Source: Podarcis filfolensis
Lineage: Eukaryota
Strand: one strand, 5' to 3'
Assembly (NCBI GenBank): GCA_964270895.1
Contig: OZ185436.1
Length of the DNA: 64,000 nt
Both the position numbers and the translations under genes were made by a program. The notes beneath the pieces were generated by a model, which did not search any database, was not told the origin of the DNA, and worked only from the letters and a program-made list of their open reading frames with translations. Of this stretch, positions 1 to 64,000 are shown one piece after another. Positions within the stretch are counted from its first letter, which is position 1. Each line of letters opens with the position of its first letter.

Positions 1-85
1 TAGTACTCCAAGGAGTTGCTGCTTTTTCTTTACAGGAAATATGCAAGACCAGTAACACCATTCAGAGCCTTTCTACCACCTAGAT

Positions 86-222
86 CTGGAATGGGAACAT
101 GTGGTCCTACAAATGTTGCTGGACTACAACTTCCATCATTTGTGACCAATTGCCATAGTGGTTGGTGCCAATGGGAGTTGTAGTCCAACAACATCTGGAG
201 GTCCACAGGCTCCCCAATCTTG
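86..222. mobile_element. Decayed hAT MITE (ccctccagatg/gactacaactccc family); other decayed copies at ~7927-8045, 27608-27705, 47055-47186, 56492-56640
   Basis: Shares the gactacaac...gttgtagtc...catctggagg core with the 48745 and 51887 MITEs. Confidence 0.6.
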
Positions 223-699
223 ACTTGGAGAGCTTTAACTTTGTCTTAGAGGCGGCATATGGATCAACATGACTTATTTGATTATGGGTCACCTGACTTT
301 TCCAGACTATTTTTTAATCTAAAAAGGATATATTTGTGAGAGCAGGCATCATAAACACAACTAGGTCTCCTGTCCTTACAATTCACACAAGAAGTTTATT
401 TGGCCTCAGAACCCCAAGAGAGAAACAGAACCATTCTAACCCAGCCCATCTCTGCTTCTGCTATCCCACTTCATTGTCTGCCACTTTAGAATCACTGAGC
501 ATGGGACTGACCAAGCCCTTTTAACTATTTCCCCCTACATTTGCAGGTGAACTTTGACAGGTTCCAATCACCCAACATGATAACGATGCTGCATGATTCG
601 CAGGTGGATGGTCCTGCCCACCTATAAAAATTGGCCCATGGGGCTGGGGGAGATAAAGATCTGGCCCAGCAGGGCCAAATGCTTCCCCACCCCTGCTCT

Positions 700-1325
700 A
701 TGGGGAGGGTGATCATCTGCTCTGTACACAGATGATCTCAGTTTCAATCTTTGGTGTCTCCAGGTAGAGCTGGAAATGCTCCTTGTGTGAAATCCTGAAC
801 TGCCACTACCAGTCAATGTAGACTTGGGAGTGGAGATGCCTAGTGGCTGGGTCCCTTCCTCTCCAAAGGTCAACTTGGACAGCTGGGCCACCCACCAGTC
901 AATTACCTGATGCCAGCAAAGGGGTTTGCCGAAACCCTTTTTTGGCTGTCAGCACCGATTGGTTATTAGTGCCAAGAGCTCTTTTTTTGAAGGAGACTGC
1001 ATTAGGGAATTCCTGTTGGGAACTTCCTAGTGCAGACAATCCCCCATGACAGTGGTCAACAAGGATCAATCAGGTGTACTTTAACCTTCCAAATGTTCTT
1101 TTGCAGCTACTATCTTTACATGCCCCACAGATAATGACACATATGATATCATATGTGAGGCAAGTGGCCATGGTTTTTTTGGGGGGGAGAACCTCAGGGG
1201 CCAAATTAGGGCCCCTGCTAGGCCTAATTAAGCTCACAGGGTAGACGTTCCCTACTGCTGCTGTAAACAATACTGAGCTAGATAGATCAATCATTTGACT
1301 TGGCATAAGGCAGCTTCCTATATTC
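700..1325 (+). mobile_element. Probable Squam2-like SINE split by a ~420-bp unidentified insertion
   Basis: 710-830 and 1255-1325 resemble consecutive parts of the common squamate repeat ...ctccaggtagggctgg...ccagtcagtgtagacaatactgagctagatgg...taaggcagcttcctat (from recall). Confidence 0.45.
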
Positions 1326-1828
1326 TTCCTCCCCTCATTGCAGCTTGGTGGTAACTGGAGAAAGAGCACATCTTGCTGTACCACAACCACATTTATCTGT
1401 CTGTCAATAGCAAGGGGAGGATGTACCTCACACTGTCTTGAGTTGTACCTAGTCCCAAGCAGTATCAAGCCCCACTACTTGGTTATAACAAAGATATCAA
1501 GCGGACATATTACACTCCATGGCTTGAGACTACTTGCAGTTAATTGCACAGTCCTGGCTTTGCCTCGTGTGTATGCTCATTTCCAGTGCAACCCACTTTC
1601 TACTGTGTTGTGGGTTGATTTAATGAGCTACTGACTCACCATAAAAGTTATGTTCAAAGTGGACCTTGAATGGAAATCAGTTAGGTCCTGACTTGGCATT
1701 TGAAATGAGCAAAGAATGTATGAATCCAGTGAAGGGGCCAGATTCAAACTAACCAGTCCTGCTACTGGAAACCCACACAGACTTTTGCTAGTGCAACAGG
1801 TCTTCCCCAGCCTTTCCTTCCAATTGGC

Positions 1829-1853
1829 TGTGTGTGTGTGTGTGTGTGTGTGT
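1829..1853. repeat. (TG)n microsatellite in MANF intron 2
   Basis: Direct reading. Confidence 0.95.
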
Positions 1854-2754
1854 ATTGGGAGAATCCCCAGAACATACACACCAAGGCTGACGTTTAAAAT
1901 TAAAATTGACAAGGCAAAAGTGCTGTTGGTTAAATAAAAATGTTTTCAGAGACTAGGCATAGAATGTATTTTCCCCAGGGCTATCAGCTCTTGGAAAAAC
2001 CAGGTCCATGTTTGGGAGGCCTCTTGGAAAGAGCATTGCTCTCAGCTGCCCAAGTGGTGACTACTGTTAAAGGACTTCTGCACAGGGTTGTGTGGCAGCT
2101 GCACGCTTTAAAACAAAACAAAAAACAGGTTTACGCCTTGTTACATATGCCCCACTTATACATCTAAGTTGGATGACTGCAACACACTTTTCTAAATTTA
2201 TTAAATAAGAATTTCTTATAAGAATCTCAGTGGTGCTTGCTTGAGCACAATACTTTGTCAGCGCAATACAGGTGTCTTATAAGAAGCTGTGCATTTAGTA
2301 TTGTGGGCCCAACTCTATGGAACAACCTCCTGGCTGAGATCAGATAGGCCTCTTCCCCACTTCAGTGCTTAGTGAAGCCCTTTTTATTTCAGCCAGCACA
2401 TTAAGCAAGTTTTTTATGCCTAATTTGAACTGATTGTATCTCTTCTGTATCATTATTGCAGGCCGCTTAGAAACTACAGTGTGAACCCATTTATAAATTG
2501 TTGGAATATATATACAAACAGACAGGTGCATTCACTATTTCCTGTCTTAAGTTATGTTTTTTATTCCAATTACGACCAGAACTTCACCAGCTTCAATGGA
2601 CATTCCCTCCTTCAACTGTCACCTGGCATTTTTTAAAAAAAACTAAGCCTGTGCAGAGGGACTCTCCTGTTTTAATTAGCTGCACAAACTGCCGTTTCAG
2701 CTGAAGAATGAGGCAGAAATGTTTAAAATACATAACCCAGTTACAAATACTTAC

Positions 2755-2882
2755 CAGACGGTTCTCTTTGCCTTTTGCTTCTTTACAGGATTTTAAAAGT
2801 TCTTTTTCAATACTGTTTGGTGTGAACTCAACATTCTTCTCCTTTAGGCTCTGGTAGAATCTTCCCAAGAATGAAACACACA
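2755..2882 (-). CDS. MANF: MANF coding exon 2 (128 nt)
   Basis: acag acceptor, gtaagt donor, in frame with exon 1. Confidence 0.95.
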
Positions 2883-5032
2883 CTGTAAAGCGAAGGAGAT
2901 ATAATGCTGAAATGAACTTCTTCCCCGAAATTCTCCTCTCTTCTTTTTAACTTACACAAAATGAATGAAGCATAGCAGATCGAAAGCCAACACTCTAGTG
3001 TAGGAGATGAACTACTGGGCATATTTATGACAGCAGACTACCTTGTCAAGGGGCATGTTTCATACAACATGGCAGTCCAAATCCGTTCTTAGCTACAACA
3101 GGGGTAGCTACCCTTTCTCACATTAATCTTTGGGCAGGGTTGGATGTGGCCACAGTTTTGCACACAGCCTGTCTCCCCAGCTGATTCATGAAGACCAGCT
3201 GAGGGGGGAGTGTCATCACTTCTTCTCTGCTTATCAAATATTTAATCCAATGACTGGGGTAGGAGCAATTTGCATTCTCAGTGGGATGCTAGATCTAGCC
3301 ACCCCAATGTGATGCCTTTTTTTGCTGCCACTGCCAAAATTAATGGAGAATTTGAGGGGCGGGGAGGCGGACGGTGTCAGGCACCTGGACTGGGGCATCA
3401 CCTCTGTCTTATAAGATGTTTGTGCCTTGGCTGAGCCATATTCTCTCTGTTAAGATCAAAAGTCTATAGCTGAGATGTGCTAGGGAAAATAATACAACCC
3501 AGAATGGCTGTGTGTTATCAACCATGAATTAGCAGCACTCTGCACATGATTAAAAACACTATTATTCCTTGTGTTCCAAGGATGAAACTTTGTATTGAAA
3601 ACTGGTTCGTTCCAGAAACAAACTCTGGCTTCAGTCAAGTCATGAAACAAATATACATAAATAAAAGCAGCTCCTCAAGCTGCTGCTCATTCATTTAAGG
3701 GTTGAACAATTAGAAATCCTGGAACACAGTCTTCTGCATTAGTGTGTAACCAGGAACATAAGTACCGTAGAGGAGACCTTCAGCCTGTGGGTGTAACCAT
3801 TTACTAAGTCATACAAGGGAGGACCCATACATGTCATTACAATTATAGAGACTATATCACACTGTAGATATAATTCACAACATATCCTACTTAGTATCAA
3901 TCTGAAGGTCACGATTACAGAAATGAATGAGGTAAGAGTTTGTTTAGGCAACTTATAACCCACATCCTAGGAGTTCTGGGCAGGTCACAATAAAGCAGAG
4001 CCTGTTTAAAACATATATCCAAAGGGGGGAAAGGGAATACACTAATATCAAACATAAAAAGCACTAATGCCCCAGAGTCTGAAAAGCCAGTCTGATTTCC
4101 ACCTAGTGCCTGTGTGCCAGTAGTCTGTGGGAGCAAAGGAATTTCAGAAGGAAAGACATTCCTGAGCTAGGGTGCCACAGCAGAAAAGGCCCCCACCCAC
4201 ACACCAGTGTCAAATGTACAGTTCCCAGCAGCAGGAAGTTGAGGGGGGCTTCCCTGGAAGCTCCCAACTCAGGGGCAGGAGGATACAGCCCAAAACCTGG
4301 CACAATCCTTTTAACTGCCCTTCCTTCGCTAGCAGCAGCAACAACGAACCAACCCCACTTCTTCATTATAGATGCAGCACCCTGACAACTACCATGAGCC
4401 CCCAGTGCAGTAATGGTGACCTCAAAGCTACACCAAGACATGTGGGTCTATCCCTACTCCTTATATAAGCAGCTTCTGGGGAAACCCCTTTGGAAGCTGC
4501 ATCTTCTCAATGGGCTTCACAGCGACAGAGCAAGCAGGACACTTGAACCCCCTCTCCCCTTCTTCTCCAAAGCCCCCGCAGCCACCCGCACTGATGCTCG
4601 CCTTCTTGGTTCAAACCGACTCGCTGGCTGGCAGCTACAAGAGCTTCTCCTTCCCCATGGCAGCCTTGCGATGTGGGGGTCCAGCGTCCCTCCCATTGAG
4701 AGGAAAGCGGCACCGGGCCGGGGAAAGCAGCGTGGAAGCAGCGGCTGAGGCAAGACTCGCCTCCGGTTTCCAAGCCAAGGGGAGGCCGTGGTCGTGAAGG
4801 GGAGGCGCCGTTGCCACCTGGCCACCCCAGCAACGCGCTCCCTCCTTCCCTCCCTCCGCGAAGCCCCGGGGGCCCCTTCCGCCCTCCGCGCCCGTCGCTG
4901 CTCAGACCATCCACGCGGGGCCGGCGACTCACCTTCGCAGTCTCCCTCCCGCAGAGCGTGGCTCTCCCCAGGGAGCAGGATCAAGGCCAGCGCCGCCCAG
5001 AGCCCGTTGGCTGCCCGCATCCTCCCTCTCAT
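2755..5032 (-). CDS. MANF: Mesencephalic astrocyte-derived neurotrophic factor (ARMET), exons 1-2; exons 3-4 not found in window (left of position 1)
   Basis: The spliced product [76 protein letters not shown] has a signal peptide and the MANF saposin-like N-terminus. Confidence 0.96.
4933..5032 (-). CDS. MANF: MANF coding exon 1 (100 nt; two in-frame ATGs at 5032 and 5020)
   Basis: ATG with G at -3; G|gtgagt donor. Confidence 0.94.
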
Positions 5033-5238
5033 CGCCCGCCTCGGCCGCTCGCTCGGCTCGTACTGAAGAAAAGCCCCTCCACAGCCGGCTCCTTGACGAC
5101 ACGCTCGCCGCCCACCCGCAACCCGATTGGCTGCCCTGCCCCTCTTCCTGCTACGTACGAGGCTGCCATTGGAGCACTCCGTTGCAAGTCTCCACGCTCC
5201 CTTTGCCGGTTGGCCAGGCGGGCTTTCGGGACAGTAGA

Positions 5239-5257
5239 GTTGGCGGCCGCCGATTGG
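5239..5257 (-). promoter_or_regulatory. ER-stress response element (ERSE)-like: CCAAT-cggcggccg-CCAAC
   Basis: Exact N9 spacing of the CCAAT-N9-CCACG consensus; MANF is a known unfolded-protein-response target. Confidence 0.65.
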
Positions 5258-6339
5258 ACAAGCCGCCTCCGAATGAAACGAGGGAGTCGTCGCGCACTTT
5301 GAGCGCGAAGCGTGCCCAGCGGCGGAGCCCTAGCAGTTTACGGCAAAGGTGTAAGGAGGCGGAGTTCGCCATATTTGTTTCGGGCACGATTTCGCGCCGT
5401 CACCACTGCCGGCCCGCCTCGGGCTGTGCTTCCCACGGCCCTTGAAGCGCAGAGGGGCAAGTGCACGTGTGGAAGGAAGGGCCCATCCCCGAGCCGGAAG
5501 CTGGCGTTTGTTAGGAGCCAGTTCTTCTTTGCGAACGAGCAGCTTTTTGGTTAGGAGAAGGTGGCATTGCAGCAATAGGGGCGCAAGTGGGACCGGAGCC
5601 CATCTGCGGGAGACCAGTGGCACCTCCGGGCCTCGCGGGTAAAGGATAAGGCCCGCTTTAAGTGGGCTGCCATTAATCCAAAGGATGCACAAGGGTCCTA
5701 CAAACCGTGAGCTCAGGGTTTCAAAATCAGTCTGCCATAGCAATGAGAAGAACTTTGGAGTAGCGGCTGTAGCAACAGCAGCAATAAACATTGGTCTGAA
5801 ACGGGAGATGCCCCACGTGCGTGGCAGCTGTGCCACGTCTAGAATATGTGTGTGTTGGGCAAGAGGGCACTCCCACTAATCTGGAATATGCAAGGCCTGC
5901 AGACCAGCCATTTTCAGGGGCACCTAGGAATGCATATGTTCTTGCCAAAGGCATTTACAAGCGTATTTGAGAGACACTCATTTGGAGCGGGAGATTGGAG
6001 CCAAACGCTAGAAAGGGAAATGTTTTAATATACAAATTATAAGCCTCACATGGTGGAGACATAAAAATTCTTAGTGCGGTGTGGGACCTTTTAAGTAAAG
6101 TGTGCAACACACATTTTACATTACATAGGTATTTCTTTGCAACATACCTGCACTCCTTTTAGCTGGATTACGATTCAGAATTATAAAAGGAAAGTCACCA
6201 GCTCCATCCTCTCCCCACAGTATTTATTTGTGCTACACATAATGCCCATGAAAGTAGAATGCATCACTACACTGACAGGTAATTGCAGCAAAATGAGATT
6301 ATAGAATAAACAAAGTTTGCTTTTGCATTGGTATGTATA

Positions 6340-6698
6340 GTAAAAGTAAAGGTACCCCTGCCCGTACGGGCCAGTCTTGACAGACTCTAGGGTTGTGCGC
6401 TCAACTCACTCTATAGGCCGGGAGCCAGCGCTGTCCGCAGACACTTCCGGGTCACGTGGCCAGCGTGACAAGCTGCATCTGGCGAGCCAGCGCAGCACAC
6501 GGAACGCCGTTTACCTTCCCGCTGGTAAGCGGTCCCTATTTATCTACTTGCACCCGGGGGTGCTTTCGAACTGCTAAGTTGGCAGGCGCTGGGACCAAAT
6601 GATGGGAGCGCACCCCGCCGCGGGGATTCGAACCGCCGACCATGCGATCGGCAAGTCCTAGGTGCTGAGGTTTTACTCACAGCGCCACCCGCGTCCCT
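6340..6698 (-). mobile_element. Sauria SINE (Squam1), full length
   Basis: tRNA-derived head gggacgcgggtggcgctg...ggttcgaatccc, acct-type tail, 13-bp TSD attggtatgtata (6327-6339 / 6699-6711). Confidence 0.93.
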
Positions 6699-8809
6699 AT
6701 TGGTATGTATACACATGAATAATTAGCACTATTTCCCATATTTGCTATGTGTAGGTTTCCTTTTTTTCTCACCAGCTGTTGAAACCAACTTTTTGCTCAC
6801 CCTGGAGGAACTGGCACAGCCCAACTTTAATGTAGAAGTTGAAGCAAAAATAGGAATAGAATGCAGCTCCGTCTTGTGTACTTGGGGAGAATTGCCTTGT
6901 TTTTTTGCTTGCCTGGAGTGGTTATTGCTGAGTTGGGTCATGGCATGAGAGTTAAGCCTCTCCCGGCACAGAGTTCTGGTATGTGATGAAGATGCTGAAT
7001 ATTAAACAGCCTATCAGCTGATCATCTATAGCCATATCTTTGTTAAGAGTGATGAAAATGCACGCCAACCATAATCAGAGTATTTATTTATTTTTAGCAC
7101 AGAACTTATTTAAAACCAACAATTGGTTCCTTAAACTGTAAAATCCATTACATCTTAGATTAATTACAGAGTATCTAATTTCTGCAACCCATATTTAAAC
7201 ATTATTTTACTAGATACATTTTGGAAAAAAATATATATCCATATGTATATAGACACACTCAAGTCATTCACATGTGCTGACGAAAGTCTCTTCTCTATGC
7301 AACAGAATGAAAATGTAGACATGCCTCTCTCTTTCCCCACAAAGAAGGAAAAGCGGAATGAGAAGTGGGGGGAGACACCCTCCTTTATCACTCACTGCAT
7401 GTTTCCCCCATAGCCAAGAGTTGCTTCGGACAGCATCCACCAAAAACAGTACTTGGCTTCGGAGGCAGCTTCTGATTCTTCTACGTCTTTAACCAAGCCT
7501 ACCTCACCCTTTTATTTCAACCCATTCTTATGCCCAATAGATTTCTGCTTGATATGGCCTATAGAAATGCTGAAGTTAAGATGAGATCCTGGAGAACCTG
7601 GAGATGTTGCAAGGTACTAGATAGAAATTGAGTGACTGAAGGTTCCTACACCTTTGAAAGACAAAAGGAGCACAATTCCACTGAATCTTAACAATTTGTA
7701 CTATTTATATGGGCAATTCAATAGCAGGCAATTGTCTCATTTCCTTGTTGCTAAATGAGTTGGCTCCCAAGACTGCAGTTATAACTTAAATATCTCAGGC
7801 AAATCCTTTTTATGTTAAGAATGGACCACTTACCTTGCATTCCTTTTCTTAACTTAGCTAAGCATTGCCTCGCTTTATTTTTGCTAAAGGACATATTTTC
7901 AGCTTACTTCACCTGCCTTTAAGGCTAACCTGTGGTGCTCCAGAAGTTGCTGGGACTCCCAGCTCCCACACAAGCACAAAAAGAAAAAGTCAAGGCTAAG
8001 GACTGATAGGAGTTATAGTCCAATGATATCTGGATGGCCAGTAGTTTGTCTAGTGGATAAAAAGCTTACCTTCATTCTGTGGGACGCTGCTCTGACAGAC
8101 TAGAATAGTAACTTTGAAACTTGAGGCTTGCCTCCAAGTCTAATCACCCGTCAGTGAACTCAGGTTGAAATATCACATAGATCAAGGTAGATACTATAGA
8201 GCTTGTGTTTACATGGTTCAAACTCCATCGCTTTGAAGATGTAGTCAGGCAAACAAGGTGTGTATAACTTGTAATGCCCAGAGAAAATGCATCTTCATAC
8301 AGTGCAGGTTAATGGGAAATGCACTTAATGGTGCACATCCTGTCTTAGTTGGTCTGGGTGCCTATATGCACAGATGGTAGATATTTAGATTTATCCTTTT
8401 TGCACACAAGAAGCAATCAAAGGTCTATACTGCGTCTGATCTGTGCATGTAACCCTCTCTCCCTGCTACCCCCTCTACATAGAGAAACTGACTGATGGAT
8501 CAATTATTTCTGTTAACTGTAATAAGTTATCTTTATGGTAAGTATTCTAAATAGTATTTGGGCCTTGTTAGAAAACAACCCTCACCCCAGATTTTGTTAT
8601 GAAAGAAACACATATATGGGGTGGCCAAAGTACTATTTCTTTAATGGGAAAAGTGCGTCCTGCACTGGAGTGGACGAGCACACAGCCTCCAAGAACTCCT
8701 TGGGAAGAAGAGCAATTGAACAGAATGAAAAATGGTTGTGAAATGACATGGCAATACTGTGTGTGGTGGGGAGATGGCGGGAGGTGGATCCCTGCTCATG
8801 TTTGGCCCT

Positions 8810-11800
8810 TTCATTATATTTTATCTTTTTATTAATTGTTCATATTTTAACAGAATTACAATTATATATGATCAAATAAACTATACATTCAACAGCATTA
8901 AAATAGACAATATTCACATCAGTAGTAATATATTAATACAACAATATACTCAGAATCAGTATGTTGACATAAAAAAAACCAAGAAAAAAAAAATAAGCAA
9001 GTATTTTAAGTTGCTGTTAAAGGGCTTAAAGAGTTCATACATGTTTGAATGGGAGAATGCTCAGCCTCAAGACGAGATTGGGGAACAAAATTAAAGGTTA
9101 CAAAATGGCGTACAAAGGAGCTGTGCTGCTTGTTGCCAGTGATGTCACAGACACTGCAATAGGTACTTATACTTGCATAACCACATTCTACATAGCACTC
9201 ACTATTATATCAGGTAGAGGTAGGGGGAAGAGACAATATTATCTCAGCAACAAAATAATCATTGTTCTGAGTGCTGGGAAATGTGCTGAGTAGAGGAAAG
9301 ATGTTTGATGGTGTGCGCATCTATCTGTATTTGGAAAGGACCTCACAATCCCCCCTGAATAGGTTTTAGTGGAGATGGTCTGCTTCTGAATACCAGTCGC
9401 TGGGAATTACAAGTGGAGAGAGCACTGCTGCACTCAGGTCCAACTTGTGGGCTTCCCATGGGCATGTGGTTGGCCACTGTGGGGACAGGATGCTGGACTA
9501 GATGGGTCCTTGCCCTGACCCAGCAGGGTCTTAGGTTCGTAGGTAGTGTTCAACTTCCCTAAGACCACCCTCACTATACTCATCAGCTGGCTAAAGCTTA
9601 ACAAAAGACCTGAGCCCAGGAAGAAATCCAAAGTTGCCCCCATATTATGCCATCATATTTGCTAAGTGATGGGTTGAGCTGCTGTTTTTGTTCCATTCCT
9701 ATCTTTCATCCATTCAGTCTGACTCAAAAGATATTAGGCATGCCTGTTTTCCATGTGTTGCACATGGTTTTCTGCTTCTGAATTTATCTGCAATAATTCT
9801 CGTTATGTATTTAATAATTAGCCGTGAGTGTGATGGGGCATTCCCTATTCTGGTCCTTACACTGCTTTTCCGTGAGTAGGAAAATTGCTGCCAACGCTCT
9901 AAGTCCAGCTCCAGAAGCTGCTTCCTGGTGTGGTTACTGCTCAGATGCAGGGCATGTTTCTGTTTTGATAGAAGAGGAGTCTAAAGGCAAAACCAATGCA
10001 GCTTGTGATTGGCAACAAAGGCCAAGCTATTTCAATGAACTTGGACACACGGTGGTAATTGGCTGTCACAGAGTGCTAAAACATTAGAGAAAGCCAGTCA
10101 GAGAATCCATGAGTATTCTGCAGGGCAGTTCACTAGGTGTGGGATTATTCTACCTCTTTGGGTCCCATAAAGCAAGATGAAAACCTTTTCTAGCGAGAAG
10201 CAAGTATCCCCTTTTCTTCTAGCAACAAGGTTTCATCATCTAGGGATTTACTGGTTACAATGCTTTTTTTAAAAAAAAGTGAAAATGGTACCCACAAATC
10301 TTGGGGAAAGTATTTTTAGTTAGGGATAATACTGCTGGGTAAAACACGGTTAGTTAATAACAGATGATCTTATCAATTTCCCTATGAAGTAGATTGCAGC
10401 ATTCTTCCCATTTTCCTGATTTTTCAGTAGTTTCCCACCCCTAAACTTATTGGTGTGTAATTTCAATTGACAGCACCTGAACAGGAAATCTGTAGGAGAT
10501 CAACATCATGAGAGTTTACTGAGCACCAGCTTTTATATGTAAGATACATTGTGGCATCTGAATAAATATCTCATGGGTACCTTGGAGCATCTGCTCAATG
10601 CTTTTTAATATCAAGTATTAATTTTTAATTCAACATCACAGCAGTTGAGTGAATGGGGAAGGGAAGGGAGGAAAATCCAAAACAAAACAGCAGATATTTA
10701 CACCTAAAATTCACATCACTTATTTGTTGGTTCCATAAACATGCTATCACAATATATACAATGAAATATCTTTAGGACTCTGGTACAAATATTTTGTTTC
10801 CTTTTAAGGTTTGCTTTTCCTTACAGTTATGATAGGTTTTCCGAACATGAATACACAAAAAGAGAACTGGTTGTGGGGGTTGTGGTTGCCGTTGTTTTAA
10901 ACAACAACAGATTGCCATAGGTTAAAAATACATTTACAGGGCAGAGTACCAGTCAGACACCACAATCTATACATTTTTTGCTCAATTTCCTGTACAAATA
11001 CACAGCATTCGTGGGATATTTACATGAAACATGATGGGGAAACAAATTAAGCAACATGATATCACCTCCCTAAATTTCCTGCTCACTCGTTCTTCCTTAG
11101 GAAAGATATGATTTAGTCCCCTTTTACAGCGTAAAGGGGAAAAAAATGAGTGTGGGGATGTTTGTGAGGGAAAGAATCCCTATACCTTTGCTATGGCAAC
11201 AAAATCCAATTATATTTCCTACTACAAACAGGAATTACTTCTTCCTATTTTTCAATCACCCATGTCTTTAAACCTTCCTTCTACTTCAGGCAAAGGACAA
11301 GAACACCATATTTTGGAGCAGTTTATACCTATTCCAAAGTATCATGATTGTATGTGCTACTTTGTTGTCCAAAGATATGTTTCCATTTTGCTCTCTGTGT
11401 CCAACTCAATTATTATGTTGCTTTTTTATAGGTTGGCTTTCAAAGCCATGTCAGCACATATTCCCCCCTCTCAATGGGGCTTGTGCTGGTGGCCTGAATA
11501 CCTAGTAAGTAATTTTAGTAATGCAGCATAGGATACCCAATTCAGCAACTAGAAATCCATCCTGATTTATCGGATGCTAAGTTCTCGCCAACTGCAATAC
11601 AGTGGAAACTCATTTTAAAATTGCATCCATGTACACACATAGAGACCTTCCTTTTAGAAAGCCACCAAAGCACACCAAACGTTATGTAGAAATTGGAAAG
11701 CTTTAGTTACTACATCTAAATTTGCTTCCCTCAATGGAATCTGAAGGTTGAGTGTTATGAAAGTAGCTGATATTTGCTTACATCTGCCAACTCATTACCT

Positions 11801-14098
11801 TACTTGTAAAAAACAACAACCTGCTTTCAGGTATCAACAGCAAACACCCTAGCTATACTGTGGGTTGCAATCCTCTAAGCAACCTACTATAAGGAGAAAG
11901 TCCATAGGCTTGTACTGCTAGTCTCCAAAAAAGATGTTACGTCTTTAAAAAAAAACTTCCTGGAGCTCTAAGTGGGTAACATTTATGTCTGACATTCTAA
12001 TCTTAACTGGAGGTATAGGACCTGCATTTAAATTGTGCCTGACAGGAGATACCGGTATTTCTTTCTGATGGCACTGCAAAGCCACTTTGACTTAAGAGAG
12101 GGAAATGATGGTTGTGGATCAATGGAAAGAGGCAATACAAATGTATTTTCTATCTAGTGCGAACTCAAAAATAAAACTAGGCAAGTTTTTAATGCCATGG
12201 TGTTTCGTTAAAATATAAGGACGGAACTACTGTGTGTTTACATTGGACAGAGCTTGGGGGAAAATACATTAGCAGCTTACCTCAGAAAAAAGCAATTTCA
12301 GTCATACAAGGTACATACGGTATTTTTTTTTTTGTTTCTTTATAATATATATAGTGATTGATTGAAGAGTGAAACCAGAACTTTGACCTTCTGTATGTTT
12401 CTGTCATTGGCTGTTTTGGAAACTGAGTCAATCGTTTACATTTTCTGTGCTGATTTCTCATTTAGTATAAAACATTTCATAATGTGCTTCTGGGTATCAC
12501 TACAAAAATTGTAAAAATAAACAGATTCATATTTTTTTTAGCCACCAGTGGGAAGGGCAGCAAAACTGGATCTTGATTAAATATAACTTTGCCATTATTA
12601 AGGTGTTGGGATGACATGGATTTAAAAAATGCTGACTAAAACCCTAACAACTTTCAAGTATTGTTATCTTGCATTATTCATTTGAATCGCAAATCCTTGC
12701 CATATTGCTTAATATGTGTTAATATTCCTTTTCATCCCATATTTCCCAGCACCTTTCCCAAACTTAGCTACATTTCTAACTCATATAGTTCATGGCAGCT
12801 TGTCCCACAGTTCCTTTGGTTAAAATGTTCAACTATGGCATGTTAATTGGCTGCACTGGTTCTTGAATATAAATATAAGCAACGCCCCATTCCCTAGGTT
12901 CTCTAATAGTCAATCATGATTTTACACACCATAGCACACCCTTAGTCGTCTCCTTTGTAAACATTTCAGAAACTTTTTATTAAAAAGGATAAAAATATTT
13001 TCCCCCCCTCCACCCGCTTCTAAAATTTTTACTTAGTGGACATTTTCTGAAGACCACTGTATTTCTATGACACTGGAACAAGTAACTGGAAGTGATCTTG
13101 TCCAATAGCAATGCAACAAAGAGAGGCTTTCTTTTCTGGGGTGGGGAGGATGGTACAACAACAGATAGTAGTTTGGACTATGCAAGATCGTCAGCCTTAA
13201 AGCAACTGTCAGGCGTGTGCTCAAGCCTTCCTTTTATTCTAGCTTAGTTTCTTAGTTGCTCTGGCATAAGATACTCCTCCTCAACTTCCTGGACTGGAAT
13301 TAAAATGCTAGTGCCAAAAACCAGAGGCACGGGGAGGCCAAGACTGGGCTGTAAGTCCCATGGTTAGGCATTTCCCTCATACTGTAGCATCAATAAATAC
13401 AGATGAATAACAATGGAAAAAGCAGGAAATCAAAAAGTCTATGCCAAGCCAAGAAGAGTTTGTGTGAAATGATGCCTTAAAATAGAAATGGCAGCCAGTC
13501 AGCACTGGTTAGATTGCTTCAGCACACCTGAGGCAATGCAAGGAGACCATTGCAAAATAAGTTTATATGCCTCAAGCCTGGAAGATCTTGTTTCTTCAGT
13601 GCCTTTAAAACTCTGCACCTTCTGGCTTTGCGGAATCCCTGAATTCAAAATTAGCATTCACTTACTACAGCAAATAAACACATTCCTAGTGCAACTGCTT
13701 CAAAACTTGTGCGCATCTCAAAACTGGAAGGAAAGCTTGTAAAAATTCCATGCCACATCCCCCCACCCTCAAAATCCTAATGCTTTTCAGTTTCTGCAAG
13801 TGTCTATAGCTAATATCACTTCCTGCTGTCTGATAAACTGTAGAAGGAATGAAGCACCCACTGCAAAAAAATAGACAAAACCCCAAAACACTAAAAATCT
13901 TTAAAGTATAAAATTAAATAAAAAGGAAAGCAGCAACTGCACATGCTGGCCCAATCTCTGGCTCCAGTCATTAACTCTCAGCAGCAGAGAATAAAGCAGT
14001 TCACTTTTCTTTTCTCTGAAGCCTCCTTATTGTACATCTGTCTTCTGGTTTCACAGACCTGGAATGATCATGCAAACCGTCTTCTCTCACACTTCTGC
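8810..14098 (-). other. DOCK3: Putative long DOCK3 3' UTR (end uncertain)
   Basis: Follows the stop codon; AT-rich; minus-strand AATAAA at 8828-8833 and ATTAAA at 10624-10629 are candidate poly(A) signals. The extent is inferred only. Confidence 0.35.
12560..12960 (-). mobile_element. Old CR1-like LINE 3' fragment within the putative DOCK3 3' UTR
   Basis: Resemblance to reverse-strand CR1 ORF2 C-terminal sequence (from recall only); no intact ORF. Confidence 0.4.
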
Positions 14099-14605
14099 CT
14101 ACTGCTCACTGATGCCATGCTCCCACGCTACTCTGGCTTGCTCCTCTTTCACACCGCTAGTTGGCTGGGAAATTTTGCGATGTAGCGCCCGGTGTTTTTC
14201 ATCCTCTTCCAAGATCATCCCCTCCTCGTTTTCCATGTTTGGAAGGCGGGAGTGATATGGTTTAGGGGGTAGAGCTGGAGGGTCCACAGCGTCCTGAGGA
14301 ATGACTCCCGATGGGGCAGAGTGGCTTCGGCACGGCTGGGATTTGAGTGTTTCCAGGACATCCGGCTCTGAGAGACTATACCTGACGGGAAGGTAGGGTG
14401 TCTCTAAGTCTTCATCAGTATTCCACGCCTGGCTAGGGACAGAATCCATAGTGTCTGTTCGAGGAGGGGGCTCAGATGAATGCCCAAAGTTACTTTCACT
14501 TAACGAGGAGACGCCACTGCTTGCACTGCCTGAGAGGGTAGAGTTGCTTCCATCCAGGCCAGACTGGGGGCTTGTGGGTGATGCAGGAATCGGATGAAGT
14601 GGTGA
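14099..14605 (-). CDS. DOCK3: DOCK3 last coding exon 31/31, [16 protein letters not shown]...AWEHGISEQ*
   Basis: acag acceptor at 14606-14608; open frame to the stop at 14099-14101. Confidence 0.96.
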   Translation of the reverse strand, partial: SPLHPIPASPTSPQSGLDGSNSTLSGSASSGVSSLSESNFGHSSEPPPRTDTMDSVPSQAWNTDEDLETPYLPVRYSLSEPDVLETLKSQPCRSHSAPSGVIPQDAVDPPALPPKPYHSRLPNMENEEGMILEEDEKHRALHRKISQPTSGVKEEQARVAWEHGISEQ

Positions 14606-17600
14606 CTGTTTAAAAAACGACACAGAACATTCATACGTATGTCAAAACAAAGAAATATTTCTGCACTTCCATGGTCCCACACCGTTCACAGAACATTAAT
14701 TACTGTTTTATAGATTTTGTGTTCAAATATAAACAAACATCATAGCTGTCAATGTTTCCCTTTTTTAAAGGGAAATTCCCTTATTCCGAATAGGATTCCT
14801 CGCAAGAGAAGGAAAGAGTTGACAGCTATGAAATATGTATTCTCTGCCTTCTCTAGCTTTCCAAACGGAAACACCCGCAGTGTAATAATACCCTGAGGTA
14901 CAGGGAAATTAAACTGAACCAAAACAATCACAATTGTGTGGTGGCTAACTCTTGCCTTCTTGATATTTACAACAATAAAGTGATCAGATAGGAAGGAGGG
15001 CAAGATTCATCTGCCTTTAATTATAGAAAGTGTAGGGTATTTAAGATGGTGCAGCTATCAAAATTTCCTCTTCTACACAATTGCTATCAATACATAGAAG
15101 TCCTGTTCTTTGCATCAGTCACTGTATGCAATACAGCCTATAGTTATGTATTTTTATATTGTAAATTGCCCTGCGATCCTCGGATGAAGGCTGGCATATA
15201 AAATAAACAAAATAAATAAAACACTCCCCTACATAGTATTGTCTGCTACCCTGGTATACTCAGATATTCCAAAATCAAAGCACTTACTAAGAATAAACAT
15301 ATACTTCCAAAGTTAATTTTAATTTGCAGCAACAATGCAATTTAGAACAGATTTTCAAGGCTTCACTTCAACCCCTATCCATATTGTGCAGCTGAGCTCT
15401 CTATCATTACAATTTCACATAGTAAGAGCAGGATGAATATTTTGAGTATTGGTGCATGTACATAGCAACAGATTTTACAGGTACCACGTGCCGCTCCATG
15501 TCCACTTTTAACTTTTAGTACTGGGGTTTGCAAGAGGCTACTTTTCTTCTCTCTTCTGCCCTTCTAAAACCTGTGCTGTGCTATAGTACTAAAGGGCTCA
15601 GGATTGAGGCTGGCTGCTGTTCTGTTACTGTATATAGCTGCCGGAAGTAAGGTGAACAGTGTGGGAGGACAACATCAAGGAGCACATCCCACCAATCAAA
15701 AGCTTTCCTCTGGAATACAGCAGCTGTTGGGGAATTAAGGAGGCCAATTCCTTCTGTTTTCATTTCCCCACCCTTACCTCCAGACACTTTAACTGCCCTC
15801 AACCATAGACCAACCTGCACATTCTGCCAGTTTCCTGAAATCCCTGAAAATGGGGTGGATGAGCAAAATTTCCTCAGAGTTTTCAAACAGTAGCTGAGGC
15901 CTCCCAATGCTTCTTTAACTTAAAAAAAAACAAACCCTTTTGAGTACTCATAGCAGTGTGAATTAAGGCCGTATTTCTTTGGGGATGGACCATTCTCAAA
16001 GCAGCAAGAAGAGTGCTTTGAAAGTGCAATTCCTGCTGGCACAGACTGGTTTCAAAGCACTCTGTTCTCCCTGTTTGAGCAGGTACAGAAGAGTGCTTTG
16101 AAAGGGTGGCTCTGGATGGATCTACGCTTTCAAAGGAGACCCATGCTTAAATAGGAAGAGCATTTTGAAAGTCAATCAGGGAAAGTGCTTTGAAAAGGCT
16201 CCCCTTGCTGCTTTCAGAGTACCCTAACTCTCAGGAAATGTGGGCTTACCACACACTGCTATAACAGCTTGAGGATCTTTTAACTGTTTTAAATAAGCAA
16301 GCAGGAGAAACACCCTTTCCCACCTCATCAAGTTTAGCAAGGTGATAAATCTCCCGGTAATATCACAGGGCGTACAGTAGAGTAAATCAGTATAAATAAA
16401 CAAAGAGGTGGATTACAGAATTGCTCTCAGTATGCTGGCTGAATTAGAGGCTGGTTCTGCAATTTGAAATATAGTTTTACCTTACGTAGCGTCCGTGCAG
16501 GCAGTGCTGGGGGGGCATCATTAAGATGGTGATGGAAGGCATCAAAATGCAGCGAGTAGTGACCTTAAATGAGATAAATGGAAAAAGTTATCTGCGAGCA
16601 GTAAGTCAGAAATAGCACTTCCAACTCTTAAATGTCCTGTGATGCTAGTTAGACAGATATGTCCTGATAGTGCAGTGTCAGTTTCCTAGAAACCAATTAT
16701 TTTACATGGTAAATTGTAACTCAATGTACACAACATCAAACAGCAAATGAAGGCAGCAACACAGTGTAACACACGCAGTTATCATATCAAGGCTCCCGTG
16801 GCAAGACAACAGGCTCTTTAGCATTAAATATCTGAAACCTTAATTTATCTTCAATAACTGGAGCTCAATGTTTTATTTGTTAAACTTAGGCTGCAATCCC
16901 ATACACCTTGTAGTAAGTCCCATTGAACTCAGTGTGACTTACTTCTGAGTAAACATGCATGGGATTGTACTGTACAGCTTTTAGCAAGACACTGGGCTAG
17001 TGTACATCACTCATAAGCCCAATTCCAGTCCCAAAGCACATTTAGAGTACTGCTTTTTTTTGGTTTTTTTAAGATTTATGAAATCGTCAGCCAAGAGAGT
17101 TGGTGTAGCCTTCTCTTCCTTTTACTCCTTTTTCATTTTTCAGAAGGCAAACAGGTGGCACTGTTTGCTTTCACATGGTTTAATTGGGCATTAGTGCAGG
17201 ATTTCTTCTGCAGACCTACTGGCCATTTCCTTACCATGGGGCAGGCTTCGGGGAGGTACTGGTGGGGCCAGGATGCTCCCAACATGAGTAGACAGGAATG
17301 GCAAGGCCTCTCTGGTTCCGCTGTCCAGACTCCAGCTGCTTGGTGCTGCTGGAACAGCTGAAGGATGGAAACAGATTGAATTTGGGTAATGCTGTAATAT
17401 CTGATGGGACTGAAGGCTGACTTTTTAAACTCACTGAATCAAGTGAGTTTTGGGACTGGCCCCAAGCTGTTAGGTTATGTCCTGCTCTGAAGGCAGCGAG
17501 TGGTAAGAGAACTGTGCACTTCTTGATCATGAGAAAAATACGAGTTGTACCTACCTGAAGTGTAGTTTTTCCATTTCCTAGTGAAAGGTCAGCAGAGTGG

Positions 17601-20600
17601 GGCGATGGCTCCACCTAGCAGTCACAAGGCAGACAGCAACATTTTGGGAGGTAGGACTCCCAGCATGCATCCAGGATGCAGACTCGCCAAGCTCAACAGC
17701 CGGGAGTGTAAGGATAGAAAGAAGAAGAAACATGCTACCTCCTAATGTCAATGTGACTGTGCTAATAACAAGAATCCTGTAGCCAAACCAACTAGGGCAA
17801 GGTCTGCTGGCCTTTCATCAAGAAATGGAAAGCTACCTTCCAGGTAGGTACAACTGTACTTTTCCCCATTTCCAGTGAAAGGGTCAGCAGCTAGTCTTTC
17901 TAAGGAGAGAGTGCAGCTTCATAGCGGGAGGACCTGTTGCAGAACCCTTCTGCCCAAAGCTGCGTCTGAGGATGTGTAGGCATCCAGGGGGCAGTGCTTG
18001 AAGGTCCTGGGTGCTGCCCAAGTAGCTGCTCTGCAGATCTCCTGTAGAAAAGAAGGAGAGGAAAACATACCCCTGGCTGCTGTGGCTTTTGTGGAATGAG
18101 CCATGATGTGCTGAAGGGATAGGAAACCACTGCACCTCTTAGGCTGGCGCTATACATGCCCTGATCCACCTAGAAAGGGTGGAAGAGGACATCTTCCTGC
18201 CTGGTGAGGGTGGGTGGAAGGATACAAACAGGGTTTCAGTTAGCCTATGGGCTTTAGTTCCACCAGTGTAAATCTTCAGGGTTCTGCAGACGTCCAAGGA
18301 ATGTCAGGACTTTTCCAGAGGATGGAGTAGGGATGTAGGAGAGAAGAACCATCTCCTTCCGGAGATGAAATCTGCAGAAGACACTTGGGAGTCTTGGTCC
18401 TTAGCTCTACTCTGTTTCTATGGAAGACGCAGAGGTGTCTGGCAACAGAAAGAGCATTCAACTTGGAGACTCTGCAGGTGGAGGTGATTGTGATGAGGAA
18501 GACCATTTTCAAAGAAAGGAGCCACCTTGCTGAGAGGTTAAAAAAAGAGGGTGTTGAAGCACAGAGAGAACCCTGTGAAGGTCCCAGGAGGGGAATCTAT
18601 GGAAAGTCAGAGGGCATTTAAGAGATGCTCCCTGGGGAAAGTGTTTCAGGAGTGGGTGGGAGGAGAAGGAAGGAGAGCTCAGCCTTGAGAGAATGGAGGA
18701 GACCACTGCTGCCTGTTGTTTTAGCACACTGGGCCTTTTCTCTGGTCGTCTTGAAGGAATTCTAAGATGGTAGAGTTACTGGGGTTATTGACTTTACACC
18801 CTTCAGTAGAGCACCTCAGGAGGAAAGATTTCCAGGTGAATTGGTAGATACGTAGAGTCAAAGACTTTCTGCAGTGCAGCAGAATATCTATGATGTCTGG
18901 AGTGAGATCCATCTGTCAGCCATCTCTGGTCAAAAACCATGCAGTCAGATGCAACCAGGCAGGATCTGGGTGAAGGATCAGACCTTGAATTAGGATGTCC
19001 AGTAGTTGGGGGAGTCGCCACAGAGAGGAGAGTGCTAGGCTCAGTACCTGCGGAAACCAAGGACAATGTGGCCAGAACCGAGTGATGAGGAGCACTCTTG
19101 CCTTTTCTTCCCTGATTTTCCTGAGGACCCATGGGAGTATGGGAGTTGGAGGAAAAGCATAGAGTTGACCCTGTGGCCAGGGGGAGAGCAGAGTGCTCCA
19201 GGCCTCCACTGATGGGATGTGAAACCTGGTGAAGAATTGTGGAAGTTGGCAATCCCTATTAGATATATAGAGATTGATTTTGCATTGGCTGAAGCTTTGC
19301 TGGAGTAGTTGGAAAACAAGTGGGGCTTCAGGCTCCACTCTGCCTGGTTTGCCCGAGTGTTCTTAAGTCCGTATATGTGTTCAGTAGTTGTGACTGATAG
19401 AATGTTGATCCCTGCCTAGTCCAAGAGGAGGGTTGTTTCTTGCTGCAGATTCGGGGATCAAGCTGAACCTTGCCTGTTGATGTTTCATTTGGCTTTGGTA
19501 TTGTCTGTCCAGATGTACATACATGTTCCAGAGAGAGAGATGTTATGCAAGGTGCAGAAGGGCTACGTGGGTGGCTCAAAGCTCCAGCCAGTTGATACTC
19601 ATGGAGGATTCTGCTGCAGACCACTGGCCCTGGACTGAGAGATCCCTGCAATGTGTGCCCCAACAGACGAGTCTGGCATCTTAAGGTATTATCATTTGCT
19701 GGGAGTCCTGGAATGGGGAGTCCCTCCTCAAGATGACTAGGTCAGTTCACCATTGCAGGCTGTGATGGAGCTGGGGTGACAGCCTGATGTGAAGGCGCCT
19801 GCTGAGGGCAATGTTTTTCGGAAATGGCAGTAGGGCCCACTGGAGGGGCCAAGCATGGTGCTTCACCCAAGGAGTTGCTGAGACGCAGAGGCCAAGGACA
19901 TGTGCCACCACCATTATATTGGCGTGAATGAGGGCTAAGAAGAGAAGAAGAAGAGTTTGGATTTGATATCCCGCCTTTCACTCCCTTTAAGGAGTCTCAA
20001 AGCGGCTAACATTCTCCTTTCCCTTCCTCCCCCACAACAAACACTCTGTGAGGGGAGTGGGGCTGAGAGACTTCAAAGAAGTGTGACTGGCCCAAGGTAA
20101 CCCAGCAGCTGCATGTGGAGGAGCGGAGACGCGAACCCAGTTCCCCAGATTACGAGACTACCGCTCTTAACCACTACACCACACTGGCTAAGGCTGTACT
20201 GCAGATTTGCTTTTTGAAATCTTTCCAGGGCTAAGGAGATGAGGCTTTCGGTGGTGTACAGGAGTTCTCCAAAATGTATTAGGTGATAAGTTGGGGGGAT
20301 ACGGCTTTTTTTTTTTAACTGACCAGGAACTCGTCAGTAGTTCTAAAAGGACTGATTGTAGAAATGTGGAGAACAGTGCCTATTCTGCCGCTTGTTGTCC
20401 GTCTTGTATGCTAGCAATACCTTCCACTTGTCATCTAGACTAAGATGTCCTTTAGGGCATCCTCCCTGAGAAGCTTGCCTCCTGCATATGACGCGATGGA
20501 GAGGCTGACATAAGAGTGTCTACATCCCAGTGTTTGAGCATTAAGTGCATCTGGTGACCACATCTGCTACAAGGGCTCAAGAAGCACATTGAGAGGTATC

Positions 20601-23600
20601 CATAGTAGCATCTGCTATGAAGGCAGCTGAGCAATGGATTTTTAGTAGGGTTTCACATGTGCAACTTGTATCCTGGTTTGATGGGTCTAAGGGCTCATCT
20701 AAGAGCTTATCTTATAGATGTTTAGATAAAAACAGAGGCTGTTCGTGCTGCTCTAATGGGCAGGGTGGGGGCTTCATGTGTTTTATGGATTGCATAGTTC
20801 AATCTGCATTCAGTGGTGTCCTTTAATTGTGAATCCCCACCTCTGGGAAGTAGATTTTCAGAAACTAAGAGAGAAATAGGACAATACATGCTAGGGGTTT
20901 TAAGGGAGTCAGTGAATTCAGTTTCTAAGGTGTAAAATGTATTCACAATAGGTACAGCTTTTTATATTTTGGGGAAATCTCCCATTCTGCCTTAGTAGCC
21001 TTCTTTAAAGGAGCAATCACCACAACTCCTTCAGGGGAGTGTAGGGAAACAAAGGGGAACATGGCCACAGGGAAAGAGGACTATTATTAACTCCTAATTT
21101 TTTCCTTTTCTGTCACAGAAGAAATTCAGAGAGAAAACCTGAAAGATCAGCGAGAGCAGTAGCGACCAATGGCAGGAGCAGAACTGGATTCTTGCTGGGA
21201 GTCCTATCTCCCAAAAGGTTGCTGTCTGCCTTGTAACCACTAGGTGGAGCAATCAACTTACTCTGCTGACCTTTCACTGGAAATGGGAAAGCAGTTTAGA
21301 TAGATTAGCATTATTAGGAGACCAAGAAGATATCTTTTAGACTACAGATTTTTTTTAAAAAAAGCAGGATGAAGGAAGCAGTAACAAAGAACAAGGAACA
21401 GACATTTCAGTATGCAGAACAGAGCCTGTTACTGTGCCGCGATGACCAAGATGAGGTAAGTTTGTTTTCCTCTGGTCCCAAACCTTTTTTTAAAACAAAA
21501 AACAAAACAAAATTCCTTATACATTAATTAGACAAAACAAGTAGAAAAGAGTTGCATTTTCCTGATAAAGGTAACACACTTATAAAATTCATGGTAGCAG
21601 TCAAACAGAAAATAAGAGGCTTAAAAAAAACTATAGCAATGAAAACAATCACCAAGACTTTGCCCAGACCTTTCCTTAACATTGATCTTACTGCCAAACA
21701 TCAAACAGAATCTCACCGACAGGGGAGTTCTGACACAAGACTTGGCAAAAAGTATACATCAGCCTTGGTTGTAGAGGAGAATGCTGTGAATTATAGTTTA
21801 TGTGGGGCCCTCACAATGAATTAATTATGTTTCCCATCCCAACATTCACCTTGTTATGAAGCTACCATTCACTATTTGTTTAACAAACCTTCTTATTCTG
21901 TTCTCACTGAGAACCTAAATCCACAGTTTTTGAGTCCGTAGCAGGCATCATTTTCACTCAGCCTATACGTACTGACTTCCTGCTGCTGCCACTGGATGAG
22001 CAAGTTGTGTGCATGCTTTGAAACTGCTCTAAACTGATCACTATCTATCTGAAGGTCACCACCTGTATAGAATACACATGAAAACCAGAAACAAAACATG
22101 GAATATCTTAACTGAAGGCAAATTCGATACCCTCCTCCCTGCTGTGTCTATCGTATTTTAGACTAAAATGCTTGGAAAACCTGATGTGCAATTCTGATAT
22201 TGGATGGTTTATCCCAAATAAAGGCTTAGCTCATGCTTAAACTATCTTTGAAAGTCCCTGCTGTCCTGTAGTGGCCAAACCATCGGCTGCAGAGTTTGTC
22301 TTCAGTGATTAGATTCATCAGCAGAGAAGCTATAATTGAAAAGATTTTGCTTTAAGCTGTTCAATGTCACTCTACTGTCAAGAAAAATCAATGTTAAAAA
22401 GGGAAAGTGACAGGTCTCCAGATTTACCCAAACATGTGCTTTCAGCCGGTTAGGGAGAGCATTCCAAGCATCTTCAGCTGTATATGTTGTGCAGTTGATA
22501 TATACACCAACTCCCCTTTCAATGGCCTATGGCAGGGATGCCCAACAGGTCGATCGTGATCTATTGGTAGATCCCCGTGAGGTTCTGGTAGATCGCGGTC
22601 GATCTCTGGCTCCCTTTCCTTAGCATCCCTAAAACTGACTCCTGCCCTGCCCCCCCGCACCACCCTTCATTGTTTGATCTCTGGAAGGGAAGACAGAGCT
22701 TTCTCTGATGCTGTTTTCATCCATAGCGATCTTTTTGTGAGTGACTTTACCCCTTTGTCCTTTGCTTTTAACCCCCACAAAAATGGAACTTTTCCCTCCA
22801 AAAAAGCTGTTTTTAACCCCTAAAAAATGGGGCCTTTCTCCTCCCTAAAAAAAGTTCACCAACTTAGAGCTGACCCAGATCACTGCCAGTTTTTAATTCT
22901 GAAAGTAGATCGCAGTCTCTTGAGAGTCGGCCACCCCTGGCCTATGGATTACTGACCTTTCCAAAGTGCTGCTTCTTAACTGACGTTTCCCCTTTATGTA
23001 GATAATCTCTATGCAGGAAGGAGATTGTCATATTTGAAACATGACTCACAAATGTATATATTCTGCTAGGAGTATATATGGATTGGGCAGTTGCTGTGTG
23101 ACTAACTGCTTGTTCTAAATACACATGGTTTTAAGAGATTATAGTGATAAGAACACTCTGAATGAACATAAAATGAGACAATAAAATTAATTAATTAATA
23201 GTATTTAACAAAAAATTATATACTGCTTGACTGCAACAAAACCTCTAAGGGCTGATAAGAAATATTAAAATTATCAGCAAAGTAGTTAAAAACAAGTAAT
23301 TAAAACATTTAAAAAATAATTTAAGTCAAGTGGTCAAGTGGGTACATATGAAGTAAGGAGATCCTGTAAATAAACTGGCTTCCAAGTGATTAGGGCTTTA
23401 TAGGCCAATACTAGCACCTTGAACTTCACCCACTAATGCAGATCTCTGAGCAGAGTCTTGCTCATGTCAGCAACCGTGCTACAGCATTCAGCACTAGCTG
23501 TAGATTCTGGATCCAGCAAAGCAGCAAAAAGCAAAGCCTGAAATAAGTGTCATAAATAAATAATATAAAATAGGGCAAGGAATACCTTTTTCAGCAACAG

Positions 23601-26600
23601 AAAGGTTGGGATCGCTGCAGGGTTTGCACGGTCCAATCACTTGCTGGAGCAAGGCTCGCTGGAAGTTTGGGTGCTAAGAGAGAAGAAAGGCAACAAATAC
23701 TTGCACTTCTTAAACAACAGTTTGTAACTACGCCGTTTGATATCCCCAATAAGATTCACAAGATATCTGATTGTTTACATTTGTTTTATGTTACAAAGGC
23801 AATCTCTGTGCCTATGTTATTATGACTATATAATAATAATTTGAATGAAGGCAGAATAATTTTTTTACCATAAATATCATGCTCTAGGGAGAGTAAGGAG
23901 GGCATTGGAGAACTTTCCAGTTAAGCCCCTTCTACCAGTAAGAGACAGGGGTTGGGGTATAACTTGATTCCTCTGCTGGAAGGACCTCCCAAGACTGAGA
24001 CTGGACTGGAATGAGCAGGAACACCCTCCAACCCCCCCCCAAAGTGGCTGCTCTACAGATCTCCCTGAGAGGAGCACATGCTCAGGGTGCAGAAGCTGCA
24101 ATTTCCTTTATTGAATTTGCTCAGGAAGCTGACAGGTACAATGATACAGGTGCTGGTCAAAGGCATGGGCCTGTCTGCCCTCAGCTATTGCCAATAAGTT
24201 TTGCCTGGGATTTTTAGTGCATTATGACTAGGGCAATCCCAGCCTTGCCAGCCCTGTGTGCTGAGGCCTGCTGTTTGAAATGTCCATCAGCTGGCTACTC
24301 TGCTACTCCCTTGGCCAGGAATCGCTAAAGCCATCCCCCTTCCTCTCACCTTACCCACATGAATCCTAGCTATGGGATTCAGAACCCCTTTCTTTCCCCC
24401 CGCTCTTTTTTTCTGAACGGAAGGCAGACAGGAAAGGTGGACCAAATGTGGTAAATTACAGCACTGCCTGGTAGCCAAACAACAGCCTTACAGAAGCTGA
24501 CTGGGGACAGTTATCTTGCTAAGTAAGGTCAACTGCAAGTTCCTTCTTCCCATTAGTTCCCATTTCCAAAACATTTGTCCTTTCCTGTCCAGAAAATGGA
24601 TCTGTTTGCTAATTTCATGTCCTGGCACATTCAGAAAAAACAGCAATACTGAAATTGTTACCTGTCCATTTTCCATGATAGCTGCAGGGTACATGGCACT
24701 GCTAGGTCGGTCTCGGTGCATCGGTAATAACATCATCAGCTCCCGATTATGACGATACTTATCTGGTAGAGAGGGAGAGCCTGTAAACAAGTGAGAACAA
24801 TCACGTACACATGACAAAACACAACAGAGATGCTCTTTGGCCCAGTCACCTAGTCTTCCTAAGATGTATGAGTCACAACTATGAAACATAACATTTTAGC
24901 GTACAATGGAAATGAGCTTAATTGGCACACAGGAATCACTGCTCTAGTGTTCAGTGCATAACAAAAACAGCAACACAGACAAGCTGCTGGGTCTGTAGCA
25001 TACCGCTTAGCAGGTCAATGAATGCATTCTGAAAGCCCCATGTTACCAAAATAAAACTGCCTTTGGTAGATCCATTCTTATGTGGAAAGGCAACAACTGC
25101 TGGTGTAAGAACATAAGAAGTGTGCTTCCACAAACTGTGTAATTAACAAGCAGTTAAGCTTAATATGAGAATATGAGAACCTAGAGCTTCTCAATATATC
25201 TCTCTTCCATAAGGGTTTTGATTCCTATTGACATTATATTGTCATTTTGATGAATGTTTGCTTGGGCACTCAAAGCAAACATCTTTGATGGGGAAATCCT
25301 ACTCATTATGATACAGGTTGAAATGCACAGCTACCTAAGATAATGATAACAATGGAAACTATCTCCCCTACTGGATGCATTAATGTGCAGAATCTGATGC
25401 ACAAATTTAAGCTGCTAATATGGGTCTTAATTTGTGGCATATCTGTGCCACAAGCATGTACTTAGAGGACAAATGCAAACAACGTATTTTGCAGCTGCGC
25501 CTGCTACTGGGGTTGACATGGTCCCATCTGCAAACTTTCTATGACCACACGAATAATATCTGACCACACACAAATAATATTAAACACAAGTGTTATTTCC
25601 AGTCGGTACAGATTTCACATGAACAGAAGCATGGCATGCAGGTCATAGACTGAGATTTAGCACAAAAGGAAGAAACAATATGGTTAGCAATACAGGAGAA
25701 ACCTTCACACTTTCTAGAGTTTCCCTCAAGTTATTAAGCTCAAAGAAATTCAAACTCCACTGTATGATTAAATGTTTTCACTACAAACACAGAACACAAA
25801 TAATTTGACCATCCTAGCATTCACAATGTTCATTTAGATAAGCATTAATGTTTTATACTGTCTCTTTTACTCACTTATATCACAGATAGTCCTATTTCTG
25901 CATCACGAAATATAAAATACTGATCTTTTAGGAGCACCAGTAAATGTATTATGGCACAAAGTACGCTGCTGATTTCCCCCTTTTAAAATATATTCCTCAA
26001 TTTATCCTAGAAGTACAGATGAAGCTGTTGGGTACCATCAATTTGGAAAAACACATGAAACAATACCTTTGCTGCTCATCTAACATGGTTGACAACAGTT
26101 GCTTCCTGAAAGCTTTTCTATTAATTATGTGACTTCAAGTCATCAACAGAGGGCAGTATTTGTCAAAAGCTCCTTTTAAAAGTTAAAGAAAATCGTGAAA
26201 AATGCACGTTACTTATTTGTAACTGTCAGATCTTTGGAAATTCTACCTGTTCAGCCAAACTTGTAGGAATAGTATCTTGGTAGACAAAAAGTCATACATC
26301 CATACTTTTTGTTTATTTGTTAATATGTCTATCTGCAGGTAGGGTATCATGGTGGTGGCTGTGTTTGTTGCTTCATTCAGGTGCTTATGGACAACTTCAA
26401 AATATGCAACTGACCTGCTGAAAGCCCATTAGTCTAGTGCTTCTTTACACAATGCATACATGTGCACATCCGAAGTGTGTATTTCAGATGACATGCTTAC
26501 AGTAAACATGCAGCAAAAGAGCAGCAGTCCCACATTTGGAATGGTGAGCTCTGCCTTTTGAAGTACAGTGGTACCTTGGTACTCAAATGTCTTGGTACTC

Positions 26601-29600
26601 AAACGCCGAAAACCCACCATTTCCCTGCACCAGTGGTCAATCAGATTCCCTAAAAAGACCAAAAGGAGGACACAAGAACAAGAGCCTTCCCTTGTTTGTC
26701 CCTCAAAACTATAGTAACTGGAAGTATATGGTCTTTCTACTGAGAAGAGTCTACTCCTCCCTAACCATAGTCTACTCCTCCCTAACCATACATGTGCTAA
26801 AAAGGATACTAGCCTGACTGTGAGTTGTATCCAGTGGTGTCCTTCTATTCACAAAAGGTGATTTGATCCCTCAAAGACTTCCATGCATAGAATGGGGAGG
26901 GAGGTAATTCCCCTAAATGTCCCGTTTCCCTTGCAGCCCCCATATCATGTCCTGCACTGTTCAAGTGTGTACCCTAAGCCCCTAGAGCAGACTGGAAGGG
27001 AGCACTGGGAGTGGAAGAGGAAATGAGAAAAAAATCCCCTCCCTCCCTTACGTTCTTGGAAATTCCCACTGGATCAAATAGCTTCCTGTAAATGCAAGGA
27101 CAGCACTGGATACAATCCACTGTGTTTTCATTTATTAAGAGAAGGCTTTGAGTGATGCAGCTGTGCAATCACAGTTCTTCTCAAAAGTCTTGCAGGAGAA
27201 TAACATGAAACCTTTCACAAGAGCAAGATCTGTTGCGGGATTACCACTCAAAATTGAACTTCAGTGTCACTGTTTGTAAAACCACGTTGTACCGGGGATG
27301 CCTATGATGTTCATTGGTAATAATTTCCATCAGAACATATTACTCTCACACTGAACTAATTTTTCAGAAGGGAAAGCAAAGCGTATGGAGAACTGGCAAG
27401 TCTCATCACAGGGATCTTGAGGAAAGAAATGCAGTATAAATTACAACAAAAACTGAATTTTTTAGAGCTACCTATTTGCATCGTGGGATGCTGGAGCCAA
27501 TGGGATGGGCAATGCCCTTGTCATGTGACGCTGTGACAATCCACTATCTCAGTCTAAATTCCCACTACCCTGTCATGCAATGTAGGTGAAATGATAGTTT
27601 ACTTTACAGCAGGAGTAGGGAACCTTTGGCTCCCCATATACTGTTGAACTACAACTTGCATGCCTTCCAGCAACATCTAGAGGGCCACAGGATCCTCACA
27701 CCCACTTTACAGAGTGATATAAGAATTACTGCCATAATATTATATATGAATTACTTTAACTACTATGAAAAAGTGCCATATAAATACTAACTTTGAGTGG
27801 GGTAGTATGTTGGTCTGTCACAAATTAAAGAACCAGTCTTGTGGTATCTCATAAAAGTATTGTGAATTACTATCAATTCTAAAGTTGTAATCCAATGCAC
27901 ACTTACCTGAGAGTAAGTACCATTCAATATAAGACTTATTTCTGAGTAAACATGCAGAAGACTGCACTGCTGATATTTCTAAATAATTTGCATGTAACCC
28001 AAATATGAACTGATTTGTTCATCTTTGCTGAAACCTTCTAGGAGCTTGTTTTAACATCAAAGTCCAATGTTTAAATGCTATTATTATTCAGTGCTGATTA
28101 AACAGCTGTGACTTGCTGTCCAAGCAGAGAAAAGGAGAAGTCTAAACTAAACAGCAACATTGACCTGACAGCTCCTACTATGAGTTCACAGCAGGGGACC
28201 ACCTTCAAACCGCACTAAGCACTAAGCAAATGGTCTTTTAAGTATATTTACTTGGGAGGCTTTTGTATTCTCTCCAGGCTGAGAAATGTGATAGACATAA
28301 TCTAAGGAAATGACAGCTAGTGTCTATCTGGCAAACATCCAGATTGAATACTTGGTGAGAGATACACATCNNNNNNNNNNNNNNNNNNNNNNNNNNNNNN
28401 NNNNNNNNNNNNNNNNNNNNNNNNNNNNNNNNNNNNNNNNNNNNNNNNNNNNNNNNNNNNNNNNNNNNNNNNNNNNNNNNNNNNNNNNNNNNNNNNNNNN
28501 NNNNNNNNNNNNNNNNNNNNNNNNNNNNNNNNNNNNNNNNNNNNNNNNNNNNNNNNNNNNNNNNNNNNNNTGTGTAAGTGATTCTCATATCTACAATGCT
28601 TAAAATAATATTTAAATTGGCCTTAACAATGAAGATAAATCAGCTCATTCATGGAGCAGAGCCCCGTAATGTGTCTACTAACCTCTCAAAAGGTGCTTTA
28701 TGACATACTACTGTACCAAGTTAAGAAGGCAGCATATTCCTACAAATGTTTATCATTTCAAAATGAAAATACATGTGTACGTTTTACAGAGACAAGCTGC
28801 GAGACATTTCAGCTGATTATATTTACTTTTAGTGTTAGTTATATTTGAGTTGTACTGTTCACTGTGAACAAAACAAGCTTTGCTATATTATCCAATAGTT
28901 TATCTATAAAAACAAAACAAAAATCAGAGCCATATGAATGGGAGGCTTATCTAGATATTCAAATTATAGCTGCATCTCAGTTCAGTTAGATCTCAGCCCA
29001 TGAATAAGAATATAGGAGGTTTAGCTGGAAATCAGACTATTGACTGAAATCAAAGCTGCTAAAGTTTGGGCAACTCTTTTCTCATTTCTAAGACAAGCTT
29101 TGAACCCTGAAGAGTGCAAGTTAGTCATCATTCAGTAAATCGAGGTTCCAGTACAACTCCTCACATCAGTGTGGAACCTATCACTGCCAAATAGCTGCAG
29201 TGAAACACACTGATGAACTGGGTGCACTTCCTGGCTGAAGGGTGTCTAAGTCTGCCACTACAAGCTGGTAACTCTGTTGGCAATCTGAACAGAAAGGCCA
29301 AGGACTGTATGGGTCATGGAGACCAATCTATCCTCTCACCTCTAGAGGTGGTTCCTCCAGGACAGAGATGAGGCACATTGGTGGGGGCAGTGTGGGGAAG
29401 CCTGCACTGCTGCCGCCCGTGCTGTATCTGTTCTGTGGATAAATAGAGGGCTTCAGCCTCCAGTGTTGTCAATCCAGCACCTTTCATCAGCACTAAATTA
29501 AAAAGAATATAAATAAACATAAAAAAAGGATTGAAGCATATTGGCAGAGCTAGGCATGTGAATTTTGCACTGCAGCTTGCTTTAGCGCCAATGCTTGTCA

Positions 29601-30677
29601 ATCTCTCATTTACATAGAATAAAACTTATTAAAGGGGGGGGGGATGTACGCAAAGAAATAAATCCCATGTTATTTTCAATACCACCAGGCTTATTTTCTG
29701 CAAAAAAAAATTCATCCCCGTTGGAAGTTTCACAACAATTAAATTAATAATTCACATACTGTGAAGTATCAAGAAGATTTGGGGCTTTCTTTTTCTAGTG
29801 TGCGATTCATGGAATTCCAAACAACTTCCCCATTAATTTAAGAAAATTAATTCAATTAGTTTAAGAAATTTGTCCAAGAATAAATGAAGTTTTCCAAAAT
29901 GATCAGAAATGGTCAAAAACAGAAATCACATGTAGATATGACAGTGCTTGTTCAAATATATATTTGCTAACAGGAAATGATGTATTACTTATTAACTGGT
30001 TGTCCTTTAACATACATCACCTCATTTGTCTCTAAGCACTGGTAGAGATTCTAGATGCAGGAAATGCTGTTGAGAAGTCAAATGGCAGCTCAGAAAGTTG
30101 GATATCCACAGTATCACAGATACTATGAGTACTGTGAAATGATGCAAGGACCACCATTCCATATTTTTCCTCCCCAAAGTGCATACTTCATAGAGATACA
30201 ATTAGCAGACACAGTTGACTCTAAAGCAGTACAATCACATAACCATTTTCCTGACAACGGTCACCACCTTTACCTTCTTTATTCAGCTTTGATCACAACT
30301 GCTTTCCCACCAACTCTGGTAATTATAAAAATATTTGTACTTATATACAGTACTGTGCTCTTCAGCTTAGTGCAACAGATACAATAATGAAAAAGACTTC
30401 ACTGAACATATGAAGCTCCCCAGCTGTCTCTGCGCCATCTTTTCTGTTGTATATAAAGCTGCAGTATGCTGAGTCATATCACCCGTCTATCTAGCCCAGT
30501 GTAGTCTATTCTGATTGACAGTAACTTTCCAGGGCCTCTGGCAGACAATATTTTCCAGCCCTACATCTTGAGAATAATTTTTAATTGGAGAAGTCATGGA
30601 TTTAATCTTGCACCTTCAGCATGTAAAACATGTGTTCTACACTGAGTCCCCTTCTCCCCTCTCCCTACCAGAGGTGA

Positions 30678-30724
<47 letters not shown>

Positions 30725-33700
30725 TTATTATTTATACCCCGCCCATTTGGCTGAGCTTCCCCAGCCACTCTGGGCGGCTTCCAGTCAAGTGTTAAAAACA
30801 ACCTTTTGCACAAAAAAGTATGTGTTCTACTACTGAGATATTGGTTCTTCCATTGTATCACTACTGCCAAGGATATTTGAGCTCTACAGAAATGGGTTCA
30901 CCAAAAATAAGTGGATGGGGAAGTTCTGTTGTTCTGCAGCATACACAAACAGCAGTGCAATTTGGTTTGAGAGTCTCTAAGCAATAATTTGGCACCCAGT
31001 TCTAGAGAGGCCACAGCTGCGGGTTGGGAGAGTCCCTGTGACTTGTGAAGAGAAGAAACAACCAACTTTGCATAGTGTCTTTTAGAGAAAGGAAATACTA
31101 GGGAGTGAAAGCTATTTCAGATATTTTCTCTCTCCCTTTCTTCATTTGTAACTCAGGCAAAGAAGGCAAATTTTGTACACCTTGTTCGAAGTAAGATTCT
31201 ACACTCTATGTTCCTTCATCCTGATTTCTTTTCCTTTGAGACCTGCCTGGTATTTACCTTTGTCCTCATGTGGTTGCTGTTTTCAGTGCTGTTTCTCAGA
31301 CTGTTTGCTTTAGAAGTAAAACAACTCGTACAAGCAGCAGAATGGATTTAAGTGAATCGGCTCAATGCTTGGGCAGCCCATTGGAAACACACAGTTAAAT
31401 TGTCTTAAAATAAATTTTATACCAGAGAGAAAGTATACCAAACTGTTCTGAAAAGATGACACACTTAATTGGAACATTGTAGAAGACAGTCTTGAATAAT
31501 TCATTGTTACAGTAATGAAGCTATCGCTTATTTTAAGCAAGGAAGCAATTCAATGTACAATCTAGAATTTTAAAGGGCAAACATCATAGCAAATTGTAGA
31601 ACCTTGACTCATTCTTACCCCGTGCGCTAGGAGGTGCAGAGTTAATCATCTGGGATGGTGCAGAATGGGTAGAGCTCAGGCTTGAGGTGGAAGGACTGGC
31701 CTAGGAAAGAAAAAACAGATATTGGTGATTAGATTCTTAGGGTAGGATTCAACCAACACGTCCCACCCAGTGGAAGCCAGTGCAAGTGCTCTCACTAGTA
31801 CAATGGGGTTTTCACCCAGCTAACATTAAAAATTGTCTAAGTAAACTTAAATATAATTCAATAATAAAATACCTAGCATTTTAAAGTATTTCTGAGTGTG
31901 TCAAGTGTTTCATATTCTTTTCATGTAATCTTTATACCAATCTTATAAGGAAATGAGTGTTGTTATTATTCTCATGTTGCAGATGTGGGAGGAAGGCTGA
32001 GAGAGGGTGACTTGCCTAAAGCCAGCAAGTGAGTTCATGACAGAGGTAAGATTTGATTTCCTCAATCTGTAAGGCACTATATTATTCTAGAAATGTCTAC
32101 AAGTACTGAGTAGATCTTAGTACTGACTGAGATCTTAAATGCAGGGCTGTCTTGCCCATAGGAGCTAGGGGTGTGGGGCACCCGGGCGCCAGGCTCTCAG
32201 GGGCACCAGGCTGAGATTCCAGGGCCTGAGAGTTGAGTCCGGGGAAGAGCCCGCCCATCGGTCGGAGTGCCGTAGTGGGCTCTTCTGCTGCTGGCAGCTC
32301 TGCATTGCGAGTTTGGGGGCGACTGAGCCAGTGAGACGCTGAGGTGGCTGGCTCTGCCCTGCTGTGCGCCTGGGACTGGGCAACTGGGGGGGAGGGCACC
32401 AGGCGGGTCTTTGCACCCCAGCGCTACATATGCTTAAGACAGCCCTGCTTAAATGCATCCTAAAATCATCTTTAACACTGCATATTCCTGATGAGTTACA
32501 GTCGTACCTGCATGTGGTACATATCCTCTGCTGTTTCTCCGACAGAACTGTCTGTTAGAATAACCAGATTCCCTGTTTCACTTGATGTATGGGAAGAAAG
32601 AGAAGATGACGAGTGTCGGACTGTGCCCAGCATATTCAATGGGCTACGGAGAACAGAGAACAGTAAGATAAAATAATATTTTGTTTTAATCAGAAATATT
32701 TATTTAAAAAATGCAGAGTAATTGCATCTTGTTCACTGGAAGCTACTGTTTCGGTAGCTCAAAACATACTGAAGTAACATGCACAGGCAAGCCTTTCTGT
32801 GTCTGTACATTTTCAGTTATATAAGGCCCATCACTATATTAAACAAGGACTTTCACATTTTGCCCAGCTGCAGAGCAAGTTAGCCATTTGTCAAGAAATG
32901 TTAGAACATATTGGAGAAACCACTTATTTTTTTAGTGCCAGAAGTCAAATTGTAAATTCACGTTGACCTAAGTGGCTGTTCCTGTGTCTCTTCAAATATT
33001 TATTTCTGTAAAATATTTATATTCTGCTTTTCTACCATTTGTTCAAAATAGCTTTCAACAGCAGAGAAGAAAAACGACAATCACCTAAAATAAATAAAGA
33101 AGACAATAAACGTATACAAACTCAGTAAGCACTAATGTATAATTTAATGTCCAATTGCCATACTTTTTCATAGTTGCATCAATTTAAGATGCACATGGAA
33201 CTAGTGAGCTCTCTGACCCACACAAATTCTGCTGTTTTGGATTTGTAAATATTTGGGGAAATCATCTGCATTTTGAGGAATAGTCAAGTGTTCATCAACC
33301 ACTATTTCACGACCCATGAAATTATTTATATTGTATGTTTTTCAGTGCATAGTTTTGTATCTGCATTAAAAATACATTTGATACAAAATGATGCCATAAC
33401 AGTATCTTACTATGAATTCCATGGCTAGAGCCACATTTCCAGGACCCCTGCTTTGGCAACTGATAAAGAGGCAACTGATAAAACTGTAAAACAAGTCTGC
33501 TACCAAATTTTGATGGTTTTAAAAATACTTTTTCAGATAACACTACTGCCATTAGCAGTTTCTGTATCAGCTAATACTGGCTATTGCAAGCTTTTATTAA
33601 ATGAAAAATTGGTGGCAAAGAAGCAGGAGAAAGGTTAGCAAATTTTAACAGCTGAAGCAACAAAGAATGGAACCTTTTATAACCATTCTCATAAAATCAT

Positions 33701-36700
33701 TTCCACCACAATACTTAAGGTTTAGAAATTAAAACTGCTTGAAGAACGAAAAACATTTCCACCACACAATTCCAACTGTGTGGATTTTAGATTGTTTTCA
33801 TACTTCCATGTTTCTCTTAGGTAGGCGTCACCTGAATTTTGAAGTTGTTTCAAGTCCTTTACATATTAGCTGCTAAAGCATATTAAAGACCAACACAGAA
33901 TGATCACCCTTTCACAAATGATTCATTGCGCGGATAAGTTAATATAAAAGTGGGTTTTATTTATTCCTATAACTCTGAGTAGACCTAAAGCACCTCCCAG
34001 AATCTATACACAGTAGCTACATGAGCTACTTTGCTTTAGACATCAGTTGAAAAGACTGGTATAGAATAAGGTTATCGGTTGTCCCCGTTTCCCGGGGACA
34101 CCCTCCGAATATACAAATCAGTCTCCATACAAAATTCATTGAAGTTGAAAAGTGTCCCCGGATTCATTGAAAAAAAATCTGGTAACCTTAATATAGAAAG
34201 ACCTTTCTTAGGTAGATAAATACCTGTGGCGATGCACCATCTTGATACTCTCTGGACTCATTGGACTATGTGATACAAGCATATTGCTGCGTGGTGTGCT
34301 CGTTCCTGAGCAGGCTGGACTCAGTTTATCCAAAGCAGGCAACTCCTGTAAAGTACATTAGGATGGTCATATGTTGCCTTAATAATAAGCTAATAGGATT
34401 GTGCCTTATGGTCCCCCACACAGCCCTTTCAATAAACCATAGCTAGTGCTATCTACATGAGCTAGAATGTTACCTGTTACCCTTCTTGTTGTCTGTCCCT
34501 GAACAATCAGCATCTGCTTTCAATATCACAGAATCCTGGCTTGGTATTACCGTATTTTCCCGTGTATTAGACGAGGTCTTTTTACTCAAAAACCGTGTCA
34601 AAAAACTGGGGTCATCCATTACACATGGATAGTGGCATGGAGGGGGGGGGGAGAAGCGGCGTGCCTGCCAGCCAGCTGGTTGACAGCAGCACAACTTCCC
34701 CCAATGCAGCAGCAAGCGGGAAATGATCTAGCAAGTGTTTCCCGCACGCAGCTGCGTGGGGGAGAAGCTCAACAACTTTGGGCCATCTCCCCTCATTTTC
34801 TTAAAATTGAGTCTCCCAAAATAGGGGGGGGGGGTCTTATACATGGGTGCGTCTTATAGACGGAAAAATACGGTATGTATGAACCAGAGACTGTGGTTTA
34901 AAACAAGCGCTGATTAGTTACAAAGCAGCTTCATAATCCATAATATGAAGTACACTTGCTTAGAAGCTGGCCAGAAATTTGTTTTAAACCACAGTTCTGT
35001 GAAAGCTGACATTCTGTAAAATTAGTAAAGTTCCTCTCCTGGCCACACAAGAGGAGAGGTGAGCATACAGGTTCCTTCCTGCTCACACACATAGTACTAC
35101 TAAGCAACGATTTAGAATAATGTGTAAGTGTAGCCAATGGCTTAATATCCTGGTTGGTTCCACTCTGGACGATATGGGAAATGATAGCTAACTGAAGATT
35201 TTTCTGATCTGTTGCTGGCTTGTGCAAAGGGAGGAGGAAATGAGTTGTATGCCATAAGCCTCACTCATATCTTAGCAAATGCAATCTATGAGACTTTTTC
35301 TGTGTATCGTTATTGCTAATAATTTTGTCATGATCAATAATGAACCATCAATATACAGACAATAACATGCAAAAGGTTTAGTTGGTAATGGTTCCCAAAT
35401 CAGAAAGATGTGAAGTACACATGTCTAGCTTTGATGTAGGCTTTTATACAAAATGGATTTCTAACACTACATTATTTACTTCTCCTCTCACTGTGTACTC
35501 TGCCCTTAAGTAATGCTTAAAAGCACACATTTATTTATATCCTATTTTAAGCAAGCAACTGAAGGCAGAACTAGACATTATGTACTCTGCTGTTATTCTT
35601 TTAAGGGAGTAAAAAACCCCCAAAATACAGTTGCTGTGATTGCAATTTGAAGATGAAAAACTAGTACAGGGGAAGAGGGGCTTTTATCCTTTCCCCTTGT
35701 GGCAATTTCCAATTTAAAATAACCTTTTTCAAGCAAATTTTCCTTGAGGCTTTATGTTCAAATTGCATCCTCAGATTAAAAGATCCCTAATCATAACATT
35801 TCAAGCAATGTGTAGTTTTTTTTGTACCCATTTTAAAAGATCATATGTGATTCAAATGATATGAGCAATCACTAGACAAATGAAAAATCCAGATGTTCAT
35901 TTCCTCATATTTTTCTGGATATCTAATTTATCTTTGCTGAAGAATTCATTTTGTACTCATTCAGCATTTTCCAGTTCACATGTCTATGCCATAATGGAAG
36001 AATTCAAAATACTGCTGTGAACTGTAAAAAAAGAAAAAGAAACAAAGAAAGAGGAGTGTTTATCTACTTACATGGTACAAACTGGATCGCATCATCTGGA
36101 ACTGGTCAATTAGTTTCTTATGTAGAGGGCGCATCTCTGGATGTACAAACTTCTCATGTACTGCAAGACCCACTCCTAATATATGTACCTATTAAAAATA
36201 AAATCAAAGCCTATACATGCAGCCTAAGAAAGACTGCAAAATAATGTTCTATATACCACTCATTCACTGAAGGGTAACTGTCTCTAAATACTTGTAGCTT
36301 AGTTTAGCTAAATCATTCATGCTCACTAAATCTATTTTCAGATTACAGCAGGAAACATTAGAGAGCATGTAGTTGATTGCCTAACAACCACTCATATGAT
36401 TCCCGGCCACCTCTTCCTGCAAATGTTGTAATAGCAAGAATGTGAATTTGAAGTGATGGCAGTTGTGGCTAGACTAGAGTTGCCATACATCCAGAATTCC
36501 CTTGACATAGCTGGGATTCAGCTGTCAGAAACAGTGTTGGAAGGGTAGATTTTGGCAAATTTCCTTTAAAATAGCTCAAATTTTGTTGTTGTTGAGATCA
36601 TGCAAAAAATCAAGATCTCAACAACTTTTGTGTCCGGATTTTCACTTTTTGAAATATGGCAACCCTAAGCTAGACCAATAGAGAACTGGAAGATATCAAT

Positions 36701-36742
36701 GAAGTTTTTCAAAATCAGGAGAACAGCTTCATCAATACTTAC

Positions 36743-36794
<52 letters not shown>

Positions 36795-39700
36795 ACTTTG
36801 TGTACAAGCATACATGAGAGCTAACTTAGGCTCTGGTGAGCGATAATGAGTTAAAATTTTCCCCAAGTATCTGACTGCTAGCTAGAGGGTTCCGCTGGCA
36901 CTCACCTAAAGGGTGTTTCTCTGTGTGAGTCAGGATACATCCACATGGAAGTTGTCTCTGCCTACCGCTAAAAGCAGGAAACAGTAAGCTAAGAGGAAAT
37001 CTGATCCTCTTCCTGCTTGTTCCAGTTTCTTTTTAAAAACACTGCAATTGTTAAATCCGGTTTCTGTTCTGTAGTAAAGCTCCTTGATTGGGCTTAACTT
37101 ACACAGAGAAGAAATAATTACAGGAAAGAGAAAAAAAGTGATTATACCCGCAGGGTATCAGACTGGGTGGGTGTGCTCTTCTCAGATTCTCTTAAACGGA
37201 GATGATTGGGATTCAACTCGTGTCACACCACACATGTAAATTAAGTGTTCTGCCACTGAGCCGCAACCCTTCCACCAAGATAGACTTATTTATTTTCCTT
37301 GAATAGGGTAGGCATCCAGTTCTAATCATCACACCGACCGCTTTGGAACTAGTGTTCCGCCAGTGAAAATAATTACAAAAGGCCACTACAATGTTAAGCT
37401 TTTACATAAAGTAAGATTGTGGGAGCAATGTAGACACTGACCATGAAAATTTTTAAAATTTGCCCTAGTTTGGATAAAATACTTGAATGGAGTGAAGGAA
37501 GGAAAAATGACTGAAATCACCAGAATTTTCACTTTTAAATATTTTACATGGAAACGGATGTATTCAGAATCTACCTGTAGACTAACTTAGGTTTCTCTTT
37601 TCATTTTAGGTCAGTGAAGTGTTAAGTCCTGGAAAAAGTCTTAGAAGACAAATTTACATTGAGCACAATGTAAACTTCTTCATCTTACATTGAATTAGAG
37701 TGCCATAGTAATCATGTCTACTGAGAAGTAAGTCCTATTGAATTCAGTGGGGTTTATTCCCAAATTAAGTAGTGTAAACATTGTAGCCTAAGCCTATGGA
37801 ATCTCTGTTACTGTATATTGTTGAGGAAATAAAACGTTATTACAATACTATTCCTTCATCTTTAAAAGTCTGGGGATACCTGTTCATGCATCAGCTCTTT
37901 CAGCTGCGTGATTTTTTCTGCATCTCCTGGGTGAGTAGTAATATAATCTCTATCGAAGAAAGCCTGGGGAAAGAAGACATTTTCCCCCCCACTTAGAAAT
38001 TCAATAAAAAGTTTCTTAATAACCGCAAGAAAGAAGAGAAAAGACCCTAATAGAAACATAGGGTGCTCTACCACCAAGAAACACAGAAACACCATTTACT
38101 TAATCTCCTCTAGTATTCTAGAATATACATGCAGTCACAGCACCATTTTAATGGCCTAGGCAATTCATTTTCAGACTTGAGATTCACTTCTACCTGCAAC
38201 ATGGGACCCATTTAAAATATTTCACCACGTATGGTTGCCTTCCTAGTTTCTCTGTTCTCCCCCCTCCCACTCACCTCCTTCCCTTTTCTACCCTGTTTCA
38301 TACTTTGTCTTCTCTTCTTATATTAGCATAACAGAAAACAAAAAAAGTAGTTGTTATGCTGTTGGTGCAGTCCTCCTTAGGAGCATGGGTTCAGAACTCA
38401 ACAGTGCAGACGAATAGCAAAAACAATCCCTTCTTATACAAAGTAATTGCTGTTGAGTAGTGCTGGGAAGACCTTTCCAGGACCTTAAAATAAAGCTGAC
38501 CTAACATAATCACTGCATCACTCTTAGACCATGTCTTGAATTTTTTATACTTTCTGTTATTTGTTTATCTTCAGCAGCTGTGGGAAATGAGAAACATCGG
38601 AAATTAATAATATAAAAGGTGAAGTGTGTTTCTTGGGTCTGCATGGCTCAGATGACCCAGAAATGTAGGTCAACATATTTTATAAATGTACTTTTAGCAA
38701 CATACATTTTTAACTAGTATCTGCCAACCAAACTGTAGACCAGAAGTCCCTTTAAGCCTATGCTTTTGCTGAAATTTAGTGAAGACAAGGATAATTCTTA
38801 CATATATATATATTTGGAATAAATGTTCAGCATTAATAAGGGAATGAATTTCAGGGCTTTCTAAGGTATCACTCACTATATTAGCTTCCTAAAGTTCAGT
38901 ATTTTCAGTATTTTACAATATGACCACTTGCTTATGCAGAATGTTCACACCCCCAACATAAAATGTTTGTGGCTGTCTAGATCAGAATGTAGACCAACAG
39001 TTAGGCACAATTTTAATAAAATTCCATCTTGTAAAGAAAATTGGACACAATTTCTTATGCTCTTTCATATTTTGAAATTCAATGCAACTGAAAAAAGTGG
39101 TACCGCAGAGAGCTGTTAACAACAAAACAAAACAGAGTCAACCTCCATTTACCTCCTGATAGCGTGCTATACCACCATTCACAGCAGCATCAATTACTCC
39201 ATTCAGGCACATACTGAGCAGGTTGATATTCCCATGCATCTGTTTGTGTTGGTACTGGCTTATCAGCGTCCTCAGCTCCTGGTTTTTGTTCTCCACTACT
39301 TGAATGGCATTTTCCAAAGGGCTGACTTCAACCTGCAAGACAGCAGAGTCCACTTCAATACCATCAACATTCCTGTACTGTAACGTTTTGTTAAGAGCCT
39401 GCATGTTTTAGTTTCTCTTTCTCGGTGGAGCCCTGGGCAGGGTCCTTCTCTTGGTACAGGCCTTAGGGCTGAGTGTGCCACACAGCTCTCCAGAAGCTAG
39501 TATCGTCTCATGTATGAGAGCAGTAGAGAGCTACTGTCTCTTGTGCCAAGTCTCTTGTGTGTTGCATGGAGAGCAGAACCAAAGGTGGACTGCAAACTGA
39601 GCAGTTAAGGTCATCCTCCCCTCCCCATATTAACCACTTCAAAGTCCATTACACACCCATCTGACATATGTCACTGATTTGCAGCATGGGTGTTTAAACC

Positions 39701-42668
39701 AGTTGTCCAGCCACTACAATATCTAACATACTGACTGTGAGCAGCTGACAGGCCCTCTTTGAACACTTGGTACTGCTATTCTGATTGTAGCAGTAAGATA
39801 CATAACGCATGTTTAACCATAGAGATGCCAATAGGCAGAAAGTTGCTCATTCTTTTCATTTTAGCTAGTCATTCACTCCTTAAGTATAATACATGTTACC
39901 AGTTCTCTTCTCTCCACTTCAAACCACCGAGAGATGCCAGGTAAACTGTGAGTCAGGGTTAGAGTTGTGCGTTCAATCCATAAACTCTGCAAAGCAAGAA
40001 ACGTAACAATATATAGAAAATGCAAAATCCATTGGCCACATTCAGACAATCATAAACAAACTGGGGTATAAATGAACATTTTGGCTGCCTATGCAACTTT
40101 TTCACTCCACCCTTTCTGCAAGTTGGCAAACAAACCAGGCAGCCTTCCATTAATTATAGTTTCCTGTTTTTCCGGAAACCAGAAAACCATGGTTAATGGT
40201 TTCAGGGTATTAAACTAACTTCATGTTGTGGCTTAATTTTCTAAGATTAATATCAGGTGGTTCAACCAAAATTGGGAAATGATAGTTAGTGGAAGACTTC
40301 CACATTTGTTTGGTCACTCACAAGAAGGGAGGATGAAGGATGAAACAACTGAGAGAAAAAGTGATTCCCAAGCATACAATATTCTTAACATACTGGACTC
40401 GATAAAGTCCATGGTTTAAGCAGTTTAATATACTGGAGGAAAACATCAAAAACCATTTCATTCCAATGCTGCTGCTTCTTTTTTTTTAACAGTATGAAAC
40501 CTTTAGTTTTTTAGCGTTTCAAGCAGCTGCTCCTGGGCCTATTTTTATTAGCCACTTTAAAAGCTCCTATTTAGGTTGCTTCCAAGAAAAGGTAGAATTC
40601 TGTTGTGCAGGGGAGAACAGTACACAGGCTGCAGAACACGACATGGATTATGTTTCTTCTGCAGAACACAGAAGTATACTCATTAATATACTTTAGTACA
40701 TTTAAAGCACAATTTCATGCATGTCTACGCCGTGTAGTTCAACAAGGTTTATTTCCAATAAGTCATGCATAGGATTGAATTATTTGTTTTTATCAGCTTT
40801 CAAAGTTTTCTCTTAATATTCTTTTTGACATACGACTCATTTAGATTTAGCAAGTGCTTCATATAGGGGTCAATGTATCCAGTATAAATACAATGCTGCC
40901 ATATTATGGAGAATTCAACCTTAAATTCATTTTCCTTGTCTTTTGGGCCTTTATGGAAAGGTCTGTCATAGCGGAACTTCCTGATGTTGTTAACTCTATA
41001 AAAGCTCTTTATGCGATCAGGGACACGGTCCATTTGCAGCACATCAATATTATCTGGAATGGGAGTCACTGCATAGATCTGCAAATCTGCAACACAGTCC
41101 AGTCAAAGAAAAAAACGAACAAACACATAGGCACCAAAGAAGAGCATCCAGGTAAGTCTCATTTATGACACTAGCAGCAGATACAAATTACAGATCCTTG
41201 TTGCATATCCTTTAAAATATATTTTAAAGCGATGCTTATAGCTTATGATACAGGGAAGGCCCAATTGCCAGCAACTTTCTATGATGGAAATTCATGCAGC
41301 TGTTGAGTATGTCGAAATTACTGTTTGTTTCTTAGATTTATATTGTGGTCTCCTATGGCTTTAAGGAATAAAGTTTCACTCATTTATCTACCTGTTTGAA
41401 TCACATCATTTTAGCAGTTATGTAAATCTGTAACATGTGACTGCTGTTAATGTAGCATTACCAACTTATCTAGGCCAATATTATATGAAATTTAAGATCC
41501 ATTTTCTTTCCATGCCTTGGTGCTTCAAAGCAGAGGAATTAGTGGCTCCATTAAGGAACATGGGGCTGCAAAAAGCTGGAAAATCAAAATGAGGTATTGT
41601 TTTTTTAAAATTATTTAAAGACATTAACTATCTTGCAATTAAACAATTTCAGGTTGGGTCCCTCATACTATGACACTAATCTGGCAGCCGGTTTCTTAAC
41701 TGGAACTGTGAATTGCTGTTCGTGTTATGCTTTGAACTCCTTACCTCATCTCTAATTTGTTTTTAATATTACAGTAATATTACAGAGCACACATCTACGC
41801 TGTTTTCTAAAACTATTCCTCATCAAGAAGAACTTGTTGTTGCTTTGTGTACCTGAATGAAGATAGGGTAATGCATGTGACAACCTTTTAATTTTTATTT
41901 TTTTTTAAATTTAATCATGAATTAGGGGAAAGTTGACAAAGGTAGCAGTCCAGCTTTATGGGAGTCCCTCATTTCATAGGAATGCTCCTCTGTAATCTAG
42001 CGCTCAACTAACAATTACTATCTTTGATTTTCATTCAGTGATGATGAAAAGAAACACCTCTGTGCTTAATTTTTCTCAATATCTAAAAGGGAAATGGTGA
42101 ACAAGATCAACATTCAGATGTCTATTTGTAGCTGCTTTATTAACATCATAAACTTTGATAAAGGATACACTGGGCATCACATTGCAAGATGCTGTCGTCT
42201 GGGTGGTTTGGATGCTGCATTGCAATGGCTTGTGGGAATTCACTGAGCATTCTTTGTTGGAAGGCCTCCAATCTCTCATAGTCATGGCCTCGGCAAACAT
42301 ACTCTTTGTTCTACAAAGGAAAGAAAGAAGTGTGGAAGCCAATAAATCCCTACTATGCCATCTTACCTTTCTTTTCATTGTAGGTAACAGGAAATTATTT
42401 GAAAATAATACTCTTGTATGACGTTATGGTAAACCAAAGCATTGAGTGATCCAGAAAAAAATGTTTAAATGCTATTGGTTTATTTAAAGGATTTCAAGCC
42501 TGGCCCTAATCATCACTCATCTCAGGTTAAGTTACGTATAATAATGTTAAACAACATAACAGCATCAACAATAAAATCTAATATACAGTTCATGGAGGTC
42601 AACTAAAGACTCATTCAGACTTCCATGTGTGCTGCTTTCTAGGCATAGGTCCACATTAATAATAATGA

Positions 42669-42711
<43 letters not shown>

Positions 42712-44555
42712 TACTGCCCTATACCCGTAGGTCTCAGGGCAGTTCTCAAAATAAAGCTCTGTGTGCAAGTGCTCCCTCTCCCCCAAAACTTTCATTGTGA
42801 AAACCTGTTCTTTACCGCTGCATTGAAGTAAACAGCAATCTGCTTTGATACTAAACTGAACAAAAACCTAGCAGATATTTCCTACTTGTCAACAAATAAA
42901 TAAAAATCAATTGTACACAAAACTCCTTTATTTGTAAATTGCACGTATAATTCATACATTAATGCAAATGTTGAATGGGCTTACCCGAAGGAAGAAGGGA
43001 AATTTCCTTCCATAAAAGCCAACTCTGAAAAATTCAGGCTCCAACCGTTGCTGTTCCATTATATTATCATAATAGGTAGCTTCCATTTTCTGTGAATAGA
43101 AATTTAAAAAACCATACTGGAAGTGCAATTACTGTTACAACAGGAATAACCGTCTGAAAACACTTTGGTATCATTTGGTGCTGTCCATCAAAGATTTTCT
43201 AAACACATTAAGAAGTAAACTATGATCCTGTGAAACACCAAAATTATTAGTCACGTATACTAGGAATATAAATCTATAGAGGACCCTGTTTTTTCATAGG
43301 AAAGATGCTGTGTGCAAGTACTTTTCATTTAAATCACCTGAACATTAGAGTGCAATCTTGCTTACTGTTAAATTATTAAATACAAATCAATATAATTTCC
43401 ACCTACCCGAATCCAGCTGAGGCTTTGATAATCATATAAGCTTTCATATTGAATAGCAAGCTCTCTGCACAATGGGATTCCGAATTCCCAGCTCTGAAAC
43501 AGGAAAGCAAAAAACCCAGGCCAAGTTGGATTTTCAGACAGACAAGATTTACAACTCAAGAGTTGAAAACTTTTAATAGTTTGTGACCCCAAGGATTAAA
43601 TATAGACACACACAAAAGGGGGGGGGGAGTCAGGCATTTTCTATACCATCTACTTCTATCCATACGCCAAAAGTAACAGTGAAGCTACAGAAAAATTGTG
43701 AGTGTCTGGAAGCGGTTGGAGGATGGATGGCGGCTAACAGATTGAGGTTGAATCCTGACAAGACAGAAGTACTGTTTTTGGGGGACAGGAGGCGGGCAGG
43801 TGTGGAGGATTCCCTGGTCCTGAATGGGGTAACTGTGCCCCTGAAGGACCAGGTGCGCAGCCTGGGAGTCATTTTGGACTCACAGCTGTCCATGGAGGCA
43901 CAGGTCAAATCTGTGTCCAGGGCAGCTGTTTACCAGCTCCATCTGGTACGTAGGCTGAGACCCTATCTGCCTGCGGACTGTCTCGCCAGAGTGGTGCATG
44001 CTCTGGTTATCTCCCGCTTGGACTACTGCAATGCACTCTACGTGGGGCTACCTTTGAAGGTGACTCGGAAACTACAACTAATCCAGAATGCGGCAGCTAG
44101 ACTGGTGACTGGGGGCGGCCGCCGAGACCATATAACACCGGTCTTGAAATACCTACATTGGCTCCCAGTACATTTCCGAGCACAATTCAAAGTGTTGGTG
44201 CTGACCTTTAAAGCCCTAAACGGCCTCGGTCCAGTATACCTGAAGGAGCGTCTCCACCCCCATCATTCTGCCCGGATGCTGAGTCCAGCGCCGAGGGCCT
44301 TCTGGCGGTTCCCTCATTGCTAGAAGCAAAGCTACAGGGAACCAGGCAGAGGGCCTTCTCGGTAGTGGCGCCCGCCCTGTGGAACGCCCTTCCAGCAGAT
44401 GTCAAAGCGATAAACAACTACCTGACATTCAGAAGACATCTTAAGGCAGCCCTGTTCAGGGAAGTTTTTAACGTGTGATATTTTACTGTATTTTTGGTTT
44501 CTATGCCCAGAGTGGCTGGGGAGGCCCAGCCAGATGGGCGGGGTATAAATAATAA

Positions 44556-44604
<49 letters not shown>

Positions 44605-47600
44605 GCATTATTATTAGCATTATTTTTTGCATACCTTCCCTTTATTAAAATAGTGGATAATTTTTCGGCAAAGGTTTTCTTTACGCTGCCACTCTGTCTG
44701 AGAAGGGTAGTGCAGGAACTCCCGGAGAGGCCTCTCTTCCCACTGAAGCAGCTCACAGTATAAGAGCAATGTAAAGGCAGCCTCTGTCGAAATAGCAAAG
44801 GAATAAACAGCGAACAAAAATATTCAAATGCATTTCAGTTCAAACACAGTATTATGCACATGATCATGACCACTGCAAGAAAACAAGTTCAGTAAAAAAT
44901 TCTAATCCTCAGCCCATCAGAGAGCTTGACTCTAAGAAATGCAAATCAATGAACTCATTGTCATGAAAGTAATTAACTCCCAAATTAACACGTAAGTCTT
45001 GAACTAATATAAATCACGTCTTGCCTTTTCATTGCTATTGCTTTTTCATATTGTTATCATTTATTTATCTTGATTAAAGTTATGAAATCGTCACCATTCT
45101 CAATCATTTAAGAAACTAAATATAGTATTAAATTAGCAGGATCCGTACAAATGGTGCTCATTGTTGAACATATTGCTTACTTCTGTGCTACATGTTTTTA
45201 TGTAGATACGACGGTGATTTAAATGAATGAAAAGGACAATCAGTTCAAAAGTGCTTACAGAAATTCAGAACTGTGGCATTTTCCAAAGCCATCAAAGCAC
45301 CCTCTGAAAACACGATACACATGCTGTACACTTTTGATTTTAACTCCCGTACTCACTCATACAGGATCTGCTATAGTAAGAAGAGTTAATACTGGTCACT
45401 GTGATGTTGTTCAAGTAACAGTAGCATGTTATTATATGCATATGCCATGTGACCAAGGCTTGATTTAAATATTTGCAATTTAAAATATTACTTAACTTCT
45501 TTTCTAAGTGCAATTAAACCACAAAGGATTTAAAGATGACAATAGAGAATATTTGAAGAAAGCTTCCTTCCATACTTACCTGTGTAGTTTTCAGCCTGCA
45601 AGTGCATATCACACAACTTGTGGATGTAGCGAATATACATTTCTTCCTTATTAATTTCAGATTTATAAAAGTTCTAATGGGAAAAAAAATTCAGAAAACC
45701 ACTTTCATTGTTTAGTATTTCTTTAGAGATCTAAGCAGTTATTACTCTGGCTACATAGTGCTATACCACGTTTTAGCTTGGTGAGCGTTGAGCTTATGTG
45801 CCAGTCCTCCCACCATATAATCTACTTTCATGAATTAGGAGAGAACACCAACACCTTCCCACTTTCAGTTTTGAATAATCCACAGTTAAGTTTGAACTTG
45901 ATACACTGTGATTTATTGTAACTGTACAAAGGATTGGAAGTCAAGGCATGATCCTGGTTTGTTCAAACTAACCACTGCTAAAATTAACCAGTTTACCTAG
46001 TTCAGATGTGATGAAAAACTGCTAATCATTCAAAACTAAAAGTGGATTTTTTCAGTTGTTTTCAGTGTCCTTCTGCTGCACAGGAAGTGTTAGGAATAAA
46101 TTCTTCACGAAACAGATTAATAGTTCCTAGAAACTTTATAAAGCATTCCAGAAGTTTCTTCAATGTGTGGGAGTGGCACTCCAGGCTTAATTGGTGTCAG
46201 CTGGAGATGCAATTAAAAGGAGGAAGTTGAGTTTGCAATTTGAGGCACGAGGAGAGCACACATATGCTGTTAGTTCGCATGCTTATAGTTAGTTTGGATG
46301 TATGGTAAAGTGTGCTGCTGATACTATGGGTTTGCGGTATCAGGACTGTTTATTACTAGACTGAAAGTATACCGTGATGAAGAGAGGAAGGAGGACTGTA
46401 AATAGTTTGTAGATAGTAGTAAAAGAAAATGCTTGTGTAACCAAATGCTTGCATAAAGTAATTCTTGATTGCGCATTCGAGTGTGACTACAGTTCTTGTT
46501 GTCTGCCGCAAGAGAAACTCTGCTAGACACTTTGGGATGTGTTTATGGTTGGTAACCTCTAATAGAAAGAGAGCACGTGCAAGCCCAAGGCCTGCTGTGA
46601 CATGTTCTCATAATGCTAAATCATGGTGTAGTGTTATATCTGAACTGAAGTTTCATTGAAAAAGTACTCTAAGATTTACAATTTTCAGGGGATTAAATGC
46701 TAATCTTAGCTCAGTGTAAAAACTATATTATTCCCATTGCGTTGCTTCTTCTCAAATGTGAAGGCACGATGAAGACTCAGGTTTTTACCATATATTCTAA
46801 GCTAGGGCATTAAGGATGTTACACTGGGACTCATATTGTATACTTGAGCCGGGGAGTGAGTGGGCAAGAGATCTGCAAGGTTCAACAAATTCCTAATAAG
46901 CCAGTAAATGCTATTTTTCTAATTACACTTTTGTTACACTTCCATCAAGGATCATAAGGTATTTTTGTTGCATGCACCTTATATGGGCCTCTAATCTATG
47001 ACTAGCCTGCTCTCTGGCAGCATAGAGGCAGGGTCACAGAAGGAAATCCTAGGCAGATGTAGCCAACATGATGCCCTCCAGATGTTGCAACTCCCATCAT
47101 CCCTCATCATTGGTTACGCTGGCTAGGGATGACGGAAGTTGTAGTCCACCAACATCTGGAGGGTACCACATTGGCAACCCTAGTCCTAGCACATGCGAGT
47201 TACTTTTCGCCTAGGCATTTGATTTGCAGAAACACTAATTCCATGGCTATGAACAAGTGATTCAAGCACATGCCCTGAGAGAGCATGGCAACATTTTCTG
47301 AATGTAAACCAAAACATTCCAGAGAAAATCTGTTTTGTGGTTCGAGATCCAAAAATCTCTAATCACATTTCTCTGGCGGGAATCAAAGAAGCACCAGCAA
47401 TTGATAAGTAAGAAATAATCTTGTGACTACTACTGGCTCAAAATCATTTAAAGTCAAATGTGACATTCACTTTCTCAAGAAGGCATCACATGCAAAGTAC
47501 ATATTGACTAGTCCATGCCAATAGTTTCACACAACCACCTGAACATTACACTGAAGCAATCTTATTTATTTTTTGAAACAAAGGCAGGTAGTTGTTCTTC

Positions 47601-50600
47601 AGTAATTCTCTGCTGGATAATTCAGCAATTTTCTGCATTGCTACTTTAAAACCTGAAAAAAGAATTACGTTAGAATGAACAACAAAAGTAAAATAAAACT
47701 CACCATAAGGTTAACAGTGCAACCAATTTTCTTGTTCTCAGTTTCATCTCCTTTCATACAGTCCCTAAAGAAAGACAACAGTCATATTTCAAAATTTATG
47801 TTTGGGAAAAACGGATAAAGTTTAAGACAAGGGAGAGCTGGGAGATATACAACCTAAAAATAAATTAATTTTATTATTATTAACTTATTACATTCCTATC
47901 CTTCCTTCCTTCCTTCCATGAAAGAACTCAATACAGTCAACACAGGGTTCTCAGGTGATCACCAGTTCAGACACTAACCCTACCCATGCCTTCTAGCTTC
48001 AGAATGATTGGCTCCAAGATAATGCCACGTTCATAAAGTGCTCTGAAATGGCAAGGCATTGCTTCAGGAGAGATGAAAAACTTCATTGTGTTCTCCAGTA
48101 TTTTTTTGTTTTTGTTTAAAAGATTATAACAGTATTCCTTTAATACAATAAAGAACCAGCTATTGTAGAAAATACTAAAAAGTGACAACTTCTTGCCTTG
48201 TTATGGACTGACCTTTTTATGGCATCAATTAGAAATGACAATAGATCAGCAAATAAGCCACAATGAACTGCTGGATGAATGGAGGGGCTGAGAAGGGGGA
48301 CAGAGACCAGATATCTAGGCTTCTTCCCCAGGAGGTAATCAGCTCCTCCACTCAGAATATACAAGTACCCACCCTGCCCACAGCCACCACAACTGAAGAA
48401 GCATTAGCATAGCTCTGGCCATGCTTCAAACCAGGGGTGGTAGGCACTATAGGAACAGGATGATGAATGTGAGAGAGAGAGGGTGATGAGAAAACAGAGT
48501 AGAGGCCAAGTGATGGGAGCAACCCTTCTGCCTCTGGATGCGCCTGACTGCAGTTGAAGCAGGAGTCCCAGAGACTTCCTTTCCACCACCTGTACTGGTG
48601 TTAGGCTGTCAGAGTGTGGAAGCTGCTTTCCGCCTGGGGGGTGGAGGGGACTCCAGGGTGTGGGCTGATGCGACAGAGTGGGAGGAATTAGAGATGGAGG
48701 TGCATCCAGCATTGTCTCCCATGGAAAGAAGCATCCCTCTAGATCAGGCATGGCCAAACTTGGCCCTCCAGATGCTTTTGGCCTATAACTCCCACCATCC
48801 CTAGCTAACAGGACCAGTGGTCAGGGATGACGGGAATTGTAGTCCCAAGACATTTGGAGGGCCAAGTTTGGCCATGCCTGCTCTAGATGTAGCACTTGCC
48901 TTTAGACCAGGAATTGCCACAACAGCAGGTATTCTTGTAAGTAGCTTGGGATCTCCGCCTCTGCTAAAAAGCTTGGTGGATAGCCAGGAAAACTTGTTGG
49001 AACAACTTCACAGCTCACATGCCATCTTGGAATTCTTGTTACTAAACTTGGACTTGTGACCTCTGGTCCTGGGACCCCACCAAACCAATCTCCCTCCCCT
49101 GGGCTCTTTGCCTTGGGTTAGGAGGGCTTCAATTCCAGTTCTTAACTGACATTGGGGTGTCCCCCACCCTATGACTGCCTGAAGGGAACATTGATGTTGG
49201 TGTTACCCCCTTTGAGGATGACCCTGCTGCACATGGTAGAATTTGTTATCAGCAAGGCTAGGCTCTGGCCTATGCCCACATCCCAGAGTCACTTCGCAGC
49301 AATTAAACAGTACCCCAATAGTAAAAAGAAAACTTAACCGCAGGCAAAAATCATGAAAAAACAATCAGGCAGTGAATCGCACAGATGAAGTCAGATAGAC
49401 AAACATAAAACACCCAGGAAAGTTAAATAATCACATTACCTGTAGTCAAGGAGACGTTCCATCAGACGAGTAACTGATGTAACAAAAGAAACACCAGTCT
49501 CTCTCCAAGTCTCTTGCTCAATCTTTTCCAGCAGGCTGCATGGAATGAAAGTGTATAAGATTTCCTTGGGAATATTATAAAGCTTCAACAGCCCCAGGAG
49601 CCATTTTAATATCAAAGTCACTTCCACATCGAACTTGAATAATTATCTTACCTGGGGTAGGGCCCAAAGAGCTGGGTTCTGATCCATGTGGCATGAAGCA
49701 AAGACAAGGAGAGTACTGAATTAAGATGATAAGATATCACTACTTCATACCAAGGAAGTACTATGCCAAGAGTAGTGTCTGCCCCTATTCTGCTGCTAGT
49801 TGCTTAAAAAATGGGCACACTATTTTCAATGTAATCCCAAACATACATATACAAATATTTCCTTTTCTCAAGCAATGTCTTGGTTCTAATCTTGAGTAAA
49901 CCATTTCCATATCTGTTGCATAATTTTCTGCTGATGTAACACACTTGTGGAGGTCCATTTGAGTTTTAGCTCTAAGATGTACAAGAAGACACAAAGAAGG
50001 TTTTCTTCTGCTCGGAATCTTTTCTAAAATTGCAAGATATACTCCTTCTCTCCCCCAAAAGAAACCATATATGGTTTCTTTTCTTGATTTGCAATTCCTC
50101 AATGGCCCAGTTTGCATATAACATTATGCCAAACCATGGCTTAGCATGAATGAGCAAACATGCAAGCAGACATTATGGCCACTCCTTTCCTGTTTCAGCT
50201 GCCACTGTACTACCTATGGCTTAGTGTTACATATTGCTTTGATTTTTCCTGAAATGAAAGGCTCTATGGAAATAATTTTATAAAATAAATGTATCCATCC
50301 AGAATTGTACATGCACTGGTTATCTCCTGCTTGGACTACTGCAATGCGCTCTACATGGGGCTACCTTTGAAGGTAACTCGGAAACTACAACTAATCCAGA
50401 ATGCAGATTGGGAGCAGCTACCAGGACCATATAATACAAGTCTTAAAGGATCTACACTAGCTCCCAGTACATTTCTGAGCACAATTCAAAGTGTTGGTGC
50501 TGACCTTTAAAGCCCTAAGTGGTATTGGCCCTGTATACCTGAAGGAGCGTCTTCACCCCCCATCAATCAGCCTGAGGTCCAGCTCCGAGGGCCTCTGGCA

Positions 50601-53600
50601 GTTCCCTCACTGTGAGAAGGGAACTAGGCAGAGGGCCTTCTTGGTAGTGGCGCTCACCCTGTGGAATGCCCTTCCATCAGATTTCAAGGAGATAAATAAC
50701 TATACAACTTTTAGAAGACATCTGAAGGCAGACCTGTATAGAGTTTTTTAATATTTGATGTTTTATTATGCTTTTATAATTGATGGAAGCTGCCCAGTGT
50801 GCCTGGGGCAACCAAATGATAAAATTATTATTATTCATCTCAATCTGGTCTTCCCCAGCCAACCCTCAAATCTTGGTTGCAGCCCATGGTTTGCCTGGAG
50901 CAAGAAAAATCACCAGCTCAGGTTTAGATGTAACACTAAGCAAAGTCAGTCCCTTCTGGCCAAAAGCTACAGATACCACCCACTGTGGAGTGGCACCTGA
51001 AGTTACAAAGATAAAACCTCAGAAATAATGGACAAATCCAGCCATCTATTATGCAAATGTAATTCAAAATAGGTTAAACGCTTTGGAAAAAAAATATATA
51101 AAAATGATTTATGAGATGGAATATGATCTCTTTGTTCATTTCATATATATGCCTTATTTTGATTTCCACTCTAACACTCTATGTGTTTGTAAAAGTTTTC
51201 CTGTAACATTAAAAGCAAGGCTTACAGCAGACTGAAGAGCTCCCGATAGTTCTCGTCTCCTTTTCCTTCCGATACCAAGCTGTCAAGCTTATCAATCAAT
51301 TCTGCTTCCACCTGTATTAGAGAGGAAGAAATTGTAAGACAGTAGCTGGCTTTATATATTCCAAACATCAAGGAGGCTGTGAAAATTATATTTTATGGTT
51401 CATCTCTTATGCTCTGCAGGAAGCCTGCTTTTATGAAAGGATGGATGATTTTTGCCTTCATATAAAAACATTTCCAAAGCAGCACTGACCTAATTTAAAT
51501 GTAGTAAAACAATAGCTCAACCTGGAGAATAACTTGCCTTATTTGTCTCTAACACTGTCACACCACAGTATTCAAGGTCTTTTTTGACTGAGTCAAAAGT
51601 AACATGGGCTTGTTTTATTTTTGTAACCCTGTCCTCTTCCCTGGGTTGCTTGTTCATTTATTTATCTCTTAGTAGAACAAGTGAGGACTTAAAAAAATAA
51701 ATCTATGGAACATTTATTCTACTGCTTTATACTATCTGCTAGCAATAGAAGACAAATGCTCTGAAAGTAAACCAATCCTTGCCATCAATTCTTAGCTAGA
51801 TGTTTCCCTTCACCATTTCCAAGGTACCTTCCCGTAACATTAGTGAAAATTAAAGGGCTATACTAAATCTCACGATCCCTCTAGACCAGGCTTCCTCAAC
51901 CTCGGCCCTCCAGATGTTTTGAGACTACAATTCCCAGCATCCCAGACCACTGGTCCTGCTAGCTAGGGCTCATGGGAGCTGTAGGCCAAAAACATCTGGA
52001 GGGCTGAGGTTGAGGAAGCCTGCCTAGACACTTAGTTTCTTCTATGAAAATATTACGCATCTGTTCAGAGTATTGTTGCATTCATTAAAACTCTTTTACT
52101 ATTTCTGGCAAACTACTATTTCATCAAACCACTAACTATAGCTTCACAAACAATTTTCAGTGGGGTAAGCAGCTCTTTTGATTTCATAGTCTACGAGATG
52201 CCCTGTGACATCACTTACAAGGCCCATCAATAGCCCTCGGCACATTATCCTGCATTATTTGGAACTGCCTGCCAATAACATACTTTTTCCAGACACCCAC
52301 ACACTTTTCCAGGACTCCTGTAATTCTTTCCCCCTGTCCTAGCAGGACTATATTTGCCCCTTCTCATTAGAAGAAGAGTTTGAAGAAGAGTTTGGATTTG
52401 ATATCCCGCTTTATACATTGTACATTATACATTATACAGGAACAAGGGTTATCATGAGATGTCTGAGAGAAATGGTGAAAAAAACACCTGGAAAGTCTCT
52501 ATATGTGATCCACTTTCCTTATGAAATTTTATTTTGCTCTTCAGCAAGTTTTGTTGTATTATTTTTCCTGTAATTGTTTTTATGCACAACAAGCAATAAC
52601 AACAACAACAAAGAGAAAGATCAAAGCAAGAAAGGAAAGATATGAGGAGAGAGGCAGAAGTGGTAGTATTCCAAAAACAGCATTATAATTCCAAGCAGTT
52701 GTCCTTGATAAGTATATTATTCAAGAATATTTTTTTCCAAATGACTCCATGCGAAGAGGGCAGCTGCCAATCATGTTTTTTTGCCTTAATGTATTCAATA
52801 AATGGATGTCAAGCTTTAGAAAAAAATGCACTTCATTTCCAGATGGTGTAGGGTTCAGGTATATTTTGTTACCAGTTTTGTGGTATTCTTATAAAATATC
52901 TGTTCATGCAGATGCATTACGTAGCTAAAGTTAGTGGTTCAGATCTAAAACTAGCTACTCACCCAATTGTTTTGCTTTCCTGCAGCTCTTAAATAGCTAC
53001 TGTTCTATTAAGATTAGAAAGGAGACAAGAGAGCAAACTGCACACCTCCAGTGGTAAAGGCTTGTTTAGCACAGGACTCCATGCTAGAGGTTGTGAAGGG
53101 GGCTCTCTTTTCCCCTTCTAGGCACAAAGCCCCATCTGAGCCTGGAAAACAGCCCTGCACTCAGCCTCTGTGATCAAGAAAGCCAAATACAATCTTTTTC
53201 ACTTTACACTCTCTCCTTTCTCTGCACCAGTCTCTAAACCCCCACCTGCTACACCCCCTTTTTCTGTTTCCCTTCCCACATGTTTCTCTGCAACCCTAAC
53301 ACTTTATCTGCTGTCTGCTTTCTATGTGCATTACCCTGTTTTGCTCTGCTTCCACATCCCACATGGCTCTCACCGCTTCCCAAAACGAACCCTGTTTTCT
53401 GTCTGTGTTGCTTTCCGATCCCATCCCTCTGTTAATCTTCCATCCTTTTCTCTCTTCACATCCCAAACATTTCTCAGCAACTCCCTCGTTTCATTCCATG
53501 TCTCTCTTCCTCTGTTTTCCCCTGCCTATTTCTTCCTCTGGCTTGCTGAGTTTGCTGGTGACAGAACACTCTTCCAGCAATTCACAATCAAGAGAATTTC

Positions 53601-56600
53601 AGATGCAGGTGCCCCATGTAACGTGGCGGCAACACACTAGAAAACTGGCATCGCAACGTGCCTTGGGACTCCAGTGAGAAGCAGAAGTGCAGATACAGTG
53701 CCAAATTGATTCCCCTGTTCCCATTCCCACTTTTGATAGCTTTGCTCTGGCCTTTTCTGTTCTCATAAAAAAAAAGTGCGAAAGAGCAACCAAAATGGAT
53801 TTTAGAACTCCTCCAGGAGATTTGCAAATATTGTGCGTATATTTATTTGTTCATACATGCTTAATATTTAAAAAGCTATAATGCTTCCCTTTGTAGATGT
53901 AAAACTTTCTTCCTGTAAATCAATCATGAAGAAATAAAAAAACTGTGGCATTAAAAGAGCCAAAGAGACTTATTACCTGTTTGAAGTTGCCATTTTTCCT
54001 CTGCTCCCAGTCCATCATGTCATGAAAAATTGGGATCATGATGTTACGGACCTCTGGCTGTGGGACCAGTGTGACACCCAGGAAGGGGCCAATCATTCCC
54101 GGAATAAAGTGAATTTTATGTTCACCTGGTAACAGAAAAATATAAATGTATTTATACCGTTCCCTTTGCATCTTTTCTTGCCACTCTTGTACAGACCATC
54201 ATTCTGCCAATTTAAAATATCCAATTATTCAGGCAGTGCAAGAGGTCAATCCATTTGCTTACCCTTTAAAAAAAAATAAATCTGGGTGTTTTTAACATGA
54301 TCACAATGTTGCATTCCAATACAATAAAAGAAAGTAAAGGTTTGAAACTTGCTGGGTCAGCATATTTTTGATTTGGATTTCTATGAGTTATTGGCAGAGA
54401 TTACTGCCCAAAGAACACATCCCTTCTACCTGACACTGGGTGTCAGGACGTCATGTATTTGCCATACAGAGCAGAACTTGCATATTCAACATTTCAATCA
54501 CCTTGGAAAGATATAAATAGTTTCACTTCTGCAGTTACGTTAGGATGTTTCAGAGGGTTTCTCCTGGAACACTGCTGATATCAATTCAGACTACCAGCTG
54601 TTGAAACCCTGGAACATATAGTGCTGTAGTGCAGTGTATATAATTGCCCTAGACAGAAAGGAATGAGCCAAATCCCATATAGTTGATGGATGGCCAGCAT
54701 GATTTAGAATAATGAAGGTGGATGAAGAATGTCAGATAGCAGATAAATTGCCTACTCTGCTGTTATAATGTTGAGTGGAATTGGAAATGAGTAGGATCTC
54801 TCTCTTTTTGCTGTGTGTGTTATTGTGATAGTGTTATAATTTTTTATAAGTAGAAAATATTGGATATTGTAATGGATTGTACTATTATTTTGTTTTAATT
54901 GTATTTTAAGTGGTATACTATATTTTATTGTACCATTGTATGATATACTTATACTTATGGCTAAACAATAAATATTTGGAATAAATATAGACCTTAAGTT
55001 AACATAAAGTTGGAAGGCAACTTTACCTAGATTCTGCCACATACTGAACAGTTCGTACGCCATCATCACCCGCATGTCACCATACCTGGAACAGAGGCAA
55101 AGACACAGACCTTGAGAGAATTAAATGCAGCAAAGTATTAGCTATTCAAAACAGGTTTTCTTTAATGGACAATCAATATTTAGGATTAAAAGCAATGGTG
55201 TCCACACACAAGTGGAATGGACTCTCACTCAGTAGGAATTTCCTCTCTTCCTTCCTGCAGCTCCCCCTCCTTCCATTTGCTCCAAACACTTGGGAGCAGA
55301 CTTGGGGAAGTGAGGGAAGAGAAAGAGGGGAAACCCATTTAAACAACATTGGATTTGACTGTTATATTGCATTTTATGGGATCTCAGGACTTTCTTGGTT
55401 CTTTTTCTCATTCTTGTAATATATAAGAAATAGGGTGATAAATACGAGCCATTTTTTCTCAAACACTTGAGGATGGAAATTAAATGTCCTTACTTGTCCA
55501 GTATCTTTTTACGCTTTGCTGGAGTAACAGATTCTAGTTGCAGGCTGGGCTGATTTATAAACAAGACTGACAAACTGAAATAGGAGTTCCACACCTAGAA
55601 ATCAGAAAAAATTAATTAATCATAAAAGACAAATATGTATACTGGATGTAAACTTTGTGTGGTAGCCTTGCTAGTTCTATTCAGAGTAGACCCATTGAAG
55701 TTAATTACCTTGACTAACTTAGGTTCATTAATTTCAAAGGGATTATTCTGAGCAGGACATAGCTGAACACATCCTTTGTTCACGAACATGCAGCAAACAA
55801 ATTTTACCCCCAAATCAGTTTATTCTTCCACAGGTGTCATATGGAATCATAACATAATCACAATGACACCAACGCAGATGTAACGATTAGTTCAAAATAC
55901 GGTATATGCTGTTTCTGGAAATAGATGCAATGCTAAGGACGTGATAATATTACAAAAGTGTTCATGGCATTCCTTACCTTAAAATCAAAATCTGTTTCTG
56001 TGAAATTCTTGTGCAGTGCAGGGGACAGAAACTGAACTGTTGTAACTATTATACTGTAATAAGAAAAGAGAACACATTGCGGAAATGTTTGTAAACACAC
56101 AAGTATGCTTTATTTGAACCGGCATTTAAGTTTTTTTAGGCCATTTGTCAGACTATTGGTCTATCTAGCTCTACACTGCTTGAAAGCAACTCTTCAGGCT
56201 TTCAGACAATTGTCTTCCCCAACCCTACTTGGAGAAGGTAAGACTGAACCCGAGACCTTCTACATGAAAAGCATGTGCTCTTCCACTGAGCTGCAGTCCT
56301 TAGTAACCAGAAGGGATGTCACAAAACAGAAGGGGACCATGACTATTTCTATTTCTATTAACGACTGTGATGGCATACAAACTTGACCCCATTTAAAGAT
56401 CATAACCTGAGAGGGGAGAGGTTAGAGAAAAGTCTACCTAAGGTAAATCACCCCCAAACCTGCTAGAACTTTAAATGTTACAACTTTAAAACAGAGGTGG
56501 GTAATGTGTGGCCCTCCATATATCCTTAGACTACAACTTCCATCAGCCTAAACCAACATGGTCTATAGGCAGGGGTGATGGAACTTGCAGTTCAGCAATA

Positions 56601-59600
56601 TTGGGGCGGCGGTGGGGGGCGGCAAAGGTTAGCCACACCTGTTTTAAAGGTTTAAAAACAGCACCGTGAATTCCAGACAAGGATCCTGCATCTAGAGAAA
56701 AAGCACATCATTTTCAGAAAAAAAAACCCCAAAATTTGAGCATTCTAAATTACATGTCCACTCACTTGCTGGTGAGCAATCTCATCACCATCCAATCCCG
56801 AGGAAAGACACTCATCTTCATCAGATTTCGAAATACGCAGAAAGTCTTTAGCAGAAATTCCTAGCAGAAAGGAAGAAACTGCCGTATTTTTCCGTGTATA
56901 ACATGACCCCTTGTATAAGACGACCCCTATTTGTTGAGCTTTTTTTGTAAATCTCTGGCTGACGGAACTGGTGCCGTAATACCCTGCATACTGGCACTCA
57001 CCAAATACTCTTCCTAACCCAGGAAGAGCGGGTAAGCAGCCTCCCCTCTGACATTTTCCTGCTACTGCCGCAGCACCAGCCCTCACTTACTTAGCATATT
57101 AAGCCATGTATCAGACGACCCTCAATTTATCACAAACAAATCAGAAAAAGGTCATCTTATACATGGAAAAATGTGGTAATCAGTGGCAGAATTGTAGGCA
57201 AACAATTATTCTATTTGCTGTAATTCTATCTTTTTTGTTTGACTACTACAACACTGGGACGCAGATGGCGCTGTGGGTTAAACCACACAGCCTAGGACTT
57301 GCTGATCAGAAGGTCGGTGGTTCGAATCCCCATGACGGGGTGAGCTCCCATTGCTCGGTCCCTGCTCCTGCCAACCTAGCAGTTCGAAAGCACGTCAAAG
57401 TCCAAGTAGATAAATAGGTACCGCTCCGGCGGGAAGGTAAATGGCATTTCTGTGCGCTGCTCTGGTTCGCCAGAAGTGGCTTAGTCATGCTGGCCACATG
57501 ACCCGGAAGCTGTACGCCGGTTCCCTCGGCCAATAAACCGAGATGAGCACTGCAACCCCAGAGTCGGTCACGACTGGATCTAATTGTCAGGGGTCCCTTT
57601 ACCTTTACCTTTACTACAACACTGGTACCCATATAGGAGAGGGTGGCCACCTGATGTGCCTGTGTCACAATATTCCTTTGCAGGATAGTCCTTCAGCTAT
57701 TCTCGTTCTAAACCATTTAGGTCTTAAAAAGTAACAACTATGCAATTTGAATCTAGATTTGTAATCAGTGAGGCCGATAGAAAAGAGGAGCTACATGCTA
57801 AAAAAACCTTAAACTTTAGCTGTTTTTTTCTTTTTTCTTTTTACCAGCTGCAGTTTCTGATCATTTTCAAAGACCCTTGCAGAGTATGCAGGAGTAATTC
57901 AACCTTGATTCAACTAAGGCTTTTGTACCATGCTCAGTGCTTTCCTTCTCCAGAAACATGCCTGGCCATAGCCACCACCCCAGAATCCAGGAGGATTCCT
58001 TTACTGCTAACCTAATTTTCAAGGAAATAGTAACCTCTTCTAAAAATGAGCCACATCTCTGTCACTGAGTCCATCATTCTACTTATCAGAAGCAATTGTC
58101 TCTTGCCGGGATTACATTTCAAATTGTTAGTTCACATCTAATCTATTACTATTCTCAGGAATAGATTCAGAACCTGCACAGCCTCCCTGAACAGGAGACA
58201 GTGTTGGGTATCATTGCTATATTGATGACATCATATTCAAAATGTCCAGAGACTTTTCCCAAGTTGCTTCATGTATGTCAGAGGTGAGATAACCCCATCC
58301 AACAAGCTGGATGCTGTTGCAAACAGATTTCACCTGGCCCTCTGAGCACCCTCCCAGTCTTCACTTCTGCAGGGGAAGGGAATCTGGAGCTAGGCAAAGT
58401 GTGAAATTGCAGCTCCTTCCTCTGCGAAATTTGCGGCAAGAAGATCAAAGCAGAGGGGGAAATGTCTCAGCACACCTACCTTGCAAATATGCTGAAAGCA
58501 AGCCAAGCATTTGGCAATTGCAATTGCTCCTGAAAACTGCATACATGAATTTTGAAGTTATAGTTTGTGTAACTGTAAGGTAAAGGTAAAGGACCCTTGG
58601 ACAGTTAAGTCCAGTCAAAGGTGACTATGCGGTGCGGCGCTCATCTAGCTTTCAGGCTGAGAGAGCCGGTGTTTGTCCACAGACAGCTTTCTGGGTCATG
58701 CAGCTAGCATGACTAAACTGCTTCTGGCACAATGAACACTGTGACAGAAGCCAGAGCGCATGGAAACGCTGTTTACCTTCCCACTGCCATGGTACCTTTT
58801 TATTTACTTGCATTGGTGTGCTTTCAAACTACTCAGTTGGCAGAAATAGGGACAGGGCAACAGAAGCTCAACCCACTGCACGGGTTCGAACTGCCAACCT
58901 TCTGACCAGCAAGCCCAATAGGCTCAGTGGTTTAGACCACAGCACCACTTAATATGCAATAGATAAATATTGAAAATCATTCTGAAAACTTGTGATATAG
59001 TCCACTGCTGCTATTTTTCATCAGCTCTATTGGTAAAATATATATGATTAGGGTTGGTTCTTAGCTTACCTTTAATTCATCCTTGCTTTGGAAATTCTCC
59101 AGTAAATGTTGGAAATGAGTGTCAGACATCTGACGAAGTAGAGACAAAAGACAGGACACATATTCCCCCTGCCAATCCCAATGAAGAATTATTTTATTAG
59201 AATGATCACATTTTCAATTCATATAACAAAAAATACCTTTGGGGTAGAGGGAAAAGGAGTAAGGGGTGAAAATGTTTCAATACTTGTGAAAGCAAAGCAC
59301 ATGTGTATGGATTTTAAAGTACTTGTCTTGATCATTTCAAATTAATATTTCTATTTGGTAAATTCATATTGAGTAGTCTATTTTGTTGAAGAGGCATAAT
59401 ATCAATTTAAAAACAACATAAGAAATTATTTAGCCCAATAAATTCAGGATGGATAAAGTTAGGGTAAGAATTTGATTTGTCTCTTTTCAGTGGAAAAGGG
59501 AAAAAAAGGAATATAATTTCTCCCTGCCACCCCCACGCAGAATTTAAATAATCCAGCCTCAAATATTTTGCAATTCTCCCTAGATGGCTCTGGTGCTTTC

Positions 59601-62103
59601 GATAGCCTTCTCAGCATGTGATGTAATATCATTTTCTCCTTTATAAAGATTCATAATTTTGACTAATTGGAAAAAACAGGACAAATTGTATAAAAGCTTC
59701 CCAGGGATAAATAGAATAATAGTATCCTTCAGTGAGAAATTACTTAGCATTTTATTATGGTGCCCACTGATAACTTTCAATTAGGGCAGCCAATGACTGG
59801 CAACTAATTCACAATATAATCTATGCTCCTTTGAGTAGCTAAGTAAATGAGCGGCACCATGGCGGCTGTGCTTAACTTTACCACTGGAATGAAGGGCAAG
59901 GTTTTCAGTTTTGAAGTAGGTAAAAGTTCATGCAGGAAAGGCGGAACAAGGTGAAATGCTGTGTTGAGGGAAAGGGAGAAGGTTAGATAAGCAGGAAATA
60001 GAACCTGATTGTTAGTTACTAACAGTGATTTCAGCTGTGCACTGTGGGCAACGTTGTCCTCTTACCGCCTCCTGAGATTGTGATTTACTCATGATAGTAA
60101 GTAAAGTTTGTAAAAGTACATCCAGGAGGCTCTCCACCATCATTTCTACCTCCTCAATGACATCTGTCTCCTACAGTAAGCAGTTAAAAAAAGCAGACAG
60201 TTACCATCCTATGGAATGGAAATGGTATGCCGAAGGTATTCAGTGGATCCAAAATGCTGCCCACACATTATTATCTAAGATGGTCCCGTTGAATCTGTAA
60301 AAGTTGCTTAATATAGATCCTTCAGCTCTTAAGAGTTTGTAGCCAAACTAATTTCCAAAATGTATAACTCAAAGCAGATATTCTTTCTGAAAATAGCAGT
60401 CACTACATTAACTGGATGATTTTAGAATAATCATTTATCATTGCCATTAATTGTTATCTGTTTGATCCTGTAAAACTGAGTACCCAAACTGAACCCAACA
60501 TTTTCATGGACAATTTTGGAACTAATGCAGGAACTTAGTAGAATGAATGTCTAGGGCATAATGTAGTCTGAATGCTGTGTGTCACAAACATAAAATCTTA
60601 GCAATTTCATGATTCTGCTAGACTATCCCCTGGTAATTGTGCATAGGATTGTAGCTTTGGGAAATCTTTTAAAGGATCAAATTTTCTTTCCAATAATAAC
60701 AAAAGCACTGATCATACAACCATACATATCTACAGTTTCGCCGTTGCTACTGTGTTGTACTGCATATGCACAGCCCTCACAGGTAATAATTACATGGCAA
60801 ATTCCTACTCGACATGTCCCAAAATTCAGTATACACCTGTGGAAAGTAGGCCACAAATAGCTGTACACAATTCATAGTTCAAATTCTTAGGAGTGTAATA
60901 CAAAGGTAGGCATATAATTTACCACAGAACTAGTTTTGATGATGGAGAAGATACTACTGAGGATTCCAGAGCAGATAAGCAACTCTTTTTGCTGTCTAAG
61001 GTGAAGATGAATATGATGAAGAACCACAGGTAACAAGATGCGCCGGGATTCTAGAAGTGGGAAACAAAAGGCAACATTTTCTTATGAGAGAGCTTCAGCT
61101 ATTGGTATAAGAAGCCTCATTGTTATTCAAAGGCATGCATGTAAAAATGAAAAAGCTAGCATTAATAATAGACAAAGGCACAATAAAATTCACTTAATTG
61201 GCCCCTTTATAAACAGCATGCCAGCTTAATTAGGGATTGCCAGGAAACAAAGTTTGAGTGGAATCCATTTTTTACTCAAATTCTAATTCGAAACAAAGAA
61301 TTAATTTACACGGTGTTACAAAAGGCATGCATAATTTCCATTGCAGTGAATAGGATTAAAACCACGTGTGAATTGTCAATTTACTAGCGGCAATAACCTG
61401 CTGGTGTTTAATGTTGGTTCATACAGGAATGGAGTAAGCCAAAGGTCACATGAGACAGCAGCACAATAGATGGCACTAGCAACTGTCTACTAGACCTTAA
61501 ATAGAAACGGCACACTGGCTGCACACGAAGTCAAAACATACCGGGTGAATTAATTCAGGTTAGGTTGGACAAACCAATACATACCTCATTAATAACATTC
61601 CTCTGTTACCTACTTATTTGAACATGAGCATTGGCAAGTCAACTGATATCTTCTGTACAACACTGACAAGTGTATAGAATGTCTAGTGTATAAAATGTTT
61701 TACAATCTTTTGCTACATTGGCTCCCAGTATGTTTCCAAGCACAATTCAAAGTGTTGGTGTTGACCTTTCAAGCCCTAAACAGCCTCGGCCCAGTATACC
61801 TGAAGGAGCATCTCCACCCCCATCGTTCTGACCAGACACTGAGATCCAGCCCTGAGGGCCTTCTGTCAGTTCCCTCCCTGCGAGAAGCGAGGTTACAGGG
61901 AACCAGGCAGAGGGCCTTCTTCGTAGTGGCATCCGCCCTGTGGAATGCCCTCCCATCAGATGTCAAAGAGATAAACAACTATCTGATGTTTAGAAGACAT
62001 CTAAAGGCAGCCCTGTTTAGGGAAGTTTTTAATGACTGATGTTTTAATGTATTTTTAATCTTTGTTGGAAGCTGCCCAGAGCCACCCAGATGGGTGGGGT
62101 ATA

Positions 62104-62148
<45 letters not shown>

Positions 62149-62540
62149 TATTAGTGAGATGGCTTAATAATAATTATGTGGGACATACCAGGAGAGGCAG
62201 TCCTGTAAGTACGAGGGTCCTAGGCTTTAAAGGTTAAAACCAGCACCTGTGAACCAATTCTAGTTTTTGTCTACATTTAGTTGCATTAATATGTAATGAA
62301 TTAGATTATTAGATGTAAATGAATTAAAATGAATAATGCCCTCTTACCCGAGAAAGAAAACAAGCGACTATCTACAGTACGAGCTATAGACTGCAATTTA
62401 ACCACATCCATAGATTGTCCAATATGCACTGTACTGGGCATACTCCCAAGAGTTCCTCGCACAAACTCTGCTACTTCCTGTACTGTGAACATCTGCAAAA
62501 GCTCGTCGAATATTGCCGGGAAGGAATTTAACAGAGCGGC
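14099..62540 (-). CDS. DOCK3: Dedicator of cytokinesis 3 (Rac GEF, DOCK-B family), 3' portion; 31 coding exons in window, 5' exons lie beyond position 64000
   Basis: Exons with AG/GT boundaries splice in one continuous frame and translate to peptides recognisable as DOCK3 ([70 protein letters not shown], terminal [15 protein letters not shown]). Confidence 0.97.
16481..16563 (-). CDS. DOCK3: DOCK3 exon 30/31, 83 nt, [28 protein letters not shown]
   Basis: taag acceptor, gtaaaa donor. Confidence 0.94.
17235..17357 (-). CDS. DOCK3: DOCK3 exon 29/31 (probably alternative), 123 nt, [41 protein letters not shown]
   Basis: Polypyrimidine tract + cag, G|gtaagg donor, phase 1-1 symmetric; resembles the recalled DOCK4 segment PSSWSLDSG...PPVPPR. 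Confidence 0.85.
17919..18912 (-). pseudogene. DIRS tyrosine recombinase ORF remnant (frameshifted, with stops)
   Basis: Fragments [28 protein letters not shown] (SAM-like N-terminus), [18 protein letters not shown] (catalytic Arg region), AHSTKATAA...[17 protein letters not shown] (HSTR/Tyr region). Confidence 0.85.
18916..19338 (-). pseudogene. DIRS DNA N6-adenine methyltransferase-like domain remnant
   Basis: 140 open codons with [43 protein letters not shown] and [13 protein letters not shown], typical of the DIRS1 pol C-terminus. Confidence 0.8.
19340..19680 (-). pseudogene. DIRS RNase H remnant
   Basis: The minus strand reads [10 protein letters not shown]...[19 protein letters not shown], matching the DIRS motif DAS..GWGAH...WS..E...INWLEL. 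Confidence 0.8.
19940..20189 (-). mobile_element. tRNA-head squamate SINE (Squam3-like) nested in the DIRS element
   Basis: Head agccagtgtggtgtagtggttaagagcggtag...gggttcg with A/B-box-like motifs; (CTT)n tail; CpGs retained. Confidence 0.85.
22533..22939. mobile_element. Non-autonomous hAT element, 407 bp
   Basis: CAGGG...CCCTG termini with imperfect TIR; perfect 8-bp TSD gcctatgg. Confidence 0.88.
23586..23673 (-). CDS. DOCK3: DOCK3 exon 28/31, 88 nt, [29 protein letters not shown]
   Basis: ttag acceptor, gtattc donor. Confidence 0.94.
24662..24780 (-). CDS. DOCK3: DOCK3 exon 27/31, 119 nt, [11 protein letters not shown]...AAIMENGQ
   Basis: acag acceptor, gtaaca donor. Confidence 0.94.
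28371..28570. other. Assembly gap (200 N) inside a DOCK3 intron
   Basis: Run of exactly 200 N. Confidence 1.
30680..30790 (-). mobile_element. L2 3' end + (AAT)n microsatellite tail
   Basis: Reverse complement of the ggaagccgcccagagtggctgggg...gggcggggtataaataataa terminus seen in the other L2 copies. Confidence 0.85.
31619..31700 (-). CDS. DOCK3: DOCK3 exon 26/31, 82 nt, [27 protein letters not shown]
   Basis: ctag acceptor, gtaaga donor. Confidence 0.93.
32142..32446. mobile_element. Non-autonomous hAT element, GC-rich, 305 bp
   Basis: TIR cagggctgtctt / aagacagccctg; perfect 8-bp TSD cttaaatg. Confidence 0.88.
32508..32643 (-). CDS. DOCK3: DOCK3 exon 25/31, 136 nt, [18 protein letters not shown]...DMYHMQ
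   Basis: gtag acceptor, gtacga donor. Confidence 0.92.
34067..34190. mobile_element. hAT MITE (TAAGGTTACCAG-type TIR)
   Basis: TIR taaggtta / taacctta; TSD gtatagaa / atatagaa (7 of 8). Confidence 0.75.
34224..34345 (-). CDS. DOCK3: DOCK3 exon 24/31, 122 nt, [19 protein letters not shown]...KMVHRH
   Basis: acag acceptor, gtattt donor. Confidence 0.93.
34550..34873. mobile_element. Tc1/mariner (Tc2-like) MITE
   Basis: TIR ccgtattttcccgtgtattagacg / cgtcttatagacggaaaaatacgg flanked by TA. Confidence 0.85.
36072..36188 (-). CDS. DOCK3: DOCK3 exon 23/31, 117 nt, [26 protein letters not shown]...SLYH
   Basis: atag acceptor, gtaagt donor. Confidence 0.95.
36475..36667. mobile_element. hAT MITE (TAGGGTTGCCATA-type TIR)
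   Basis: TIR tagagttgccata / tatggcaacccta; TSD ggctagac / agctagac. Confidence 0.8.
36743..36794. repeat. (AAAG)n microsatellite
   Basis: Direct reading, ~13 units. Confidence 0.95.
37880..37963 (-). CDS. DOCK3: DOCK3 exon 22/31, 84 nt, [28 protein letters not shown]
   Basis: ccag acceptor, gtatcc donor. Confidence 0.95.
39153..39332 (-). CDS. DOCK3: DOCK3 exon 21/31, 180 nt, [11 protein letters not shown]...[10 protein letters not shown] (DHR-2 catalytic lobe, VNGG motif)
   Basis: gcag acceptor, gtaaat donor; conserved DHR-2 nucleotide-sensor AAVNGG. Confidence 0.96.
39900..39986 (-). CDS. DOCK3: DOCK3 exon 20/31, 87 nt, [29 protein letters not shown]
   Basis: gcag acceptor, gtaaca donor. 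Confidence 0.95.
40920..41086 (-). CDS. DOCK3: DOCK3 exon 19/31, 167 nt, [11 protein letters not shown]...KDKENEFK
   Basis: gcag acceptor, gttgaa donor. Confidence 0.94.
41087..42168 (-). other. DOCK3: U12-type (minor spliceosome) GT-AG intron of DOCK3
   Basis: 5'ss T|GTATCCTTTA; branch-like TTCTTTGAC with the A about 16 nt before the 3' AG; no strong polypyrimidine tract between them. Confidence 0.88.
42169..42310 (-). CDS. DOCK3: DOCK3 exon 18/31, 142 nt, [17 protein letters not shown]...QCDAQ
   Basis: gtag acceptor; donor is U12-type T|GTATCCTTT. Confidence 0.95.
42671..42750 (-). repeat. (AAT)n microsatellite plus short LINE-type tail
   Basis: Direct reading; the adjacent atactgccctatacccgtaggtctcagggcagttc resembles a retroposon 3' end. 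Confidence 0.75.
42985..43089 (-). CDS. DOCK3: DOCK3 exon 17/31, 105 nt, [35 protein letters not shown]
   Basis: acag acceptor, gtaagc donor. Confidence 0.95.
43407..43493 (-). CDS. DOCK3: DOCK3 exon 16/31, 87 nt, [29 protein letters not shown]
   Basis: tcag acceptor, gtaggt donor. Confidence 0.95.
43698..44605 (+). mobile_element. 5'-truncated L2-type LINE (RT C-terminus + 3' UTR + (TTA)n tail)
   Basis: [24 protein letters not shown]...[17 protein letters not shown]...[13 protein letters not shown]; ~210 open codons, then a 1-nt frameshift near 44280. Confidence 0.93.
44635..44783 (-). CDS. DOCK3: DOCK3 exon 15/31, 149 nt, [15 protein letters not shown]...YFNKGK
   Basis: acag acceptor, gtatgc donor. 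Confidence 0.95.
45580..45673 (-). CDS. DOCK3: DOCK3 exon 14/31, 94 nt, [31 protein letters not shown]
   Basis: ttag acceptor, gtaagt donor. Confidence 0.95.
47704..47764 (-). CDS. DOCK3: DOCK3 exon 13/31, 61 nt, [20 protein letters not shown]
   Basis: ttag acceptor, gtgagt donor. Confidence 0.95.
48745..48880. mobile_element. hAT-type MITE, 136 bp
   Basis: Near-perfect ~30-bp TIR caggcatggccaaacttggccctcca...; perfect 8-bp TSD ctctagat. Confidence 0.92.
49440..49535 (-). CDS. DOCK3: DOCK3 exon 12/31, 96 nt, [14 protein letters not shown]...LLDYR (around the start of DHR-2)
   Basis: gcag acceptor, gtaatg donor. Confidence 0.95.
49652..49678 (-). CDS. DOCK3: DOCK3 27-nt microexon 11/31, (L)TQLFGPYP(S)
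   Basis: tcag acceptor, gtaaga donor, frame-preserving; peptide matches the recalled DOCK3/4 [14 protein letters not shown] segment. Confidence 0.92.
50300..50838 (+). mobile_element. L2 LINE 3' fragment (same family, more decayed)
   Basis: [32 protein letters not shown]... alignable to the 43698 copy. Confidence 0.9.
51226..51311 (-). CDS. DOCK3: DOCK3 exon 10/31, 86 nt, [28 protein letters not shown]
   Basis: acag acceptor, gtaagc donor. Confidence 0.95.
51887..52022. mobile_element. hAT-type MITE, 136 bp, related to the 48745 copy and in opposite orientation
   Basis: TIR caggcttcctcaacctcggccctccagatgtttt; TSD ctctagac / near-match cctagac. Confidence 0.9.
53977..54125 (-). CDS. DOCK3: DOCK3 exon 9/31, 149 nt, [14 protein letters not shown]...NGNFKQ
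   Basis: ccag acceptor, gtaata donor. Confidence 0.96.
55027..55085 (-). CDS. DOCK3: DOCK3 exon 8/31, 59 nt, [19 protein letters not shown]
   Basis: ccag acceptor, gtaaag donor. Confidence 0.95.
55494..55594 (-). CDS. DOCK3: DOCK3 exon 7/31, 101 nt, [21 protein letters not shown]...
   Basis: ctag acceptor, gtaagg donor. Confidence 0.95.
55978..56053 (-). CDS. DOCK3: DOCK3 exon 6/31, 76 nt, [25 protein letters not shown]
   Basis: acag acceptor, gtaagg donor. Confidence 0.95.
56766..56860 (-). CDS. DOCK3: DOCK3 exon 5/31, 95 nt, [23 protein letters not shown]...
   Basis: ctag acceptor, gtgagt donor. Confidence 0.95.
56882..57176. mobile_element. Tc1/mariner (Tc2-like) MITE, same TIR family as 34550
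   Basis: ccgtatttttccgtgtataa ... ttatacatggaaaaatgtgg(ta). Confidence 0.8.
57256..57612 (+). mobile_element. Sauria SINE (Squam1), full length
   Basis: Head gggacgcagatggcgctg...ggttcgaatcccc, (accttt)n tail, TSD tactacaacact on both sides. Confidence 0.93.
58577..58948 (-). mobile_element. Sauria SINE, more diverged copy
   Basis: (aaaggt)n tail at left, ggttcgaac B-box-like motif near the right end, shared central core. Confidence 0.88.
59070..59168 (-). CDS. DOCK3: DOCK3 exon 4/31, 99 nt, [14 protein letters not shown]...DELK
   Basis: gcag acceptor, gtaagc donor. Confidence 0.95.
60024..60170 (-). CDS. DOCK3: DOCK3 exon 3/31, 147 nt, [14 protein letters not shown]...QCTAEIT (internal alternative donor after 60066)
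   Basis: gtag acceptor, gttagt donor, frame continuous. Confidence 0.92.
60923..61050 (-). CDS. DOCK3: DOCK3 exon 2/31, 128 nt, [18 protein letters not shown]...KTSSV
   Basis: ctag acceptor, gtaaat donor, frame continuous. Confidence 0.95.
61713..62148 (+). mobile_element. L2 LINE 3' fragment with (AAT)n tail
   Basis: [19 protein letters not shown]...[12 protein letters not shown]. Confidence 0.9.
62348..62540 (-). CDS. DOCK3: DOCK3 exon (window exon 1/31), 193 nt, [16 protein letters not shown]...RLFSFS
   Basis: ttag acceptor, G|gtaag donor, phase 0 to 1. Confidence 0.95.
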
Positions 62541-64000
62541 CTAAAAAGAAAATGAAGAAATATGAGACCTTTAATGCACAGATATAAAACATCATGGGTT
62601 TTAGGGAACACAAATGATGCTACGTATTTGAAGGTAAAGCATGAAATCCAGACTAAGGCTCCATCTCTTTATAGCCTTGTTGTTTCTAGGACATAAGTGT
62701 ATCTGGCACATTAAATCAAGTTATCTTCTGGAAGTCTGGATATAGTAATGCATGATCATACGGGAACAGCATCTCCAACTAAGGTAAGAGGAAGGAAATG
62801 AAAGACTGCCAGATTGCTCCACCTGTTTCTGGCTGTTTTCAGAATGCACATTAAGAAATCTATGTTTTTATGAATTTGCTAATTTCATCTTGGATTTATG
62901 CTTTGATAGAGACCACGGAGACACTTCAACTCCCCCCAAAAGTTTATTAAAATGTATACAACTGTAACTTAGCTGCAACACATTATTTCGCGGGGGGTTT
63001 TCTCTCTCTTTGGGTTCAAGAAGAGAGCATGTTTATGTGGAATATATGTCCAATCATGCAAATAACAGGCACTGAAAATACTTCTATGGCAATGCAGTAT
63101 TTTCAATTTGTACTCTTGTCTCTTAAATGGTTGCAAGATCTCCGAATAAGACAAAACAATCACATGGATATAGAATCCCCCTGAGTAGAATTCTGTTCAT
63201 GAAATACACCCACAGGAGTAATAAGATAGAATGGGCAATATCCAACTAACTTGTTCCATCAGGACAAGATTTTCCACTTGCAAAATGGAACTTCCCCCTC
63301 TTCTCCCCTTCCTGCATTCCCTCCTACCTCTTGGAGCAGATTTGAGGAGAATGTGGGATGCGCATGGGGAGAGAAGTTCCATTGTGCAACTGGAAATCTG
63401 CACCGACCTAAGTTAGTTGGATACTGTCCATTAACTAACTTTGTATTTTTTTCCAATGTCCCCAGCATACTTCCTCCCTTCTCCCACCAACCTCTGTCTC
63501 CCAGGCCACTTTTATTCTGTTCCACATTCTCTTCCTGCTTCCGCCAGCGCTGCCCAATGTCAGTTTGCTCTTCTGAGGCAGAACAGGCAACCAGCACTAC
63601 TGAATCTGTCAGAAGAGGCTTCATTGGCTTGGCAAGAGGCCAGAGAGGGAGGAAAAAGGACGGGGGGAGGGGAGGAGTCCAACCAAACAGCTACAGTACA
63701 GCCAGGAAGTGGGATGGATGAGTGAGGAATGGGCCGCAGGGCTGAGGCCCAAATGAAAATGTAATGAAGTCCAGTAGTGCCCCATGCTTTGAGAAACACT
63801 GATCCAGCCTTTGTCCTGAGAACTTTTCCACTTTCATTCACCAATGCAGGTAGTAAGTAAATCCAACACATTGCCCTTTAATTACCAAAATAATAATGTA
63901 AACCCACTTTCCAGTATTTTCCGCTTCTAAATGTCAGTTATACATTCTTTTACCCCAGTCTTTCTTTCATTTTCTGTGTGAACTTCAGTACCTTCCTTTC

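Follow-up and report, generated by a model that had tools for sequence, protein, structure and literature searches.

The window, by which we mean the whole 64,000-nucleotide stretch that was analysed, carries a DIRS1-like element on its minus strand at 17535..21290 (3,756 bp, with TTT at each end). The element lies in sense orientation within a DOCK intron, flanked by minus-strand DOCK exons at ~23673-23590 and ~16563-16481. Among the other exons there are matches to TPR_DOCK (E 1e-15) and, weakly, to DHR-2, and a MANF-like ARMET_N exon is found at 2755-2880; a PDB search with one DOCK exon returned nothing. The first-pass annotation had named the host gene DOCK3. The flanking exons and the TPR_DOCK match bear out a DOCK intron; within the DOCK family, DOCK3 is the likely member, on peptide motifs and DOCK3-MANF synteny. 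Outside the element, 178 bp downstream of it on the minus strand, lies a candidate 123-nt in-frame exon (17235..17357), likely a DOCK cassette exon; one contig from run X20 has it spliced to 16563.

The ends of the element were placed at 17535 (+/-1) and 21290 by aligning 17 3' ends and 8 5' ends of related copies, together with inverted-repeat matches and comparison with organisms B and C. The start proposed earlier (17539/17543) was thus 4-8 bp short, and the estimate of ~3.5 kb without a nested SINE was accurate: subtraction of the SINE and one target duplicate leaves 3,503 bp.

Terminal repeats and ICR

The left (5') ITR occupies 21184..21290 on the minus strand, starting with TTT at 21290, and the right (3') ITR occupies 17568..17674 (minus strand). 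An inverted-repeat search recovered exactly these previously proposed coordinates, and alignment of copy ends located the left ITR as well. The two 107-nt repeats match at 91/107 positions when aligned ungapped (85% complementary, 16 mismatches), or at 94/108 with one gap (E 2e-32), so that the inverted repeat stands while the by-eye count of ~12 mismatches and 2 indels does not. The inverted match scores 129 bits, against a best of 42.8 bits among 200 shuffles of the region. Beyond the right ITR lies a 33-bp right extension (rE; 17535..17567, minus strand), which ends in TTT and is complementary to the right ICR only.

The ICR (17803..17890, minus strand) has two arms, a right ICR at ~17803-17863 and a left ICR at ~17861-17890, which overlap on an A-run and mirror the joined ends of the element, in agreement with its earlier description as a circle junction. 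The right arm, 17803-17864, matches the reverse complement of 17533-17596 at 53/64 positions, and its 59.9 bits exceed the best of every one of the 200 shuffles; it is the inverse of the outer end as had been noted, and extends ~10 bp further. The left arm is likewise the inverse of the other end, 17862-17890 being the reverse complement of 21263-21290 (27/29, 41 bits). One of 200 shuffles reaches 41 bits, and taken alone this arm is only moderately significant; it adjoins the right ICR and is found again in other copies.

The terminal TTT at 21290-21288 and at ~17537-17535 is complementary to the A-run of the ICR, and the same holds in sister copies. Each of the 17 copy 3' ends terminates in ...GTAC-TT(T) or in what decay has left of that motif, the 8 copy 5' ends start with TTT, and seven ICRs of copies read ...GG-AAAA-GTA. 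In 15/17 copies the match of the terminus to the upstream ICR of the same copy scores higher than any shuffle, and the pairing is subfamily-specific. The 3' 361 nt of the element are predicted to fold with the terminus on the ICR (z -7.0); an Rfam scan of 16400-22000 gave no match at E 0.1.

This anatomy resembles that described for AcDIRS1 and AcDIRS2 of Anolis carolinensis, which have ITRs, a right extension and a two-part ICR, and the terminal signature of AcDIRS2 is nearly the same. AcDIRS2 starts with TTT and has an AAA junction, an rE of 28 bp, an ICR of 39-60 bp and a long ORF overlap (PMC3266345); the corresponding features here are TTT, an A-run, an rE of 33 bp, an ICR of ~30-61 bp and a YR (tyrosine-recombinase) frame overlapping MT (methyltransferase). 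The AcDIRS elements are 5.9-6.0 kb long with ITRs of ~162-166 bp and a full pol (PMC3266345), whereas the window copy, compared by description, has 3.5 kb, ITRs of 107 bp and a deleted RT core. DIRS-like elements described from Xenopus share TTT at both ends, lICR and rICR, a gag-RT/RH/MT-YR order and many degenerate families (PMC9210276; XtDIRS2/3, PMC3266345), with ITRs of ~120 bp (PMC9210276), but these are amphibian elements with many intact copies (PMC9210276). DIRS-1 of Dictyostelium discoideum, from which the mechanism is known and in which the ICR is essential downstream of first-strand synthesis, differs in being active and in having TTA ends and 316-bp ITRs (PMC7192593).

Coding remnants and related copies

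Remnants of gag, RNase H, MT and YR lie in DIRS1 order on the minus strand, with all frames broken. The gag/ORF1 remnant (20340..20937, minus strand) is LAP2alpha-like, frameshifted and interrupted by stops, and was identified by tblastn with residues 68-234 of P0007 (E 8e-11); PF11560 is carried by P0007 and by ORFs of sister copies. The pol remnant (18928..20330, minus strand), interrupted by the SINE, comprises the RT thumb/connection end, RNase H at ~19750-19440 and methyltransferase at ~19320-18930. It matches residues 172-510 of P0001 (E 4e-28), and also P0007 and P0011. The tyrosine-recombinase remnant (17925..19246, minus strand) overlaps the MT region in another frame and matches P0005 (E 5e-41) and P0006 (E 7e-53), both of which carry PF00589 below cut-off; its HSTR motif has become HSTK and its catalytic-tyrosine motif reads KHC. 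The first-pass annotation had listed RNase H, MT and YR on this strand and overlooked gag. Its three remnants are borne out by homology (tblastn with P0001 and P0005-P0007), not by direct Pfam matches: no relevant Pfam match was obtained with the window's own 16 ORFs, with its 3 whole frames (stops as X) or with 5 short window pieces, one of them off-frame and hence uninformative. The Pfam labels come from the query proteins, in which LAP2alpha and RT_RNaseH score above cut-off and Dam and Phage_integrase below.

Neither the MT peptide nor the YR of copy L027 found anything in word-indexed homologue searches; a full HMMER search found YR relatives that the word-indexed search had missed. The best relatives of the L027 YR, at 41-45% identity, are XP_061443118 (Rhineura), XP_058041733 (Ahaetulla) and XP_053138354 (Hemicordylus), and the same three squamate proteins can be aligned with the YR, RH and gag remnants of the window. 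Unlike the window copy they have open frames and are named 'uncharacterized protein', and the Hemicordylus protein includes RT; one best squamate YR relative is a fused LAP2alpha-RT-RNase H-YR prediction.

The RT core itself is missing. Neither residues 1-171 of P0001 nor residues 404-567 of P0007 found a match in the element, in line with the earlier report of no recognisable RT motifs, and a ~0.8-kb deletion removing the gag tail and RT core with the YxDD region has its junction at 20330..20340 (minus strand; approximate, placed by eye against copy L032). Because an RT with YL/IDD is absent, the copy is a defective derivative of the DIRS1-like type and not a complete element. The genome contains dozens of decayed relatives, some retaining RT, with deletions that vary by copy. 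Copy L047 keeps YLDD (RVT_1 E 1.5e-6, below the Pfam cut-off), and L032 has the 5' ITR and left ICR of the window element together with an RVT_1 match (E 3e-4, below the Pfam cut-off) in which YxDD has decayed. The family from which the window copy derives had an RT. The suggestion that intact copies might be found was not realised, as every relative retrieved was decayed.

Inverted ends and a missing RT core are also what a DNA transposon or MITE would present, and chance inverted repeats might surround unrelated debris. The ICR and right extension, the co-linear gag, RNase H, MT and YR remnants, the RT of sister copies, the alignment of copy ends and an ITR score that shuffled regions come nowhere near refute these readings, to which we attach practically no probability. 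Repeat anatomy and ordered remnants support the internally deleted DIRS1-like copy proposed at first pass, and the element is almost certainly a DIRS1 derivative.

A PF00589 search returned four intact YR frames, which belong to Ngaro-type elements; the intact frames found in this way were rejected as members of the window's family, being Ngaro-type or on a likely bacterial contig. The Ngaro-type elements (L063-L066) of the same genome share YR, RT and RNase H with the window element and form their own clade apart from it. L065 and L066 are young, since their split direct repeats are 100% identical, and the third ORF of L065 encodes a GDSL hydrolase; the window element has only inverted repeats and an ICR echo, with neither split direct repeats nor a hydrolase ORF, and a Ngaro/PAT-type assignment was rejected. 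In the tree, whose rows were anchored on P0001 (32/62 rows kept), the subfamily of the window element has modest support (80 UFBoot).

Lizard DIRS1 families have been catalogued for Anolis (PMC3266345 Table 3; DIRS-1_ACar, PMC9210276), and sauropsid DIRS are placed on a separate basal branch (PMC9210276). The openly accessible literature listings surveyed showed no paper on a DIRS family of lacertids, nor one on lizard DIRS elements without RT. The superfamily is already known from Anolis, turtles and Xenopus, and the element is most likely an ordinary fossil; as found it has little significance beyond being a well-preserved one and a neat illustration of the ITR-rE-ICR layout.

Age and history of the insertion

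DNA contigs of organisms B and C hold the same deleted element with the same joined junction, without the nested SINE. This SINE (19940..20185, minus strand; 246 bp with tail) is tRNA-derived and Squam3B-like, with a (CTT)n tail and A/B-box-like motifs read from the sequence; its length and tail fit Squam3B, which has a tRNA-derived head, ~238 nt and a (CTT)n tail (PMC7983390). An 11-nt insertion is a further diagnostic mark of Squam3B. A 7-bp duplicate, GGCTAAG, at 19933-19939 and 20186-20192 overlaps the SINE head in part, and the SINE is absent from the site in X4 and X14. Because B and C hold the deleted element without it, the SINE is recent, and for the same reason it was rejected as the cause of RT loss. 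The ITRs have diverged by K2P 0.17, whereas organisms A and B differ by 2.7% (140/5242), making the element roughly six times older than the split from the related organisms. The flanks of the element have only a T-run in common, and no empty site was seen in the eight runs examined; the target would have been TTT, presumably with no longer duplication.

The history we favour, and on balance consider probable as a whole, is that of a dead DIRS1-like copy with intact ITRs and ICR. Its insertion, long ago, would likely have been a tyrosine-recombinase crossover into a TTT site; afterwards it likely decayed where it lay, the RT core presumably being lost in the 0.8-kb deletion after insertion and the SINE gained later. 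A joined-end (circular) intermediate would fit the ICR. The first-pass annotation was right on the DIRS1 layout and gave the circle as established; it is a model, cDNA in Dictyostelium being described as mostly linear and single-stranded (PMC7192593). Differing breakpoints, the lack of near-identical copies and the many solo ends and fragments support decay in place, and the ITR divergence relative to the A-B distance leaves ample time for it.

Deletion before insertion is a less probable alternative. The interior would have been lost at the RNA or cDNA stage, completion and integration would have depended on RT and recombinase supplied by intact relatives, and the family would be largely a swarm of non-autonomous derivatives keeping only ITRs and ICR. 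Eight copies retain both ends (the window copy, L023, L024, L026, L027, L029, L031 and L030+L098); none of them has the RT core (0/8), and four are minis of 0.6-1.1 kb, a pattern that this alternative fits at least as well. In the minis L023 (861 bp), L029 (575 bp), L024 (1,063 bp including an insertion) and L030+L098 (554 bp between the 5' end and the ICR), little is left besides ITRs, YR tail and ICR, and the interior resumes at window-equivalent 18037 in L023, 18125 in L024 and ~18050 in L029. L032, the sole copy to combine RT with a matching 5' ITR, is without its 3' end, and no orthologous copy still with RT was found, B and C being already deleted. In Dictyostelium, moreover, the essential ICR templates the cDNA ends, and RT and other proteins can act in trans (PMC7192593). 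Set against this, breakpoints relative to L032 differ in all six copies compared, no breakpoint is common to any two copies, and no near-identical copy of the window element, L023 or L029 was found. The terminal queries by which the both-ended set was collected favour copies retaining ends, RT is central and so the part that a large deletion is likeliest to take, many of the relatives are solo ends or fragments, and the contrast between RT at 0/8 and MT at 3/8 falls short of significance (Fisher p about 0.2). A fixed ~3.5-kb RT-less family (window 3.5, L026 3.65 and L027 3.5 kb) was rejected because breakpoints and contents differ, and a single splice event is not supported, as the junctions differ between copies.

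The minis and the RT-less both-ended copies hint at trans-mobilised derivatives, though without statistical significance and with none amplified. That the DIRS1 family owes most of its spread to RT-less and miniature derivatives (0.6-1.1 kb) of several independent origins, with the window copy as one passenger, is rather doubtful, and we would be equally hesitant to hold that each derivative keeps two ITRs, the ICR and ~150-250 bp upstream of the ICR. If true, the derivatives together would define the shortest cis-sequence that DIRS retrotransposition needs in a vertebrate; among the literature covered, cis-elements for DIRS copying have been tested only in Dictyostelium.

That the element has been kept for an effect on host DOCK splicing or expression is very improbable. 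It is in sense orientation with its end 178 bp upstream of the likely cassette exon, and contigs from runs X15 and X16 (low depth, presumed RNA, two studies) span from the cassette donor to 17562 and 17569, but two further such contigs, from X17 and X18, continue through 17569 (depths 3-7, from runs that may hold DNA) and the contig stop falls where other copies share sequence. The cassette exon is spliced in the more distant organism F too, where coverage of the element is scattered and of low depth, with no long piece among those listed. The ITRs are 15% apart, and substitutions and indels accumulate throughout the element in B and C. As to expression, the contigs that five presumed-RNA runs gave over the element were few, patchy and of low depth. 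As an old DIRS insertion common to A, B and C, with a nested SINE absent in B and C, the locus could serve as a phylogenetic marker.

Termini and internal complementary region

The inverted terminal repeats (ITRs) of this DIRS1-like element lie exactly where the first-pass annotation had placed them, at 17568-17674 and 21184-21290. Over 107 nt they are 85% complementary, with 16 mismatches when ungapped and 94/108 (E 2e-32) with one gap allowed, and their match scores 129 bits, whereas no inverted match exceeded 42.8 bits when the 4-kb region was shuffled 200 times. Both proposed arms of the internal complementary region (ICR) were found as inverse matches, but with different extents: the right ICR, 17803-17864, matches 17533-17596 (53/64, 59.9 bits) and the left ICR, 17862-17890, matches 21263-21290 (27/29, 41 bits, a score attained by 1 of 200 shuffles of the region). 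In a predicted RNA fold of the 3' 361 nt the terminus is paired on the ICR (z -7.0), with none of 100 shuffles equally stable.

The true ends were mapped by aligning 17 3' ends, eight 5' ends and seven ICRs from the element and its relatives in the same genome. The 3' homology breaks off at ...GTAC-TT(T), in some cases decayed, and the 5' homology begins TTT; the ICR sequence, ...GG-AAAA-GTA, is that of both ends joined, in reverse complement. The alignment places the element at 17535(±1)-21290 on the minus strand, retaining the annotated end but replacing the annotated start of 17539, with a right extension (rE) at 17535-17567. In 15 of 17 copies the copy's own terminus matched its upstream ICR better than the shuffled maximum; these matches are strong inside a subfamily and weak from one subfamily to another, and in the element's subfamily the own terminus is often not the best match. 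A GTAC-N4-GTAC palindrome directly before the TTT closes many 3' ends of this subfamily (17535-17550 in the element); it is too short to judge, and imperfect in other subfamilies.

The layout is that of DIRS1, as annotated, and this geometry of ITR, rE and ICR agrees with PMC3266345. There, AcDIRS2 of Anolis starts TTT and has an AAA junction, an rE of 28 and an ICR of 39-60; the element shares the TTT start and A-run junction, its own rE being 33 bp. The ends of Xenopus families are likewise TTT (PMC9210276). For Dictyostelium DIRS-1, PMC7192593 describes a transcript lacking complete ends, an ICR essential after first-strand synthesis, a reverse transcriptase (RT) working in trans and observed cDNA that is mostly linear and single-stranded, and proposes as recombinase substrate a double-stranded circle in which the trinucleotide is joined. 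We infer that the ICR served as template for rebuilding both termini. Joining of the ends across the T-run would have followed, and a crossover made by the recombinase between this junction and a genomic TTT would have placed the element in the DOCK intron, the copy presumably decaying after insertion. The element descends from a DIRS1-like retrotransposon and works as one does.

Coding remnants and the missing RT

Pfam searches with the element's own broken frames gave no relevant match. Protein homology nevertheless upheld the annotated minus-strand remnants of RNase H, methyltransferase (MT) and tyrosine recombinase (YR). P0001, an RT-RNase H-MT protein retrieved with the RT of a sister copy, matches 19920-18928 with its residues 172-510 (E 4e-28). 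Other proteins, retrieved with a piece of recombinase from a sister copy, cover 19246-17925 (E 5e-41 and 7e-53). These contain PF00589 below the cut-off, and squamate proteins make up the best three. There is overlap of the YR frame with MT, and the YR catalytic motifs are decayed (a stop breaks the TDAS region; HSTK; KHC). The gag part of P0007, a predicted LAP2alpha-RT-RNase H-YR fusion, maps to 20937-20438 and is followed downstream by the RNase H and YR parts of the same protein; LAP2alpha originates from DIRS1 ORF1, according to PMC4495291.

Residues 1-171 of P0001 gave no alignment to the element, and the RT of P0007 (404-567) maps nowhere on it. Relative to RT-bearing relatives ~0.75-0.85 kb is missing, the gag tail being joined to the RT end near 20330-20340 (junction placed by eye), which bears out the annotated RT absence and internal deletion. 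The element is a defective derivative, since this single copy has no RT.

Relatives and timing of the RT loss

Searches of the genome (1.5 Gb, 349 contigs) placed the MT peptide in at least 36 places and two RT peptides in at least 20 and at least 24. The intact copies sought were not among the fetched relatives, all of which are decayed, with 65-94% DNA identity to the element in local blocks; nor did genome searches with the element, L023 and L029 yield a near-identical sister copy. A tree of the connection-RH-MT region, anchored on P0001, kept 32 of 62 rows (at least 150 aligned residues, plus four Ngaro rows and L032, an RT-bearing relative with a matching 5' ITR). It clusters the element with L026, L028, L032, L040, L048 and L053 (UFBoot 80), separate from Ngaro-type elements (100), which account for the genome's intact YR frames. 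The superfamily is already known, including in lizards; the element's family may be uncatalogued. The literature searched gave no description of it.

Loci L063-L066 are young Ngaro-type elements whose pol and YR frames are long and open. Split direct repeats flank L065 and L066, 100% identical in each case, and L065 also has an ORF for a GDSL hydrolase. L067 (G000:C133, a 51.7-kb contig), gene-dense at 59% GC with an intact phage-integrase frame, probably represents a contaminant of the assembly, of bacterial or prophage origin.

At the same locus, the element is present in contigs from organisms B (run X4) and C (X14), with the same RT deletion and no SINE. Their joint, 19926-20186, leaves seven letters between, and thus defines a 7-bp duplicate, GGCTAAG, flanking the SINE; no such joint is among those listed for organism A (X3). 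Because it is absent at this site in B and C, the SINE (19940-20185) is a recent presence/absence marker. By length and CTT tail it fits the description of Squam3B in PMC7983390, and among four other full-length copies in 734 kb the closest shares 95.6% identity with it. The SINE type and the squamate relatives among the proteins point to a lizard host, probably a lacertid. Between organisms A and B, 140 of 5,242 letters are different (2.7%); the ITRs have diverged by K2P 0.17, with 12/78 in their inner part. Assuming inner ITRs that start out identical at insertion, as described in PMC3266345, the age of the insertion would be about six times that of the A/B split (range ~3.5-10 times, from few sites).

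We consider it probable that RT was lost after insertion, because the breakpoints are unique (RT-region deletions were unlike in all six copies set against L032), there was no amplification, fragmentation is general and residence has been long. Loss before insertion, the copy being completed with help in trans, appears distinctly less probable. Both ends were present in eight elements among 25 stretches around terminal matches (24 loci and the element), most others being solo ends or fragments. The RT core was found in none of these eight, RNase H and MT in three and gag in two, and four are miniature derivatives of 0.6-1.1 kb (L023:8111-8970; L024:1632-2694; L029:5018-5592; L030:5005 with L098:943-1607) with both ITRs, an ICR and hardly any coding sequence. 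That no both-ended copy has RT, and that miniatures arose repeatedly, would suit the earlier loss; however, RT (0/8) and MT (3/8) do not differ significantly, and terminal queries were used to collect the set. The L030/L098 miniature is interrupted by ~5 kb holding long RT-like ORFs.

Host gene and neighbourhood

DOCK exons run on the minus strand from 62540 to the last exon, 14605-14102, matching TPR_DOCK and, weakly, DHR-2. The element lies in sense orientation between exons at ~23673-23590 and 16563, so that the annotated intronic position holds for a DOCK gene; the paralogue is likely DOCK3, going by peptide motifs and synteny. A likely cassette exon (17357-17235; 123 nt, in-frame, canonical AG/GT) lies 178 bp downstream of the element. 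In one contig of run X20 this exon is spliced to that at 16563, the short side covering 27 letters; its donor is also where contigs of X15 and X16, presumably RNA runs, stop.

Beyond the element's 5' end by 95 bp, a single-copy piece (21386-21452) matches the middle of a 572-nt contig from the more distant organism F and has a plus-strand open frame with a GT donor at 21457; it is possibly an exon of an antisense transcript. Downstream of the last DOCK exon are a GC-rich island (4001-6000) and a minus-strand MANF-like exon (ARMET_N, ~2755-2882). The next intron holds a short fragment of a very high-copy repeat (16905-16974), and a 42-bp fragment at 52371-52412 resembles the tail of the nested SINE.
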